A stretch of 64,000 nucleotides of DNA from Tricharina praecox. Taxonomy: Eukaryota. The translations under genes and the position numbers were made by a program. Position 1 is the stretch's first letter; each line of letters opens with the position of its first letter. Location: the NCBI RefSeq assembly GCF_024521635.1, contig NW_026250436.1:248001-312000 (forward strand), written 5' to 3'. Positions 1 to 64,000 of this stretch are shown here, piece by piece. The notes under the pieces were generated by a model. That model was not told where the DNA came from and searched no databases. It worked only from the letters and a program-made list of their open reading frames with translations.

Positions 1-211
1 TTCCCAGAATATCGCACAATCCCATTTAAAGCAAACAAGCAGACATACGAGCAGTGAGCACACGCACAAGCACAAGCACAAGCACAAGCACAAGCATTAC
101 AACAACGACCAAGCCAAAGCAAAACAAAACAATCGCTGACGCAAAGAAGAAAAACGCCACTCTCAATTGCCAGTCCTCGTCCAAAGCCCAAGCATCTACT
201 GCTACGGAACT

Positions 212-1862
212 CTAGTAATCGAACCGATCGGGAAACAACCACGGGGCAACAAGGGTCCAGATGTAGATCGCATAGCAGACCCAGGCGGAGATGATCTTGA
301 CCCAGGAGGCAGCATAAGTTCTTCCGACGGGAGTGAAGCCCTCCTCGTCGCCCTTTCCAGGCTCGATGCTCATCGTGAGCAGTGTCGCGGTCCAAGCGGT
401 CGCGAGAACAAAGATGATGTGGAAGAACGAGTACGAGTACTGCGTGCCGCCCTTTTCGTCGTCGCCGGAGCGGCTGTTGTTGTCATCCTCGTCGTCGGTG
501 TCCTCGTCGAGGGCGGAGGCGGGGAGCGCACCGGACTCGACGGCGGAGCGAAGCGCTTCCTGCCGCATCTGCGCGCGCGTCGGCTCCGTCGAGATGAGGC
601 TGTGTTCGTTGTCGCCGGCGTCGAGCGCTGAGTAGCCGCCGTTGGATGGAGACGAGGATCGGCCGAGGGCGGGGGCTTGGGTCGCGGCGCGGGTGGTCGT
701 GTAGGCGATCGTGAGGAGGGTTACGATTGCGCCGAGGACGATGGAGGCGGTGCGGGTGCCGCGCGCACGGAGGAGCGGGTTGCACTGGCGGTCGTCGGGT
801 TCCATCGACACGGCGGACATGGTGAGGTAGGAGCAGTAGACTGCGACCATGGCCGACTGAGCCAGCCCAGCGGTGGGGTTGTATTCCTGGATCGTCGGGT
901 GGACCGAGATGAACGAGACGATCAGGAAGAGGAGGAGGTTGACGGTGATGGCGGCCTGGTTCATCTTGCATCCTTCGCCGGCGAAGAAGACGTACATCAC
1001 TATCGTCAGCACGAAACCACCCATGTACATTCCCAGCGTGCTGCCGATCAGGATGCCGCGCCAGATGCGCGAATCGTCGTTCTCCATGATCTTAGCCAAG
1101 CACGTCTCAGCCCAGCTATGCGCCAGATCCACGAGCAGCACCAGACCGAGCAGCAAGAACAGCATAGCGCCGACCAGCGCAAAGTAGTTGCCCCAGACGA
1201 TAAAGAACTTCTCGGGGATCAAGAATGTGAGGACGATCAGCAGCAGCCACGCCATGATCTTCGGTCCCCAGTAACCATTCTGAATAGCCGCGCGACCACT
1301 CCTCGAGTTCCGAACGCCGAGGAGTAGAACCGCTAGAACCGAGTGGAAAACGCCGAGTGCGAAGTTGATGCGGTGTACCGAAACGAAGCCCCAGCACTGC
1401 TCGCCGAAACAGCTGATCGGAAGTGTGTCCAGCGTGAGGTGCTCGATCTTTTTGATCGCCCAGGGCGTGAGCATGATCCACGATAGGATACTGTTGACGA
1501 GGAACAACACTACAGAACGGCAGAGTCAGCGAAATCAGCGAAATCAGCGACGTGAGCCGTAAAGAATGGGGGCCGTACAGGCATAGGTGATTCTCGTAGC
1601 CATGCTATTCATCCACATGGTCAGCCCACAACTCTCCAACGTCCCCACCGCATCGCGATTCTACGCACCTGCCCTGACACTTCCCGCAAGCGCTACATAT
1701 GGCCGAACACGCTGCAGCGCCGCAACACGACGCGACGAACGAGCCAACCTGTGCACGTATAGTCGGTCAGTGGCGCTCCGAGATATCTTCCGTCGCAACC
1801 CGGGAACTAACAGTCGTGATACTGGGCACGGCCAGGAACGGAATGGAGAGCAAAGCCCCCAT
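212..1862 (-). CDS. TMS1: Serine incorporator (SERINC/TMS1) membrane protein, 4 exons
   Basis: Spliced: ATG 1862 MGALLSIPFLAVPSITT | VGSFVASCCGAAACSAICSACGKCQGS | MATRITYA | large exon to stop at 212. Has the family-typical Cys-rich N-terminus, VHRINFALGVFH, IQNGYWGPK, QYSYSFFH and WTLVAPWLFPDRF. Confidence 0.95.
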
Positions 1863-2669
1863 TTTGTTTTCGGTACTTCAAAGGCTTCTTTCTGGGTGCG
1901 TAGTAGTTGGAGGTTGGTGATCCGATGCGGTGGTTTGTGGAGAGACGGTTGGTTCGTTTGTGGATCTCAAGTGTGTTATGCGCGCGATGCAGGAAGCCGG
2001 ATAGGTCCTCCACTGACTAGAGTATTCTAGCTGGGCGCAGCAGGCTGACGTCTTCCTCCCGGCGGGTAACTGCTCTAACGTTGCCAAGCCAAATTCCGGT
2101 TCTCGTTGGCTGACGGAGTGCGCTCGGGATCGGATGCGTTCCACAACTCGACTGCGCTGGCTCCGTACGGCAGAGAGGATGGGCAATTTTGATCGATGGA
2201 TCACTCGTGGGCAAGACGGCTTTCCTGTATCTACTGGAAGTGGCGGCGGCACCCAAACACCTACCGGCACGGTGGCTACCCGCCCTCGTAGCGCTGCGCT
2301 CTAGCATGTTTCAGCACCCACGAAGCAAAGGTAACCATCAGATGTCAATGCTTCAACACGACGTCACGCCTATACATACCGTAAGGCAACGGGCCCATAA
2401 TGTCGTAAGCCAAACTTAAACAACGCCCGGGCCAGGCAACTCTTCTGTCGACCTCCCCTCTTCTTGCCCCTCCCCCCCTCTCTCCACTTCACTGCCCCAC
2501 CCACGTACTTCGCAACACCATCACGAACCCGTGCACCGGTCAAAAGAAAAAGAAGCCTTGATAAATCCCGTTCCCTGCCGCCATCGCCGCCGCCGCACAT
2601 CGGATATCTGCGAAAAATTTACAGTACACAAACACCACGTCGTCCATCCAAGTTCCGACACGCACGCAT

Positions 2670-3366
2670 CTAGTAACCGTCCTTGCCGTACTTATTGAAC
2701 CTCTCATGGAGCTCCTATTTATCGCAATCGGTTAGCCACCGCCCCACTGAGCCCACCCTCTCCCCAGGGTTTACAATCAAATCCACATACCTTGGGAAGG
2801 GAAACATTCGGCACGATGACGGAGTGCAGCGCGCTCGGGGCGTCTTTGGGAGCGTTGGCGGGGTTGCCGTCGGGATGGTACTGGTACTTTCCGCTCTGCG
2901 AGGAGCCCTGCCAGGGCATGTTGGCGACCTTAATAGCGGTATCCTCAGAGGTGGCGGAGGTGGGCTTGCTTCCTGTCGTCGAGCGCATATCCATCAGCAC
3001 CAGCGATTACGAAAGATTTTTTTTTCTTCCTTCCCTCGACGACGGACAGAAGAGGGTCGGACGGATGCACGAACCGAAGTAGTAGCCGGCAACACCGAAG
3101 ATGCCAGACATCACCGCGGCGAGAACCTACACACACGGCGTCAGTGCTGGGCGCTCGATTTCAATGGGTTGTCCCCGCGGGTGGGTGGGTGGGTGGGGCG
3201 CAGGGCGTTGGGTTGGGTTCGTTGTTGGCCCGGTCCCTCCCCCCTCCCATCCTCCCACCACGGGTTATCGGATGTTGGGTCGTACGTAGAGTTCGGGATC
3301 GCGCTTTGCGCCCTGCTTCAGCGCAGCGGATCCAGCAGAGTTGCGGAGGATGAGAGATGGGTGCAT
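2670..3366 (-). CDS. Small (~119 aa) single-TM protein, NDUFA4/B12D-like, 4 exons
   Basis: Spliced: MHPSLILRNSAGSAALKQGAKRDPELY | VLAAVMSGIFGVAGYYFG | SKPTSATSE...APSALHSVIVPNVSLPK | ELHERFNKYGKDGY*. All introns GT-AG and frame-compatible. The family call comes only from the PELY+TM+K pattern. Confidence 0.8.
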
Positions 3367-3734
3367 GGTGATGATGTGAGTGTGGCGGAGTAAGTGAGGT
3401 TTGCTGAGTTGGATTGGGGGTGTTGAGTGGAGATGGGTCTTGCGGAGCAGGAGGAGGAGGAGAAAGGCGGAAGGGCGATGAAGTGGGTTAGCACGTCACA
3501 CCACTTCGCAGGTAACTAGAGTTGTTATCCGGGAAATCCCTGAAACAACCCTGGACGTGGCTTGTGCTACTGTGGCGGTGCACAAAACAAAGTTATATTT
3601 TCATCGGAGAAAAATAAGAAAGAAAAGAAAGATAAAAAGTCAGAATATTTGTAGATATTTCCCCCCCTCCCTGTGTACGCCCCAGATATGATACCAAACA
3701 CTCCCCTACCGCTGACAGAACCAAAACTTCATTT

Positions 3735-6563
3735 CTAACACCAAGTAAAAACTGGATTCCGACTCTTGACCGCCTCCAATCTCTCCGCAATCACCCGTCT
3801 CCGTGCACCCTCACTCCCCGTAACCGCCGAGTACCCCAGATCCCCCTCCACATCATCGTCGTTGTAGAGATTTGTTGGAAAGCCAAAAGTGTGTGATCCC
3901 CGTCTCGCGGGGCGGCCTACATCCCACGCTTTCCCGACGCGCCCTCCCCGGGTAACCATCCCCGAATCGTAGCTGACACGGCTGCGGTGGTTCGGACGTG
4001 GGTATCCGTGTGGCTCCGATTTTGTGCTCTGGGCGCCTGAGCGAATACCATTGCCATTACCATTGCTGTGACCGTGGAGCGAGGATGCTTCAGAATCTAC
4101 TTGTCCGTCGTCGCCGCGCTCCATGTCGAGGGACGACTGGGCGCGCGATATGCCAAGGCGTAAGGCACTGGGCAGCTGCGATCGCGGTGACATTGAGAGA
4201 CCGAGCAGATCGTGCTCGCGAGATGTTGGCGCAGACGAGACGACGTTGCCGATGTCCATCTCGTCCTCGTCGAGACCTCTCTCCAGATCCAACTCGTTGC
4301 GCCGTCGCTCCTCCGAGGATGGCATCCGCAGTGGCACGGCTATGGGTACCTCCATCTCGTCGTCCTACGGGGAATCTGTCAGTCACTACTCGGATAAGTG
4401 GAACGTGAACCCCTTACCCAAACATGCATTCTCGCACGCCGTGTCAGCTCCAGCGGACCTTGATCCATCGCCTTGAGGGTTTCAACCACATTGAACGCCT
4501 GTCCCTTCAGCACCGCCAGCTGTTTCTGAAACATCCTCTCTTTGAAATCGGCATCCTGCTCGAACAGTTTCCGCAAGAGCGTCTGTGTTTCCGACCACCA
4601 TTTTGTTGACGTGAGCAACGGTATGAAGTGATCTCTGGTTTTCTGCGAGAACGGCTGGCCGATGAGTGACACCGGGAGGAACAGCCATCCAAATGGAAAA
4701 CTCCGCCATTGATCCGGGTGCTTCCACGGAAATGCCAGGGAGTTGTCAATCGCACCAAGTCGAACATTGGCATTGGCCGGCTGCGGCGTGGAAGATCGTG
4801 ACGCCATCATCGGCTCCTGTACGCGATACGGCATAGGCGATGCCGTGCGCATCGTATTGGGGTCGGTGGAAGCAGGCCTCGCAAACGGCGTAGGTGCCGG
4901 CGCAGCGAGATTCAAATTCACCGGCCCAGACGTTACCGACACATCCCCGGTTTCATAATCGATCTTGATCATCCAGTTATCCAAGCCCCTGTCGGTGTTT
5001 CTCATGATGTAATCCAAAATCACCAGCTTCTCTAGCTCCTCACGGAAATTCTGCTTCAGCTGTTCGGTCCACACGAATCTGCGATTCGCGCTTCCATTTT
5101 CGGGTGCCCACGATGCGCCGTCATCGTCATCGGCACCATCGTTTTCCTCATCCCCACTGGGCCTGCACGCATAATTCCAAGGTGCCCGCCTCTTTGGTGC
5201 GGCATCGGTTCGGAAGCCAGTGTTGTATGGATCGGGCCACGGATGCTTCCTCAGGAATATGTTTGCATCTTTTGAACGAATGCCGTCAGCATACATCTCA
5301 TCATAATCATCATCACCATCATCACTGGATGTCAAAGGCAAAGGGCGCAATCACCTTGAAAACCCTGCAAGAATACCTGAAAACTGCCGACCTTCGGAGG
5401 CAACGGCTTATGTCTCCTGTAGAACGCCCTCCGGTCCCAGTAATCGTAGTGAAATGCCTTACTCGACAGATGTACAATGTCTGTGTACGGCACGAGATAT
5501 GTCTTGAGCTGCCTGTCGAGGAGACACGCGGCGGCTTCGGAGATATAACTCAAATTGGGTATCAAGCTGTTGCACGGATATTACATCAGTCTGGTATCAC
5601 AACAGCTGCTGTCCACACAAAGGGGGAATGGAAACTTACCAAGATCTACCGAAGAAACACGGAAAACTGCGGATTATTAGCGGCTGGTATTATGCAGCAC
5701 GAAAAACATATACCGAGAGAGGGCGCAGGAGACCTACAGCGTGCGATGTAACCACTGCGATCGTAAGTATTGATGCCTTTCAATAGTGATAGCAACGGTG
5801 ATGATTGGAAGGGAAGAAGTAATAGTGGGGGCAGCTTTACCTTCATCATCTTTGGATTCAACTTTCCGTACCTGCATGCACCGACGGGGGGCGCTTAGTT
5901 ACACGCGTGCACTAGGATAAGATAGGATAGGATGTTCCCGGGGGGATGGCGGGAAACCAGAGTCACGTACGGTTCCTCGTCCTTGGGCTTGAAGACAGCT
6001 ACTATCCTACCGTCACTGTCGCGCATGAAATAGCTGCCAGATGAGCCCTGTTTGATGAGCTTTGGATCTATCCCCTTGCTGATGGCGGTCCTGACGGATT
6101 CCACAGCCTGCTCGAACTGTTCCCGCGCAAGCTGCGCATCCTCAGTCACGTCCGACGGCTGGTGGTCGTGGTGGCTACTGTCGAAAGGAATATCACGAAA
6201 GCCCTCGGGGGGTACAAAGACCGAGTGCAAGATCTCGAGGGGCGGATGCTCATGAGGGCCACGATCCTTCTTGAACTTGAACTTGTTTGCAATCTGGTCG
6301 GCCCACTTCTCCAGCCGCGCATTGATCACCTTGATGTCGACAGTAGAGTTATTCCGATGGTGGTGGTGATGGCCGGAACTGGGCATGGAGCTGCTCAGGG
6401 CAGGGAGGAGGGTGGACGACGAACGCGGCTGGATCGGAACGTACCGTCCGGCCGCCTGGTGTTGAGCCACAAGGGAGCTCGACTCATCGTCGTCCGAATC
6501 CGACAGCTCCGCATCTTGCGCGATCCGCTCGTAGCCCGAGGTCGGTGGCCCCCTTCGCGGCAT
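3735..6563 (-). CDS. LSB6: Phosphatidylinositol 4-kinase type II (Lsb6-like), 7 exons including three micro-exons
   Basis: PKLIKQGSSGSYF...VFKPKDEEP | YGKLNPKMMK | WLHRTL | FPCFFGRSC | LIPNLSYISEAAA...KVGSFQVF | LDYIMRNTDRGLDNWM...AIDNSLAFPWKHP | ...NPVFTWC*. Confidence 0.95.
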
Positions 6564-6967
6564 TGCAAGACGTCGGGACGCGACTACTAGGACGCCGACA
6601 AACGGACGGGGGGAGGGTGTGGTGTGGGCGGAACGGCTCGTTCGTAGATCCGATATTCAGCGGGTTAACGACCGGGGGTGTGGGCCGAGTAGGAAGCGTA
6701 GGTTTTAGTGTCGTCTCGTCTCGGGGAAGGTTGGCGGTCCGGTGATGATTGGGGGAGGTCCTGATCCGAAGCTCTCGAATGAAGGTGGTGAGGTTTGGTT
6801 CCAAAACAAGGTGGTGCTCGGTCTGTGACATGTGCAGACTGACAGGGAGCTCGATCCAGAGCACACACTAACCTTTACGATGCATACGTCACCCCCGATA
6901 ATTGAAAGGGCAACTCTCCATCGGCACAGAGCATCACTCAGCACTCAACCTTAACCTGGGCTGAGAA

Positions 6968-7163
6968 CCGACTGTGCGGCAGTATACCGGCAGTTATTTT
7001 GAGGCATGAACATCGGTATCCGAGTGCACCCCGACCGTGCCAGGTAGTGTACCGGTAGTTGTTTGGCGGGGGGCATGAACATCAATCAGTATCCGGACGC
7101 ACCACCGACTGCGAAGGCAATGGAAAGGCGGTTCGACCCACGACTGTGAACGCGATGGAAAGG
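6968..7163. repeat. Degenerate tandem duplications upstream of LSB6
   Basis: Two ~65-bp units (CCGACYGTGC..TACCGGYAGTT..GGCATGAACATC..GTATCCG..GCACC), then two CGACTG..ATGGAAAGG units. Confidence 0.6.
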
Positions 7164-7771
7164 TATGTAGTTCCGGTTTACGTTGAATTAGGTTTCAGGA
7201 TTGCTCTCTGAGGACACTCTGGGCACTACCTAGGTAGTTGCAACCCCAGGCGAGACGCCCAGTTACCAGTATACTAGTAACCGCTGAAGCTGAGCTTTGT
7301 CTGGATGCCATCGCCGACTCTGGCCGCTGCAAGAAGCATACGTACCCGGGGATGAGCCTACCTAGCATGCGCTACTAGCAGTAGAGTGACTTTTGATTTC
7401 TCCACCTTCCTTGCAGCCTGGAATAGAGTCTTCACGATGTGCGTTCCATACCGGTACTCACCCTACCACGGTGTCGTACCACCGTCAACGGGCAATCCTA
7501 GCCGCGGCCATCGCCCTCTTCCGGTCCGAAGAACAGCTTGGGGAGGGCGATCCGCCGGAGATTTCGAGCATGTACGAAGGGTTCCGCATCGTGGCAGCAG
7601 CAGCGTCGGGAAGGGATTCTAAGCAAAGCCGGAGACAGTGCCCACCCCGTCTCACTCCAGTGACCCTTATGCACTTACTTATGCATAACTGCCACTCACG
7701 CCCGCCACAAGTGCGAGTGCAACCTCATCATTCACCGTTACACGGCTCTCGAGTCTCGAGTCTCGATGTCA

Positions 7772-7818
7772 TGTCGTGTGTCGTGTGTCGTGTGTCGTGT
7801 GTCGTGTGTCGTGTGTCG
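7772..7818. repeat. (GTCGTGT)n heptamer microsatellite
   Basis: Direct tandem repeat. Confidence 0.9.
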
Positions 7819-8951
7819 GATGGGAGCCGCAGCAGCAGCGACATCATGCCGTACTCGTACCTACATGATGATTGCAGAGCATACCGCCGATGTGTCGATA
7901 TGCACCGGACTCGATCCTCCCCCGCACATCACATCGCGTCGGCAAATTTCTTGCATGACAGCACCGATCCGATGGGGAAACATTGGCTACCGTACGTAAG
8001 TGCCTAAGGTAGGTACATACGGTAGGTGCTCTACTCGGGACGAGGATCGATCATCGGAGAGATCCTCCACATTATCAGGTACTCTGTCCTACTTGGTTGT
8101 CCGATAACCTCGTATCGAGAGCTCGTGCATTCTTCCATTCTTCCATCCTTCCTCCTTCTATCCATCCTTCCTTCTCTTTCGGACCTCCGTGGGTCCGCAA
8201 CAGTCTTGGACCATCCGTCAAAAATAGATCTGACATTATTGTCCTTCCTTCCCTCCTACACATCCGTGGACCGTTCTCGCCGCTCGGCAGAAGACACAAG
8301 GCCACAGCCACAGCCACAACCCCTTCAATACTCTACCTACTCTACTCGACTTAACTTCCGTTGCCTCCGAGCTCGCACAGTACGGAGTGCCTAGAAGCTT
8401 GCTTTTCCCCTTCTTCAAGCTCACCGCGCCGGCGCATGTTGCCGCCGAGTCCCGACAGACACCATATCCGAGAGGGAGAGAGGGAGAGAAAGAGAGCGAG
8501 AGAGAAAGCAAGAGCGCTCACGGCAATCGGTCCCTCTCCGGCTGGCCTGGTTTGCCTGGCTGACTGGACTCCACAGTGCCAGGGTAGTTTCATACCGAGG
8601 ATGCTATATACATCCGTTTATCGATTGCAGGGGGCGGGGGGACTCCGTTCGGTTTCGGGCGATTACCATAACTGCCTAACTAACCACTATCGCGTCGTTT
8701 GACTGGAATGAATCGTCGCAAGCACTCTAACTACCGTATATGTCGGTATAGGTACTCTACCTGGCGCGGGGTGCGGCGGCGGCGGGTGCGGCGGGTGTGT
8801 GAGGCAATCTGCTATCATACGGATTGACTAGGACTCTATGGTGCTAGGTGGAGAACTTGGCCGGTGTTCTGTCTAATCTACTCTGGACAGCTTCTTTTTT
8901 TCTTTCTTTATTCTTTCTTTCGCGCTCGTCTATATACCCCCCGGTCCGGTT

Positions 8952-9001
8952 GGAAGAAGAGGAAGAAGAGGAAGAAGAGGAAGAAGGGAAAGAAGAAGAA
9001 G
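8952..9001. repeat. (GAAGAAGAG)n purine-rich repeat
   Basis: Direct tandem repeat. Confidence 0.85.
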
Positions 9002-10880
9002 TCTAACAAGAGTAGGCACTCCACTCTAGTTATCGCCTTCTCTGACTTTCTGGGGAAGAAAACAAGTGGAGGGGGTGGGAGATTGGCGAACTGGGGGACT
9101 GGCGGACTGGGGGCGTCACGATTCAGCATTATCACCGACGCCAGCGGAACGAACCCCTCCGTTCAGTTCAGTCGGTAGCGACTTCCCTGAACTAGTGCGC
9201 ACGAAAGGGCCCCCTCCCCCCAACACCCTTCCATGCGTCTTCTGGAAGCCTAGCCATCGCCGCTTGGTGCGGTGCAAAAATGGGCATCGGTATGGCACAA
9301 CCACAACAGGACAGGGTGTCTGCCGTGAAACCCCCCTTCCTTCTTTCCTTCCTCTCCTTCTCTCCTTCCTCACAGGCGCTAAGTGGGACCCGATATCGGC
9401 GAATCTGAGTGTTCATCGACCAGGGAGGTCGGAGCAAGGAAAGGGCTTAGTTAGCTCGGGGGAGGGGGGGATCCATGGCAGCTGAGCAATGCGTGCGAGA
9501 GCCTGGGAGGCCGTCAAGCCGATTACCTATTTTATCAGGGGATGGGGGTGTGTGCTGTGGAATCTGGATGGATGGATGGATGGTGGATGGGAGGGGGTTC
9601 CGCCTCGGGCAATCTCTCGCTCCCTCCTTGAAGGACTGCAACAGGTGCAGCGCAGCGTCAGATAGCATCCTTTCCTCAGGATACGGTACTCTACTCTAGC
9701 TTTCGACAGGGAGTCGGCACTCGGTCGCATGCGAGCATTGCAACGGATAATTTACCGTCCATCGTCAGCAGCGGATGGGCTGTGTACGACCAACTAACCA
9801 CCTCTACTCGAATACCTAAGGACTTACCTACTCTATGCACTCTATGTACGAGCAGCTGCGATGTGTAGGCGGACGGTGGCTGGCTGCATTGCCGGCGGGC
9901 ACGCTCCAAATCATCGCCGAAGGTCATACAGTCCCACGGTCTCACAGTCCGCAGTCCACAGTCCAGAGTCCACAGTCCACGGCCCTACTTGCCACGGATA
10001 CGGTAGGAACGAGTTGCTCTGTGCTCGCAGGCAGACGGACAAAGAACAGGCAGACAGAGACACGGCCAGATCGACCGTCACGGATGGAAGCCAATCAGAC
10101 GGCAACCCATGGCGCACCGAGAAGGACATGCCTACCGGTGATGGAGTGTCGATTGGAGTATCGATTGGAGTAGGTATCGATTGGTGCGACAGTACCTGCT
10201 ACTTCTGCCGGAGCACATACGAAAGCTGGCCTTCTTTCCTTTCTCCTGCTCCGGCCTGGTGCTAAATCCTCTAGGCACCTGTCCTCCGCCGTACCTGACA
10301 GAGCTGTCATTCCATCGCCATCATACCTACTCACGTACCTAGTCCCATCGTCAGCGTCGTCAGGTTGCGTCAGGACGGTTTCGTCAGAGGTGAGGGGCGA
10401 GAGCGGGGAGGGGGTGCGTGTGTTTTTTGCTTTTCTTTTCCCTCTTTTTTCCTTTTTTCTTTTTTCCCTCTCTCTCTCTCTCTCTCCCGCCATCGAGTCT
10501 GTCGAGCGAGACGAAAAATATTCGGCGATATGTACCCAAGTATCCCTCCCAACGGGCGAGTCGGGTCGACAGACAGACCAACGGACAGTGTTAACAACGC
10601 ATGATGTCCTCCCGGCCATGGGAATGACCGTTATTGAGGGCCAGAACCGTGAAGCCCATCTCCAACTCTCCGTGGCCATATCCCCCCCACCCACCGTGAT
10701 TGCGCTGCTGATATCAGGCCGTTGCTTATCTCAAACACCCTACCAGGCTACCAGCTACTCTATGTACCAATCTATGTACTACCCTGAGTAAAGTGTTGAT
10801 TCAGCGCTGCTGCCACTGCCACTGCCACTGCCACTGCCAAAAGTACATACATACCCCCCGTAGAGCACCCGCGCGTCTCT

Positions 10881-11256
10881 CCGACTGGTGTATTCCCCAT
10901 GATTCATGCCAATAGTTAACCTCCATGTACTAGGTATACTATGTTAACGCATCGGAGGGCTCTACTCGGGAGGTTCCTGATCATAACGCCTCTCTGCTGT
11001 ATGGTGTGTTCCCCATGCTTTAGGCCAATAACCTCCATGTAGCGCATCGCGGGCTCAATGTACTATGGTACCTACATGCAGTACTTTGGAGGTTCCTAAT
11101 CATACGGATCATACACAATCATCTCACCACGTCCCTCCGACCGGTGTGTTCCCCATGATTCATGCCGATAACATAACCTCCATGTAACGCATCGGGGGCT
11201 CCTCTGTACCCAGTATACTCGGGAGGTTCCTGATCATACACAATCATCTCACCACG
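10881..11256. repeat. Three degenerate ~110-130 bp tandem copies upstream of areB
   Basis: Shared blocks GGTGT.TTCCCCATG, TAACCTCCATGTA, CGCATCG and GGAGGTTCCT.ATCATA at ~10881, ~11002 and ~11137. Confidence 0.85.
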
Positions 11257-11963
11257 CCCTCCACCCGCCGCCGCCCCCCCCTCCCCCGTCGCCGCCATTT
11301 CCACCGCCCACCCACCCACCCACCCCTTTCGATGGTCGTCTGTTGTCTGTCTGTGTCCCTTGCAACACTCCATCCCTCCAATAAGTACCGCGTAATCTCT
11401 TGAACCACCTCCATCAACTAGGTACCTAGATCCTGGTTTATCATCCCCCCCTCCCTCTCCCCACCCGGCCCCATCCATCCAAAGGTCGTTCTTCCACCTA
11501 TCTATCCAACTATCTGGCTATCCACCCACCTGTCTACCGGTCCCGCCTACTACCTACTATTTACTACCTACTACCTATTACTTACACACTTACTTGCCCA
11601 CTACTTCACCACTTGCCTCACCTGCCCGCGTGCTGCTGCTGTCGTGTCGTTGTCCATCTGTGCCTGGCTACTCTACCATACCGACCTATCTACTCGTCTG
11701 CCTGCCTGCCCTGCCTGCCTGTGCCTACTTGCCTGCGCCTGCCCTGACCGCCTGCCTGCCGCCTGCTTGTTTGCTTTTGCTCCGTTGTTGTCGCTGTCAC
11801 TTTTTTTTTCTTTCCCTCAAACACACGCCGGCCCCAGACATTCTCCTCCCCTTTTTCTACTTACTCTACTTACTCCCGCACACACTCTCGGCAACTCCTC
11901 TTATCGTCCGTGATCATCTCACCCGCTTTCATTCCAACCCCCCTCCTCCTCTTCTTCTTCCTA

Positions 11964-11978
11964 TTACTACTACTACTG

Positions 11979-12040
<62 letters not shown>
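11964..12040. repeat. (CTA)n trinucleotide microsatellite
   Basis: About 25 near-perfect units. Confidence 0.95.
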
Positions 12041-12041
<1 letters not shown>

Positions 12042-12266
12042 CTCCCACCACATTCTCCTCATACTCGAGTACCGCTATATCACACGCGTTCGAATTCCGT
12101 AGACTACTAAGCCAGAGTACTTGTCGCTCACTCACATATTATTGCCTATTATCTGCCGCCGGTCCCCCCCTCCCCCCCCCTTTGCAACTCTCCACCCCCG
12201 GAAGCTCCGAGGATTCGCATTCGATCTCTCTTCTCTCCCCTATCAAAGTAATCGATAATCGTCATC

Positions 12267-13976
12267 ACGTCTGCAATCATTACCGACTCCGACTCCGACT
12301 CCAACTTCCCCCATCACCCAACGGCTCATCGACGCCGTTTCCTGTTGGATCCACCAAGCAGGTGTTGCCCTTCCCCAGATAATAAACTGGCGCCCGCACT
12401 CTATTACTCTCCCCTCCCGGAGCGGCTCCCCTCTCCCCACCAGTTGGAACTATTACACCCACCCAGTCCGAGCCCGAGCAATTGCAGCAGCATCAACGAC
12501 CGCGACGATCTCAACCATCTGCCAGCGATATCGCGCTTCTCATCTCGATCGCCGCTGCCCTCGCTCAGCACGCTGGCTTCCGCCGTAGCTCTCCCGTCTC
12601 CGCCGTCGCGGTAAGTTTCCGCTTCCGTCCGTCCGTCCGTCCGTCTCTCTTTCTCTGGATCTCTCTCGGTTCGGTTCGTTTGAACTCGCCTGCGTCGCTA
12701 GACTTTTTTTTTTTTGTACTTTACTCCCCTAACCTTTATTTGCCTGTGGTCGCTGCTGCCGCTGCCGCTATCTACCCGTTATCAACTATCTTCCCTACCC
12801 CCCTCCCCCCCTTATCTTCCCGCGCACTCGCTCACCACCCCCAAACGAATCGGACCCTTATCCGAATGGAAGGGAGACCGAGAGAGAAGAAAGAGATTGC
12901 GTGCGTTTGTGGTGTATGCTGTCGTTCCTTCTTTACTGATGCTGTTGTCTCTGCACTTGTAGGTTGAATGGCGGAGCCTCTCCATTTGCTGCAATGACTT
13001 TCGCTACCTCGTCACCCGGGGCCAGCACCGCCGCCGGTCAGGGGACAACACCTGTGAGCTTCCTCCCCGCCCCGCGCTTGTTCCTTCCTCATCGCGCCAG
13101 TTGTGGGTCAAAGTACTGACAATTGGGACCAGCCAATCTGCCAAAACTGCACAACATCGACGACACCGTTATGGCGACGCGACGAAGCGGGCTCGGTCCT
13201 CTGCAATGCATGCGGGCTCTTCCTCAAGCTCCATGGCCGCCCTCGACCAATCTCCCTCAAGACGGACGTGATCAAGAGCCGAAACCGAGTCAAGAACTCC
13301 GGGCAGCCTCAGAAGAAGAAGGTACGCCGCCGAATGGAGCTTCCCCTTCCCCTTCCTCCCACTTCTCCCCCGCCGACCTTATTTTCTGACCGGCTTCCCC
13401 CTACAGGCTAGCCTCTTCGACTCGCCGAACTCGCACGGCCCCACCAGTTCGAGCTCGCACCCCACCCCGCGATCGGAAGCCGGCACTCCTCCACCTGGTC
13501 ATCACCATCACCATCACCGCTCGGTGTCACCTCAGTCGTCGCGCTCGGGGACACCGCTGCCCAGTATTTTCGACCACTCGCTGCTGCACCACACCGGCGC
13601 CGACTCGCCGCCCACACTGCCCTCCCTGTCCGCACTGAACCAGCCGTCACCACCGTACCATGGGCACGACTCGCACACGATGGAATCGCTGATCGCCGTC
13701 AACAACAAGTTGAAGACGCGGGTGGCGGAGCTGGAGCTGGTCAATGATCTGTTCCGGGGGCGGGTCGGAGAACTCGAGAATTCCGAAGCCACCACACGGC
13801 GAACAGAGGTGGGTCGCAAAGAGGCCGAGGCGCACCTGCGACACGCTCTCGATGCGGCCACCAGGCGAGGGGACGAGCTGAAGCGCAAGGTCGACGATAT
13901 GGAGCGGGAGATTGCCGAGCTACGGGGCGAGAGCCCGACGCGGAAGAAGGTGCGCGTGTCGGATCTGACGGGTTGA
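12267..13976 (+). CDS. areB: GATA zinc-finger transcription factor with C-terminal leucine zipper (AreB/ASD-4/Dal80 type), alternative first exons
   Basis: [50 protein letters not shown] and zipper [23 protein letters not shown]. Exons: 12267-12610 (or 12866-12900), 12963-13053, 13133-13321, 13407-13976; all phases compatible. The 12267 start (ACG) is inferred. Confidence 0.9.
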
Positions 13977-16900
13977 CATCCGGCTCGGTCACGGGGGTGA
14001 GAGGGTGCAAAGGGTGTTGAGGGAGTGTGGATCGGATACAGCGACTTGCTTTCGTTTTCACTTTTCGTTTCCTTTCCCGTTTTCCATAATTTCTAGTTTC
14101 CGGGTTATTGTTTGGTACTACTACTGCTACTACTATTATTATTGTATTATTGATGGAGGACGGGACCGCGCGGGGGCAGGCTATGTCGATGTTTTTTTAC
14201 TTTCCTTTCTTTGTTCGGGGGTTTATGCACTGGGAAAAGTTTGTCTTGTCTTTGTCTTTGTCTTGTGTCTTTTTGATTTGCTGTAGGATTAATGCCAGAC
14301 AGCGGGCCGGCCGGAGTATTATTGGGTTTCTCCGCACAACTTGCCCACTCCTCTACTCACTTGTTTTCTGTTTTCTGCTTTTTGGTTTTGGTTTTTTTAC
14401 TCGGGACACACGGTTTACGCTGCGATGGGATAGGACGGGGCGGACGCATTGGATTGGGTGGTGGAATGGATGGATGGGTGAGTGAGTGAGTGAGTGAGCC
14501 TAATAGATAGATGGATGGTCGGATGGTCGGAGGGTTTTGTTTGTTTGCTTGCTCGGTCGGTCGGTCGATAGGTTTTTGTTTTGTTGGGAAGATACAGGTA
14601 ATGCGGGAGGGAGAGGGGGATGATGGATACCCATGAGCGCGATTAAGAAACCATCTACATACTATAGAATTTTGTAATTATTTGCTTGGTGGTTTCGTTT
14701 CTGGACTGGATATGGGTGCATATGGATGGAGGTGGATGGAGCATGTGGATGGGGGATGTGGATGGGAATGGGAATGAATGAAGGGTGGTTGTCAAAGACT
14801 CTGGAGAGATGGTGATTGCAAAACAAGCCTGGATGGATGGATGGATGATAAGCCGAGATGGCAGATGGGCGGTGAAGTGAGGTGAGGCGATGTGAGGTGA
14901 GGAGGTTCCTGTGCCATTGGCCACTGGCCGTGGCTCTCGGGAGTAGTGGGAGGCCGTCACGGACGGCAATGCTCTATGGTAGTTCCACGGCTCCTACGAA
15001 GGCCTGGTAGCATGACATCTACACCGTTTGTTTTTTCGCGGCGTTGGTTTAAACATGCAACTTGAAACTCCGAAAGCGCAGGTCCGCGGATACGTACCAT
15101 AGGCAGATACCATCTGCCATGCCATGCCAACACAACCACCGACAACCGCAGACCACCACCGACAGCTACAGAGAGCCACCGATAAGACTGCTCGCAAGAT
15201 GTTCATCTCCTTACCCTTACTCTCAGCTCCCGCCTCGAGAGTCGAGCTGGAGCCCGAGCCTACTCTCGCCTACCTGGCAGCTGCCACGGAAAAAGAACGC
15301 ATGCAAACGGGTACGAGATGGCCGGCCGTGTTGCTGCATGCTTCGTGCGTGTGTGTGATATGTAGCCGTGTAAACGTGCGTGTAGGATATGTGTGGGCGA
15401 GCCAGTCCGCGAGTGAGTGGGTGGATAGAATCTGCAGAAGCACGAAGGAAGCTGCAGGGCGAGCTTCTAGAAGCTTCGCTCGCATATATTACATACTCTA
15501 CTCTGCTCCACTAACTAGTAGTAATCCCGATACGCAATTGTTGCAGTGTTGCAGGCCGTGCGCAGCGGCGGTTGTGTATGGTCTGATTGGCGGTGTTGCC
15601 GACGGACTGTTCCCCGTATTATGTGTGATATGTAGAGTATGTAGAGAGTGGGTTGCGGCCTGCGGCCTGCGGGCTGACACCCTGCAGCTACATATTGGTG
15701 GCGGGCTCGCTGATGGTGGCCACTGGCGGCGTCCTGCGACAGTGGCTTGCTACGGAGGCTTTCTGGAGTGGAGATCTGGAGAATTACTGGAGAATTGTTG
15801 TGCCCTGGTCTGCAATACTCTGCTCTATGTACTCGAGTCGACTCGAGTCCACTCCACTCGACTCCACTCCACTCGACTCCGCTTTGGCATTACTGGTAAC
15901 TGCGGTACTAACTGCGGTAATACCCACCCACCCACCTATTCTACACATACCGGTACCTGTTAGTGGTAGGTACCGTAGTAGCTACCGTGGTAGGTAGAGT
16001 ACAGGACACATGCGATGAGCTATGATATTCCAGGTCAGATCGATCCGCCCGCCGCCCGCCACCGGCGATATGTATGTCTTCACAATACATATGAGCTATG
16101 TACTAGCTATGATATGTACGAGCTCTGTGCTTTGCTTCTGCTTGATCGTGTGCTTCTGCTTCTGCTTCTGCTTCTGAGTGTGCTTCTGCTGTGCTTTGAG
16201 TGTGCTTGTGCTGTGCGCGCTGGGACCTGCAGCGCTTTCGCCCCGGCACCCGTCTGCATGTCTATATCCATGGCCGCTGTCCCGCTCGTACCGCGGAAAT
16301 TCGTGCTGTCTACTTGCAGCAGGCGGTCATAGCGGCGGCGTGTGCGGCTGCAGCGGCGGCGGCGGGGGCGGGGAGGGGGGGATGTCGGTAGATACACGAT
16401 ACGGTACTCTATACGTGCTTACTGTCCCTGTATTGTCCTGCATAGCATGGCAGGAGGAGGGCAGTGGTGGTGGGGGGGGGGGGGGGGGGGAGACAGATGT
16501 TTGAGGCAACTTCGAGGCAACGTCAAGCAACGGTGAGTCGAATGTGCATTGTGCATTGTGCACGTCCGTCCAGTTGAAAGTTGAAACGTTAGGGTTGGAA
16601 CTTTGTGGTAGCTATGGTTAATGTCAACATACTACGGTAGTATAGGAGCGGAGATGGTCGAGTGGTCGGAGCTTGGAACTTGGAACTGGAACTTGGAGCG
16701 GCTGTCGACGGTGGTGGTGGTGGGTGCAGGTTGTAGCAAGTGCACATGGGCGGCGGCGGCGGCGGCGTAGATTTGACGGTGGCTACGGTATGAGTTCGTG
16801 CTCGCTGCCAGCTGGTGAACTTTGAAGTTTGAAGGGGTTCCTGCTTGAGGTGAGGGGTCAACAGCTCGAATCTCGATGGTAGTTACAGACTTACAAACAT

Positions 16901-18985
16901 ATGTACAGTTACGGCTGTGCAGTGTGGACTGTGGAGATAACCAAGTGCACCACGTACATATCTGGCAGCCTGGACCCTGGGGCCGCGAAGTTTGGTGCGG
17001 CGTCCTCTATTTCGGGAGAGGCAAAGAGATCGTTCTGACTTCAAAGTTCAGCCTTCATGCGTTGATGGCACTGGCAGTCTGGCAGTAGTGATTACGCCGT
17101 ACGGTAGGGAATCATAAATTCTACTTCTCTATCCAGGGATAACAGCCTTCGCCTTCGCCAATGGTGATGGTGGCTGCCGCTAGTTGGCGAAAGGCTGTGG
17201 TGTGGCACCGGCGTCAAAACTCAAAAGACCTCGTATCGCGCGCAAGGGGGTGGTGCTGGTGGCGGTGGTGGGCCGGTGGTGGTGGCTGGGTTCACGGTTG
17301 GAACTTGGAACTTGGTGGCGCTTCGATTGGGTCATGTGGAAGGTGGAAGGTGGATAGGCAATGGCAGGCAGTGAGGTGGCACGTGTAGAGTGTAGACGAG
17401 TGGGCGGTGTGTAGCCTGATACTGTTGGCCGGGGGCTGCGAAAACGGGAATGGGGACTAGGAACTTGGAAGGGCCATTGAAATAAGGTGGAGATTCATCG
17501 ATTATCACTGGTCCCACTGGTATTTCCCGAGGTGGGTCTCGTTTGTGGTGGAGTGATGATGTGGACTGGCAGTACTCATTCATGTGGGAGCGAGGAGCTA
17601 GTTCGCTGAGCTGGCCGCTGGGGTTGGAGCTTGGAAGTTTTGGTGCGGTGCCGTGGCGAATCTTTTGCATTGTCGCTTTGTATTTCCCTTGTACATAAAT
17701 GCTAGCAGCTCTCTTTATGCACTAAACATACCTTTTAGTATAATAAAGCCGATTATCTTCAGGCCCATGACTGGAGGGTTCCTTGAGATCCAAGTTTTCA
17801 CACTTTGAAAGTTTTGTCTTGAGCACACATTAGCTCACTCGGATACCTACTCAGTTCAATTTTAAGAATATGAGTGTGATATGTCCAGCTGCTTCATTCA
17901 TTCGCAAAACACAGCGGATGACCAACTAGACATAAAGAACGTATGAGAATAAATAGGATTCTCGAGGCGCACTCGAGGCGCGCACAGGCGCATATTACCA
18001 ATATGACAAATGTGCAATATCTTGACGAGTGACGACGGTGGCTTTCAACGAGAATCGCATCATTCAACACTAGGTATGCCACATGAGACCCATTCAGACT
18101 TCCCAATCAATGAGTAAACAAACAAAAATCCATTCAGACTTCCGGCAAGGGAACTCCAAAGGTATGGCAGTAGTCCAGTCGTGCTTTAAATTGCCATGAG
18201 TTTACATGGTATGGCTCTTTCACACTGTGCCATATTACCTCGAATCGCAATATATTCCTGCACCAACAGCCACCCACTGCAATCCACCAACACGAGAAAT
18301 AAATATCGATCTCGGGCTGAAGGGACTTACTACGTGTATCTGCAACGGCCGAAGAGTACGACGCACGTATATGGAATACAACTGTGCCATCGTAACTAGC
18401 CCTATGCATGCGACGCATAAATGCAGGCACCTCTTCGGTGTCTCAAGTAAATAGGTAGTCGAGTGACCGCGCGTGGACGGCCATGTCCCGTAGCCGAAAC
18501 CGACTACATAGAGTAGTTAACATGCCGAGAACCAGCACTATCGGCCCGCTAGTTACTCTAAATTGCGACCCTCGGCGCCCCCGACCGACCCGAAACCACC
18601 GATGCATCACGACATGTTTTGCGAGGCGAGATATGCACGAGTCGGTGTGAGGTAGGCGCATACATACGGTAGTGATTGTCGCAGACAATTGTCTTTCGAA
18701 AGTAAGGTAAGGTAAGGTAAGGTACATACAAATACATAAAACGTTGACATTAAGGGACAGAAAAGACACCTAGGATACATCATAGCACGTCGATACGAAA
18801 AAACAAACAAATATCCCGAAACCCAACCCATGGAGGGAAAGAAGAAGGAGAAGAAGGTGGTAGAAGATCTCCGGGCTGCGGGTGATCGACTGCAGGACCT
18901 CCACAGCGGCCGAGCTTAGCCTGATAAGCGATCCAACGTCACTCTTCTCCCCATCCCCCACTCCACCCCACGGCGTATCCGCCGC

Positions 18986-19738
18986 TTATTCAGGGCACAC
19001 CTGCCACTTGACACCAACCTTGAAGCTGACCTTCCCGTCGATGCTGTCGGTAGTGAGGAAGCCCATGCCCTTGGGGTTGGCAGAGTTCTCAACGCGCACC
19101 TGCGAGTTGATATTGAGCGACGCAATCTCGCCGCAAGGCGACCACACGGTCGACGTGAACGGGATCTCGTCGTGGATCAGGTAGTCCTGCGACATGGGAC
19201 CCTTGAAGGCCGTCGAGACGCTGGATTGCACGGTGCTGCCGCCGAAATAGTAGGTGGCCTGGGATGGGGGCGGTCAGTGATCTGGAGGAATACGTGGATG
19301 AGCGAGGGGGGTGGACAAACCTTCTGCAGGCCGGTGACACCCTCGTCGAGCTCGGCGTAGCCACGGTAGTCGGAGGAGTAGACGGAGTACTGGGGATGGT
19401 CATTAGCGGACATGCCCAAGAGTTTCCGTGGCTCATGTACACACCTGGAATCCGCTCGGGTAGTGGAGCTTGACGTTGAGCTGGCAGTTCTTGCGGGCAT
19501 CGGTGACGGTGTAACCGGATCCGACAGCGACGATGTATTCATCGAGAATGACGGTGAACGACTTCTTGTCCAGGGACAGAGAGACCGAGGCCGTGCCCTG
19601 CGGACAGCCGGAACCTCCGTACGTGACTCCCTCGACGGTGACCTGGTCTGGGTCGGGCGCGGAAACATCGACGGCCAAGGGCACGGCCATGACGGACGCG
19701 GCGGCGCCGGCGAGAGCGAGGATGGCGGAAAACTTCAT
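18986..19738 (-). CDS. Secreted DUF4360-family protein, 3 exons
   Basis: Signal peptide MKFSAILALAGAAASVMA; YGGSGCPQGT, RKNCQLNVKLHYPSGFQ|YSV..DYRGYA, ATYYF, VWSPCG, TTDSIDG, W..C terminus. Confidence 0.9.
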
Positions 19739-22003
19739 GGTGAAAGAATGTGCTTGGTTGGAAAGTGAACGTGGGAGTGTATAAAAGACTGGGTGGGATG
19801 AGTCGATTAGAGGAGGAGGAGGATGTCTGTCGGCCTAGCTGGATGAGTGTGGTGAAGAAGGCCGTTGAAGGGGACAATATCTGCTTCTTAAATATCCTCG
19901 GAAATCCGACCATTCACTATTAGCTGCCTCCTAACCTCTCCCTCATAGACAGGTATCGTGTCTGCATATTGCTTTCATGTTGCTACGGATATGGCGGGCT
20001 CGTGACGACTTGAAGCGAGGCACAGTGGAAACTCGTATCGATCATGAGTTCCAAAATGGCATCACACTATCGGTACCAACCGAAGGTGATATTAACTATC
20101 TAGTGGGGGAGGGGAATTTCCAGTGCATCCTCTTTTACCCCCCGGCCTCGAGGTAGAGACGGCCGCGGAAGCAAGGCCGATCCATCATAGATGTCGATAA
20201 CTCCCCAAGATATGAGGCAATCAACCGTATCGATATATCACACCCCTGGGGTCAGACTGCGTAGCACTCCACTGTCAGGAGATCGGCAAGCTCTAGGCCC
20301 TTCCGCTGATGGTGGGGCAAGCATATGACCGCAGCCAGGTGTTGTGATTTCGTGCATCTACCCCACTGCCACTACCAACCTCTACATACCACGGCAGGGA
20401 GGAAAAGCCGGGCCGTAGCATGCTGGTGCTCTCACCGCGGAAGATGCACAGTCAACATGCGATGCGATGAGCTGTGTAGGAGGATATCCTAGTTTGATAT
20501 AGATGGAGTTGGAAGAAACAAGCGAGACCGAGCTGAACATATTCATGGCGGGGTAGTTAATGTGCACGCAGGTACATACACTGTAGATACTGCACGCTGC
20601 CTAGGTATGGCATCAGTCGAGGGGATGATACACTCAATAGACACTATAAATCCGAGTATCATGGGTGTTGACATTGGTGCTGGATGGGTTTAGGTACTCT
20701 ATATATCGCTGTGCCTGTTTCACTTTTGCTATCGTTGTACATACACACGGAGTCAGTCGTTATAATTCCAACTCCAACAGAACCCAACAACGTGATGTAC
20801 CTTAATACAATCCGAAAGACCAACAATAAGAAGGAGAGAAGCGGGGTGCTCGGGAGATATGAGGTGCGGGGAGGGGTGGGGAATACGCTGTCTCACTCAC
20901 TTTTGATCACTCGGTGCTGTTTATTGCTTCCTCTAACACCTTGGCAATTTGCTCAGAATAGCACTAGATATAGCCAGCCTATGACTATGATCGGGCTCGC
21001 CGGCTTGATGTGATGGTGGCTAGATTGGAGTGGTACCTGCAGGTTGGAATTGAGGGGAGCAGGTGCGTAGATAGTCAGATTAACTGACATGATTCACCAG
21101 CATGATGAGTGGCAAATCTAATCCCGCGGATAGCCATCGATGGCTTTTGTTGGATGGATGGATAGATGGGTGGATGGCTATAGAACCCCACTTAATTCGG
21201 AGCTAGCCAATTGAAACAGTGGATACGATCGGAACAGGACGATTCTATCCATAGGCGGCGGAATCGGCTTCGTCCCGGTTCAGCTGGAGGAAAAACCCGC
21301 TGGTAAGCCACTCTAGAGGTCTGCACCCCTCTATCGACGCATACTGGATCACGCCGGGTGCAACCGTGATATGCATTAGGTATAGATATGGCGGATTTTA
21401 GGAAAGCTGTTGTGATATATGGTTAAAGCGGTAGACGCGGGAAACCGGACGGGATCTCCCCGGGAGAGGTTGATGGAGGATGGACTGAAGTGGCAATTCC
21501 GCCGCGCCGAGACTCGTTCGTATTTGCTTCAATCGGCTGGCGCATGGCGGCTGGACTGGATGTGTACGCGAATGCGAGGATTTTGGATTGCGGGGCATCA
21601 GCGGTGGCACCGGATCGTGAGAGGGATTGGTCGTGATTCCCATTTCTTGAGAATCCACTATTTGTGGCCATAGGCTTCGGGTTGGGACTCAGGATGATGT
21701 TTAGCTGGCAAGAGTTGTGTCTAGCGGTCTGTTTACATTCACCGATTCAATTACGAGCACAGGCCCCAAGAAGTAGTGAATATTGCGGTTTTACAAAGAA
21801 ATTAAACATTTGAGAACTATCTGACAAACCCACTATCGACTACAACAGAATGAATCCCCATATCTCGACAACAACCAAAACAGCATACAGGCCAGTGCAA
21901 GCGTATCCCGGTCTCGCAAACACAAAACATAAAAAGAAAGAAACTTTCGTCTGGTGTCTAGTAGAAAACACCATCCTCGTCGAAGCCGGTACTACAATCG
22001 CGT

Positions 22004-22567
22004 TTACGAGACAGAAACGGACCGGGTGAGAGTAGCAGTGGCGGCGGGAATGATGACGGTCCTGGTAACAGTGATGGCACCGGTGGGAGGACGTGCAATG
22101 ACGGTCCTGGTCGCGGCCCCTAGGACAGGAGTGCCGTCGTCGTCAACGGTGGTGTAGAGGCATACGCAATTAAAGGCGCGTGCAGTCATGAAATGTTAGC
22201 GGAAACCAAAAGTATTCGGCGTAGAGGAGTACATATCCCAGAAGGTAGGGTGACATTCTCCCTTGTATGCAACATCGCCGTTGGCGTCTACTTGCTATAA
22301 TGGCCGTCAGATTTTCCCCAAGAAAAACGTGGTGAGATTAATTTCTGGCATACACTCATACAGATGGCGTTGCAAGCCTCTGCCATGTTGTCAGTCACAT
22401 TCGCCCGAAAGAGAGGTGAGAACTGGAAACATACCGGAGACGTAGGGACAGCCAAAGCTTGTGTCCTCACGTTTCGCCAATCCAGCTCCTTCTGCGGCCG
22501 GAGAAGCGTTGACCCCCAGAATGAGGCACGTCAACAGGGAAGAGATGGTGATCTGGAAAGATTTCAT
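22004..22567 (-). CDS. Secreted CS-alpha-beta defensin-like prepropeptide with Thr-rich C-terminal tail (~130 aa), 4 exons, third intron AT-AC
   Basis: Exons 22567-22435, 22379-22354, 22294-22237, 22179-22004 give MKSFQITISSLLTCLILGVNA-SPAAEGAGLAKR-EDTSFGCPYVSEACNAICMSQVDANGDVAYKGECHPTFWGAFNCVC-LYTTVDDDG...SVSVS*. Signal peptide, KR site and C..CxxxC..GxC..CxC pattern. Confidence 0.85.
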
Positions 22568-25500
22568 GGTGTGGAGGTGGTGAAGTAAGTGAATAAAGAA
22601 GTTTACAGATTTCTTGTCAGTTCTGTGGAAGGACGGGGATGGATAGTGGAGCGTCTGTATGACACGTCCGTCTTCTTATATATGAATCTCCATAGTCCAG
22701 AGCAATGGTTCTTATCAACATCGTAAAGTTTTTCGTCTATTTTGCCGCTGAATGGACAGACAACTGCTCGAATGCAACCCGAATTTCACGGTTAGGGTCA
22801 ATCGCAGTTGATGCATGGTCTACGTGGATGCATGTGGATGCAACTTCTCCACCGCGGCCTAAGGACAAGCCATCGTGTGATATCGGATGGAAAAGTTTTT
22901 GCCAATCCTGCTTTCCCATCCAGGTGGTGCCCTGGTCTGTCGGATCAGCCGCGAGCGTATTCTTCCATCCCATTCGAGGGACGTACAGAAAGTAAACATC
23001 CAGCTGAGAATGCTTTTAGCTCAAGCTACTTCCAGCGGAAATGTTCATTGGAATCAGTGATATGGGCCATATGTCAAAGTGCCATCGTTCTTAATACCAG
23101 GTATCGTGGATCTACTGACCGTGGTTCCGATTATAAGTCTGGTCAACTATTGCTTCATACCAGCCTCGTAGTTTTCTCCTTCCCTGCTTCCCTCTTGACG
23201 CCTTACCGTGCCAGTAGCATGCGTTCTTAGTTCTTAGTTCTGCTAATAGCCGGCCGAAGATCCCGGAGGACAGGACGTAAGCCGACTCCGGACGAGCGGC
23301 CCCGGCGTGAAAGTCAAAGCCCGCATAGCTGTTGCAATAGCAAGCCTTGATATCGACTGGTTGCGGTCGTTCCGTGCGAAGAACATTCACGGGTCTGGGT
23401 GGCGTGAATGTCCGCTGATTGTAGATAGCCTCATGAGGCTGGCCACGGCACCTCCGGGAAATACGAATTTCCCCACCGTTGTCCCATTGGCCCTCGAGCG
23501 GATGAAACTTCTCGTGAGAAAACAGCTGCGCGCGAAATCAGCCCATGAGTCGGTTCCGGAGCGCAGCCCGGTTGACCGAATCGACAGCATTGACAGCGTA
23601 GCAAGGGTGGTAATGACTTTCCGGAGACGACGATTCGGTTGGGACCCGCCACACGCAAGTGTAACGGCTCGAACGCCGGGCCCTGAAAATCCCTAGGATC
23701 TAGAGTAGCCCCTTTGTGTCTGGGACCTTCCATTCTCCAGATTCTGTCTACTTCAATTCTAGGAACCCCGTAATATCGGCTGGCACATCCCGGCTGTCTC
23801 CTCGACATGGTACTGCTCGACATCATCCGAGGCTTTTCTGATTCGTCCGTAATTAGAGTCACCTGCTTGGTGCGGTTTCCATATTAGCCTCCCCCCCCCT
23901 CCCACCACTGCGGTCGATCAGATGTACTTCGCCGCCTCTCTTATGCATGCGACGCAAAATCCCGCCCCCGGATCTGCAATCGATACGTCCCGACGTACCG
24001 TCAACGGCTAAGCTAAGATCAACTACAGGACATCTGAAAAACAGCTGTAGCGACGTCGACAGATGCGCCAATGATAGCCCGCCGTGATGGTGAGAAGTTA
24101 GGTTGACATAGGGTATTGTCGGCAGAGTTGCGGTAAAGTGCTTGAAAACAGATGTGCCGATATTGCAGGTGGGTAATTGCAGGAGGAACATTCCTGATTA
24201 CTTCCCCTCAGTGATAATACTAATATTAAGGAAGCGTGGCGAGGTTATATCTGTCCCTCTCGAGTCTCAAGGGGAACCCCAGCCTTCAGGCCATTCGAAG
24301 GATATATGCAACTTGTTACTTTGCCAGCCCCAGCATCAGTAGCGATGTTGATAGGATTCGAACCGGTTGAACTAGCCGTAGATGATTTGACATGTGTGGT
24401 ACCTAAGGCGGACTACTTCGAGGGCCATACGAAGAGCAATTCAACATTTTCAGTATGAATGCCCTGATATCTCTCTCTATATCTGTCAGATCTATCAAAT
24501 CCGAGGAAGTTCGGCCGTGATTCCGTCGTGCATCCCGGATCCTACAAGTCAGTCTCGTGGCAAGGGCGAGTTCCAACTAGCTAAGCCAAATATCGGTTCC
24601 GATAAGGCTATGGATCGGAGATCATCACTGGACATGTGGGGAAATGCACACCCATCAGGGACTCGCCCGGGTATCTTCTAGGAGTGCCCGTACCGACCGA
24701 ACCCTCCCCTCTAGGGTAGCCGCGGGATTGCGGAGCTCAAAGCAAAGTGCCAGTCTCCCTTTTTGTGCATCGGGTATGTACATACATTGTGGAACGAACC
24801 CGCGAGCATCGAAAGTTGCACCCCTTTCCAGGTCGGCGCCTGTGGGTGGGCGTTTTCCTATCCGAAACGTCGGGGGCGGCGATGCAGCAGTTCATGATCG
24901 TACCGACCGCGGTATGGCACAATCCTCGCGTGGTCGACCAATCGCTATGTGTCGTTCTAACTTCTGGACTATGGCGTTTCCCTTTTGCATCTTAAGGTCA
25001 GGATGTGTGCGTCCGTTGTTCTGCGCATGCATAGTATCGCTCCTCACTTGTATGTATGTAGTTATCTCAATATGTGCCGTCAAGGACAGGGTGTGGCGGT
25101 GTTATGTATCTAAAAGGGGTGCCCAGGAATACATTGACATGCCATGATGTGAGGGAAATCTAGGGCAGATTGCGAGTGAAATTACGAGTTAACTCACTCT
25201 ATATATCACTCGTTATGATCCGAACACACTGCTGTTAGCCGATCAGAGATTGGCTTCTTTTGTTTAACATAAAATCATGCATACTAGTTACTACTGTATG
25301 AAGGGACAAAAACAAAATGGGCTTGTTTTTTGAGATGTCAGTTTTTCCAAAGTTGTGAACTGAAAGTTACTCATAGCTCGCTAGAATCGATGGGACGGAG
25401 TATGTGATGATGGAAAGGTCGGGGTTTCGTGCGAGGAACATGAGCTCCCACATCACCCGCACCGCAGCCACTTCGAGATAGCTGGTATATCACATTTCTA

Positions 25501-25647
25501 ATGACCAGGGACGAAAACGAATGCATAAAAATAAACTCCCATCCAAAACGAAAGAGCCACGTGCCATCTGGCCCCCGTGGGCTACTGCCACTCCGAGACC
25601 AACCAAAAGAAACCCTTGCATCATTCATACGCCATATATGGCGCACC

Positions 25648-27031
25648 TTACTCGATATCTGACAGCTCCTCTCGGGCCTTGGCTCCACCATCCACGGCGA
25701 ATGCTTTGACCGTGGTGTCCTGCTCGTCCCACATTTCGCTGATGGCACCGAGGAGTAGCTTGGGAAGCGTCGACCACTTCTCCTCCGGGTCATCGATATC
25801 TTCGAGTTGTTTCTCTGCAGGTGATAGGCCACCGGGTTAGCAGGGTGAATCCAGAGTGGTATGTATCTGGGTGAATGAGCACGAACCGAGGAGACAGTCC
25901 ACATATTTCCCGATTTGGTCGTGTTCGTCAAGCTCTCTGAGGAACTTTCCAGCCTTGGTGTCGTTTCCGACCTTGGAGAACTGGAACGCGACAGCTAAGA
26001 CGGACGTTAGTATCGAATCGGACGGGCGATGTTGGAAGAGTTATACCGTGGTCTTGCTTCTTCTTTTTGAGCGCCTCCATACACCGGAATATCACTGATG
26101 TCAATGTGTCTTTGCGTTCGCCTTGGATCTAGGAAGAGTCAGTAGTGATTCGTGGACGCATCCACTCTGTCGGTGACATACTTCTCCATCGGTGATCACC
26201 ATGATGAGCAATGGCCGTTCAAGCTTCTTGCCCTTGGCAAAGACGAAGTTGTCTAGAATCTTCTTGACCTGGGAACCGATTCTGAAGGATGAATCAGTAT
26301 TTGTCGGAGGGTATCATGGTGCATGTGTGTAAGTATTAGGTACCTGGTAACTCCCTCCCATGGATGGTCATTGAGGATCGCCGAGTTCTTGACATTTTTC
26401 CTGCCCTGCAGCGCGTTGAGGAACTTGACGGAGACGATACCATCCGGTCTAGCGTGTTGATAGACCTTGCAGATGCTGTCCACGACCATCTTGAGGGTAT
26501 CGATGCGCTTGCCGTCTTCTTCGTCCATCATGGATGCGGAGTCATCTACCGAGCGCAAAGGATTAGCGGATGCGAAATCACCTGATGAAGGCGTTCGTAG
26601 GGCTCTAGTTAGGGCGTACCGATCAATAGCACGAGATCATACATCGAAAGCAGCGACAGCTCCCTCGCCACTTCCTTATCGGGACATTTCTCTTCAGTGA
26701 TCAACTTGTTTGCCATAGCCGTTGCCTTCTCCGCCTCAGCCTTCAGATCGCCCGAGAAGAAAGTAGCAAGACTCGGTTTGGACTTGAGGAAAGTGGTGAG
26801 GCGCCTGCGAATCTCGGGTTCTCCGACGACGAGAACCCTCTCGGCCTCTGGCTCTATCTCATCCGACCCGAACCAGTCGGAAGTGTCACCGTCCTCCGCA
26901 TCGTAATCGATCTCGTCGTCTCTAGGCTGCTCGAAGAAGTCCAGTTGCGGACCTTTGTTGTCGGCATCGAGTGAGAGGGCTCCTGCGTCTGCTGAGAGCG
27001 TATCCTCCAGCTGCGTGTTGCTTTCGGACAT
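25648..27031 (-). CDS. von Willebrand factor A (VWA) domain protein with acidic N-terminus, 6 exons
   Basis: MIDAS motif YDLVLLI|DDSASM, VSVKFLN, GVT|RIG, PLLIMVITDGE, AVAFQFSKVGND, LPKLLLGAI; canonical introns keep the frame. Confidence 0.85.
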
Positions 27032-28382
27032 GGCCGAGTGCTTTTCAGTGAATGCTGGTTGGAGGGGTAGGTATGTAGGTGGGGGAAAGGGATCGATAAC
27101 ACAGTGATGCTGCCGAACGATGAACAAGTGCTGAGCCGTAGCAGTTAAATATCGTCAGAAAGCATTATCCTCATCTCCGGAGCCTCAGTTGCCGTCATCG
27201 CGGTTGACTTTCCAGCTGAGCCCACCACGGGACGACGGGCGGGCGGGCATGCCAACACACCGTGCGTTTGCGTACAATTGCAATCTGTTTCAACTCGACA
27301 TCCGATGGTGTGGAGAGGATATACCCTTCCCCGCACCGAGAATCTGCTTGTCACTCTAGAAGCACAGACCTCATCGCCACGCTGGACCCCTGATTGGCGC
27401 GCATGTCACGACGCAGAGATAGACGCTGCAGGTCGATTCGCCAGAAAAACGGACCAGCAGTGTCGGTCCAATCGCGTGCTGGGTATCGACGATTCAGCTG
27501 CCCAGAGGTCTTTTTTTTGAGGGGTTCGGTCCGTTGCGTGACTGGCGGGGTTGTCCTACGCTCAACCCCCCTCCAACGCCCTGAATGTTACATGCCAATC
27601 ATAACGCCCGAACGAAAGCACGCCTGCTGGTTCAGCCATATATCGGCGATTGTGGATTCGAGGATGCCCGGATCGTCGGAAACACCGTTGATGGTGCACA
27701 TTTGCGATCGTGAGTTATATACGTAGGTGGTGAAGTGTGACCGGCCATGGGAGCGGGGTATGAATGATATACACCTTGCTGCAGTAGCTCGAGTATCGAC
27801 AGCAAACCCCGCCCTACAGATTAGCGCGGATAGCCAGGTGAAACCGAGTTACGAATTTTGAGCCGCGTAACCACTCTATTCATGGCAATGGCTTGGGGGA
27901 AAGTTTTTATCTGATGCGATCTGATATGCGGTGGGGTAAGGTTGGCTGAAGCGGGGCCGAAGTCGGGACTCGGGACCTAATGGAGTTAACCCCGGAGGAG
28001 GAATTGAGTGGTGGGCGATAAGAGGAGCTCCTATATGTACCACGAGAGCTGCAGAAAACAAGCTTCTTTCACCCCACTTCTTATTGGTACATACGACTCC
28101 CACGTACATCGCCATGGAATACCTATCGTGCTTAGTACCACGCATCAGTAGAGCGTGGAGTTTGATCCGTTTACTCAACTTTATTTTGCGGGGTTGGAGG
28201 GCGTGAGGTCAAGCAACATCGGCTCAGCACCTCGGGCTGGCTCCCCACGACTTGTGATAGATGCTTGGCGGCAATAACTTACGATACATTACATTACATT
28301 ACATTAAATTACATTCCCAGATATTCATCCATCGCAAATACAAACGAAATAATAAGACTTTGTACCTCCCCCCAGAATATTC

Positions 28383-30542
28383 TCAAACCATCACAGAGCT
28401 TGCCGATTTGATCAATGAGTCCCGCTGATCACCTTGTGAAACACCTTGTGGGGGTGCAGCAGCCGTACTTCCTCTATCCAGCCCACTCGTAATCGCGAAC
28501 AGATCTTCCTGTCTCTTTCTGTACTCCTCAGCGTGGTAGTCCTGCCTGGACTTGGGCTTCCGGAATGTGGCCGCTGCCTTTATCATGTCCTTGTACTTGT
28601 ATTCCTTGCCGAGAATAACAATTGCTGCCGAGAAAAAGAAGATGGCGGTGATGGGCGCCGCGATCGCCCAGAAAAGTTCCTGCGTGTTGATGTATTTTTT
28701 CGCGTCGTCGAGTGCGAAGTACTGAGTACAACATCTGTTAGTGCCGGTCGTCGTTAGGAGGGACACAAGCGGAAGGGACGGACCGATGAGAAGAAGTTTA
28801 GTGGAAGGAAGAGCGTGGTAACAGCGGTGAACATGGACATGGTTTCGCCTTGCCAGGCTATCTCATCCGCAACTTTCTGCGCTTGGAGGACTGCTTCGTC
28901 CGCACACACGGAGGCGGAAACGAGCTGGGCCAACTGTCCTATCGGTAAGCCAAGTTATGGTAATGCTCAGAGCAAAGGCGGGTACGTACCGAGTCACACG
29001 AAGTCCGCACGGGAACGTATAGATCTTCGATGGCCCTCGATAGCTGCTTGCACTCTCCCATAATCTCGTCGATCATCCACAGGACAATGGGAATTTGTTC
29101 CCCCAGCGTCCGGATCTTGGGAACGTACACAATTTCACTGAATGCCCGTCTGAATCCTGGATGAGGCTTCCACCCCTCCTTGACCGAAGGCGTGCTGTTC
29201 CTTAGGAGTTTCTGGAGCTGTTTCAAGACCCGGACCTGAGTGCCTGCAACTTGAGCGACCACCGAGACATCGCGCATGCCTTTAAACACACCCGACAGAA
29301 TATCCCTCGCGCCTCTTACGCGTTGCGCCTTGTCCGCCTCGCTTGAGCTGCCGAGGATGTCCGATTTTTGTTGCGAAAGTCTCGTGTCCTGAGCCGTATT
29401 TACATTGCTTAGTAAATGGACTCCTAGTAACGATTCATCCGAATTGATTTGGAGCTACTCACAGCGAGGCGTGCTCGGTCTTCGAGGATATCCATGAGGT
29501 CTGCTTCCGACTCGACCAGTCGCGATATCAAGCTCATCAAGGTCTGGAAAGCACCCTGTCTGCTTTGCCCTGGTAGTAGGAGCGGCTCCTTTGGCGTTGA
29601 AGTCTCCTTTTGTCTGAAAATGGCAAGTGTGTCTGAAGAACCATCTGATGAGTATCGGTGTAAAACTAGGATTGTATGCACCCTACGTACTGTCGTCAAT
29701 CACAACGAAATATGCCTGCCGCTTTTCGAGCATGATATTTCCTTCGGCGCCATCCTTTTCGTTCGTCGGCCTGGACAGCGTTTCCATGTGGAGGTACGGC
29801 ATCGAAACCAATACCACAGACTGATCTTTTGTTTCCTCCTCATTGAATCGTCCGGTAGAAAGGACACCATTGAACTTGCTTTCAGGCCAAGGATCGGGAA
29901 GTGAAATCGAGGGATACTGAAGATACTCCATCACGAATTCTTCTAAAAATTCCTGCCGCGGGGATTAGCCACCGAGGAAAATGTATCTAGCGGCACGTAT
30001 GTATGTACCTTGACATTCGATTTGGTCGTATCCGCATCTTTACCCGTGAATTCTCTATACTTTCCGTTATTTGGACGTTACATCGGAGCGAATTGGCCAT
30101 CAGGGTGTACCTACAGGATGCGCTGGTACTCGCCCTGTGGGTGAAGAAAATCCGTCTTCACCGTGGACAGCTCTCCGCGAGCTGGTTGTTTTTCTGACTC
30201 GATCCTGTCCGCGCCGTCGGCATCGCTCAGTGTTTTCCGAAGGTCTCTCAGTGTTGAAAAGACCTCATAGGTTGATGAGCTATGGCGATGGGTCGCAGGC
30301 GGATCTACCGCCATCACCGAACCCTCCGATTCCTCGCCTTTGTAGTTTCTATCGTACCAATCTGGCTGCTCATGCTGAACCTCCACGTATCGCTCCTGCT
30401 TGCCGGTGAAGTATAGGTACGAGATCAGAGCAGTGTCGTTGGTCGCCGGGTGGACGAAGTTGGCACCAAGACCGTTCTCGCTTAGAACGAAGTCGTCACC
30501 CTTCTGATGAAATTTGTGAAGCTTTCCAGTACTGGACGTCAT
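28383..30542 (-). CDS. Fungal CorA-like protein with C-terminal two-TM module, multi-exon
   Basis: C-terminus QGETMSMFTAVTTLFLPLNFFSS|YFALD...FWAIAAPITAIFF matches the CorA TM1-loop-TM2 layout. Upstream exons (LVSMPYLH, IDD|NTLAIFR) join through GT-AG introns. The start is less certain. Confidence 0.7.
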
Positions 30543-31201
30543 CGTGCGATGCTGTTGGATTATCGATATCGAAAACTCAGCTATGCTCGTAGTCTGGGTC
30601 CTCAAATAGAAGCCCTCCTGGAGTGGAGTACCTATTTAATTGTCCAGAAGCACACAGGCAGCAGTGGCTAATCCCGAGGCGAATCCACTCGGCGAAGCAC
30701 GGAGGCCGGCCATGCATGCAATCTGCACAACAGGGCGAAGCAGAACCGAGACAGTACTGCATATGCCTACGGGTCAGTTGTGCCTTCAACGCCATTGGAT
30801 GATGCTCGTAGACCGAGTTTTTTACTCATCTGACGATCGTCCATCTTTGGGGGTTCTCCGGTGCAACGGGGGTTCCTCTGAGACAGAACAACTCATCCAA
30901 CCAGATAAATTTGCAGGCGAGATGTCTCGGTCTTATGTATGATGTATCAACCCATCACCAAGAAGCGGGCTGCAACTTGCAGCTGCATAAGTCATTAACC
31001 TATTCGCGGTGACAAGGGAGTGGATCTTCATGCGAGACATTTTGCTGCCATTGAGCATCCCGAAATGGAAATTAAATATTACATAAGTGAGTGCATCTTT
31101 GAGGTGATTGATCACTTAACTAGCCTTCACGGAATGTCTGGATGAACCGATACTTGATGATCAAGTTGGCACACTCTTTGATAAATTCGAGCTATGGAAA
31201 T

Positions 31202-32099
31202 CTAAGTCCGATAAACCTTCGACACAAGGCGGTTCTCGTCATGCTTCTCCCTCTCCTCTTTCTCCGCCCAGGCCTTGAAGGTCCGGCTGAGCCCAAACCC
31301 AAGCTTCACGTAGAAACGTTCGCACCAAGCCCAAAACATCAACGGCCCCAACAGCAGTGGCAGTGTCCATCCACCGCCCGCAATCCGCAGTATATCAGCA
31401 CCAAAGTGGTAGAGATACAACGCAACCATCCCCCACTGCGCGACACGGGCGGCCAGGTGGCCAAACGCGCACATCCTCATCGCCGCCGCGCACCGAGGCC
31501 GAGGGGGCGCAAGCCGGTACACGAGCCATAGGAGCTCGCCCAGAGTGTCGCCGATGACGATTCCGGGGAACGAAGAAGGGGGTGAAGAATTCCGTGAGGA
31601 CGACGTGTCCGCGCTGCTTGGCCAGCGTACGAGTCGCCAGAACCACGAGGAGGGAAACGAAGTGGTGGATGAAGTACGGCAGCGAGGCCTGGTGGTGGGA
31701 AATGTCAAAGATGTACATGCTGGCGTACACCGCGAGGAGGCAGTCGAGTTGCTGTGTGCGTTCGATCGTCCAGGGATAGAGCTTTCCTGATCCACGGTCC
31801 AGATGTCCGCTGAAGAGCGCTCTCAGGTAAACGCCAAAGAAAGGGGCGGTGAAGTATGCGATGAGGGGCTTCATCAGCAATGCGCACGGTTGCGCATTGA
31901 TTCGGCGTTTGATCTCTGGACATAAAGTGTGGTATCTATGATGCTTCGGCAGGCGTCGCTCGAGGATATGGCGGATAGCATGGGAGAACAACAGTTGCAG
32001 GAGGGATGTCGTGACGATGATGTACAACGGCGTGGAGCGCAGTGAGTATGGCGCAGCCGTGAACGAGGCTGGACATTGACGGACGCATGCGAGATCCAT
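31202..32099 (-). pseudogene. TLC (TRAM/LAG1/CLN8)-like membrane protein split by a 1-nt frameshift
   Basis: Frame 1 carries VYASMYIFDI..LPYFIHH to EFFTPFFVP; hydrophobic sequence continues in another frame as GIVIGDTLGELLWLVYRL. The junction is a C4 run (31565-31568) with no intron. Could be a sequencing error. Confidence 0.6.
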
Positions 32100-32595
32100 G
32101 TGAATACGAATTGGCGGTGAGGTGGTTGGGAGATCATGATAAGGCTGGAACGAAGCTTGAGACGGACAACTATTTGAGATGTGGTGCATTGAATACAACT
32201 CCATGTATCTGCCTTTTAAAGATGCTTTCGAAAGCGTTCATTGCTTTCAATCGACCTAGACCCGAGTATAGTATATACTGGTATTCTGGCTAGCTGTAAT
32301 GTAGGCCTGTTGCGTCGACCGCTATCTGATAACAATGTGAAAACATGTTATCTTATCCATCTTCATCGCTCTTCTCGGGAACCGGCAAACCACACCAAAC
32401 TTCTCTCAAGGTTGGGACCCGTTCCAAAAATGCACGCTAGTCTGACGAGACTAGCCGATTCAGCGTAGCGACGTAACTCGCTTGGGTTCTCTCCGACAAG
32501 AATACCAAGTAGCTTGAGAACGTCTTCCCCTCTCTCCTCTTCGCTCCGCGAAGACTACCCACCACTGCAGATACGCCCCGTCCAACTGCTTTACT

Positions 32596-34382
32596 ATGGC
32601 CCTCACTGCCCTTCCCTTCGAGATCGAGTCTCACATATTCGATGGCATGTGGCTCGGCGACCTTCACTCTTTGTCGCTGGCTTGTCATCGACTGCATGCT
32701 GCGGTAAACCCGCGGCTTTGGGCTGACCTCAATTTCGTGGTATCCCATAATGAATGGACTTTGGACGATTATGTGCGCTACGGACCTATTTTCAAGACTC
32801 CTGAGCCGATACTGTCTAAACGCGACCTCGTGACTTGCATCAGCGCTCACGACCGGGCCTTTCGGTTCTGGAGAGCTGCAGCTATTGTGCGGGATGAGAC
32901 GTGGGCTCTTGTCAAGTCGCTCAAGGCTGATACCTGCGTTCTGGACGGTTCTCTGATCTTTTATGAACTGCCTAGGGAGCCAGGCTATATTCAGAATTAC
33001 GAGTTTCCGTTACATGAGGGCCAGTTTGCGAGGCGAATTGCGCGTATACTCGACGCGGGGAAGTTGCTTTCGTTGCGGAGAGCCGAGATTGAATTATCAG
33101 GAAGCGATATGGGCTGTATGACACACTCCAAAAAACAACATGGCTTGCCAGCGTTCTCGCTGATAATTTCGCAGGTGGTGTTTTCAACTTCCCAGCGTTG
33201 CAGAACTTCTGCCGCAGCTTGGGTCGTCACGCAGGCTACTATGCGAATTCCTTCGAAGTGGTCATTGTTGCCCATTCACTCTCCTTTCTCGAGAGTTTCG
33301 CGGCTGGATCGCCACTGGCTATGCGGACCGTGCGTATTTTGAAGGTAAACATCCTGGAGTGGAGCGAGCACATCGATAGACTTCGGCGACTGCTCTCGGA
33401 TGCTCCGAAACTCGAATCATTATCAATTGGCGCGGCCACAGGCGTGGTTCGCGACCCAACATACAATACTAGTTTTTCGGAAGATACGGATAACGAGGAT
33501 GGACGTTATATCTCGGACTCCCTCCAGGACGCTATTGCGGCATTGCCGTCCCTGCAGATTTTCGCCGGGAACATCGAATGCGGCCTCCGTCAACTCCATT
33601 CGGACTGCTTTCCCCATCACCTGCGGTGCAACTGGGCGCCCGCCACACTGAAAAGATTGTTCATTGATGCGAACGGTCTCCGTAGCCGGCATTATGGTAT
33701 CTTCTGGCGCAACTTTGCTTCGCTGAGATTACCTGGACTTGATCTTTTGACGATCATAAGCGGTCGTCGCGAGGTCCACACACGGGTAGACGAAGTCTTT
33801 TTTCACGATCTCAAAATCCTACAGCTTGAGGTGGACCGCGAAACACCAGTCGGACTCGCGGAAGCTATATTCCGTGCGAACCCAGGGCTCGTGCACATAA
33901 ACACCTCCATTTATTCCGAAGAGGCGATTGCAGTGCTTGTGGACAACAATAGGCGGAAGCCAACGCTGAGGACTTTTAGGGCGCCGTCGAGCCACGGCAC
34001 CCGTCTGAGCGGCTTTGATTTTGCAGGAATCGAACGCCTCGCAGAAGCTGCCGCCACAACCCTGCGGATCCTTCAGATACCCCTTGAACCGGTGGCGCTT
34101 TTGACCGAGGCATTCGTTAGGTCAGTGATCATATCTGCCGAGATGTTGGAGGTCTTCCTAGTGTATCTCGGTGGGACCCAAGGTGCCAACTATTCGTCCG
34201 GCGATCCTTCCAAGCCGACTCCCGGAGACCCCAGCCTGTCGCGGTATATACAGAGAAGGCGTACAAACAAGGGCACCGACGGAGTCCTCGATTGGAAGGG
34301 CTACATGATTGTTTCTGCTGCTATCGGTGCGTTTTCCATCGACGTCGACGCATTTCGGCGAGACTGCGGGGCCAGCACCTAG
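32596..34382 (+). CDS. F-box protein with LRR-like C-terminal region, 2 exons
   Basis: N-terminal LTALPFEIESHIFDGMWLGDLHSLSLACHRLHAAVNPRLW. Intron 33116-33174 (GTATGA..CTGAT..CAG) joins the two ORFs in frame. LxxLxI repeats downstream. Confidence 0.85.
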
Positions 34383-35259
34383 ATGCGCAGTGTAGGATTT
34401 GGCTGTTTGGGCCGTGATGCGGTATTCTGTCTGTTCTAGCATGTGTGGGAGGACTAGTTCGTTTGGGGATACGGGGTGGATGCAACAGTGGTGTCCGTGA
34501 ATCGAGCGAAAGAGGTCACTTGCCATACCGCCTGGTACAATCGCGGATGGCATGCCGTGATGTCGCCACGTTATCACCAATAGAGCCAGCCTAACCATCC
34601 CTTCGCCTCCGCTTCGCCTTCTTGCCTCCCCTTCTCTTTTCCATTTACGCTTTCGCCTATGCCTTTGCCTTCTCCCGAGTCGCCCAATCGTCTGTAGCCA
34701 ACCCCATTGCGTCTCGTCCAGATCTGAGCGTATGAACACCAATTCGCTTAGCGTAACTGCCGTCAATGACTCCCTTACCAAGCAAATTTCCCATTATGTA
34801 TATATGAATGATGACAACCGCAACCAGAACCAGCGGAGCTCAAGCTTCAGCGGGTCGATCGATATCGTCACATGACTTTGACGGAAACTCGTGGACGACA
34901 CCCAGTCACGTGTAGAATACAGGTCGATGGGCAATGGCTAGGGGGGGCTGTAGGAAGTTGGAACATAACTACTACCAACGTGTAAATGTTTCATTCGCTG
35001 ATCGTGTGGATGCTGCCAATGGTCTGTGCGACATATAGTACCATCTCGGGGGCATTTGATCGTGTTCGTTCTCACTCGGATCCCGGAGGTGGCTGGGGAA
35101 GATGCAGCGGGTGTAGTGTCCGAACGGGAGCCTAGGAAACGGAAGGAGACGGGGGGAGATGAGGCGGGAGGAGGAGGAGGCGTTGTTGTTGTTGTCCATC
35201 CATCGTGGGGCACCCACCACTTCGTAGTTTTCGAATTCATATCTCCAGCACGGAAAAAA

Positions 35260-35398
35260 CCCCGCGTGGTCTAGTGGTTTAGACCACGCAGTCGGCGAGG
35301 GGAGCTGAGGGAAAGGGAAAGGTTCAACCCAGGTGAAAGACCTTTCTATTCAGCTCTTGGGGTTTCCAAGCCACCCGCCGGTGGTGGTTGCGGTTTTT
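35260..35398 (+). ncRNA. Candidate RNA polymerase III-type structured RNA or tRNA-derived SINE-like element
   Basis: A-box-like TGGTCTAGTGG (35267-35277), B-box-like GGTTCAACCC (35321-35330), several perfect stems and T5 runs from 35394. Not a canonical tRNA. Confidence 0.45.
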
Positions 35399-35441
35399 GT
35401 TTTTGTTTTTGTTTGGGGTATGACGGGTGGTGCACTGGATA

Positions 35442-35588
35442 TCACTCGATAGCGTCACTGCGGGATCAGTTCACACTCTATTATTTCAATGCTATCGCTT
35501 CCTCCTCGAGAGTACTATCATACTTTTCGTAATGGAAGGAGATGTGGCGGAGACGTTCGCTGATTTCGGCGGTGAGACGTTCCGACAT
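35442..35588 (-). CDS. Putative 26-aa spliced microprotein or uORF
   Basis: CCGCA-ATG-TCG context after a pyrimidine-rich leader; intron 35523-35458 (GTATGA..ACTGAT..CAG); product MSERLTAEISERLRHISFHYENDAIE*. Confidence 0.3.
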
Positions 35589-38105
35589 TGCGGCGGTCTG
35601 GGAGGTGATGGGAGATATGGGGATGCGGTGTCACGGGACTTGGGAGGGGAGTGAAGTACTAATGATAGATAGAGTCAGATACACGATATATCCGCATGAG
35701 AATGGGGGCATTGGGTTGTGGTAGGTATAGCCTGGAAACCTGGAGCGGTTGCAAGCGGAGTACTATCGGCCAACTCCGAGCGGCGAACTGAAGGGACTGT
35801 AGCTGCAGTTGTGTCTGCCGACCAGAGGGTGAGGTGAGGGGGCACACTGTCTCAAGGAAGATCAGCTCGTCGAGACTGCGATAGAGCGTAATCTCAAAAG
35901 CGACATTCGGCAGAGCCACGTAGGAAATACCTACATTCGGGAATTCCGGAGCGGCGGCGACCGGTTGCCCAAGACCAAGCCAAGGGTACGCCGGAAAATG
36001 ATGTACCTGCATAGATTGTAGATTTTCCTGAGTAGGCGGTCGGTTTCAACTCCATCCGACATGGCTTAACTACAGCTGTGGCTGCTGGGGTGCACAGATA
36101 GTAGCTACTGTTGAGTGCCTGAGATCTCGGTTCACCGCGCATACGGAATCCGGACCCCCGAAGAGATGCCGGGCATCAGTCCGAGGATTTTCGATGGTAT
36201 CAGGGCCAGGGATGCCAGATTACCACAGAGTCCGAAGGACCGAAGCCTGACGGTAAACGGTCATGTAAAGTTGTAAATGCTTGGCTGTCAATATACATGG
36301 CGAGCGCCACCTACAACTGACCATGAGGCTGAGGGGGGGGGGGGGGGGGTAGGTGGCTAGGTGGAGTGATCTATGTAAGGGTGAATTAACCAAGGGATCG
36401 AGTGGAGAGAGGTGGGTTATGGAGGAATTGAACGGCCAGTCGCCGGTACACCAGCCATCACCAGCCACCACCAGCCACTACCGGCGAAATAGTTCCCATC
36501 ATAACTTTGCTTGTCGGCCACATCACGTGACAATACGCGGCAGGAGAGGACGGTGATATCACCGGTGGTATGTATCCTTAATTCTGGACACTGGAATCGG
36601 GAATATATGCACTAAGGCAGTGGCGATACAGGATGCACACAACTGTAGCAGCTTGATCGGAAAGAAATCTCCTGGTTTCCAGGATCCATGGACTGTTTTT
36701 GCCTCTCCTGTACGATAGCGATTCTGTCGTATCCATGCTGGAGTTGCTGGTCGTCTAAGGCCTCGTTCAGGAATCAGGACTGTCGAATTGGTGACGCGCG
36801 CTCATTCGACTTCGCGGCTGAATATTCTTGCGAGGGTGCGTTGCATTGATGCGATCACCCCATCGCTTAGTCTCGGCCATCAAGGGGGCTCCTCTGGCAG
36901 CAAGAGCTGTCGGGACCGCCGTCAAAATGTGGCTCGGACTCTCGGGAGCAGCCGTCGTACAAGCACGAGTCCGGCCTATACCGTACCATAAATGCTCTAC
37001 ACCGGTACATCGTTTATGTAACTGCTAGAGTCTCCTGGCGTGTAGCGACTTCGCTCGTCCAGCACTAACTTTCATACCTTCTTCCTTAGCCACCAGTCAT
37101 CCTCAACGCCGACTTTTATGCAGCCGCAACTCGCCTCTCGCTTCCCCTACCCACTAGGGAGTTAGCGCACTCTCGCAGTCTGGGCGTCCCCTCACGTCGG
37201 TGTCTCCTGTCGGACGATCCCCTACCGGAAACGAATGCCCAACGCTGATTGGGTCGATCTTCAGAGAGCACTGGCCGTCAATTCCTCGCGCACTTATGCT
37301 TATCTCGACCGCAAATTCTTCGTGAACTTCTACTTGGGTACTACAATAGCCACCTGTTTGGATTACACCGGGCACGAGCACGAGAGAAGGTTTCCAGTCG
37401 GCCACGCCATTCGGAGCATCGATGGCTCTTTTTCGCGCAGGTGCAATTGAAGGCCGCGTCTTCGTCGGATAATCGTACTCAGGTGTCGCAGGTGTTGCAG
37501 GTGCAGTCTTCTTCACCAGGCAGCTACATAACTATCATTTCGGTGGAATGTTGGGCCGCGCCTCAACTTCCAAGACTCTGGCGAGACCGCTGTAGCTGGA
37601 CTGGTGTGAAGGCGTAGCTGGACTCGTTGGTTACCACTTCTTCGACGATCTGGGCTCCATCACCCTCGTGAAGCCTGCCTACTTACCTACTCATCGTTGC
37701 CCTTGGCACGGCGATTGAGTCGAACTGACTCACACCAACTTTGTGGAGGAACGTGCTCCTGCGCGACCTTCGCTTCCGATAGGTTGGCGCAGACGCACCT
37801 CGTATTTCGAGTGGGATTAGGGAGACGCAACTGCGAATGCGTACGTACAAAAAGAAAAGAAAGCAAAAAACTTACGGTTTGTGTGAATGCATGTGTTTGG
37901 AGGCGTGCGCGCTGAGAACTCATAAAGAACGCGTCTTCCCGAACTCTGAAAGTGACAAGCGCGCTAGCTACCGATCTCCCGTCACCCCCCCACCCTTCAC
38001 ATCCATCAGGACAACCATCCGCTGCATAGACTGAGGCCTACGGCAAGGGTATTCGCACTCACGGCCACCTCTACCGAAGAAAATAAACATCGTCGCTGCC
38101 CGGAT

Positions 38106-41100
38106 ATGGAGGAGAAGACCGTCTCGGCGGTTGGCCCCGCTGCCGGAAAAGCCGACGAATACGGCTCGCCCGGTGTGGCTGGAGAGCCTAAGGACGCTGT
38201 GGTGATCGAAACCGGCACCAATGGGAAGGAGCTGGACGACAAAGACAAGAAGAAGCAGGAAGAGGAAGAAGGAGGGGGGGCTGGCGATTACTTCGTATGA
38301 GCACCATCCCCCACGTGGCTTCCACTGTAGTTGCCGCGATCGCTTGTACGACGGTCAACGACTGACATCTGCATCTGTAGAAACTCTGGTCCTATGCGGA
38401 GCCCGTCGACCGCCTCCTCCATACTATCGGCTTCATCGCAGCGATCGGTGCCGGTGCTGCATTGCCACTCATGACCCTCATCTTTGGTGAATTCGTCAAC
38501 ATCTTCAACGACTGGGGCCAGTTCGATGCCGATGGAAATCCACGAGTTACACCAGAGGAATTCCGTCGTGGAATCAACAAGAACGCACTCTGGTTTGTAT
38601 ACCTGTTCATCGGCAAGTTCACTTGTGTCTATCTGCACACTACCTGCTTCACCATCGCCGCCACCCGCTTGACCCGTGGTCTACGACTGGCATACGTCCG
38701 CTCCATCCTGCGTCAGGAGATCGCCTACTTCGATACGTGTACTCCCGGCTCCGTGGCAACCCGGATCTCGACGAACGCCAATCTAATTCAGACCGGATTG
38801 GGCGAGAAGGTCGGCATTGCGACCCAAGGCTTTGCGATGTTGATTTCCGCCTTCGTCGTCGCTTTCACGCAAAACTGGAAGCTGACGCTGGTAACTGCTA
38901 CCACCTTACCAGCCGTCATTATTCTCGTCGGTATCACCGTCGTCTTCGATCAGAAGCTGGAGGCTAAGATCCTCGATGTTTACTCCAAAGCGGGAGGTCT
39001 CGCCGAGGAGGCGCTCAGTAGTGTCCGGAATGTGGTCGCCTTTGGTGCCCACGACAAGCTCATGCAAAAGTATGGTGTCTATCTGGATGCAGCCAAGGTA
39101 TTCGGAGTCAAGAAAGGTCCGCTCCTAGGAGTTCAATACAGTAGTGAATTTAGCGTCATGTATAGCGCGTACAGTTTGGCCTTTTACTACGGTATTCAAC
39201 TGCTACTGAGAGGAGAGATCGCCGATGGCGGTACTGTCGTTACGTGAGTTGTTGTTGTTCTTCTCTTCGTCGTTGCGGGGCTGCTATCGGTTCTCCGTAG
39301 TATCCATCTTACTGACTGCTCTCAGCGTCTTCTTTTCCTGCATTTTCGCAACGTCAAGTTTGACCATCATCGCACCCAGCGTGGGAGACTTCACGAAAGC
39401 CGCCGCCGCGTCCAAAGACGTTCTTCAGATGATCGCTCGCGAACCCATCATCGATTCGGCTTTCACCGGGGGCATCAAACCCGAGAAGGTCAACGGTCGC
39501 ATCGAGCTCCGAAATGTCAACTTCAAGTACCCGGCACGACCGACCGTGCAGGTCCTAGATAACGTCAGCATGGTCTTCGAGGAGGGAAAGACTACAGCCC
39601 TCGTCGGAGCAAGTGGCAGCGGCAAGAGTACCATCATCGCCCTCGCCGAAAGGTGGTACGATCCCGAGAGTGGAGACGTGTTGATGGATGGTCACAACGT
39701 AAAGGACTTGAACCTCAAGTGGTTGCGCACGCAGATCGGTCTGGTGCAGCAAGAGCCCGTACTGTTCAACGACACTGTTTACGCCAACGTCGCCCATGGG
39801 CTCTACGGCACCGAGATGGCCAACCTTCCCGAGGAGGAGAAACGCCGGCTGGTCAAGGCGGCATGTACAGAAGCCAATGCGGATTCCTTCATCGAGGCTT
39901 TGCCCGAGGGATACGACACCGTGGTGGGTGAGCGGGCATCCTTGATGAGTGGAGGTCAGAAGCAGCGAATCGCCATCGCCCGTAGTATCATCGCGAACCC
40001 TCGGATCCTTCTTCTGGATGAGGCTACGTCGGCCCTAGACCCCAAGGCGGAAGGAATCGTTCAGGCAGCGCTGGATCAGGCGGCCAAGTCGCGCACAACT
40101 ATCGTCGTGGCTCATCGGCTTTCCACAGTCAAAAAGGTCGGAAGTTTAAAGATACCGTTTAGTGAGAGGTTGCTGACGTGAATGGAGGTGAATCTAGGCG
40201 GACAAGATCATCGTCATGAACAGAGGCGCCATCATCGAACAAGGAACTCACGAGAGTCTGATCGCCGAACAAGGAGCCTACTATCGTTTGGTCGGTGCGC
40301 AGAAACTTTCGGTCGTATCGGAGGCCGCGGACGACCAGGCGGACGACGACAGCAGCATCGAATCGGGGCACGAATTGGTCGATATCGACAGGGTTGAAAC
40401 CAGACACTCGACCTGGAGCGTCAAGTCCGAACTGAAATACACAGATTTATCGCGCACGTTTGGCCTGTTCAAGTGTCTCTGGATCATCTTCTCCCAACAC
40501 AAACATCTTTGGGCCTGGTTCCTGGCCGGGGTCACTGGTTGCGTGATGGGTGGTGCTGTCTGTGAGTATCATCTCGATCAGAAGTTTTGGTGGCGAAGCT
40601 AATGGTCTCTGTTAAGTCCCTGCACAGGCCATCCTCTTCTCTCGTATCGTCACCGTCTTTACACTTACCGGTAGCAAGCTCGAGGAGCGTGGCAACTTTT
40701 GGGCACTGATGTTCTTTTTCCTGGCAATCGGAACGTTCTTCGCGTATGCTTCCATTGGCTTCGTGTGGACCACCGTGGCTTTCATCATAGGTCGAGTTCA
40801 TCGGGGTGAATATTTTAATGCGATGATCACCCAAGACATTGCGTTCTTCGATATCCCCGAAAACTCATCGGGGTCTCTGACCGGAAGGCTTTCGTCCGAT
40901 CCGCAAGCTCTTCACGACCTGATCCAAGGCAACCTAGGTCTCATCATCGTCGTCATCGTCAACCTTCTCTCGTCCTGCATCTTGTCGTTGGTCATCGGGT
41001 GGAAGCTAGCCCTTGTCGCAATCTTTGGTTGCCTTCCGCCGCTTTTCTTTGCTGGCTTCACTCGCATGCGGCTCGAGATGTCATCGCAGGAGCGTGTCAG

Positions 41101-42349
41101 CAAGTTCTTCCTCGAGAGCACTCGGTTCGCATCCGAAGCTGTCGGGGCGATCCGCACGGTTCAATCATTGACACTCGAAGACGGCGTTATGGATCGGTAC
41201 GCCGAGCGGCTTAACGGCCCGGTCAGAAGCGCATACAAGCGTACAGCATGGATCATGATCCTCTTTGGACTCAGCGAGAGTACCGACATGCTCGGCGTCG
41301 GACTGGCTTTCTGGTACGGTGGACGTCTCATCAGCTTCGGCGAGTACGATCCGACCAAGTTCTTTGTGGTCTTTATAGCCGTTGTATTCGGCGGACAGGC
41401 TGCTGGTTTTCTTTTCGGCTTCACGACCAACCTCACGAAGGCACACGCCGCCACAAACAACATCATCCACCTGCGGGATGCCAAGCCGACCATCAACGGA
41501 TCGACTGGAGCCGACATGCCCCCTACACCGGAGATGGGTGCTCCGGTGATCGAATTCTGCGATGTTCGGTTCACATACCCGACTCGGCCGTCGGTGTCTG
41601 TTCTTCGACACTGCAATCTCACCATCATGCGCGGCCAGCGCGTCGGGCTGGTCGGTGCGTCCGGCTGCGGCAAAACCACCATCATCTCGCTGTTGGAGCG
41701 CTTCTACGATACCACCTCGGGCGAGATCTTGATCAATGGTGCTCCGCTCGCGTCGCTCGATGTACACAAGTACCGCGCTACGTTGGCACTTGTCGCCCAG
41801 GAGCCTACTCTGTACCAAGGATCCGTTCGGGATAACATTGTTAGTTCCATTCCCCCCTTCCATACTTCTCGCGGCACTACTAACATCGTACGACAGACTC
41901 TCGGCACGCCCGCTGGCGAGGTCTCGGATGAAACAGTGGAGAACGCCGCCAAATCTGCAAACATCCACGCATTCATAATGAGTCTTCCGCAAGGCTACGC
42001 AACGGACGTCGGAACGAAGGGAGTGGCGCTCTCGGGGGGCCAGCGGCAGCGCCTCGCCATTGCCCGCGCGCTGATCCGTGATCCGGAGGTGCTGCTCCTC
42101 GACGAGGCGACCAGCGCGCTAGATACCCAGAGCGAGCGTGTCGTCCAGGAGGCTATCGATGCTGCATCCAAGGGCCGTACTACGATCGCCGTCGCGCATC
42201 GTCTGAGTACTATCCGCCATTACGACCGGATCTTTGTCTTTGATGCCGGCCGTGTAGTCGAGGACGGCTCGCACGAGGAGCTGGTCGAGAAGAGGGGCCG
42301 GTATTGGGCTATGTGTCAGGGACAGAGCTTGGATCGCGAGGCTGTTTAG
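38106..42349 (+). CDS. Full-length ABCB/MDR-type ABC transporter (TMD-NBD)2
   Basis: Walker A GASGSGKST and GASGCGKTT, signatures MSGGQ and LSGGQ, Walker B LLLDEATSALD twice, H-loop AHRLST twice; TMD exons joined by GT-AG introns. Confidence 0.95.
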
Positions 42350-44060
42350 GTTCGCGATGCTAATGATGGTAATGGAAGAACGATACTGTAATATTAGACG
42401 CTTTTTTCTTCTTTTTCTTCTTTCTTGCCTAGCATACCGTGGTTGTGGCATTTATGTTTTGATAGGGTGGTGATGTTGGCAATATATCCAGTCCCGAGAG
42501 GGGGATGGGGGTTATATTTCTGCGCCTTCAGATTCTAGGCTGCATTGACTCACTTCGCGGTGAATAAGCGTCTGTCGCTAACTATCGTCGTCGGTTCCAC
42601 GGAATGCGGTCATGTGTTATCACCCGCCCAGAAGTAAATAGAGTAGACAGGCTGTACACGAAATAAAAGTGATGACGCCGCCCCTGTTCCTACATATACC
42701 CACCTTTCTATAGCAAGTTAGTATGCTTACTCTTCACTCCACTGTCCGATCACCAATTCCAAAAACGATTACTACTCGAGTAGGTACCTAGTCCGCCGAT
42801 CCGGAAGTAGATAATCTATTCGCTAAATCTCACATGTGCTCATGCGGGTGGGCGGGTGGGCGGGTGCAGGGTGGGCGGGTGCAGGGTCAGTAATCTGGGC
42901 GGCAGATAGGATTAGAATATAAATTTCGGGACCAGGGACTCGGGATTCAGGGAGGTAAAATAGCCTGCAGGTATACCACGACGAAATAAATAAGTTTACC
43001 TGGAGACTGGAGTCCTGGACGCTTTGGGATGAACGTCCGTCCAGCGTCGAGCGATCGCAGGAACAACCACCTTAAGACATTTGACTGTTGACTGTTCCGA
43101 CACCAGTGACGAGACAGTGGCCACTGTAGGGTGCCTGCCCCGTGCCTTGCACCGTCGCATACGATCCAATCCATTCGACGGTGCAGTGGGAGATTGGGAG
43201 TTCACCAATGGCCGTCGCTCGGCTCCCAAGAAAACTACTCTACCCAGCCGCTCTCCCCCGAGTGATCGCAGAGACCGCGAGTGATCATAAAAGGAACCGG
43301 TACTCTACTCACATGGCCGGAAAGTTTGCCCCCCTTAAACCATAGGTGTTCGGACTTATCGATTGTTCCGAGTCAAATCTACGCACATAACCAACTTATG
43401 TATCATACGCATGTAGGTAGACCACGAGGATACTAGGTACTAATTATACAGAAGAATCGAATTCTCCAAAAGATATCCGGGCCGTCCGAATGGCTTGTCA
43501 TTCATGAATGAATCATGAATGAGTGGCGCGGTTCCTGGGTAGATGCATTCGATCATATGCTGCCGCGGAGGTCACTCAACAGCGTCCACGGCTATGGATA
43601 CGGTATGCTAGGGATCCCACGCCGACCAACGGATTACTCATTGCGGGCTAAGCACCCCCGGAGATGGTTATGCAGCTGTTGCAGGCCTGGGGCGGAGGGC
43701 AAAGCAAACCCATACCGCACACCCTGCATAACTACTGCGGGGAAGGATGGCTGAGTGGGGAGGAACCGGCTGCATAATTCTGCCATGATGATGTATCAAG
43801 ATCGGATGCATTGATGATTAAACAAGATGAGAGCAAAGACATGTGTGCGATTGCAAGAATACGAAATACGAGCGACATGACATGCAAACGGGACATAATC
43901 AGAGATGACTGGTCACTGGCGCACCAATATGACTTTTGTGAAACACTTCCATCACCTGGAACCATGCCACCATCATCAGACGCCGGCCGTCACTCGGAAT
44001 CGCGGTGCGGCTTGACCATCCCATTCAACGTAACGCGCAAGCCATACACGTGACAGCGAC

Positions 44061-45597
44061 ATGTATTCTACGCAACTGACCAACGGCGGTGAAGGTGAAG
44101 GTAAGTGTAGAGTAGTTACCTGCCAGATGACCAAGCAGGACTTCATGATCAGCGATGATAAGCCTGCGAACAAAAAACTGCGAGAGGAGATGCTTGTGAA
44201 TCTCTACGGCCCAAAACACGGACTAGATCAGATCGCTACTTTCTACGAGGCCACGATTTTGAAGATGATTAAGCAGAAGTCATATCAGCTGGGTGGTTGC
44301 TACGAGGTCGATGCAATTCGGGAGTGAGTATTAATCCCTATCATTGCTCCGAAGTATCGTTTCCTGACACAGTCCTACAGTATTGGGAACCTAGTACACG
44401 CCCGCTTCGCATCGGAGCTGTTGGATCTACCTCCGAAGACCCAGGAGAGCCCGCACGGTAGCTTTACCGAGCAGGAGTTCTACCAGATTGGTGCAGTGCT
44501 CTTTACCTGGGCGTTCCTGGATGCGGAGCCAGTGGCTTCGTTCCGGCTGCGCAAGGCCGCGCGGAAAGCCACCGCGGCCTTGACCGGAGTACTCGAGCCC
44601 CTGTGCAAGGCCATCAAGCACGGCGAGCCGGTTATAGCCCTCAAAGATGCCATCTACGAAAATCACAGTCCCCTGAGCAACTACGGTATAATTTTCTTGC
44701 TTCATGCGTGGTAAACAGGGCGGCCCTAGCTTACACCTCGGTAGGAAAACACATCATCCAGCGGATGGTGGAGGGCGCAACTGTTGCGCATACCGTAGGA
44801 CAAATTATTCCGATGATAGCAGCTTCGGTGGCCAATCAAGCGCAAGGGGTAATTACTCGCCTTGCTATGACAGTGCGGTGCCGGCAGATGCTGACGATAT
44901 ACATGCAAGTTTGCACAAGTGCTCGACCTATTTCTCTCGGACGAATACAAACATCATTGGCGCACGATCCAGGATCTGGCGAGGGACAAGATCGACCCTG
45001 AAGGATCGCTCCAGCAACTTCGCAAGTACGCATGGGAAGGCTCCCGTCTCGCAACCGCCGCGTTTGGGATCATCCGCGAAGTCGCCGTGGACTCAGCCGT
45101 GATCCAAGACGGACCGCAGCGGACGGTCAACCTCAAGAAAGGAGAAAGCGTTTTTCTGAACTTTGTACCGTGACCGCAGTAAGCCTCAGGATTGGCAGCT
45201 CGAACATGCTAATCCGTTCTCAGATCTCTTCCGGCCTCGATCCTACGGCATTCCCGAACCCTCGCGAAATCGACCTTACGCGCCCCGAGGAGCTCTACAT
45301 ACAGTACGGATACGGACCGCACTCCTGCATCGGCACGCCCATCGCCATCACAGCATTGACCGCCATGCTGCGGGTCTATGGACGACTGGAGAATATCCGA
45401 CGTGCGCCCAGACTAGCGGGCCAGATGAAGAGTGTCACAAAACACGGGTTCAGAACGTACATGACCGAAGGTTGGAGTGAATGGTCACCTTTCCCTACTA
45501 GTAAGTCATCCATTCGCCGCGCCGCGACCTCCGAGTCCAACCTCTAACTAAGGTGTTTCTAGCGATGAAAATCCAGTTCGACGGCGTTGTGGAGTAG
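44061..45597 (+). CDS. Stand-alone or 5'-truncated C-terminal P450 domain of a Ppo/linoleate diol synthase
   Basis: Spliced product has YEVDAIRDIGNL, LPPKT..PHGSFTEQE, ANQAQ, EGSRL (ExxR), YGYGPHSCIG (heme Cys) and YMTEGWSEWSPFPT|TMKIQFD. Five intact introns. No heme-dioxygenase domain seen upstream; start uncertain (44061 or 44127). Confidence 0.8.
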
Positions 45598-46852
45598 GTA
45601 GGCGGATAATGGAAACGTGGTCGAAATTTCTTTCCTTACTTTTCTTATTACTTTTTTGGTTAAGGAACACCAAGAGGTTAGTTACATGACTTGAGCGAGA
45701 TCAATCCCTACAACGTCGGGGTGAAACATACGTGACTGTATCACGTGATCGTCGAATAACGTGCCCTCGTACTCCAGTCCTTCTAATACTGAGTTTAGAT
45801 CGGCTGGCACTGCATGATGGAGACTGATCGACTGCTAGGACTTAGACTAAAAGTCCCCGTCCCGGAGAGATGCCCGAGTGATCGAGCTTTACGATCGTTG
45901 AGTAGGATAAATCACTAGCAATTGCAAGTGGTCTATATTCTTGAGGAGCATGCCCGAGCCCCTCAAGTGTATATTTTTCTCGTCGTAATAGGTACATATA
46001 ACCACATGGATCCACTCAATCGCAGTCCATACCTGAGTGCTCACTGACAAGTTGACGGGCTGGTGATGACGCATTGACAGGTCATAGCTCTCACTCGGAA
46101 GATGACGCGGGGCGGACCAAAATCCAGACCGGACTACCACTCAGGAACCGTTTCACCGCATCTCTCTGTCCCATCGTCTAATAGGTTCATATTTATATGC
46201 TTCTATAGAAGATTCCGCTAGGTACTATAACTATATAGTCCTCCAAAGATTCTAGTATTCGCCAGACGAGACTCCTCCTCCTCGCTTCGCTAGCTAGAAA
46301 TCACATGGTCACCCAGACGTCATTCCTTCAGTACACCGTGAATCCCCCGCTTCCGACAGATTCCTACCTTCTCCCATGACATAGGCCAGGTAGAAACAAG
46401 ACAAACATAGTAGTGCGCTGCGATGAGCCTTCGAGGTTCGGTCCTTTAGTTCCGTAGGGGTTTGGCCGCGCAATGGCTTCCGTCTGTGATGAGGTTTCTC
46501 GGACAGGGTGATGTCGAGGTAGTGGATAGAGGATATAAGAGGTAATCAACGCTACGTCTGTACCTGCGCGGTCAGACCCCGCGTCGCTACAGCATGTTCC
46601 GAGAAACTGACTGGCGGTGTGTCTGGGGGTAGCCTGGAGTAAAGAAGCGTGAGTAACCTTCGCAAGGTTTGGATATCGTCGAATGTCTATGACGGTCGGC
46701 AGTTGGGGTCGTGGTATTCGGCAGTGGTATGAATCTCTCCTCCTAGGTAAACCGGCGTTAGTTCATTCATCCTAATTATGGACTGTGAGACATGCCTTGG
46801 TAATCATCCCCATAGCCCACCCATACCCGCGCTGCCTCAGATCAGTCCCACT

Positions 46853-48748
46853 CTACGATCTTCTCCACCAACTTCCCCGCCGCCGTTGCACCGGCGACGC
46901 TTTCCGATTACTGGCCAGTCGGATGAACAGAGTTTGGCCCATGTTTAGGTCATGGCTGTCTCCAGTCACAAAGTCGAGTCCATTGTCGTTTGCCCACTGT
47001 CTGGTTTCCCGGGAGTAATCTTCGTGACGCCGGGGCATGCCGTAATGGTTTTCGAAGATGAGAATGGAATAGTCGTTGCTTGGAGCCTTCGCCCCACCGA
47101 ATGAGCCCCTCGCTTTCCGTTCCCTGATCTCATAAACTAGATCTTTCACCATCAACCAACTATCCTCGGGGTGTGGCTCGGTACAGTAAACGAGAAGAAA
47201 TAGTTCGCAACTGTCGATCGCCAAGTGACGTAAGTGATGGTATTCCGTGAGACCCGAAGTATCAAGTATGTCAAGCTCGAGTCCTCCGTCAAGAAAGGTG
47301 CGAGAGTATTTCTCGTAGACGGTGGGACCCCCCGATTTGTGCAAGAGCCCACTCTTCCCGGTGCATGTACTACCCAACAGTGCGAGGCCCATTTTGATTG
47401 GCCTGACCGGGTTAAATGGTAGTAGTTGATTCTGTTGCGGCTCGATCGCATCCGCAGTGCGCCAGTCGGACGTTCTATCGCTCTCGTCCTGGGGTGGTTC
47501 GTGGAGCACAGAAGTCAGGATCAATTCATCATCATCATCGTCACTGGATTCTCCACTGTCGTCGCTGGAACCTTTGGTATCGTGAATAGATCCCCCGTAG
47601 TCGTCATTTGATCCCTCGCCATTGTCGCTGATCGTTGCGTCATCGTAATTCGGTACTTCACTTTCGTCACCGGAACAACTTCTGTCATCACTGGATCCTT
47701 CACCATCCTCACTAGTTGCTCGTGAAGAAGTAAAACCTTGATAGAAGAGGTTGTCCCAATCCGGCGGCTCCTCTAATCCGGAAGAATCAAAGTTGAACCA
47801 GTGGCAGCTGTCCGGTAGTTCATTCCGCCGGACACTAGGGGTAACCACTGAGATGTTCGAGATGTCGGCCGACGAAATATCGGTGAGCTGTGACCAGGGC
47901 GACTCCAGTGTCTTAACGCTGCGCGATGACCCACTGGTAGAATGCATTCCCATGCGGGAGTAGACGCGAGACTTTAAGAGCGTATCTTCGAATTCCCAAT
48001 CGACGGGATGGTGCAAGGGGGTCAAAGATTGTGAAACGGCTTCTCCGGGGGTGACCGTCGGTCTGCACATCCGTGACCTACGCCGTAGAGTGTCGGGTTT
48101 GTCATCCTCCTCCTCCTCATCAGGCCCGCGTGTAGAGTATTCCCCTGCACTGCGCCGCTGCATAAGTGTCGACAAACGTTCGTTGCTTTCGATTGGTATA
48201 TCGACGCGAATGCGCGTCTCGTTCGTCGACAGCTCGGCGTGGGACTCCGACTCGCTTTAACCCAAGTCACTCAGATTAGGTTCTCGCATTCAGTGATGTA
48301 AATGGGATGCTTACCAGGGCAGTACGGTCAATATATAGTTCAAGCATGCCCTATGCGCGGCGAGCTTCTCGACAATTTTTTGCAGTGCACCCTCTCGCTG
48401 CGGCCATCTGACTCGATTCCACCAACCCATCGCCGCATCTCTCACTACCAGGCCCTGAAGTTCCGTGTGTAGTTCCGAGAAGGTTACAACGCAACTCGCC
48501 AACATGACGGAAAGATGTTCTAACGAAACTTGAGACACATGGTTGTTAAATATTGGCGTGCGCAGAAGGAGGTGACTCTGTAATTGTGAAAATATTGCCA
48601 CGAGGCTTTCTGTTCCGTTCAGGACATGCGTCATAAGCAACGGTGCACTGCTGCCGGTTGTAGAGGCGACCGCCGCCAGCGAGTTGGTGATTTCTCCGGC
48701 AAGAGTTAGCACACTCGCAACAGAAGCGGTGATGGAGAGCAAGTCCAT
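46853..48748 (-). CDS. HeLo-like (fungal STAND N-terminal) domain + acidic linker + degenerate Ras-like GTPase, 2 exons
   Basis: MDLLSITASVASVL...CVVTFSEL...WWNRVRW..LNYILTVLPC; intron 48314-48255; FEDTLLKSRVY and ISNISV motifs; C-terminal GSTCTGKS, PTVYEKY, LDILDTSG, FLLVY. Confidence 0.8.
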
Positions 48749-51700
48749 ATCACCGTCGGTGGAGTAGATGGATGGGTACAGGCGATGGGGCGGGGAAACG
48801 TAGCTGTGCAGAGTTCAGCCGCATAGTTATACGAACGACACGAAACCACGGCTGACATAATCGCGCATCATAATTGCTTTTTAAAATTCCTGAGGATCAT
48901 ACAGGCGCAGCAGTTCGTATCCTACCTACTCTACATACATAACTACTTAATAGTAGCCACTCCCGGTTTTACGGATTAACATCGATGGACTGCATTTTAG
49001 AGGCTAGAATTGGGATTGAAAAAGGTACGATGGACAGCAATCGAGTGCAATCGTTGAGATAATCGTATACCGGGTCTATTTATATGAGACAGCTTGTCGA
49101 CTTGCCGTAAATTATCCCACTTACTAAGTAGATATTTTCTCCCATGAATGTGCCCCGAAGCGCAGGATCTTCTAAGTATCTACGGTACTCTAGGCGTAGA
49201 CTGAACAAATGACCCGCACGTCCCCAGTAGGCATGTACTACGACAAGATCATGCCCTTAACACCTCACTTGGACGAAGAACCGACCGACGGCGGTATGAT
49301 GGTGGTACTAGTAAACTTCCCATGCCCGGAAACACATATTATCGAACTTTCCCGAGTTGAAAGTGCATCGGCGGAGGAGAAAAGAAGATAGAAAAAGACG
49401 AGGCAGAGGATAGCCCGCTCTTCCTAAGATACCGGAACCCCAGGCTAACTACCTAGTACGTAGTAAGAACCAGTTCACACCGGGGATGACGCCGACGAGC
49501 CAGCCGTGAATAGCCTGTGAGGCGGTTATGAGGAGAGCAAGAGAAGGGAAAAGCGGGGACACAACAAATGGACCAGCAGCCGGTAAGAGGTGACGTTACG
49601 AAAAGGTTATAAGCGATAATCGGCCTAGGTAGTCAGGGAAAACGGACCAGGGCGGTAGATAGCGCATACATAGCGTATCTATCGTTTCCTATCAGCAGCA
49701 TCATTCACGCATCAGTTGAGTGTCGCCCCAGCGGAACCTTGCGGATAGACGCTCCTGACGACTGTTCTGAACGCTCGCCCGAGCCAACCGGTGCAAGAAA
49801 GTTTTTGATAGCTCAGCGGCCAATAGGCCTGTCCAGGCAGGAAAGCGGCGGGTCGAGTAAAGGAGAACATACGGAGAAAGAGGAGATAGTGGCTCATCGT
49901 CTATTCTTCATATGATGATCGAGCAAGAAGAAGAAGAAGAAGAAGTAGAAAACCCCGCCGTGGCCGCCAATATTGATGCGCACTGCTAATCACCTTCGTT
50001 TTCTCCCGCCGACTGGTCCTCCTCTCCCTCCCCCCTCACGCTCCGCCACAACGGAGATGCAAGGGTGCAGTAATCAGGCAGCGAACAGAGAGTTTTAATG
50101 GCTTCGTGTGTGTTTCTTGTCGTTGTTGTGTATAAAAAAGACGTAGGCACTTATACACCGCGGACATCAGACTCGAGAGCTGAAGTGGGCCTTCATACAT
50201 ACGCGCACAGCGTCTAGGCAGGGGCTGACTATAAACACGTCCTTCGACGCTACGATTTTTGGAGTCCTCAAGAATTTCTATAGTCATATTTGCCGTTAGC
50301 CACACCTCACACAGTTTGTAATATGTCACTCGATTGCGTAGTTACGTGGAATCCATGGGATTCCCCCCTTTCCTACTCGTGTCGCAGAAATCAATTGTGG
50401 TGCACTTTGCGAATTGATAGGATAACATGAGAGCGGCTCGGCTTCCGGGTATTTGATAGTCATATGTAGTGCTCTTACAGAAAGTTGAGCGGCGGGGCCA
50501 AGAGCCAGGGCCTACCCTTCATCGATAAAATACATTTCTATTTACACGCCTGGCGAGCACTCGCCCTTCTCTTAACGATTTAAAGCTGAGCTACTGAGAT
50601 ATCTCGGCGACACGAGTTCTCTCTCCCTATACGTCACTACAAGTTGAACATAGTTGGGGTGGAGCGGACACAAGGTCCCTTGAACTTGTACTGTGCAGTG
50701 AGATGAATCATCACTAGCGATGGACCCGGTTAAGTAACTGGTGGGAGGCGGATGAAACTGTACACAATATAAATGTTACTGGATTCAATAGAAGAGGGAA
50801 ATGAAGTTCATCGCCAGGGCGACACTGGGCTGCTGTGAGCTTTTAACCAGCAGGGTGTTCCAAGACCGCCGGCGACTGTAAGCTCCAATGTAGACTAGCT
50901 GATAAAGGCGGGTTGTTGAAAAGACTGGCGGAGGCAGCGGTGGGTAGGGATAAGTGAATTGTTTCAGACGTCCTGCACATCCCCGGTGAACATGCATCTC
51001 AATAATCCGTCCATGTCGATTTACCACCCACCTAGGACTGAACAACGAACGTCAGTATTATGTATTGTCCAACGTCTGCGCGGACTACCGGGTCCGGGCG
51101 GGCCCTGCACACGAATATCTGTAACCAAATATGGGTGTTCGCGTACTGCAGCCCATTACACAACTTTCTGTGACTGTTCTCCGGTTTCTCCATCGCCGCC
51201 CTATCGTGACATGGCCCATTTCAGCTACCGGTTGGAATTTATATGCACCCAGATGTTGCACTCACATACTGTCGGTTACGTCCGGCGATCGATCCTTCCA
51301 CCAAATGGCATCTTCGGAACCGCTGGGCCTGAGCAGGCACGCGTTTCCTTGCTAGTCGGGGCAGAGAGCACTTCTGTACGGCGCCGGGAACTGAGATCAA
51401 TGTCCGAGATCAATGGAAAGTCCCAAAAGACGGCCGGAAGGACAGATCATTGAGATGTCTGTCGATCAGCTCCAGTAAGGAAGAACTGGAACTACGAAAT
51501 AAGTTCAGAACCTTTTCCCAAGGCCTGCTAACTCACTGTCTTTCGGTATACATGGTGAGTACGGACTTCACCTAGCCCCGGGAATAGTTAGTGGTAAGTA
51601 GCAATATGGCTGCAGCGCGCCAGTTTTCCAGCGTTCCGACGGGAAGCCGGCGCACTCCTCAACTACTTGCATACCTACTTAAACATCGGTTATTAATCTT

Positions 51701-52441
51701 AGCCATCCGGAGATACTGTAAATAGCTATACATTATTCTAGTATCACCCCTTAGGCAGCTTGCATACCTCATTTCTTCGGTTCTAGTATCTCCGAAGGCA
51801 CCAACCCGCGCCGGCTTCGACCTGGATTACGGTTACGAGAGGGCCGAATTTCAACATGAATTCAGCCGGGAATCGGTAAAAAGGACCTCGATCCCTATCG
51901 AGTAGTCGAGTCCGGGAGCTGCCTTTCTGGTGCCCGAGAAACTCTCGATTGGGAATATCCTGGGAGATGGGCATAAAGTGTTGGAAAGCCTGAAATTTCC
52001 ACGCGGAGCGTCCGCTTCCATACGTGTATAGCATTATCGCGGAAGATTATTCAGCCTACAACTCATTTTTCCCCAGCCGGCTCATTTAGGTGAGGGCCCA
52101 GTGCTTCTGTGCTACCACAATTAACACCTTGGTCATGCCCAGCGTCATCCCCGCCGTTCCCCAAAACCACCTTGGTACCTCCGCCGACCGATATGGAGTC
52201 TCACCTAAAGTGGATGCCCAACGGTGATCACGCTACTAGAAACCTCAGGACCCGCCATCACCTGGGCTGTTGCATGGTTAGTGGCCGTATAAACGTTGCA
52301 AGATAAAGGTACATACTATTTCCAGGCGACAGTATAGTTTGTAAACCACATGGTTTATCTACCGGAAGAAAGTTGATTGCTTATAATACACATCGCCTGC
52401 CCATAACTTGGTTCTTTCGGGGTCTTAGACGAAATCCAACG

Positions 52442-54489
52442 ATGCACTTCCATTCACTTCTTTTACTATCCATCGCCGTCGTTGTGATTGAGGCTGCACC
52501 TTTCTATGGAACTGTTGTTTCACGCGCGGAGGAGCTACAGTCGGAGTACGACTATGTGATTGTAGGCGGAGGATTGTCTGGATTAGTTGTGGCGAATCGG
52601 TTGACGGAGGATCCGAAGAGTAAAAACCCCTCGGCGGACAAAAAGGAGAATGGAATGACTGACGGTGACTAGAATCCGTGCTTGTAATTGAAGCCGGGCC
52701 AATGTATGATCCATCCCGCATCACCCACATGCGCACTCACTGACTTGGCCTGTCTCCAGTTTGAACCCCGACCCCGATGCCGTTTTGATCCCCGGCCTAG
52801 CCATTTCCCTCGGACAATCCTATCAATGGCTGACGCAGACGGAGCCAATCGCCGACTTGAAAAACCGCACGTTCAGTATTTCGTCCGCTAAGGTTGTCGG
52901 CGGCGGCTCGGCGATCAACGGAATGTTCCTGCAGCGCGGTTCCCGCGGCGACTACAATCTCTGGGAGAAGCTCGGAAATAGAGGATGGGGATGGGACGGG
53001 CTGGAACCGTATTTCAAGAAGAGCGAGACTTTCCATCCGCCGACGGGGCATGACGATCTGGATATCGCGTACGATCTAGCGACGCATGGCACGGAGGGGC
53101 CATTGCAGGTGTCGTATCCGCAGTTCTTGTTCCCGCAACTTAGTTAGTCATCGCTTTGCTATGCGAGGAAGTTTCGGACTAACGACGAGGTAGAGTTGAT
53201 AATGGAGGCGTTCAGGAAATTCGGGGTCACGATTCCGAAGGACTCTGCCAACGGAAATGGTATCGGGGCGCTCTGGGTGCCATCATCGGTGAACCCGGCA
53301 GATGAGACCCGATCGTACGCAAAGAGGACGTATCACGAGATTTCGTCCAAGAGAAGCAACTACCACCTCCTCACCGAGAGGCAGGTAACAAAGATCCTAC
53401 TGAAGAATAAGAAAGCTACTGGCGTCACCGTGAGTTTTCCCTCCGTTGTCCGATATACCGAATCCAAGCTGATCGCTGTAATAGATTTCTGCCGCAAATT
53501 CAACCTCTGCCATCAATGTCACGGCAAAATTGGAGGTTATTTTGGCAGCAGGAGCGCTTCACACACCAAAATTAATGCAGCTATCAGGAATCGGGCCGAA
53601 GGCGCTCCTGGAATCCTATGGAATTCCATTAGTACAGGACCTCCCTGGCGTTGGCTCCAACCTTCAGGACCACCCGACGATGTACAGCGCATTGGTATTC
53701 AACTCCACAATTCCATCTGGATACCCGGATACAAACCAGTTGTACACCAACGCCACCTACGCGGCGGAGATGCTCGCGCAATACCATGCAAACCGCACTG
53801 GGCCGTACACGATGGGCCTAGGCAACAATGCCGCATTCCTACCCCTTCCCTTGATCGCCCCGGACAGGTATAAATCACTCCTCAGCATTGCCCTCGCCGC
53901 AAACGCATCCACCTCCGACCTCGCCGCCGTGCAAGCGGGTTACAACAAGCAGCGAGCACTCCTGCTCGCGGCATTCGCCACTAACGATGTAGCTGTAGAC
54001 GAGTTCTTAGTCGGCACCTCCGCCGGCGCCGGAATATCACTACAGCACCCTCTATCCCGTGGCTCAGTCCAAATTAGGTCAACATCACCCTGGGACAATC
54101 CCATGATCAACTCACGCTCAGTTTCCGACCCGCTCGATCGCGCGATCCTCGTCGAGAGTATGCGCTACGCGCGACGATTCCACGCCAGCCCCGGCATGGC
54201 CCCATTCTCTCCGGTCGAGGTCTCCCCCGGCACCGACGTGGTGAGCGATGAAGCGCTCACTGAGGTTGCCAGGGAGGCGCTCGTACCCACGTTTGCGCAT
54301 CCGAGTTGTACGTGTCCGATGATGCCGCGAGAGATCGGTGGTGTGGTGGACGTGAAACTTAGGGTGTATGGGATAAGCGGACTCAGGATTGTTGATGCCA
54401 GTGTTTTCCCACTTATTCCAGCGTGTCATCTGCAGGCGACAGTGTACGCGGTTGCGGAGAAGGCAGCGGATATCATCAAGGGTAAATAG
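52442..54489 (+). CDS. Secreted GMC oxidoreductase (AA3_2-like), 5 exons
   Basis: Signal peptide; YDYVIVGGGLSG FAD motif, VGGGSAINGM, EVILAAGALHTPKLMQLSGIG, VGSNLQDH, catalytic His pair TFAHPSCT and PACHLQATVYAVAEKAAD. Confidence 0.95.
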
Positions 54490-55177
54490 ATGGGAGGGCA
54501 TGTGATTGGATATGAGAGAATAAGAGTGGTTTCCCAATTCTTCCAGAGCGCATACCGGGAGATATACATTGGTTTTTGCTCTTCCTCGCGACATGATCGA
54601 TTGTTCATTGTAGGACGTCGACCTCTATAAACCGGCGGTGCATGTTGGCACCGTATCTTCGGTGACTTAGTGGCTATAGACGGCCTGGAGTCGAGGTTGG
54701 GACGGGTAGGGGAGGTGTATCATAGTGGGTGATCGGCTTTCGCGATTAGTTGATGCTTTGTGATGGTGACTGTGAGGGGCCGGAGGTCAGAGGTCTCAGT
54801 ACCTGGCCAACTGCTCGCCTTGTTCTGCTCATTCACAATCGTGAAAACTAGGCTTCGGGTCAAAGATTCCCCATGGAAATCATACTCCCTACATACAACC
54901 CCCCACGTAGCGGCGACAAACCAAGATCTTTTAGCGCAGTCCTGCAAAACCCCGTGACTTCTACACGGCGAGTATCCGATATAGGTGACTTTTGCGTGAC
55001 AACCCTGTAGAGCCTGAGACTTCTGCGTAATGGCGGTGCCGAAGAACAAGCATGCCGAGTCGATACCCAAGAGCACTCCCGACACCATGACGACGAGCAG
55101 ACCGAAGGCAAGTCGGCGAGCAAGACCGCGAGATTGCGGCCGAGCGACACCAAGCCTTCAAGAGCGTGTCGGGTGCA

Positions 55178-55420
55178 TGACCGAGAGCACTCCCGCAAGC
55201 ATGACCGAGAGCACGATCAAGAGTATGCCGGCGAGCACGACCGAGAGCATGACCGAGAGTGTGCCGGCGAGAATGACCGAGTGCAGACCAGCGGGTATGA
55301 CAGAGAGCATGCTGAGAGGCGTGCCGACGAGCAGACCGAGAACATGACGGCTAGCGAGATTTTCTGCGAGCATCACTGAGGCAGAGACCGACAGAGTTGC
55401 CGAGAGTATCACCGAGAGAG
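55178..55420. repeat. Degenerate 12-bp-period minisatellite (ATGACCGAGAGC-like)
   Basis: Repeated ATGACCGAGAG / ACGACCGAGAG units. Confidence 0.7.
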
Positions 55421-55794
55421 TGTGGAACGGTCATGCCGGCGAGCGTGCCCGGGAGCACCTACGACGGGCGTATTGAGAACCCGGTTAAGTGGTAAGAAGC
55501 AAGGGCGCGCCCCGCTCAGACTATATTGCGCTGTACTGATCTGCAGTGCCGCAGAGCACTCCCGTCACCAAGCGAGGCGACACCGCACGACTGTAGAAGA
55601 GCACTCTCACCCCCGAGCGAGACGGGGTTGCAGGACTGAACTCGCAGAGCGACGCCCTCTAGTATCACCAAAAAAGCGATTTCAGTCACCCCCCCAAAGA
55701 GCACCATTAAATTGGCTTACAGTGAGTGATGGTTTATGATTCTTATCATGAAATATCACTCATTGGGGGTTAACTACTTGAAGGCTTCCTGTAG

Positions 55795-55915
55795 TAAGCC
55801 CCTAAAGAGGGGATACTGTCACGGTTCAGAAGTCCTGGCCTGGGATGATGGCCTTCAGCCATCAAAATACCTTTTGGTTGAGTGGTATAGTACTTTCCCA
55901 GTGTACTTTATTACA
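55795..55915 (+). mobile_element. Remnant 3' end of an LTR element (PPT plus short LTR-like TG..CA)
   Basis: AAAGAGGGGATAC polypurine tract directly followed by TGTCACGG at 55817; possible end TTACA at 55915. Confidence 0.45.
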
Positions 55916-56098
55916 GCAACCACAGCGCCACCATTTTGCCGCGAAAATCCCGCTGACATCTACGAACAACTTCAAGTAATCGTGAATCATGATGAACCCG
56001 CCGAAGAAACAACCCTGCAGGGGTTGTATAACGGATTCAAGGTCCTTGGGTTAGCAATCACCCAGTCACCGATAGCAGCACCAACATGGCGCATATAC

Positions 56099-56657
56099 TG
56101 TCACGACTCGCGACGGAATGACGAAGGGTGGGTCGGCGTAAGGATCGGGAGAGTTGGGAGGAAGTGCACAGGCAGTGCACCGGCAGGGCAAGGATGAGTC
56201 GCAGAGGATTGGGGGCTGTGTGCAGGGAGCAGGGATAGCGCAGTAATGAGTCGCAGGGGATTGGGGCTGTATGCAGGAAGCAGGGGTAGTGCGGCTGCGC
56301 AGGGTATGAGTCACGGAAGTGGGGTACTGGCAAGGTGAATTTATCAGGGTCTGGCACACCCCCACGGCCATTGTCAGGTTGCGGGAAGAAGTGGAGGATT
56401 TTCTATATAAACGGGCCGTTGCACCTCTGTATTTAGTTCTTCACGCAACAACTTGTTGATTCAATCACTGTTACCTCTGTCGTTGCCTCGGCTGCCGTCT
56501 GCGCAGTAGTGCTTGTCCCCACCTCTGTTCTCAGTTGCCGTCTGCACTGAGCCCTGCCTTACCTGGTCCTCTGAACCCGTCTTGCCTCTGCAGAACCCAG
56601 AACCCGGTTCCCCGCCCGACTTCGCTACCTGGAGCCTTGCCCGACCGTGCCGTTACA
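56099..56657 (+). mobile_element. 559-bp LTR (family B), copy 1, no matching TSD
   Basis: TGTCACG...CCGTTACA, homologous to 60017-60575 and 62410-62968 but more diverged; flanks TATAC and GCCGT. Confidence 0.95.
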
Positions 56658-56730
56658 GCCGTGACAGGGGTCCCTCCTAAGGCTTGAGTTCCGACAAGAG
56701 CATGAGGCAGTGGATAGTCGTACGTCAATC
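56658..56730 (-). mobile_element. Fragment of the 3' end of a related chromovirus (pol tail, PPT, first 9 nt of LTR)
   Basis: Minus strand reads ALVGTQALGGTP and TTAGGAGGGACCCC-TGTCACGGC, matching the PPT/LTR junction at ~62960-63005. Confidence 0.8.
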
Positions 56731-57546
56731 TTCAGGCAAGCGCACAGATGTCTCCAAAATTGTGATGCGAACTGGAGGCCTCGGTCCGGTACAATGGTGT
56801 CAGACAGTCCGTGATTGTGACACCCCGATAGCTATCGGAGGACACGACGGTCGCAAGAGATGTGATTAGATAGTTCGGGTGATTAGAATAGAGTTGCGAG
56901 CCGAAAGGATAGTTAGAAGCGATCGAGGACAAGATAGGAATGAGGGAGCAAACGGATTCCAGAGTCTAGACAGTGATCGGAGATGCGGGAGATCGGGATA
57001 ACAGTCCAAAGGACTTTGAGATCTTCGTTCATAGGGCCCCGCAGTAGGAACTCCGATCCAGGGAAAAACTGTTATGACGAGAGAATCGAACATCGACCGA
57101 TGGGGGCAGACAACTTCGAGCAAAGAACTCTGCCGGCGCATGAGGGAGATAATTGCTCGGAAACTCCGATCTATCTTGGGCGCGTGGTGTTTACCACCTG
57201 CCTAGTCAAGAAGACTATCCGAAGAGAGCTGACGACGACTCGAGGCTAGGCCGCGGAACTCCGATGCAAAGAAAGCAACGGAGCTACGTTAGGCCGCACT
57301 CTAGAGGAATCACGTGCTGAGGATCGGAACGACTATAAGTCGAACCGAGCAGGCAAACCGAACCAAAACCACAATCATCGCACCGAACAAACCATCGAAG
57401 AAACACTCTTAAGATTATTCCGTTGTGAATTATCGAAATCCCTGACTTTTATTCTATCCTCGATTTTACTATAGACTCCGACGACACAAACCCGTCCCAG
57501 TCTCACACTATAATCTTAAAGGTTACAGTCACCGATTTCTATCGAA

Positions 57547-59550
57547 ATGTCCTCCTCAAACCTCGACATGCTCCGCCTCGAACTTCCTCAGACCCTAAGC
57601 AATGCGCTCGTTAGCATTCCGCAAGCATCCGAAACTGTCGAAGTACGAAACCCAGCAGCTTGGCTCAGGCTGATGAACCACCAATAACAAACGGCACAAA
57701 GAGACCTGCGCCAACTTTACCAAGCATGCGATCAGAAGTTCAACGAAGAAGACTCCAGAATGCAGGAAATCAGAAGGAACTACGAACAACTCTGCGATGG
57801 GGTCAAGTATGTGTACAACCTCTACGCTCACAATGCCGAAATGAATACAGAATGGCTTCGAACCGAGCTGTCAACGGTAGCGAACGCAACGCACGCCCTG
57901 AGCAGCGACGTATGGGCAGTCATTCGAGAACGTAACCAGAAAGATGAAGACAACCGCGAGTTGCAAAGCGTCGCAAACGCTCGGCTACAAGACGCCATCG
58001 TGTTCCTCGAAACGGCGCAAGTCGAACAACGCAGGGAGCAAGCGGTGTACAACCGCAACGTGGAAATTTGGGCAGGGAAACAGGAAGAGAAGGCAGAGTA
58101 CCTCTACAAGGAGCAACAGCGAATCAAGGAAAAAATCGCTCGAGCGGAGAAAAAATTGAAGGCTGTAGAGGTAAGGACAGGGAAGGCGAAGGAAAAGGCC
58201 CCAGGGTGGGTAAACACCACCCCAAGAGGAGGATCGCGGGCAGAAAGGTCAGCAACAAGGGAAACTCCAGCAGGTGCAGGAATGTCCCCTCCTCCTCCAC
58301 CCCCAAGACGTCCGGTGACTAACCTTGGAGGTGATCCCTCGGATGAGGAACCATCGGATGATGACGATTCCATCCCCTTGCCGCGTCGTTCGCCGCCCCG
58401 TCACCGACACGCTCCGCTACCAAGAGAAGACGGCGAAGACGAAGAGAGTCGCTTCGCTCGGATAATCGCTGCTGCCGTCTCCGCATCGAACCCGAGGGCC
58501 ATCAAGCTTAAAATGAAAGAGCCCAAGCCGTTCGATAGCAAGCAAAGGACAGCCTTCTGTCCATGGTGGGACTCAGTCGATGAATATCTTAAGTTCCACC
58601 CAGAGATGAACGAGCAGCAGAAGATAGCGTGGGTGGGATCCCGACTGGAAGGGACAGCGGCAGAATGGCATCAGGCCCGTCGAAAAAGCCTGAGGCAGCT
58701 ACACTTGGAAGATACCTGGCAGGCGTACCAAGAGGCACTCAAGGAGGCGTACCGCGACACGCAGGAAGGAGCGAACGCATTAAGAAGGATGTGGGCCCTC
58801 GAATACAAAGGAGACATTCAGGCTTACATGACCTCCTTCCGATCGCTCAACATGATCGCTCGCGCCACCGGCGAACCGCTACAAGACATAGTCAACCAGG
58901 CCATGACTACCGACATCGTCGATATGTGCTTCAACCAGCACACCGAACCCTACGAAGACGATGAAGACTTCCTGGAAACGGTGCTCAGGGCTGGCAACCA
59001 TGTGGAACGACGGGACGCGCTGAAAAAGGCAAGGGCAATGAGGAAAGGGGGATCGGGTAGCCAGGGTTCCGGCGGCGACCGGAAGGGATCTGGCAACACC
59101 CGGCAGGGCCAAGGAAAGGGCAGAGACCCCGGGGGCCGCAAGGAAAGCGGGGAGTCCCTGGAGGGCCGAAAGGCCAAGGAAGCAACAGGAGTCAGGAAGG
59201 GAAGGACAAGGGAAGGGGACATCTACGCAGGAGCAAAGGAGGCTCTGGTAGGGGTTCCCCAGAAGGAGATCGATGCCCACAAAGCATCCAAGTGCGACTG
59301 TTGGCGTTGCGGACGAGACGGCCACCGAACCTTCCAATGCTACGCCAGAAAAACAGTCGCGGGTACCGAACTCCTCGAGAGTCCAAAGGTGTCATCCGTG
59401 ACAAAGAGAATGCGGGACACCCAGGATGCCGAACCCACTCGACCGAGGTCCAAGCAACACAAGGCTGCGGCGGTTGTGGTGGAGGATGAAGCAATGACGG
59501 AGGCCCCTCCATTCTGGGAAAGGAATGAGAGTGAGCCGGAGGATTTTTGA
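57547..59550 (+). pseudogene. gag: Retrotransposon gag with CCHC zinc knuckle; premature TAA at 57685
   Basis: ATG 57547 is in frame with the 596-aa ORF; KMKEPKPFD, capsid-like region and CWRCGRDGHRTFQC. Confidence 0.9.
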
Positions 59551-62409
59551 GCGGCCCCAGCACTCCGCAGACTGGACGGCCAAGTGTATATGTTTGCGGA
59601 ACGAAGAGACCACGGCCTCAGGATATCGACAGCGAATCCAGAGATAAGCGAAGACGAACGGACCAACCTATTTCTACGAGTCCAACCGCGCCGAGCGCCT
59701 CAGGGTGTGAGCCCCCAAAACCTGTCAGCGGACCACGACCAATCATAGAAATGATGCTCCTCTGGTCTGAGCACAAGCGACGACGGATCCGAGTACTCCT
59801 TGACACAGGATGTGCCATTCCGATCATCAAACGAAGCCTTGCACGAGAACTTGGGTTGCCCCTCATTCAACGACCCAAGCCGGTGGAAATCAAGGACTTC
59901 CACGGAACCATAGTGGAAGGAGCCGGGGAATGTTATACAATGCCGATGCTCCTTCAACACCGGAGGCACTACACCAACGAAACCTTCGAAGTGGCTCCCT
60001 TGGACGACTGCGATGCTGTCACGGCTCACGACGGAATGACGAAGGGAGGGTCGGCACAAGGATCGGGAGAATTGGGGGGCAGTGCAGAGGCACTGCACCG
60101 GCAGTGCAAGGATGAGTCGCAGAGGATTTGGGGCTGTGTGCAGGGAGCAGGGATAGCGCAGTAATGAGTCGCAGGATATTGGGGCTGTGTGCAGGAAGCA
60201 GGGGTTCTGCGGCTGCGCAGGGTGTGAGTGACGGAAGTGGGGTACTGGCAAGGTGGATTTCTCAGGGTCTGGCACACGCCCACGGTCATTGTCAGGTTGC
60301 GGGAAGAAGTGGAGGATTTTCTATATAAACGGGCCGTTGCCCCTCTGTATTTAGTTCTTCACGCAACAACTTGTTAATTCAATCACTGTTACCTCTGTCC
60401 TTGCCTCGGCTGCCGTCTGCGCCGTAGTCCTTGTCCCTGCCTCTGTTCTCAGTTGCCGTCTGCACTGAGCCCTGCCTCACCTTGTCTCCTGTACCCGTCT
60501 TGCCCCTACCAAACCCAGAACCCGATCCCCAGCCCGACTTCGCTACCTGGAGCCTTGCCCGACCGTGCCGTTACAGATGCCTACCTCCCGTATTGGTGGA
60601 TGGCTAAGCATGAACCGACAGGGTTGTGGGAGAATGAAGCACAGAAAATTCGCTTCACCAGCACCCGATGCAAGGAACAATGCACCTTGCAACAAGCAAC
60701 CAGCTTTCCGATGGAACTTGACACGTCTGTCATTCACAATTCGGAGGCTCGCATTATTGGATACGTCTCAGCTGGCCCGGAATCAGATCCACCCATGAAT
60801 CTGCTTCCGGAGAAGTTCAGACGATATGCCAACATCATGAGCAAGGAAGCAGCCAATAAGCTTCTCGACCACTAGTCCTACGACCACGCAATCGATCTCA
60901 AGGAAGGAGAGACTCCTCCATGGGGTCCTATCTATGCGCTGTCAGAGAAAGAACTTGAGGCCCTCAGGGAGTGGCTCAAGGAGATGCTCCAGACAGGCAA
61001 GATTCGAAGATCCAAATCACCAGCCGGGGCACCGATATTATTTGTACCAAAGGCGCACGGCAGGGGTCTCCGATTGTGTGTCGACTATCGCAGTATCAAC
61101 AAGATTACCGTAGCCAATCGCTACCCACTCCCGATCATGGCAGAGTTGCAAGACCGAGTCAGGGGTGCGAAAGTCTTCACCAAGATTGATCTGAAGAATG
61201 GCTATCACCTTATCCGCATCAAGGAAGGTGACGAGTGGAAGACAGCTTTCCGCTGTCGATACGGACTGTTTGAGTTTTTGGTCATGCCGTTTGGGCTGAC
61301 CAACGCTCCAGCGACGTTTCAGGACATGATTAACCACATATTTCGGGATATGTTGGACCTGGGACTGGTCGCATACATCGATGACCTCCTCATCTATGCT
61401 AAGACGCACGAGGTGCATGACAAGATAGTCATCGAGGTACTCAAGAGGTTGGAAGAAAATAAGTTGGCAATCTCACCAGAGAAGTGTGTCTGGTCGACAA
61501 GGAGAGTCGAGTTCCTAGGATACGTGATATCCCAAGATGGAATTGAGATGGCTAAGGACAAGGTGGAATCTGTGCTCTCGTGGGAGGCGCCGCGGTCCCT
61601 GAAGGAAGTACAAGCCTTTCTTGGGTTCGCCAATTTTTACAGGCGCTTCATCAAGGATTTCTCAAAGATCACGAGACCCTTGACCGAGAGCACAAAAGAA
61701 AAAGGGAAGGATTGGAGATGGACAGGAGAAATGAAACTGGCCTTCGAGGAGCTGAAGTCTAGGTTCACCACGGCACCGATTCTCGGGCACTTCAACCCAG
61801 AAGTAGCTGTCGTGGTGGAATCCGACGCTTCCGACTTCGCGTTGGGCGCGGTCCTGTCTCAAAGGGCAGAGGATGGGAAGTTACACCCAGTTGCGTTCCA
61901 CTCAAGAAAGTTTACCCCAGCCGAAATCAACTTCGAGATTCACGATAAGGAACTACTCGCGATAGTAGACTCTTTCAAACGCTGGCGGCAATACCTCGAG
62001 GGAGCAAAACACCAGATCCAGGTGTACAGCGACCACCAGAACCTTGAGTACTTCACAACCACGAAAGTACTCAATCGACGGCAGGCGAGATGGGCACAAG
62101 AACTCGCTGGCATCGACTTCAAAATCTACTACCGGCCCGGCAGCCAGAATGGCAAGCCTGACGCATTATCCAGGCGCCCGGAGTACCGCCCTGAAAAAGG
62201 GGGGGGTGAAGATCAGCCGATTACGACGATCCTGCATAAATCACACTTTGCAGGCGACGATTCGAGAGTGTCATCCATCAGCACCGGAGGCGAAAGCACC
62301 GTGTTCATGGCTTCGTCAACTCGGCTACAATCAATCCCCGTGCCAAAGTGGAATGAAGAATTTCTGGGTTGGGTCAGGAAGGCAGGAAAGAAAGATGCTG
62401 GATATCAGG
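59547..62409 (+). pseudogene. pol: Retrotransposon pol (protease-RT-RNase H) with solo-LTR insertion and TAG at 60873
   Basis: LLDTGC protease; RLCVDYR, MPFGLTNAPATFQ and YIDD RT; SDASDF, ELLAIV and DHQNL RNase H. Confidence 0.95.
60017..60575 (+). mobile_element. Solo LTR (family B), copy 2, with 5-bp TSD GATGC
   Basis: GATGC at 60012-60016 and 60576-60580; removing it restores APLDDCDAYLPYWW in the protease. Confidence 0.97.
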
Positions 62410-64000
62410 TGTAACGGCACGGTCGGGCAAGGCTCCAGGTAGCGCAGTCGGGCTGGGGATCGGGTTCTGGGTTCGGTAGGGGCAAGACGGGTACAGGAGA
62501 CAAGGTGAGGCAGGGCTCAGTGCAGACGGCAACTGAGAACAGAGGCAGGGACAAGGACTACGGCGCAGACGGCAGCCGAGGCAAGGACAGAGGTAACAGT
62601 GATTGAATTAACAAGTTGTTGCGTGAAGAACTAAATACAGAGGGGCAACGGCCCGTTTATATAGAAAATCCTCCACTTCTTCCCGCAACCTGACAATGAC
62701 CGTGGGCGTGTGCCAGACCCTGAGAAATCCACCTTGCCAGTACCCCACTTCCGTGACTCACACCCTGCGCAGCCGCACTACCCCTGCTTCCTGCACACAG
62801 CCCCAATCTCCTGCGACTCATTACTGCGCTATCCCTGCTCCCTGCACACAGCCCCAAATCCTCTGCGACTCATCCTTGCACTGCCGGTGCACTGCCTCTG
62901 CACTGCCCCCCAATTCTCCCGATCCTTGTGCCGACCCTCCCTTCGTCATTCCGTCGTGAGCCGTGACAGTAGTCCCTCCTAAGGCTCGAGTTCCCACGAG
63001 AGCAAGTTCGACTGGTCCAGGCTGCATGGGGTATCGTCGATGGAAGTCGTCCACAGCTTGTACCTCAGTAAGGTTCTCCTCTGGTTCCCATGTTGGTGCC
63101 GCGTAGCCTCTCCATTTCACCAGGTACTGGAGTTTGCCCCTGAGGTTCCGGCTGTCCAGGACCTCTTCAACCTCCCATTCTTCTTGGTCGTCCACGATTA
63201 CCGGAAGTGGTGGCGGTGGAGTTTGTCCAGGGAAGGGATCGTCAGCGGAGGCATGAAGGAGGGATACAGGAAATGTTCGGTGCTTCTGAACGGTGTCCGG
63301 GATGTCCAATTCGTAGGCGTGGGTTCCGATTGTCCGAATCACACGGTAGGGACCATGGTGTTTGTTTTCCAGCTTGCGACTGGGTCTCTCGGTGCGCCAG
63401 TTCCGACCATCCACCCATACCATGCCGCCTGGTTGGAAGGCTGGCGCAGGGGTTCGGTGTCGGTTGGAGTCGTCCTGTTGCCGTGCCTGGGTATACCGCA
63501 TTTGGCTGCGGGCGACGCCGTGGATTTGATGCAACCGTTCCGCTGCACTCTGAGCTTGATGTTCCTCCTTGGTGTCGACACGGATATCCAGCTCAAAGTC
63601 ACACCGTGGGTGGTATCCTAGGTTAGCGAAGAATGGGGACAGGGTAGTCGTGTCGGAGACCTGGTTGTTGCCAGCAAATTCGGCCAAGAAGAGGTAGTCG
63701 ACCCAGTCATCCTGGAGGTAGCTGACGTACGCGCGGAGGTGCTGTTCCATGACGGCGTTCATCCGTTCGGTTTGGCCGTCGGTCTGGGGGTGGAAGGCAG
63801 TTGACAGGCGTGGCTCGATCTTGAGGCATGAGCATAGGTGTTTCCAGAATCGCGAGGCAAACTGGGGACCCCTATCCGAGACGATGCTTTCTGGCAACCC
63901 GTGGTACCTGAAGATCCGGTCGCAGAACAGCTCGGCCAGTCCTTCCGAGGTGATGGTCGTGGTACATGGTAGGAGATGGCGTTGCTTGGTCAGTCGGTCA
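62410..64000 (-). mobile_element. 3' end of a chromovirus (integrase + chromodomain, PPT, 3' LTR 62410-62968) inserted antisense in the previous element
   Basis: SDRGPQF, HPQTDGQTERMN, GPY motif, chromodomain EWEVEEVLDSR..YLVKWRGY..TWEP; PPT TTAGGAGGGACTAC abuts TGTCACGG. Continues beyond the window. Confidence 0.97.

Follow-up and report, generated by a model that had tools for sequence, protein, structure and literature searches.

The stretch of DNA analysed here (the window) comprises 64,000 nt of Tricharina praecox, a Pezizomycete of the family Pyronemataceae (Pezizales), and corresponds to positions 248,001-312,000 of contig NW_026250436.1 in NCBI RefSeq assembly GCF_024521635.1. On the minus strand of this window, we resolve a gene with four coding exons (22567-22435, 22379-22354, 22294-22237 and 22179-22004). 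The coding part of exon 1 (22435-22567) starts with the ATG at 22567 and encodes a hydrophobic N-terminus, a KR site and the beginning of a cysteine domain (SFGCPYVS), exon 2 (22354-22379, 26 nt) carries the CxxxC helix part, and exon 3 (22237-22294, 58 nt) ends in ...GEC HPTFW G-. Between them lie intron 1 (22380-22434, 55 nt, phase 1), which reads GTATGT..CTGAC..CAG, and intron 2 (22295-22353, 59 nt, phase 0), which reads GTATGC..CTGAC..TAG; all of these features are supported by both the translation and the contigs described below. Exon 3 is followed by an intron with AT-AC ends (intron 3, 22180-22236, 57 nt, phase 1), which is skipped in the contigs of two public runs, X1 and X2, and then by the coding part of exon 4 (22004-22179), which opens with -AFNCVC-, continues into a tail rich in Thr, Val and Arg and closes with the stop codon TAA at 22006-22004.

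The transcribed region extends over 21854-22635 on the minus strand, as given by the span of a single spliced contig (655 nt) from run X1; both coordinates are fragment ends rather than proven RNA ends, and adapter-like letters are present at both ends of the contig. A putative TATA-like motif (TATATAAG) is found at 22675-22682 on the same strand; the cDNA contig has its 5′ end roughly 40 nt downstream of it. Just before the ATG, the 5′ leader at 22568-22590 (minus strand) translates as LLHHLH..TMK and aligns to LCHHLHFESMK, the N-terminal extension of a Pyronema omphalodes model (P0006). This leader seems to be conserved between Tricharina and Pyronema, and from the alignment, the longer start of the Pyronema model is probably an artefact of annotation. 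Elsewhere in the window, an ORF at 19177-19668 (minus strand) has a sub-threshold match to DUF4360 (E of 5.5e-4, 20.2 bits against a cut-off of 27), the other five ORFs of 150 aa or more in the neighbourhood are without a Pfam match, and a search of the 64-kb window against Rfam returns 0 families. When the window is searched by tblastn with P0004 (a Pyronema domesticum protein), P0006 and the public T. praecox model P0001 for paralogues, only the gene itself is recovered, all other rows having E values of at least 0.64.

Read on the minus strand, intron 3 is ATATGT...GCTAAC-12 nt-CAC, flanked by ...TTCTGGG upstream and by GCGCCTTTAAT... downstream. Its donor hexamer ATATGT (22231-22236) is the GTATGT of intron 1 with the first G replaced by A, positions +2 to +6 being identical. 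The branch-site motif GCTAAC (22195-22200) puts the presumed branch A at 22196, which is 16 nt from the last intron base, compared with 11 and 12 nt for the CTGAC motifs of introns 1 and 2. The branch motif is followed by two ACs, of which the acceptor CAC (22180-22182) is the second; the nearer one, a GAC located 5 nt upstream, is unused in the contigs. A pyrimidine at position -3 is usually preferred at 3′ splice sites, and the choice of CAC over GAC fits this preference, as expected of spliceosomal selection of the 3′ site. In GC content (0.42, against 0.49 and 0.41 for introns 1 and 2) and in size (57, 55 and 59 nt, respectively), the three introns are alike, and the donor, branch and acceptor signals of intron 3 stand at host-like spacing, as judged against the two other introns of the gene. 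The A at 22236 and the C at 22180 are base calls from the genome assembly alone. An unconventional intron of the Ire1/HAC1 type was set aside on the basis of the junction letters, as the donor, the branch motif and the size are all spliceosomal.

Intron 3 contains no AG, and the first AG past the branch point ends at 22120, beyond the CVC codons at 22168-22160. Retention of the intron would keep the frame open at first (57 = 19 x 3) and then run into the TAA at 22198-22196, which is part of the branch motif. The original prediction, which described a 57-nt AT-AC intron at 22180-22236 consisting of ATATGT, GCTAAC, 12 nt and CAC, in a gene with further introns of 55 and 59 nt, is therefore exact in coordinates and letters, and the two other introns are found at 22434-22380 and 22353-22295. 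Its further statements that splicing yields an in-frame FW-G-AFNCVC, that retention meets a TAA in the branch site and that no AG separates the branch point from the CVC codons also hold, the first of them upon removal of the 57 nt in translation.

To place these features at the RNA level, we mapped contigs of four (X1-X4) of the five public runs returned by a run search onto 21500-23000. Runs X1 and X2, which come from two studies, hold 0.54 and 0.30 of the sampled words of this stretch, and the soil metatranscriptomes X3 and X4 have no contig on 21500-23000. In X1, the 655-nt contig falls on 21854-22179, 22237-22294, 22354-22379 and 22435-22635 and carries all three joints as well as the whole coding sequence, and in X2, the three joints recur in a contig of 177 nt, alongside three other contigs. 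The contigs of both runs thus skip 22180-22236, 22295-22353 and 22380-22434. At the joint 22179/22237, 57 bases are skipped, with 0 ambiguous letters and with 58 letters on the shorter side; the skipped bases end in GT..AT on the plus strand, which is AT..AC on the strand of the gene. X1 and X2 are presumed to be RNA, and we read their contigs as cDNA because of the three exact intron removals, together with the intact ORF. The proposed use of the junction 22237/22179 in RNA is thus borne out, as intron 3 is spliced along with introns 1 and 2 in contigs of both runs. No contig of X1 or X2 retains intron 3, at word depths of 6.7 and 3.2, where contigs miss minor forms. X2 additionally has two overlapping contigs (151 and 153 nt) at 22688-22970, upstream of the TATA-like motif, where X1 has none; these could stem from another transcript, either upstream or divergent, or from DNA contained in X2.

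The donor, branch and acceptor letters are not distinctive when taken out of this context. With intron-like spacing, ATATGT..CTRAC..YAC occurs 3 times on both strands of the 64-kb window, and 100 block shuffles give a mean of 1.05 (sd 1.02, maximum 4). The bare motif is therefore no more frequent than chance, and the support for intron 3 comes from its position and from the RNA evidence. Further intron-like stretches of the AT..CTAAC..YAC kind are found at 25906 (minus strand, 86 nt) and 51499 (plus strand, 53 nt), with ATATGT and ATAAGT donors, and their count is within chance. The position of intron 3 is informative because its removal restores the reading frame and with it the last two cysteines (CxC). 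To enumerate the alternatives, each GT or GC donor in the 120 nt that begin with exon 3 was paired with every AG acceptor lying 40-250 nt further on, and none of the enumerated GT/GC..AG pairs keeps the CxC. Since every such pair loses the CxC and retention stops at the TAA, intron 3 is needed to complete the cysteine pattern, as had been proposed. Gene finders restricted to GT/GC-AG introns would truncate or mis-frame the gene.

A public model of this gene is available as P0001 (KAI5843285.1 / XP_051335501.1 in NCBI/UniRef), a 104-aa 'hypothetical protein, partial' of Tricharina praecox, which we retrieved with the exon 1 peptide. Because P0001 equals residues 1-104 of the spliced translation, the public model already uses the AT-AC junction. 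It breaks off at 22085 and lacks the last 26 codons ahead of the stop, and the X1 contig continues past the stop, giving an ORF of 130 aa. The model end lies within 2 nt of the point (22087) at which the 3′ contig of X2 ends, beside the X2 inter-contig gap 22087/22118, which hints that the public model was built from a broken transcript assembly. The public model is thus correct at the junction and 26 residues too short at its 3′ end.

The 130-aa product of the spliced ORF consists of the hydrophobic N-terminus, the KR site, a cysteine span at residues 40-79 and the Thr/Val/Arg-rich tail, a layout from which the peptide is predicted to be secreted and processed, with putative antimicrobial activity. 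Residues 40-79 contain six cysteines in the pattern C..CxxxC..GxC..CxC, in which the CxC lies past intron 3 and the intron itself interrupts the loop that joins cysteines 4 and 5. Searches for a known family return low scores. Pfam matches are sub-threshold only, namely SLR1-BP (14.2 bits, cut-off 22.7) and Scorpion_toxin_alpha-beta (12.5 bits, cut-off 27), and Defensin_2 (PF01097) is absent from the matches up to an E of 10. A sequence search of the PDB with P0001 gives 0 matches at E up to 10, and a profile search gives four chains at E values of 2.8-9.1, three of which are named defensin-like. The AF2 model has a mean pLDDT of 55.8 (68-76 over the domain), with a helix at residues 40-51 and strands at 61-69, 75-84 and 90-99. 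Foldseek with this model finds 0 matches at E ≤ 0.001, and VIA-align reaches a best Z of 3.8, with AtD90 (plant defensin), ASABF, eurocin, termicin, BmBKTx1 (scorpion toxin) and NsD7 at Z of 2.5-2.9, alongside unrelated rows that score equally. An Atlas Defensin_2 cluster has a TM of 0.61 ('under the bar'), and an Atlas search by features yields no usable match. The cysteine pattern, the predicted order of helix and strands and the weak fold matches together lead to 'defensin-like (CS-alpha/beta cysteine pattern)' as the label that the data carry. The name 'defensin' in the original prediction is borne out in its six-cysteine pattern and is too strong as a family assignment, given the Pfam scores below threshold and the lack of a Defensin_2 match.

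A HMMER search over 1.84 billion representatives returns five proteins at E ≤ 0.001, and the only true relative among them is P0004 from Pyronema domesticum, whose cluster mate is P0006 from P. omphalodes. We judged P0003 and P0005, both long repeat proteins, to be spurious, and P0002 was set aside as the window's own ORF, starting inside intron 3. The Pyronema accessions are KAI5794227.1 for P. domesticum and CCX15000.1 for P. omphalodes. P0004 is annotated as a 'protein of unknown function' and does not belong to the pyronesins. It is 42% identical to the Tricharina protein and keeps the cysteine pattern, including the CxC, plus two extra cysteines. Past the cysteine domain, the two genera also have in common a tail of the form TRTVI.RPPT..ITVTRT, in which 20/27 positions are identical. 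With the CxC and the tail shared with Pyronema, the frame behind intron 3 is conserved between genera and under selection. The tail itself, encoded by 22004-22130 on the minus strand and corresponding to residues 85-116 of P0004, is internally repeated and matches no Pfam family. The AF2 model places part of it as the third strand, and it might act as a pro-piece, in wall attachment or as an aggregation-prone strand. A metagenome candidate (L001, 1 confirmed out of 165 matched stretches) was rejected as an unrelated match to residues 15-59 that lacks the defensin-like gene structure, and no candidate came up when the Pyronema gene was sought among short ORF fragments. With matches in these searches only in Tricharina and Pyronema, the comparison suggests a small family, so far undescribed, of cysteine-stabilised, predicted secreted proteins with a conserved tail.

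We conclude, with a probability of about 0.88, that 22236-22180 is a genuine AT-AC spliceosomal intron that is precisely removed, most likely by the U2-type machinery, within a gene for a small, predicted secreted, defensin-like protein. In the mechanism that we favour, intron 3 would be taken out exactly, together with the two GT-AG introns, to give a 130-aa precursor whose last two cysteines are encoded behind it. The major spliceosome would act on a donor that is the ordinary fungal GTATGT except at base 1 and on a perfect CTAAC branch site, and the first and last intron bases would form an A..C pair, a known stand-in for G..G.

The same AT-AC ends could instead belong to a minor, U12-type intron. 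The U12 donor consensus is ATATCCTT, and the donor of intron 3, ATATGTAC, has only the initial ATAT in common with it; at donor positions 5-8, GTAC stands in place of the U12 CCTT, such that all four differ. The U12 branch consensus is TTCCTTAAC (site TCCTTAAC, 10-15 nt from the 3′ end). By eye, TCCGCTAAC agrees with it at 6/9 positions, with its A at 16 nt from the intron end, and this agreement consists mostly of CTAAC, which is equally the ordinary branch motif of fungal U2-type introns. Within the window, no ATATCC..AC match in an intron-like pattern is found. At the level of the phylum, Larue and Roy (2023) report no convincing minor introns in Ascomycota and Basidiomycota, describing a 'complete absence from ... 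Dikarya' (PMC10639083), and the same pan-eukaryote survey reports that most or all minor snRNAs have been lost from both phyla. U2-type AT-AC introns are known to exist, and Sheth et al. 2006 (PMC1557818) count 24 of them in about 610,000 introns from five species. We therefore infer from the GTATGT-like donor, the CTAAC branch motif and the reported lack of a minor spliceosome in Dikarya that intron 3 is most likely removed by the major spliceosome, and we regard a U12-type intron as highly improbable despite its AT-AC ends and ATAT start. The original prediction had named both a U2-type AT-AC intron and a donor unlike that of U12 introns; the latter is evident from the letters, and the former is reached by way of these signals and the phylum literature (PMC10639083).

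The remaining alternatives concern how well the intron is spliced and whether its ends are real. Slow or poor splicing of intron 3 could gate the output of complete peptide, as the original prediction had suggested, with unspliced RNA yielding a four-cysteine stub or being degraded. This is consistent with the in-frame TAA that a retained intron meets and with test introns in yeast and human, in which a G1-to-A change in U2-type introns is reported to be rescued by a last-G-to-C change 'although less efficiently' (PMC1557818). However, no retaining contig is seen in X1 or X2, at depths of 3-7 that cannot show minor forms, and the perfect CTAAC and otherwise consensus donor may offset the weak ends; overall, we consider gating unlikely. 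It is very improbable that intron 3 is an ordinary GT-AG intron with assembly or sequencing errors at both end bases. The A and the C are known from the assembly, the contigs there are spliced only, and P0002, being the window's own ORF, offers no independent check of the end bases; yet two independent errors would be needed, exactly at the terminal bases and in the one combination, A and C, that makes a workable pair. Less probable still than either of these or a U12-type intron is a decaying pseudogene, in which the joined form would be a rare by-product or a processed DNA copy. Although the record of X1 and X2 does not state their kind and they are presumed to be RNA, one contig combines three exact joints with an intact 130-aa ORF, the tail behind intron 3 is conserved in Pyronema, and the window's own copy of the gene retains its introns. 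The reading of 22236-22180 as a genuine AT-AC intron thus remains strongly preferred.

When compared with known systems, the Tricharina intron resembles the U2-type ('type II') AT-AC introns of human SCN4A and SCN5A in its AT..AC ends, its U2-like donor and its membership of a very rare class. It differs from the metazoan type in its small size (57 nt), in its CTAAC branch motif and in its fungal or yeast-type /ATATGT donor, whereas the metazoan U2-type AT-AC consensus is given as /ATAAGT (PMC5029451). A parallel is the yeast actin intron into which, according to PMC5029451 and PMC1557818, Parker and Siliciano (1993) engineered G1A together with a last-G-to-C change. It carries both of the differences seen in Tricharina, again on a GTATGT..YAG background and in an ascomycete that lacks a minor spliceosome. 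The actin double mutant is a laboratory construct with reduced efficiency, whereas the Tricharina intron is natural and the only route to the complete protein. A nested AT-AC event in yeast RPL30 is likewise natural and in an ascomycete without U12 machinery (PMC5029451), but it is described there as accounting for 1-2% of transcripts, as non-productive and as having a donor unlike any consensus, whereas the Tricharina donor is near-consensus and its junction gives the productive form.

AT-AC junctions have also been reported from other filamentous fungi. Some of their xylanase genes have been hypothesised to hold U2-type AT-AC introns (PMC1557818), RNA-seq of Trichoderma longibrachiatum is reported to give AT-AC at 69 of 14,305 junctions, and in Fusarium graminearum, Sanger-checked non-canonical sites are reported to include AT-AC. 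The Trichoderma and Fusarium cases belong to the same class of event and to the same subphylum, Pezizomycotina, and are presented as survey counts rather than as analyses of individual genes, with no Pezizomycete or defensin-like gene among them. Frey and Pucker (2020) describe AT-AC as a minor non-canonical combination in fungi. In the literature, as covered by titles and the openings of abstracts, we find no report of an AT-AC intron in a defensin-like gene. U2-type AT-AC introns are thus already known, including from filamentous fungi, and the Tricharina intron is a well-supported further case.

The host gene can be compared with the defensins plectasin, the pyronesins and eurocin. Plectasin and the pyronesins come from Pezizales, as does the Tricharina gene, and are reported to be Defensin_2 proteins of 92-96 aa encoded with one intron (PMC4165938, PMC3778014); the Tricharina gene does not belong to this set. 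Plectasin, pyronesins 1-6 and eurocin share with the Tricharina protein the layout of signal, pro-piece and mature peptide, the basic cleavage site and the C..CxxxC..GxC..CxC pattern, and several fungal defensin genes, too, are described as having an intron that interrupts the loop joining cysteines 4 and 5 (PMC4165938, PMC3778014). Unlike these defensins, the Tricharina protein has no Defensin_2 match, has longer loops and carries a C-terminal tail of roughly 50 residues rich in Thr, Val and Arg; its gene has three introns, whereas fungal CS-alpha/beta defensin genes have one or two.

It is conceivable, although we consider it somewhat less likely than gating by itself, that the G1-to-A and last-G-to-C changes are recent and lineage-specific, having become fixed in what was a GT-AG intron of a tail-bearing CS-alpha/beta family restricted to Pyronemataceae, in which slow splicing sets peptide output. 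If such slow splicing were true, the locus would be a natural system in which the interaction of the first and last intron bases in the major spliceosome is under regulatory load. Independently of how efficiently it is spliced, the Tricharina intron parallels the classic double mutant of yeast by which this interaction came to light, and it provides a clean natural case of a fungus that, according to the literature on Dikarya, has no minor spliceosome and relies on an AT-AC intron for a complete protein.
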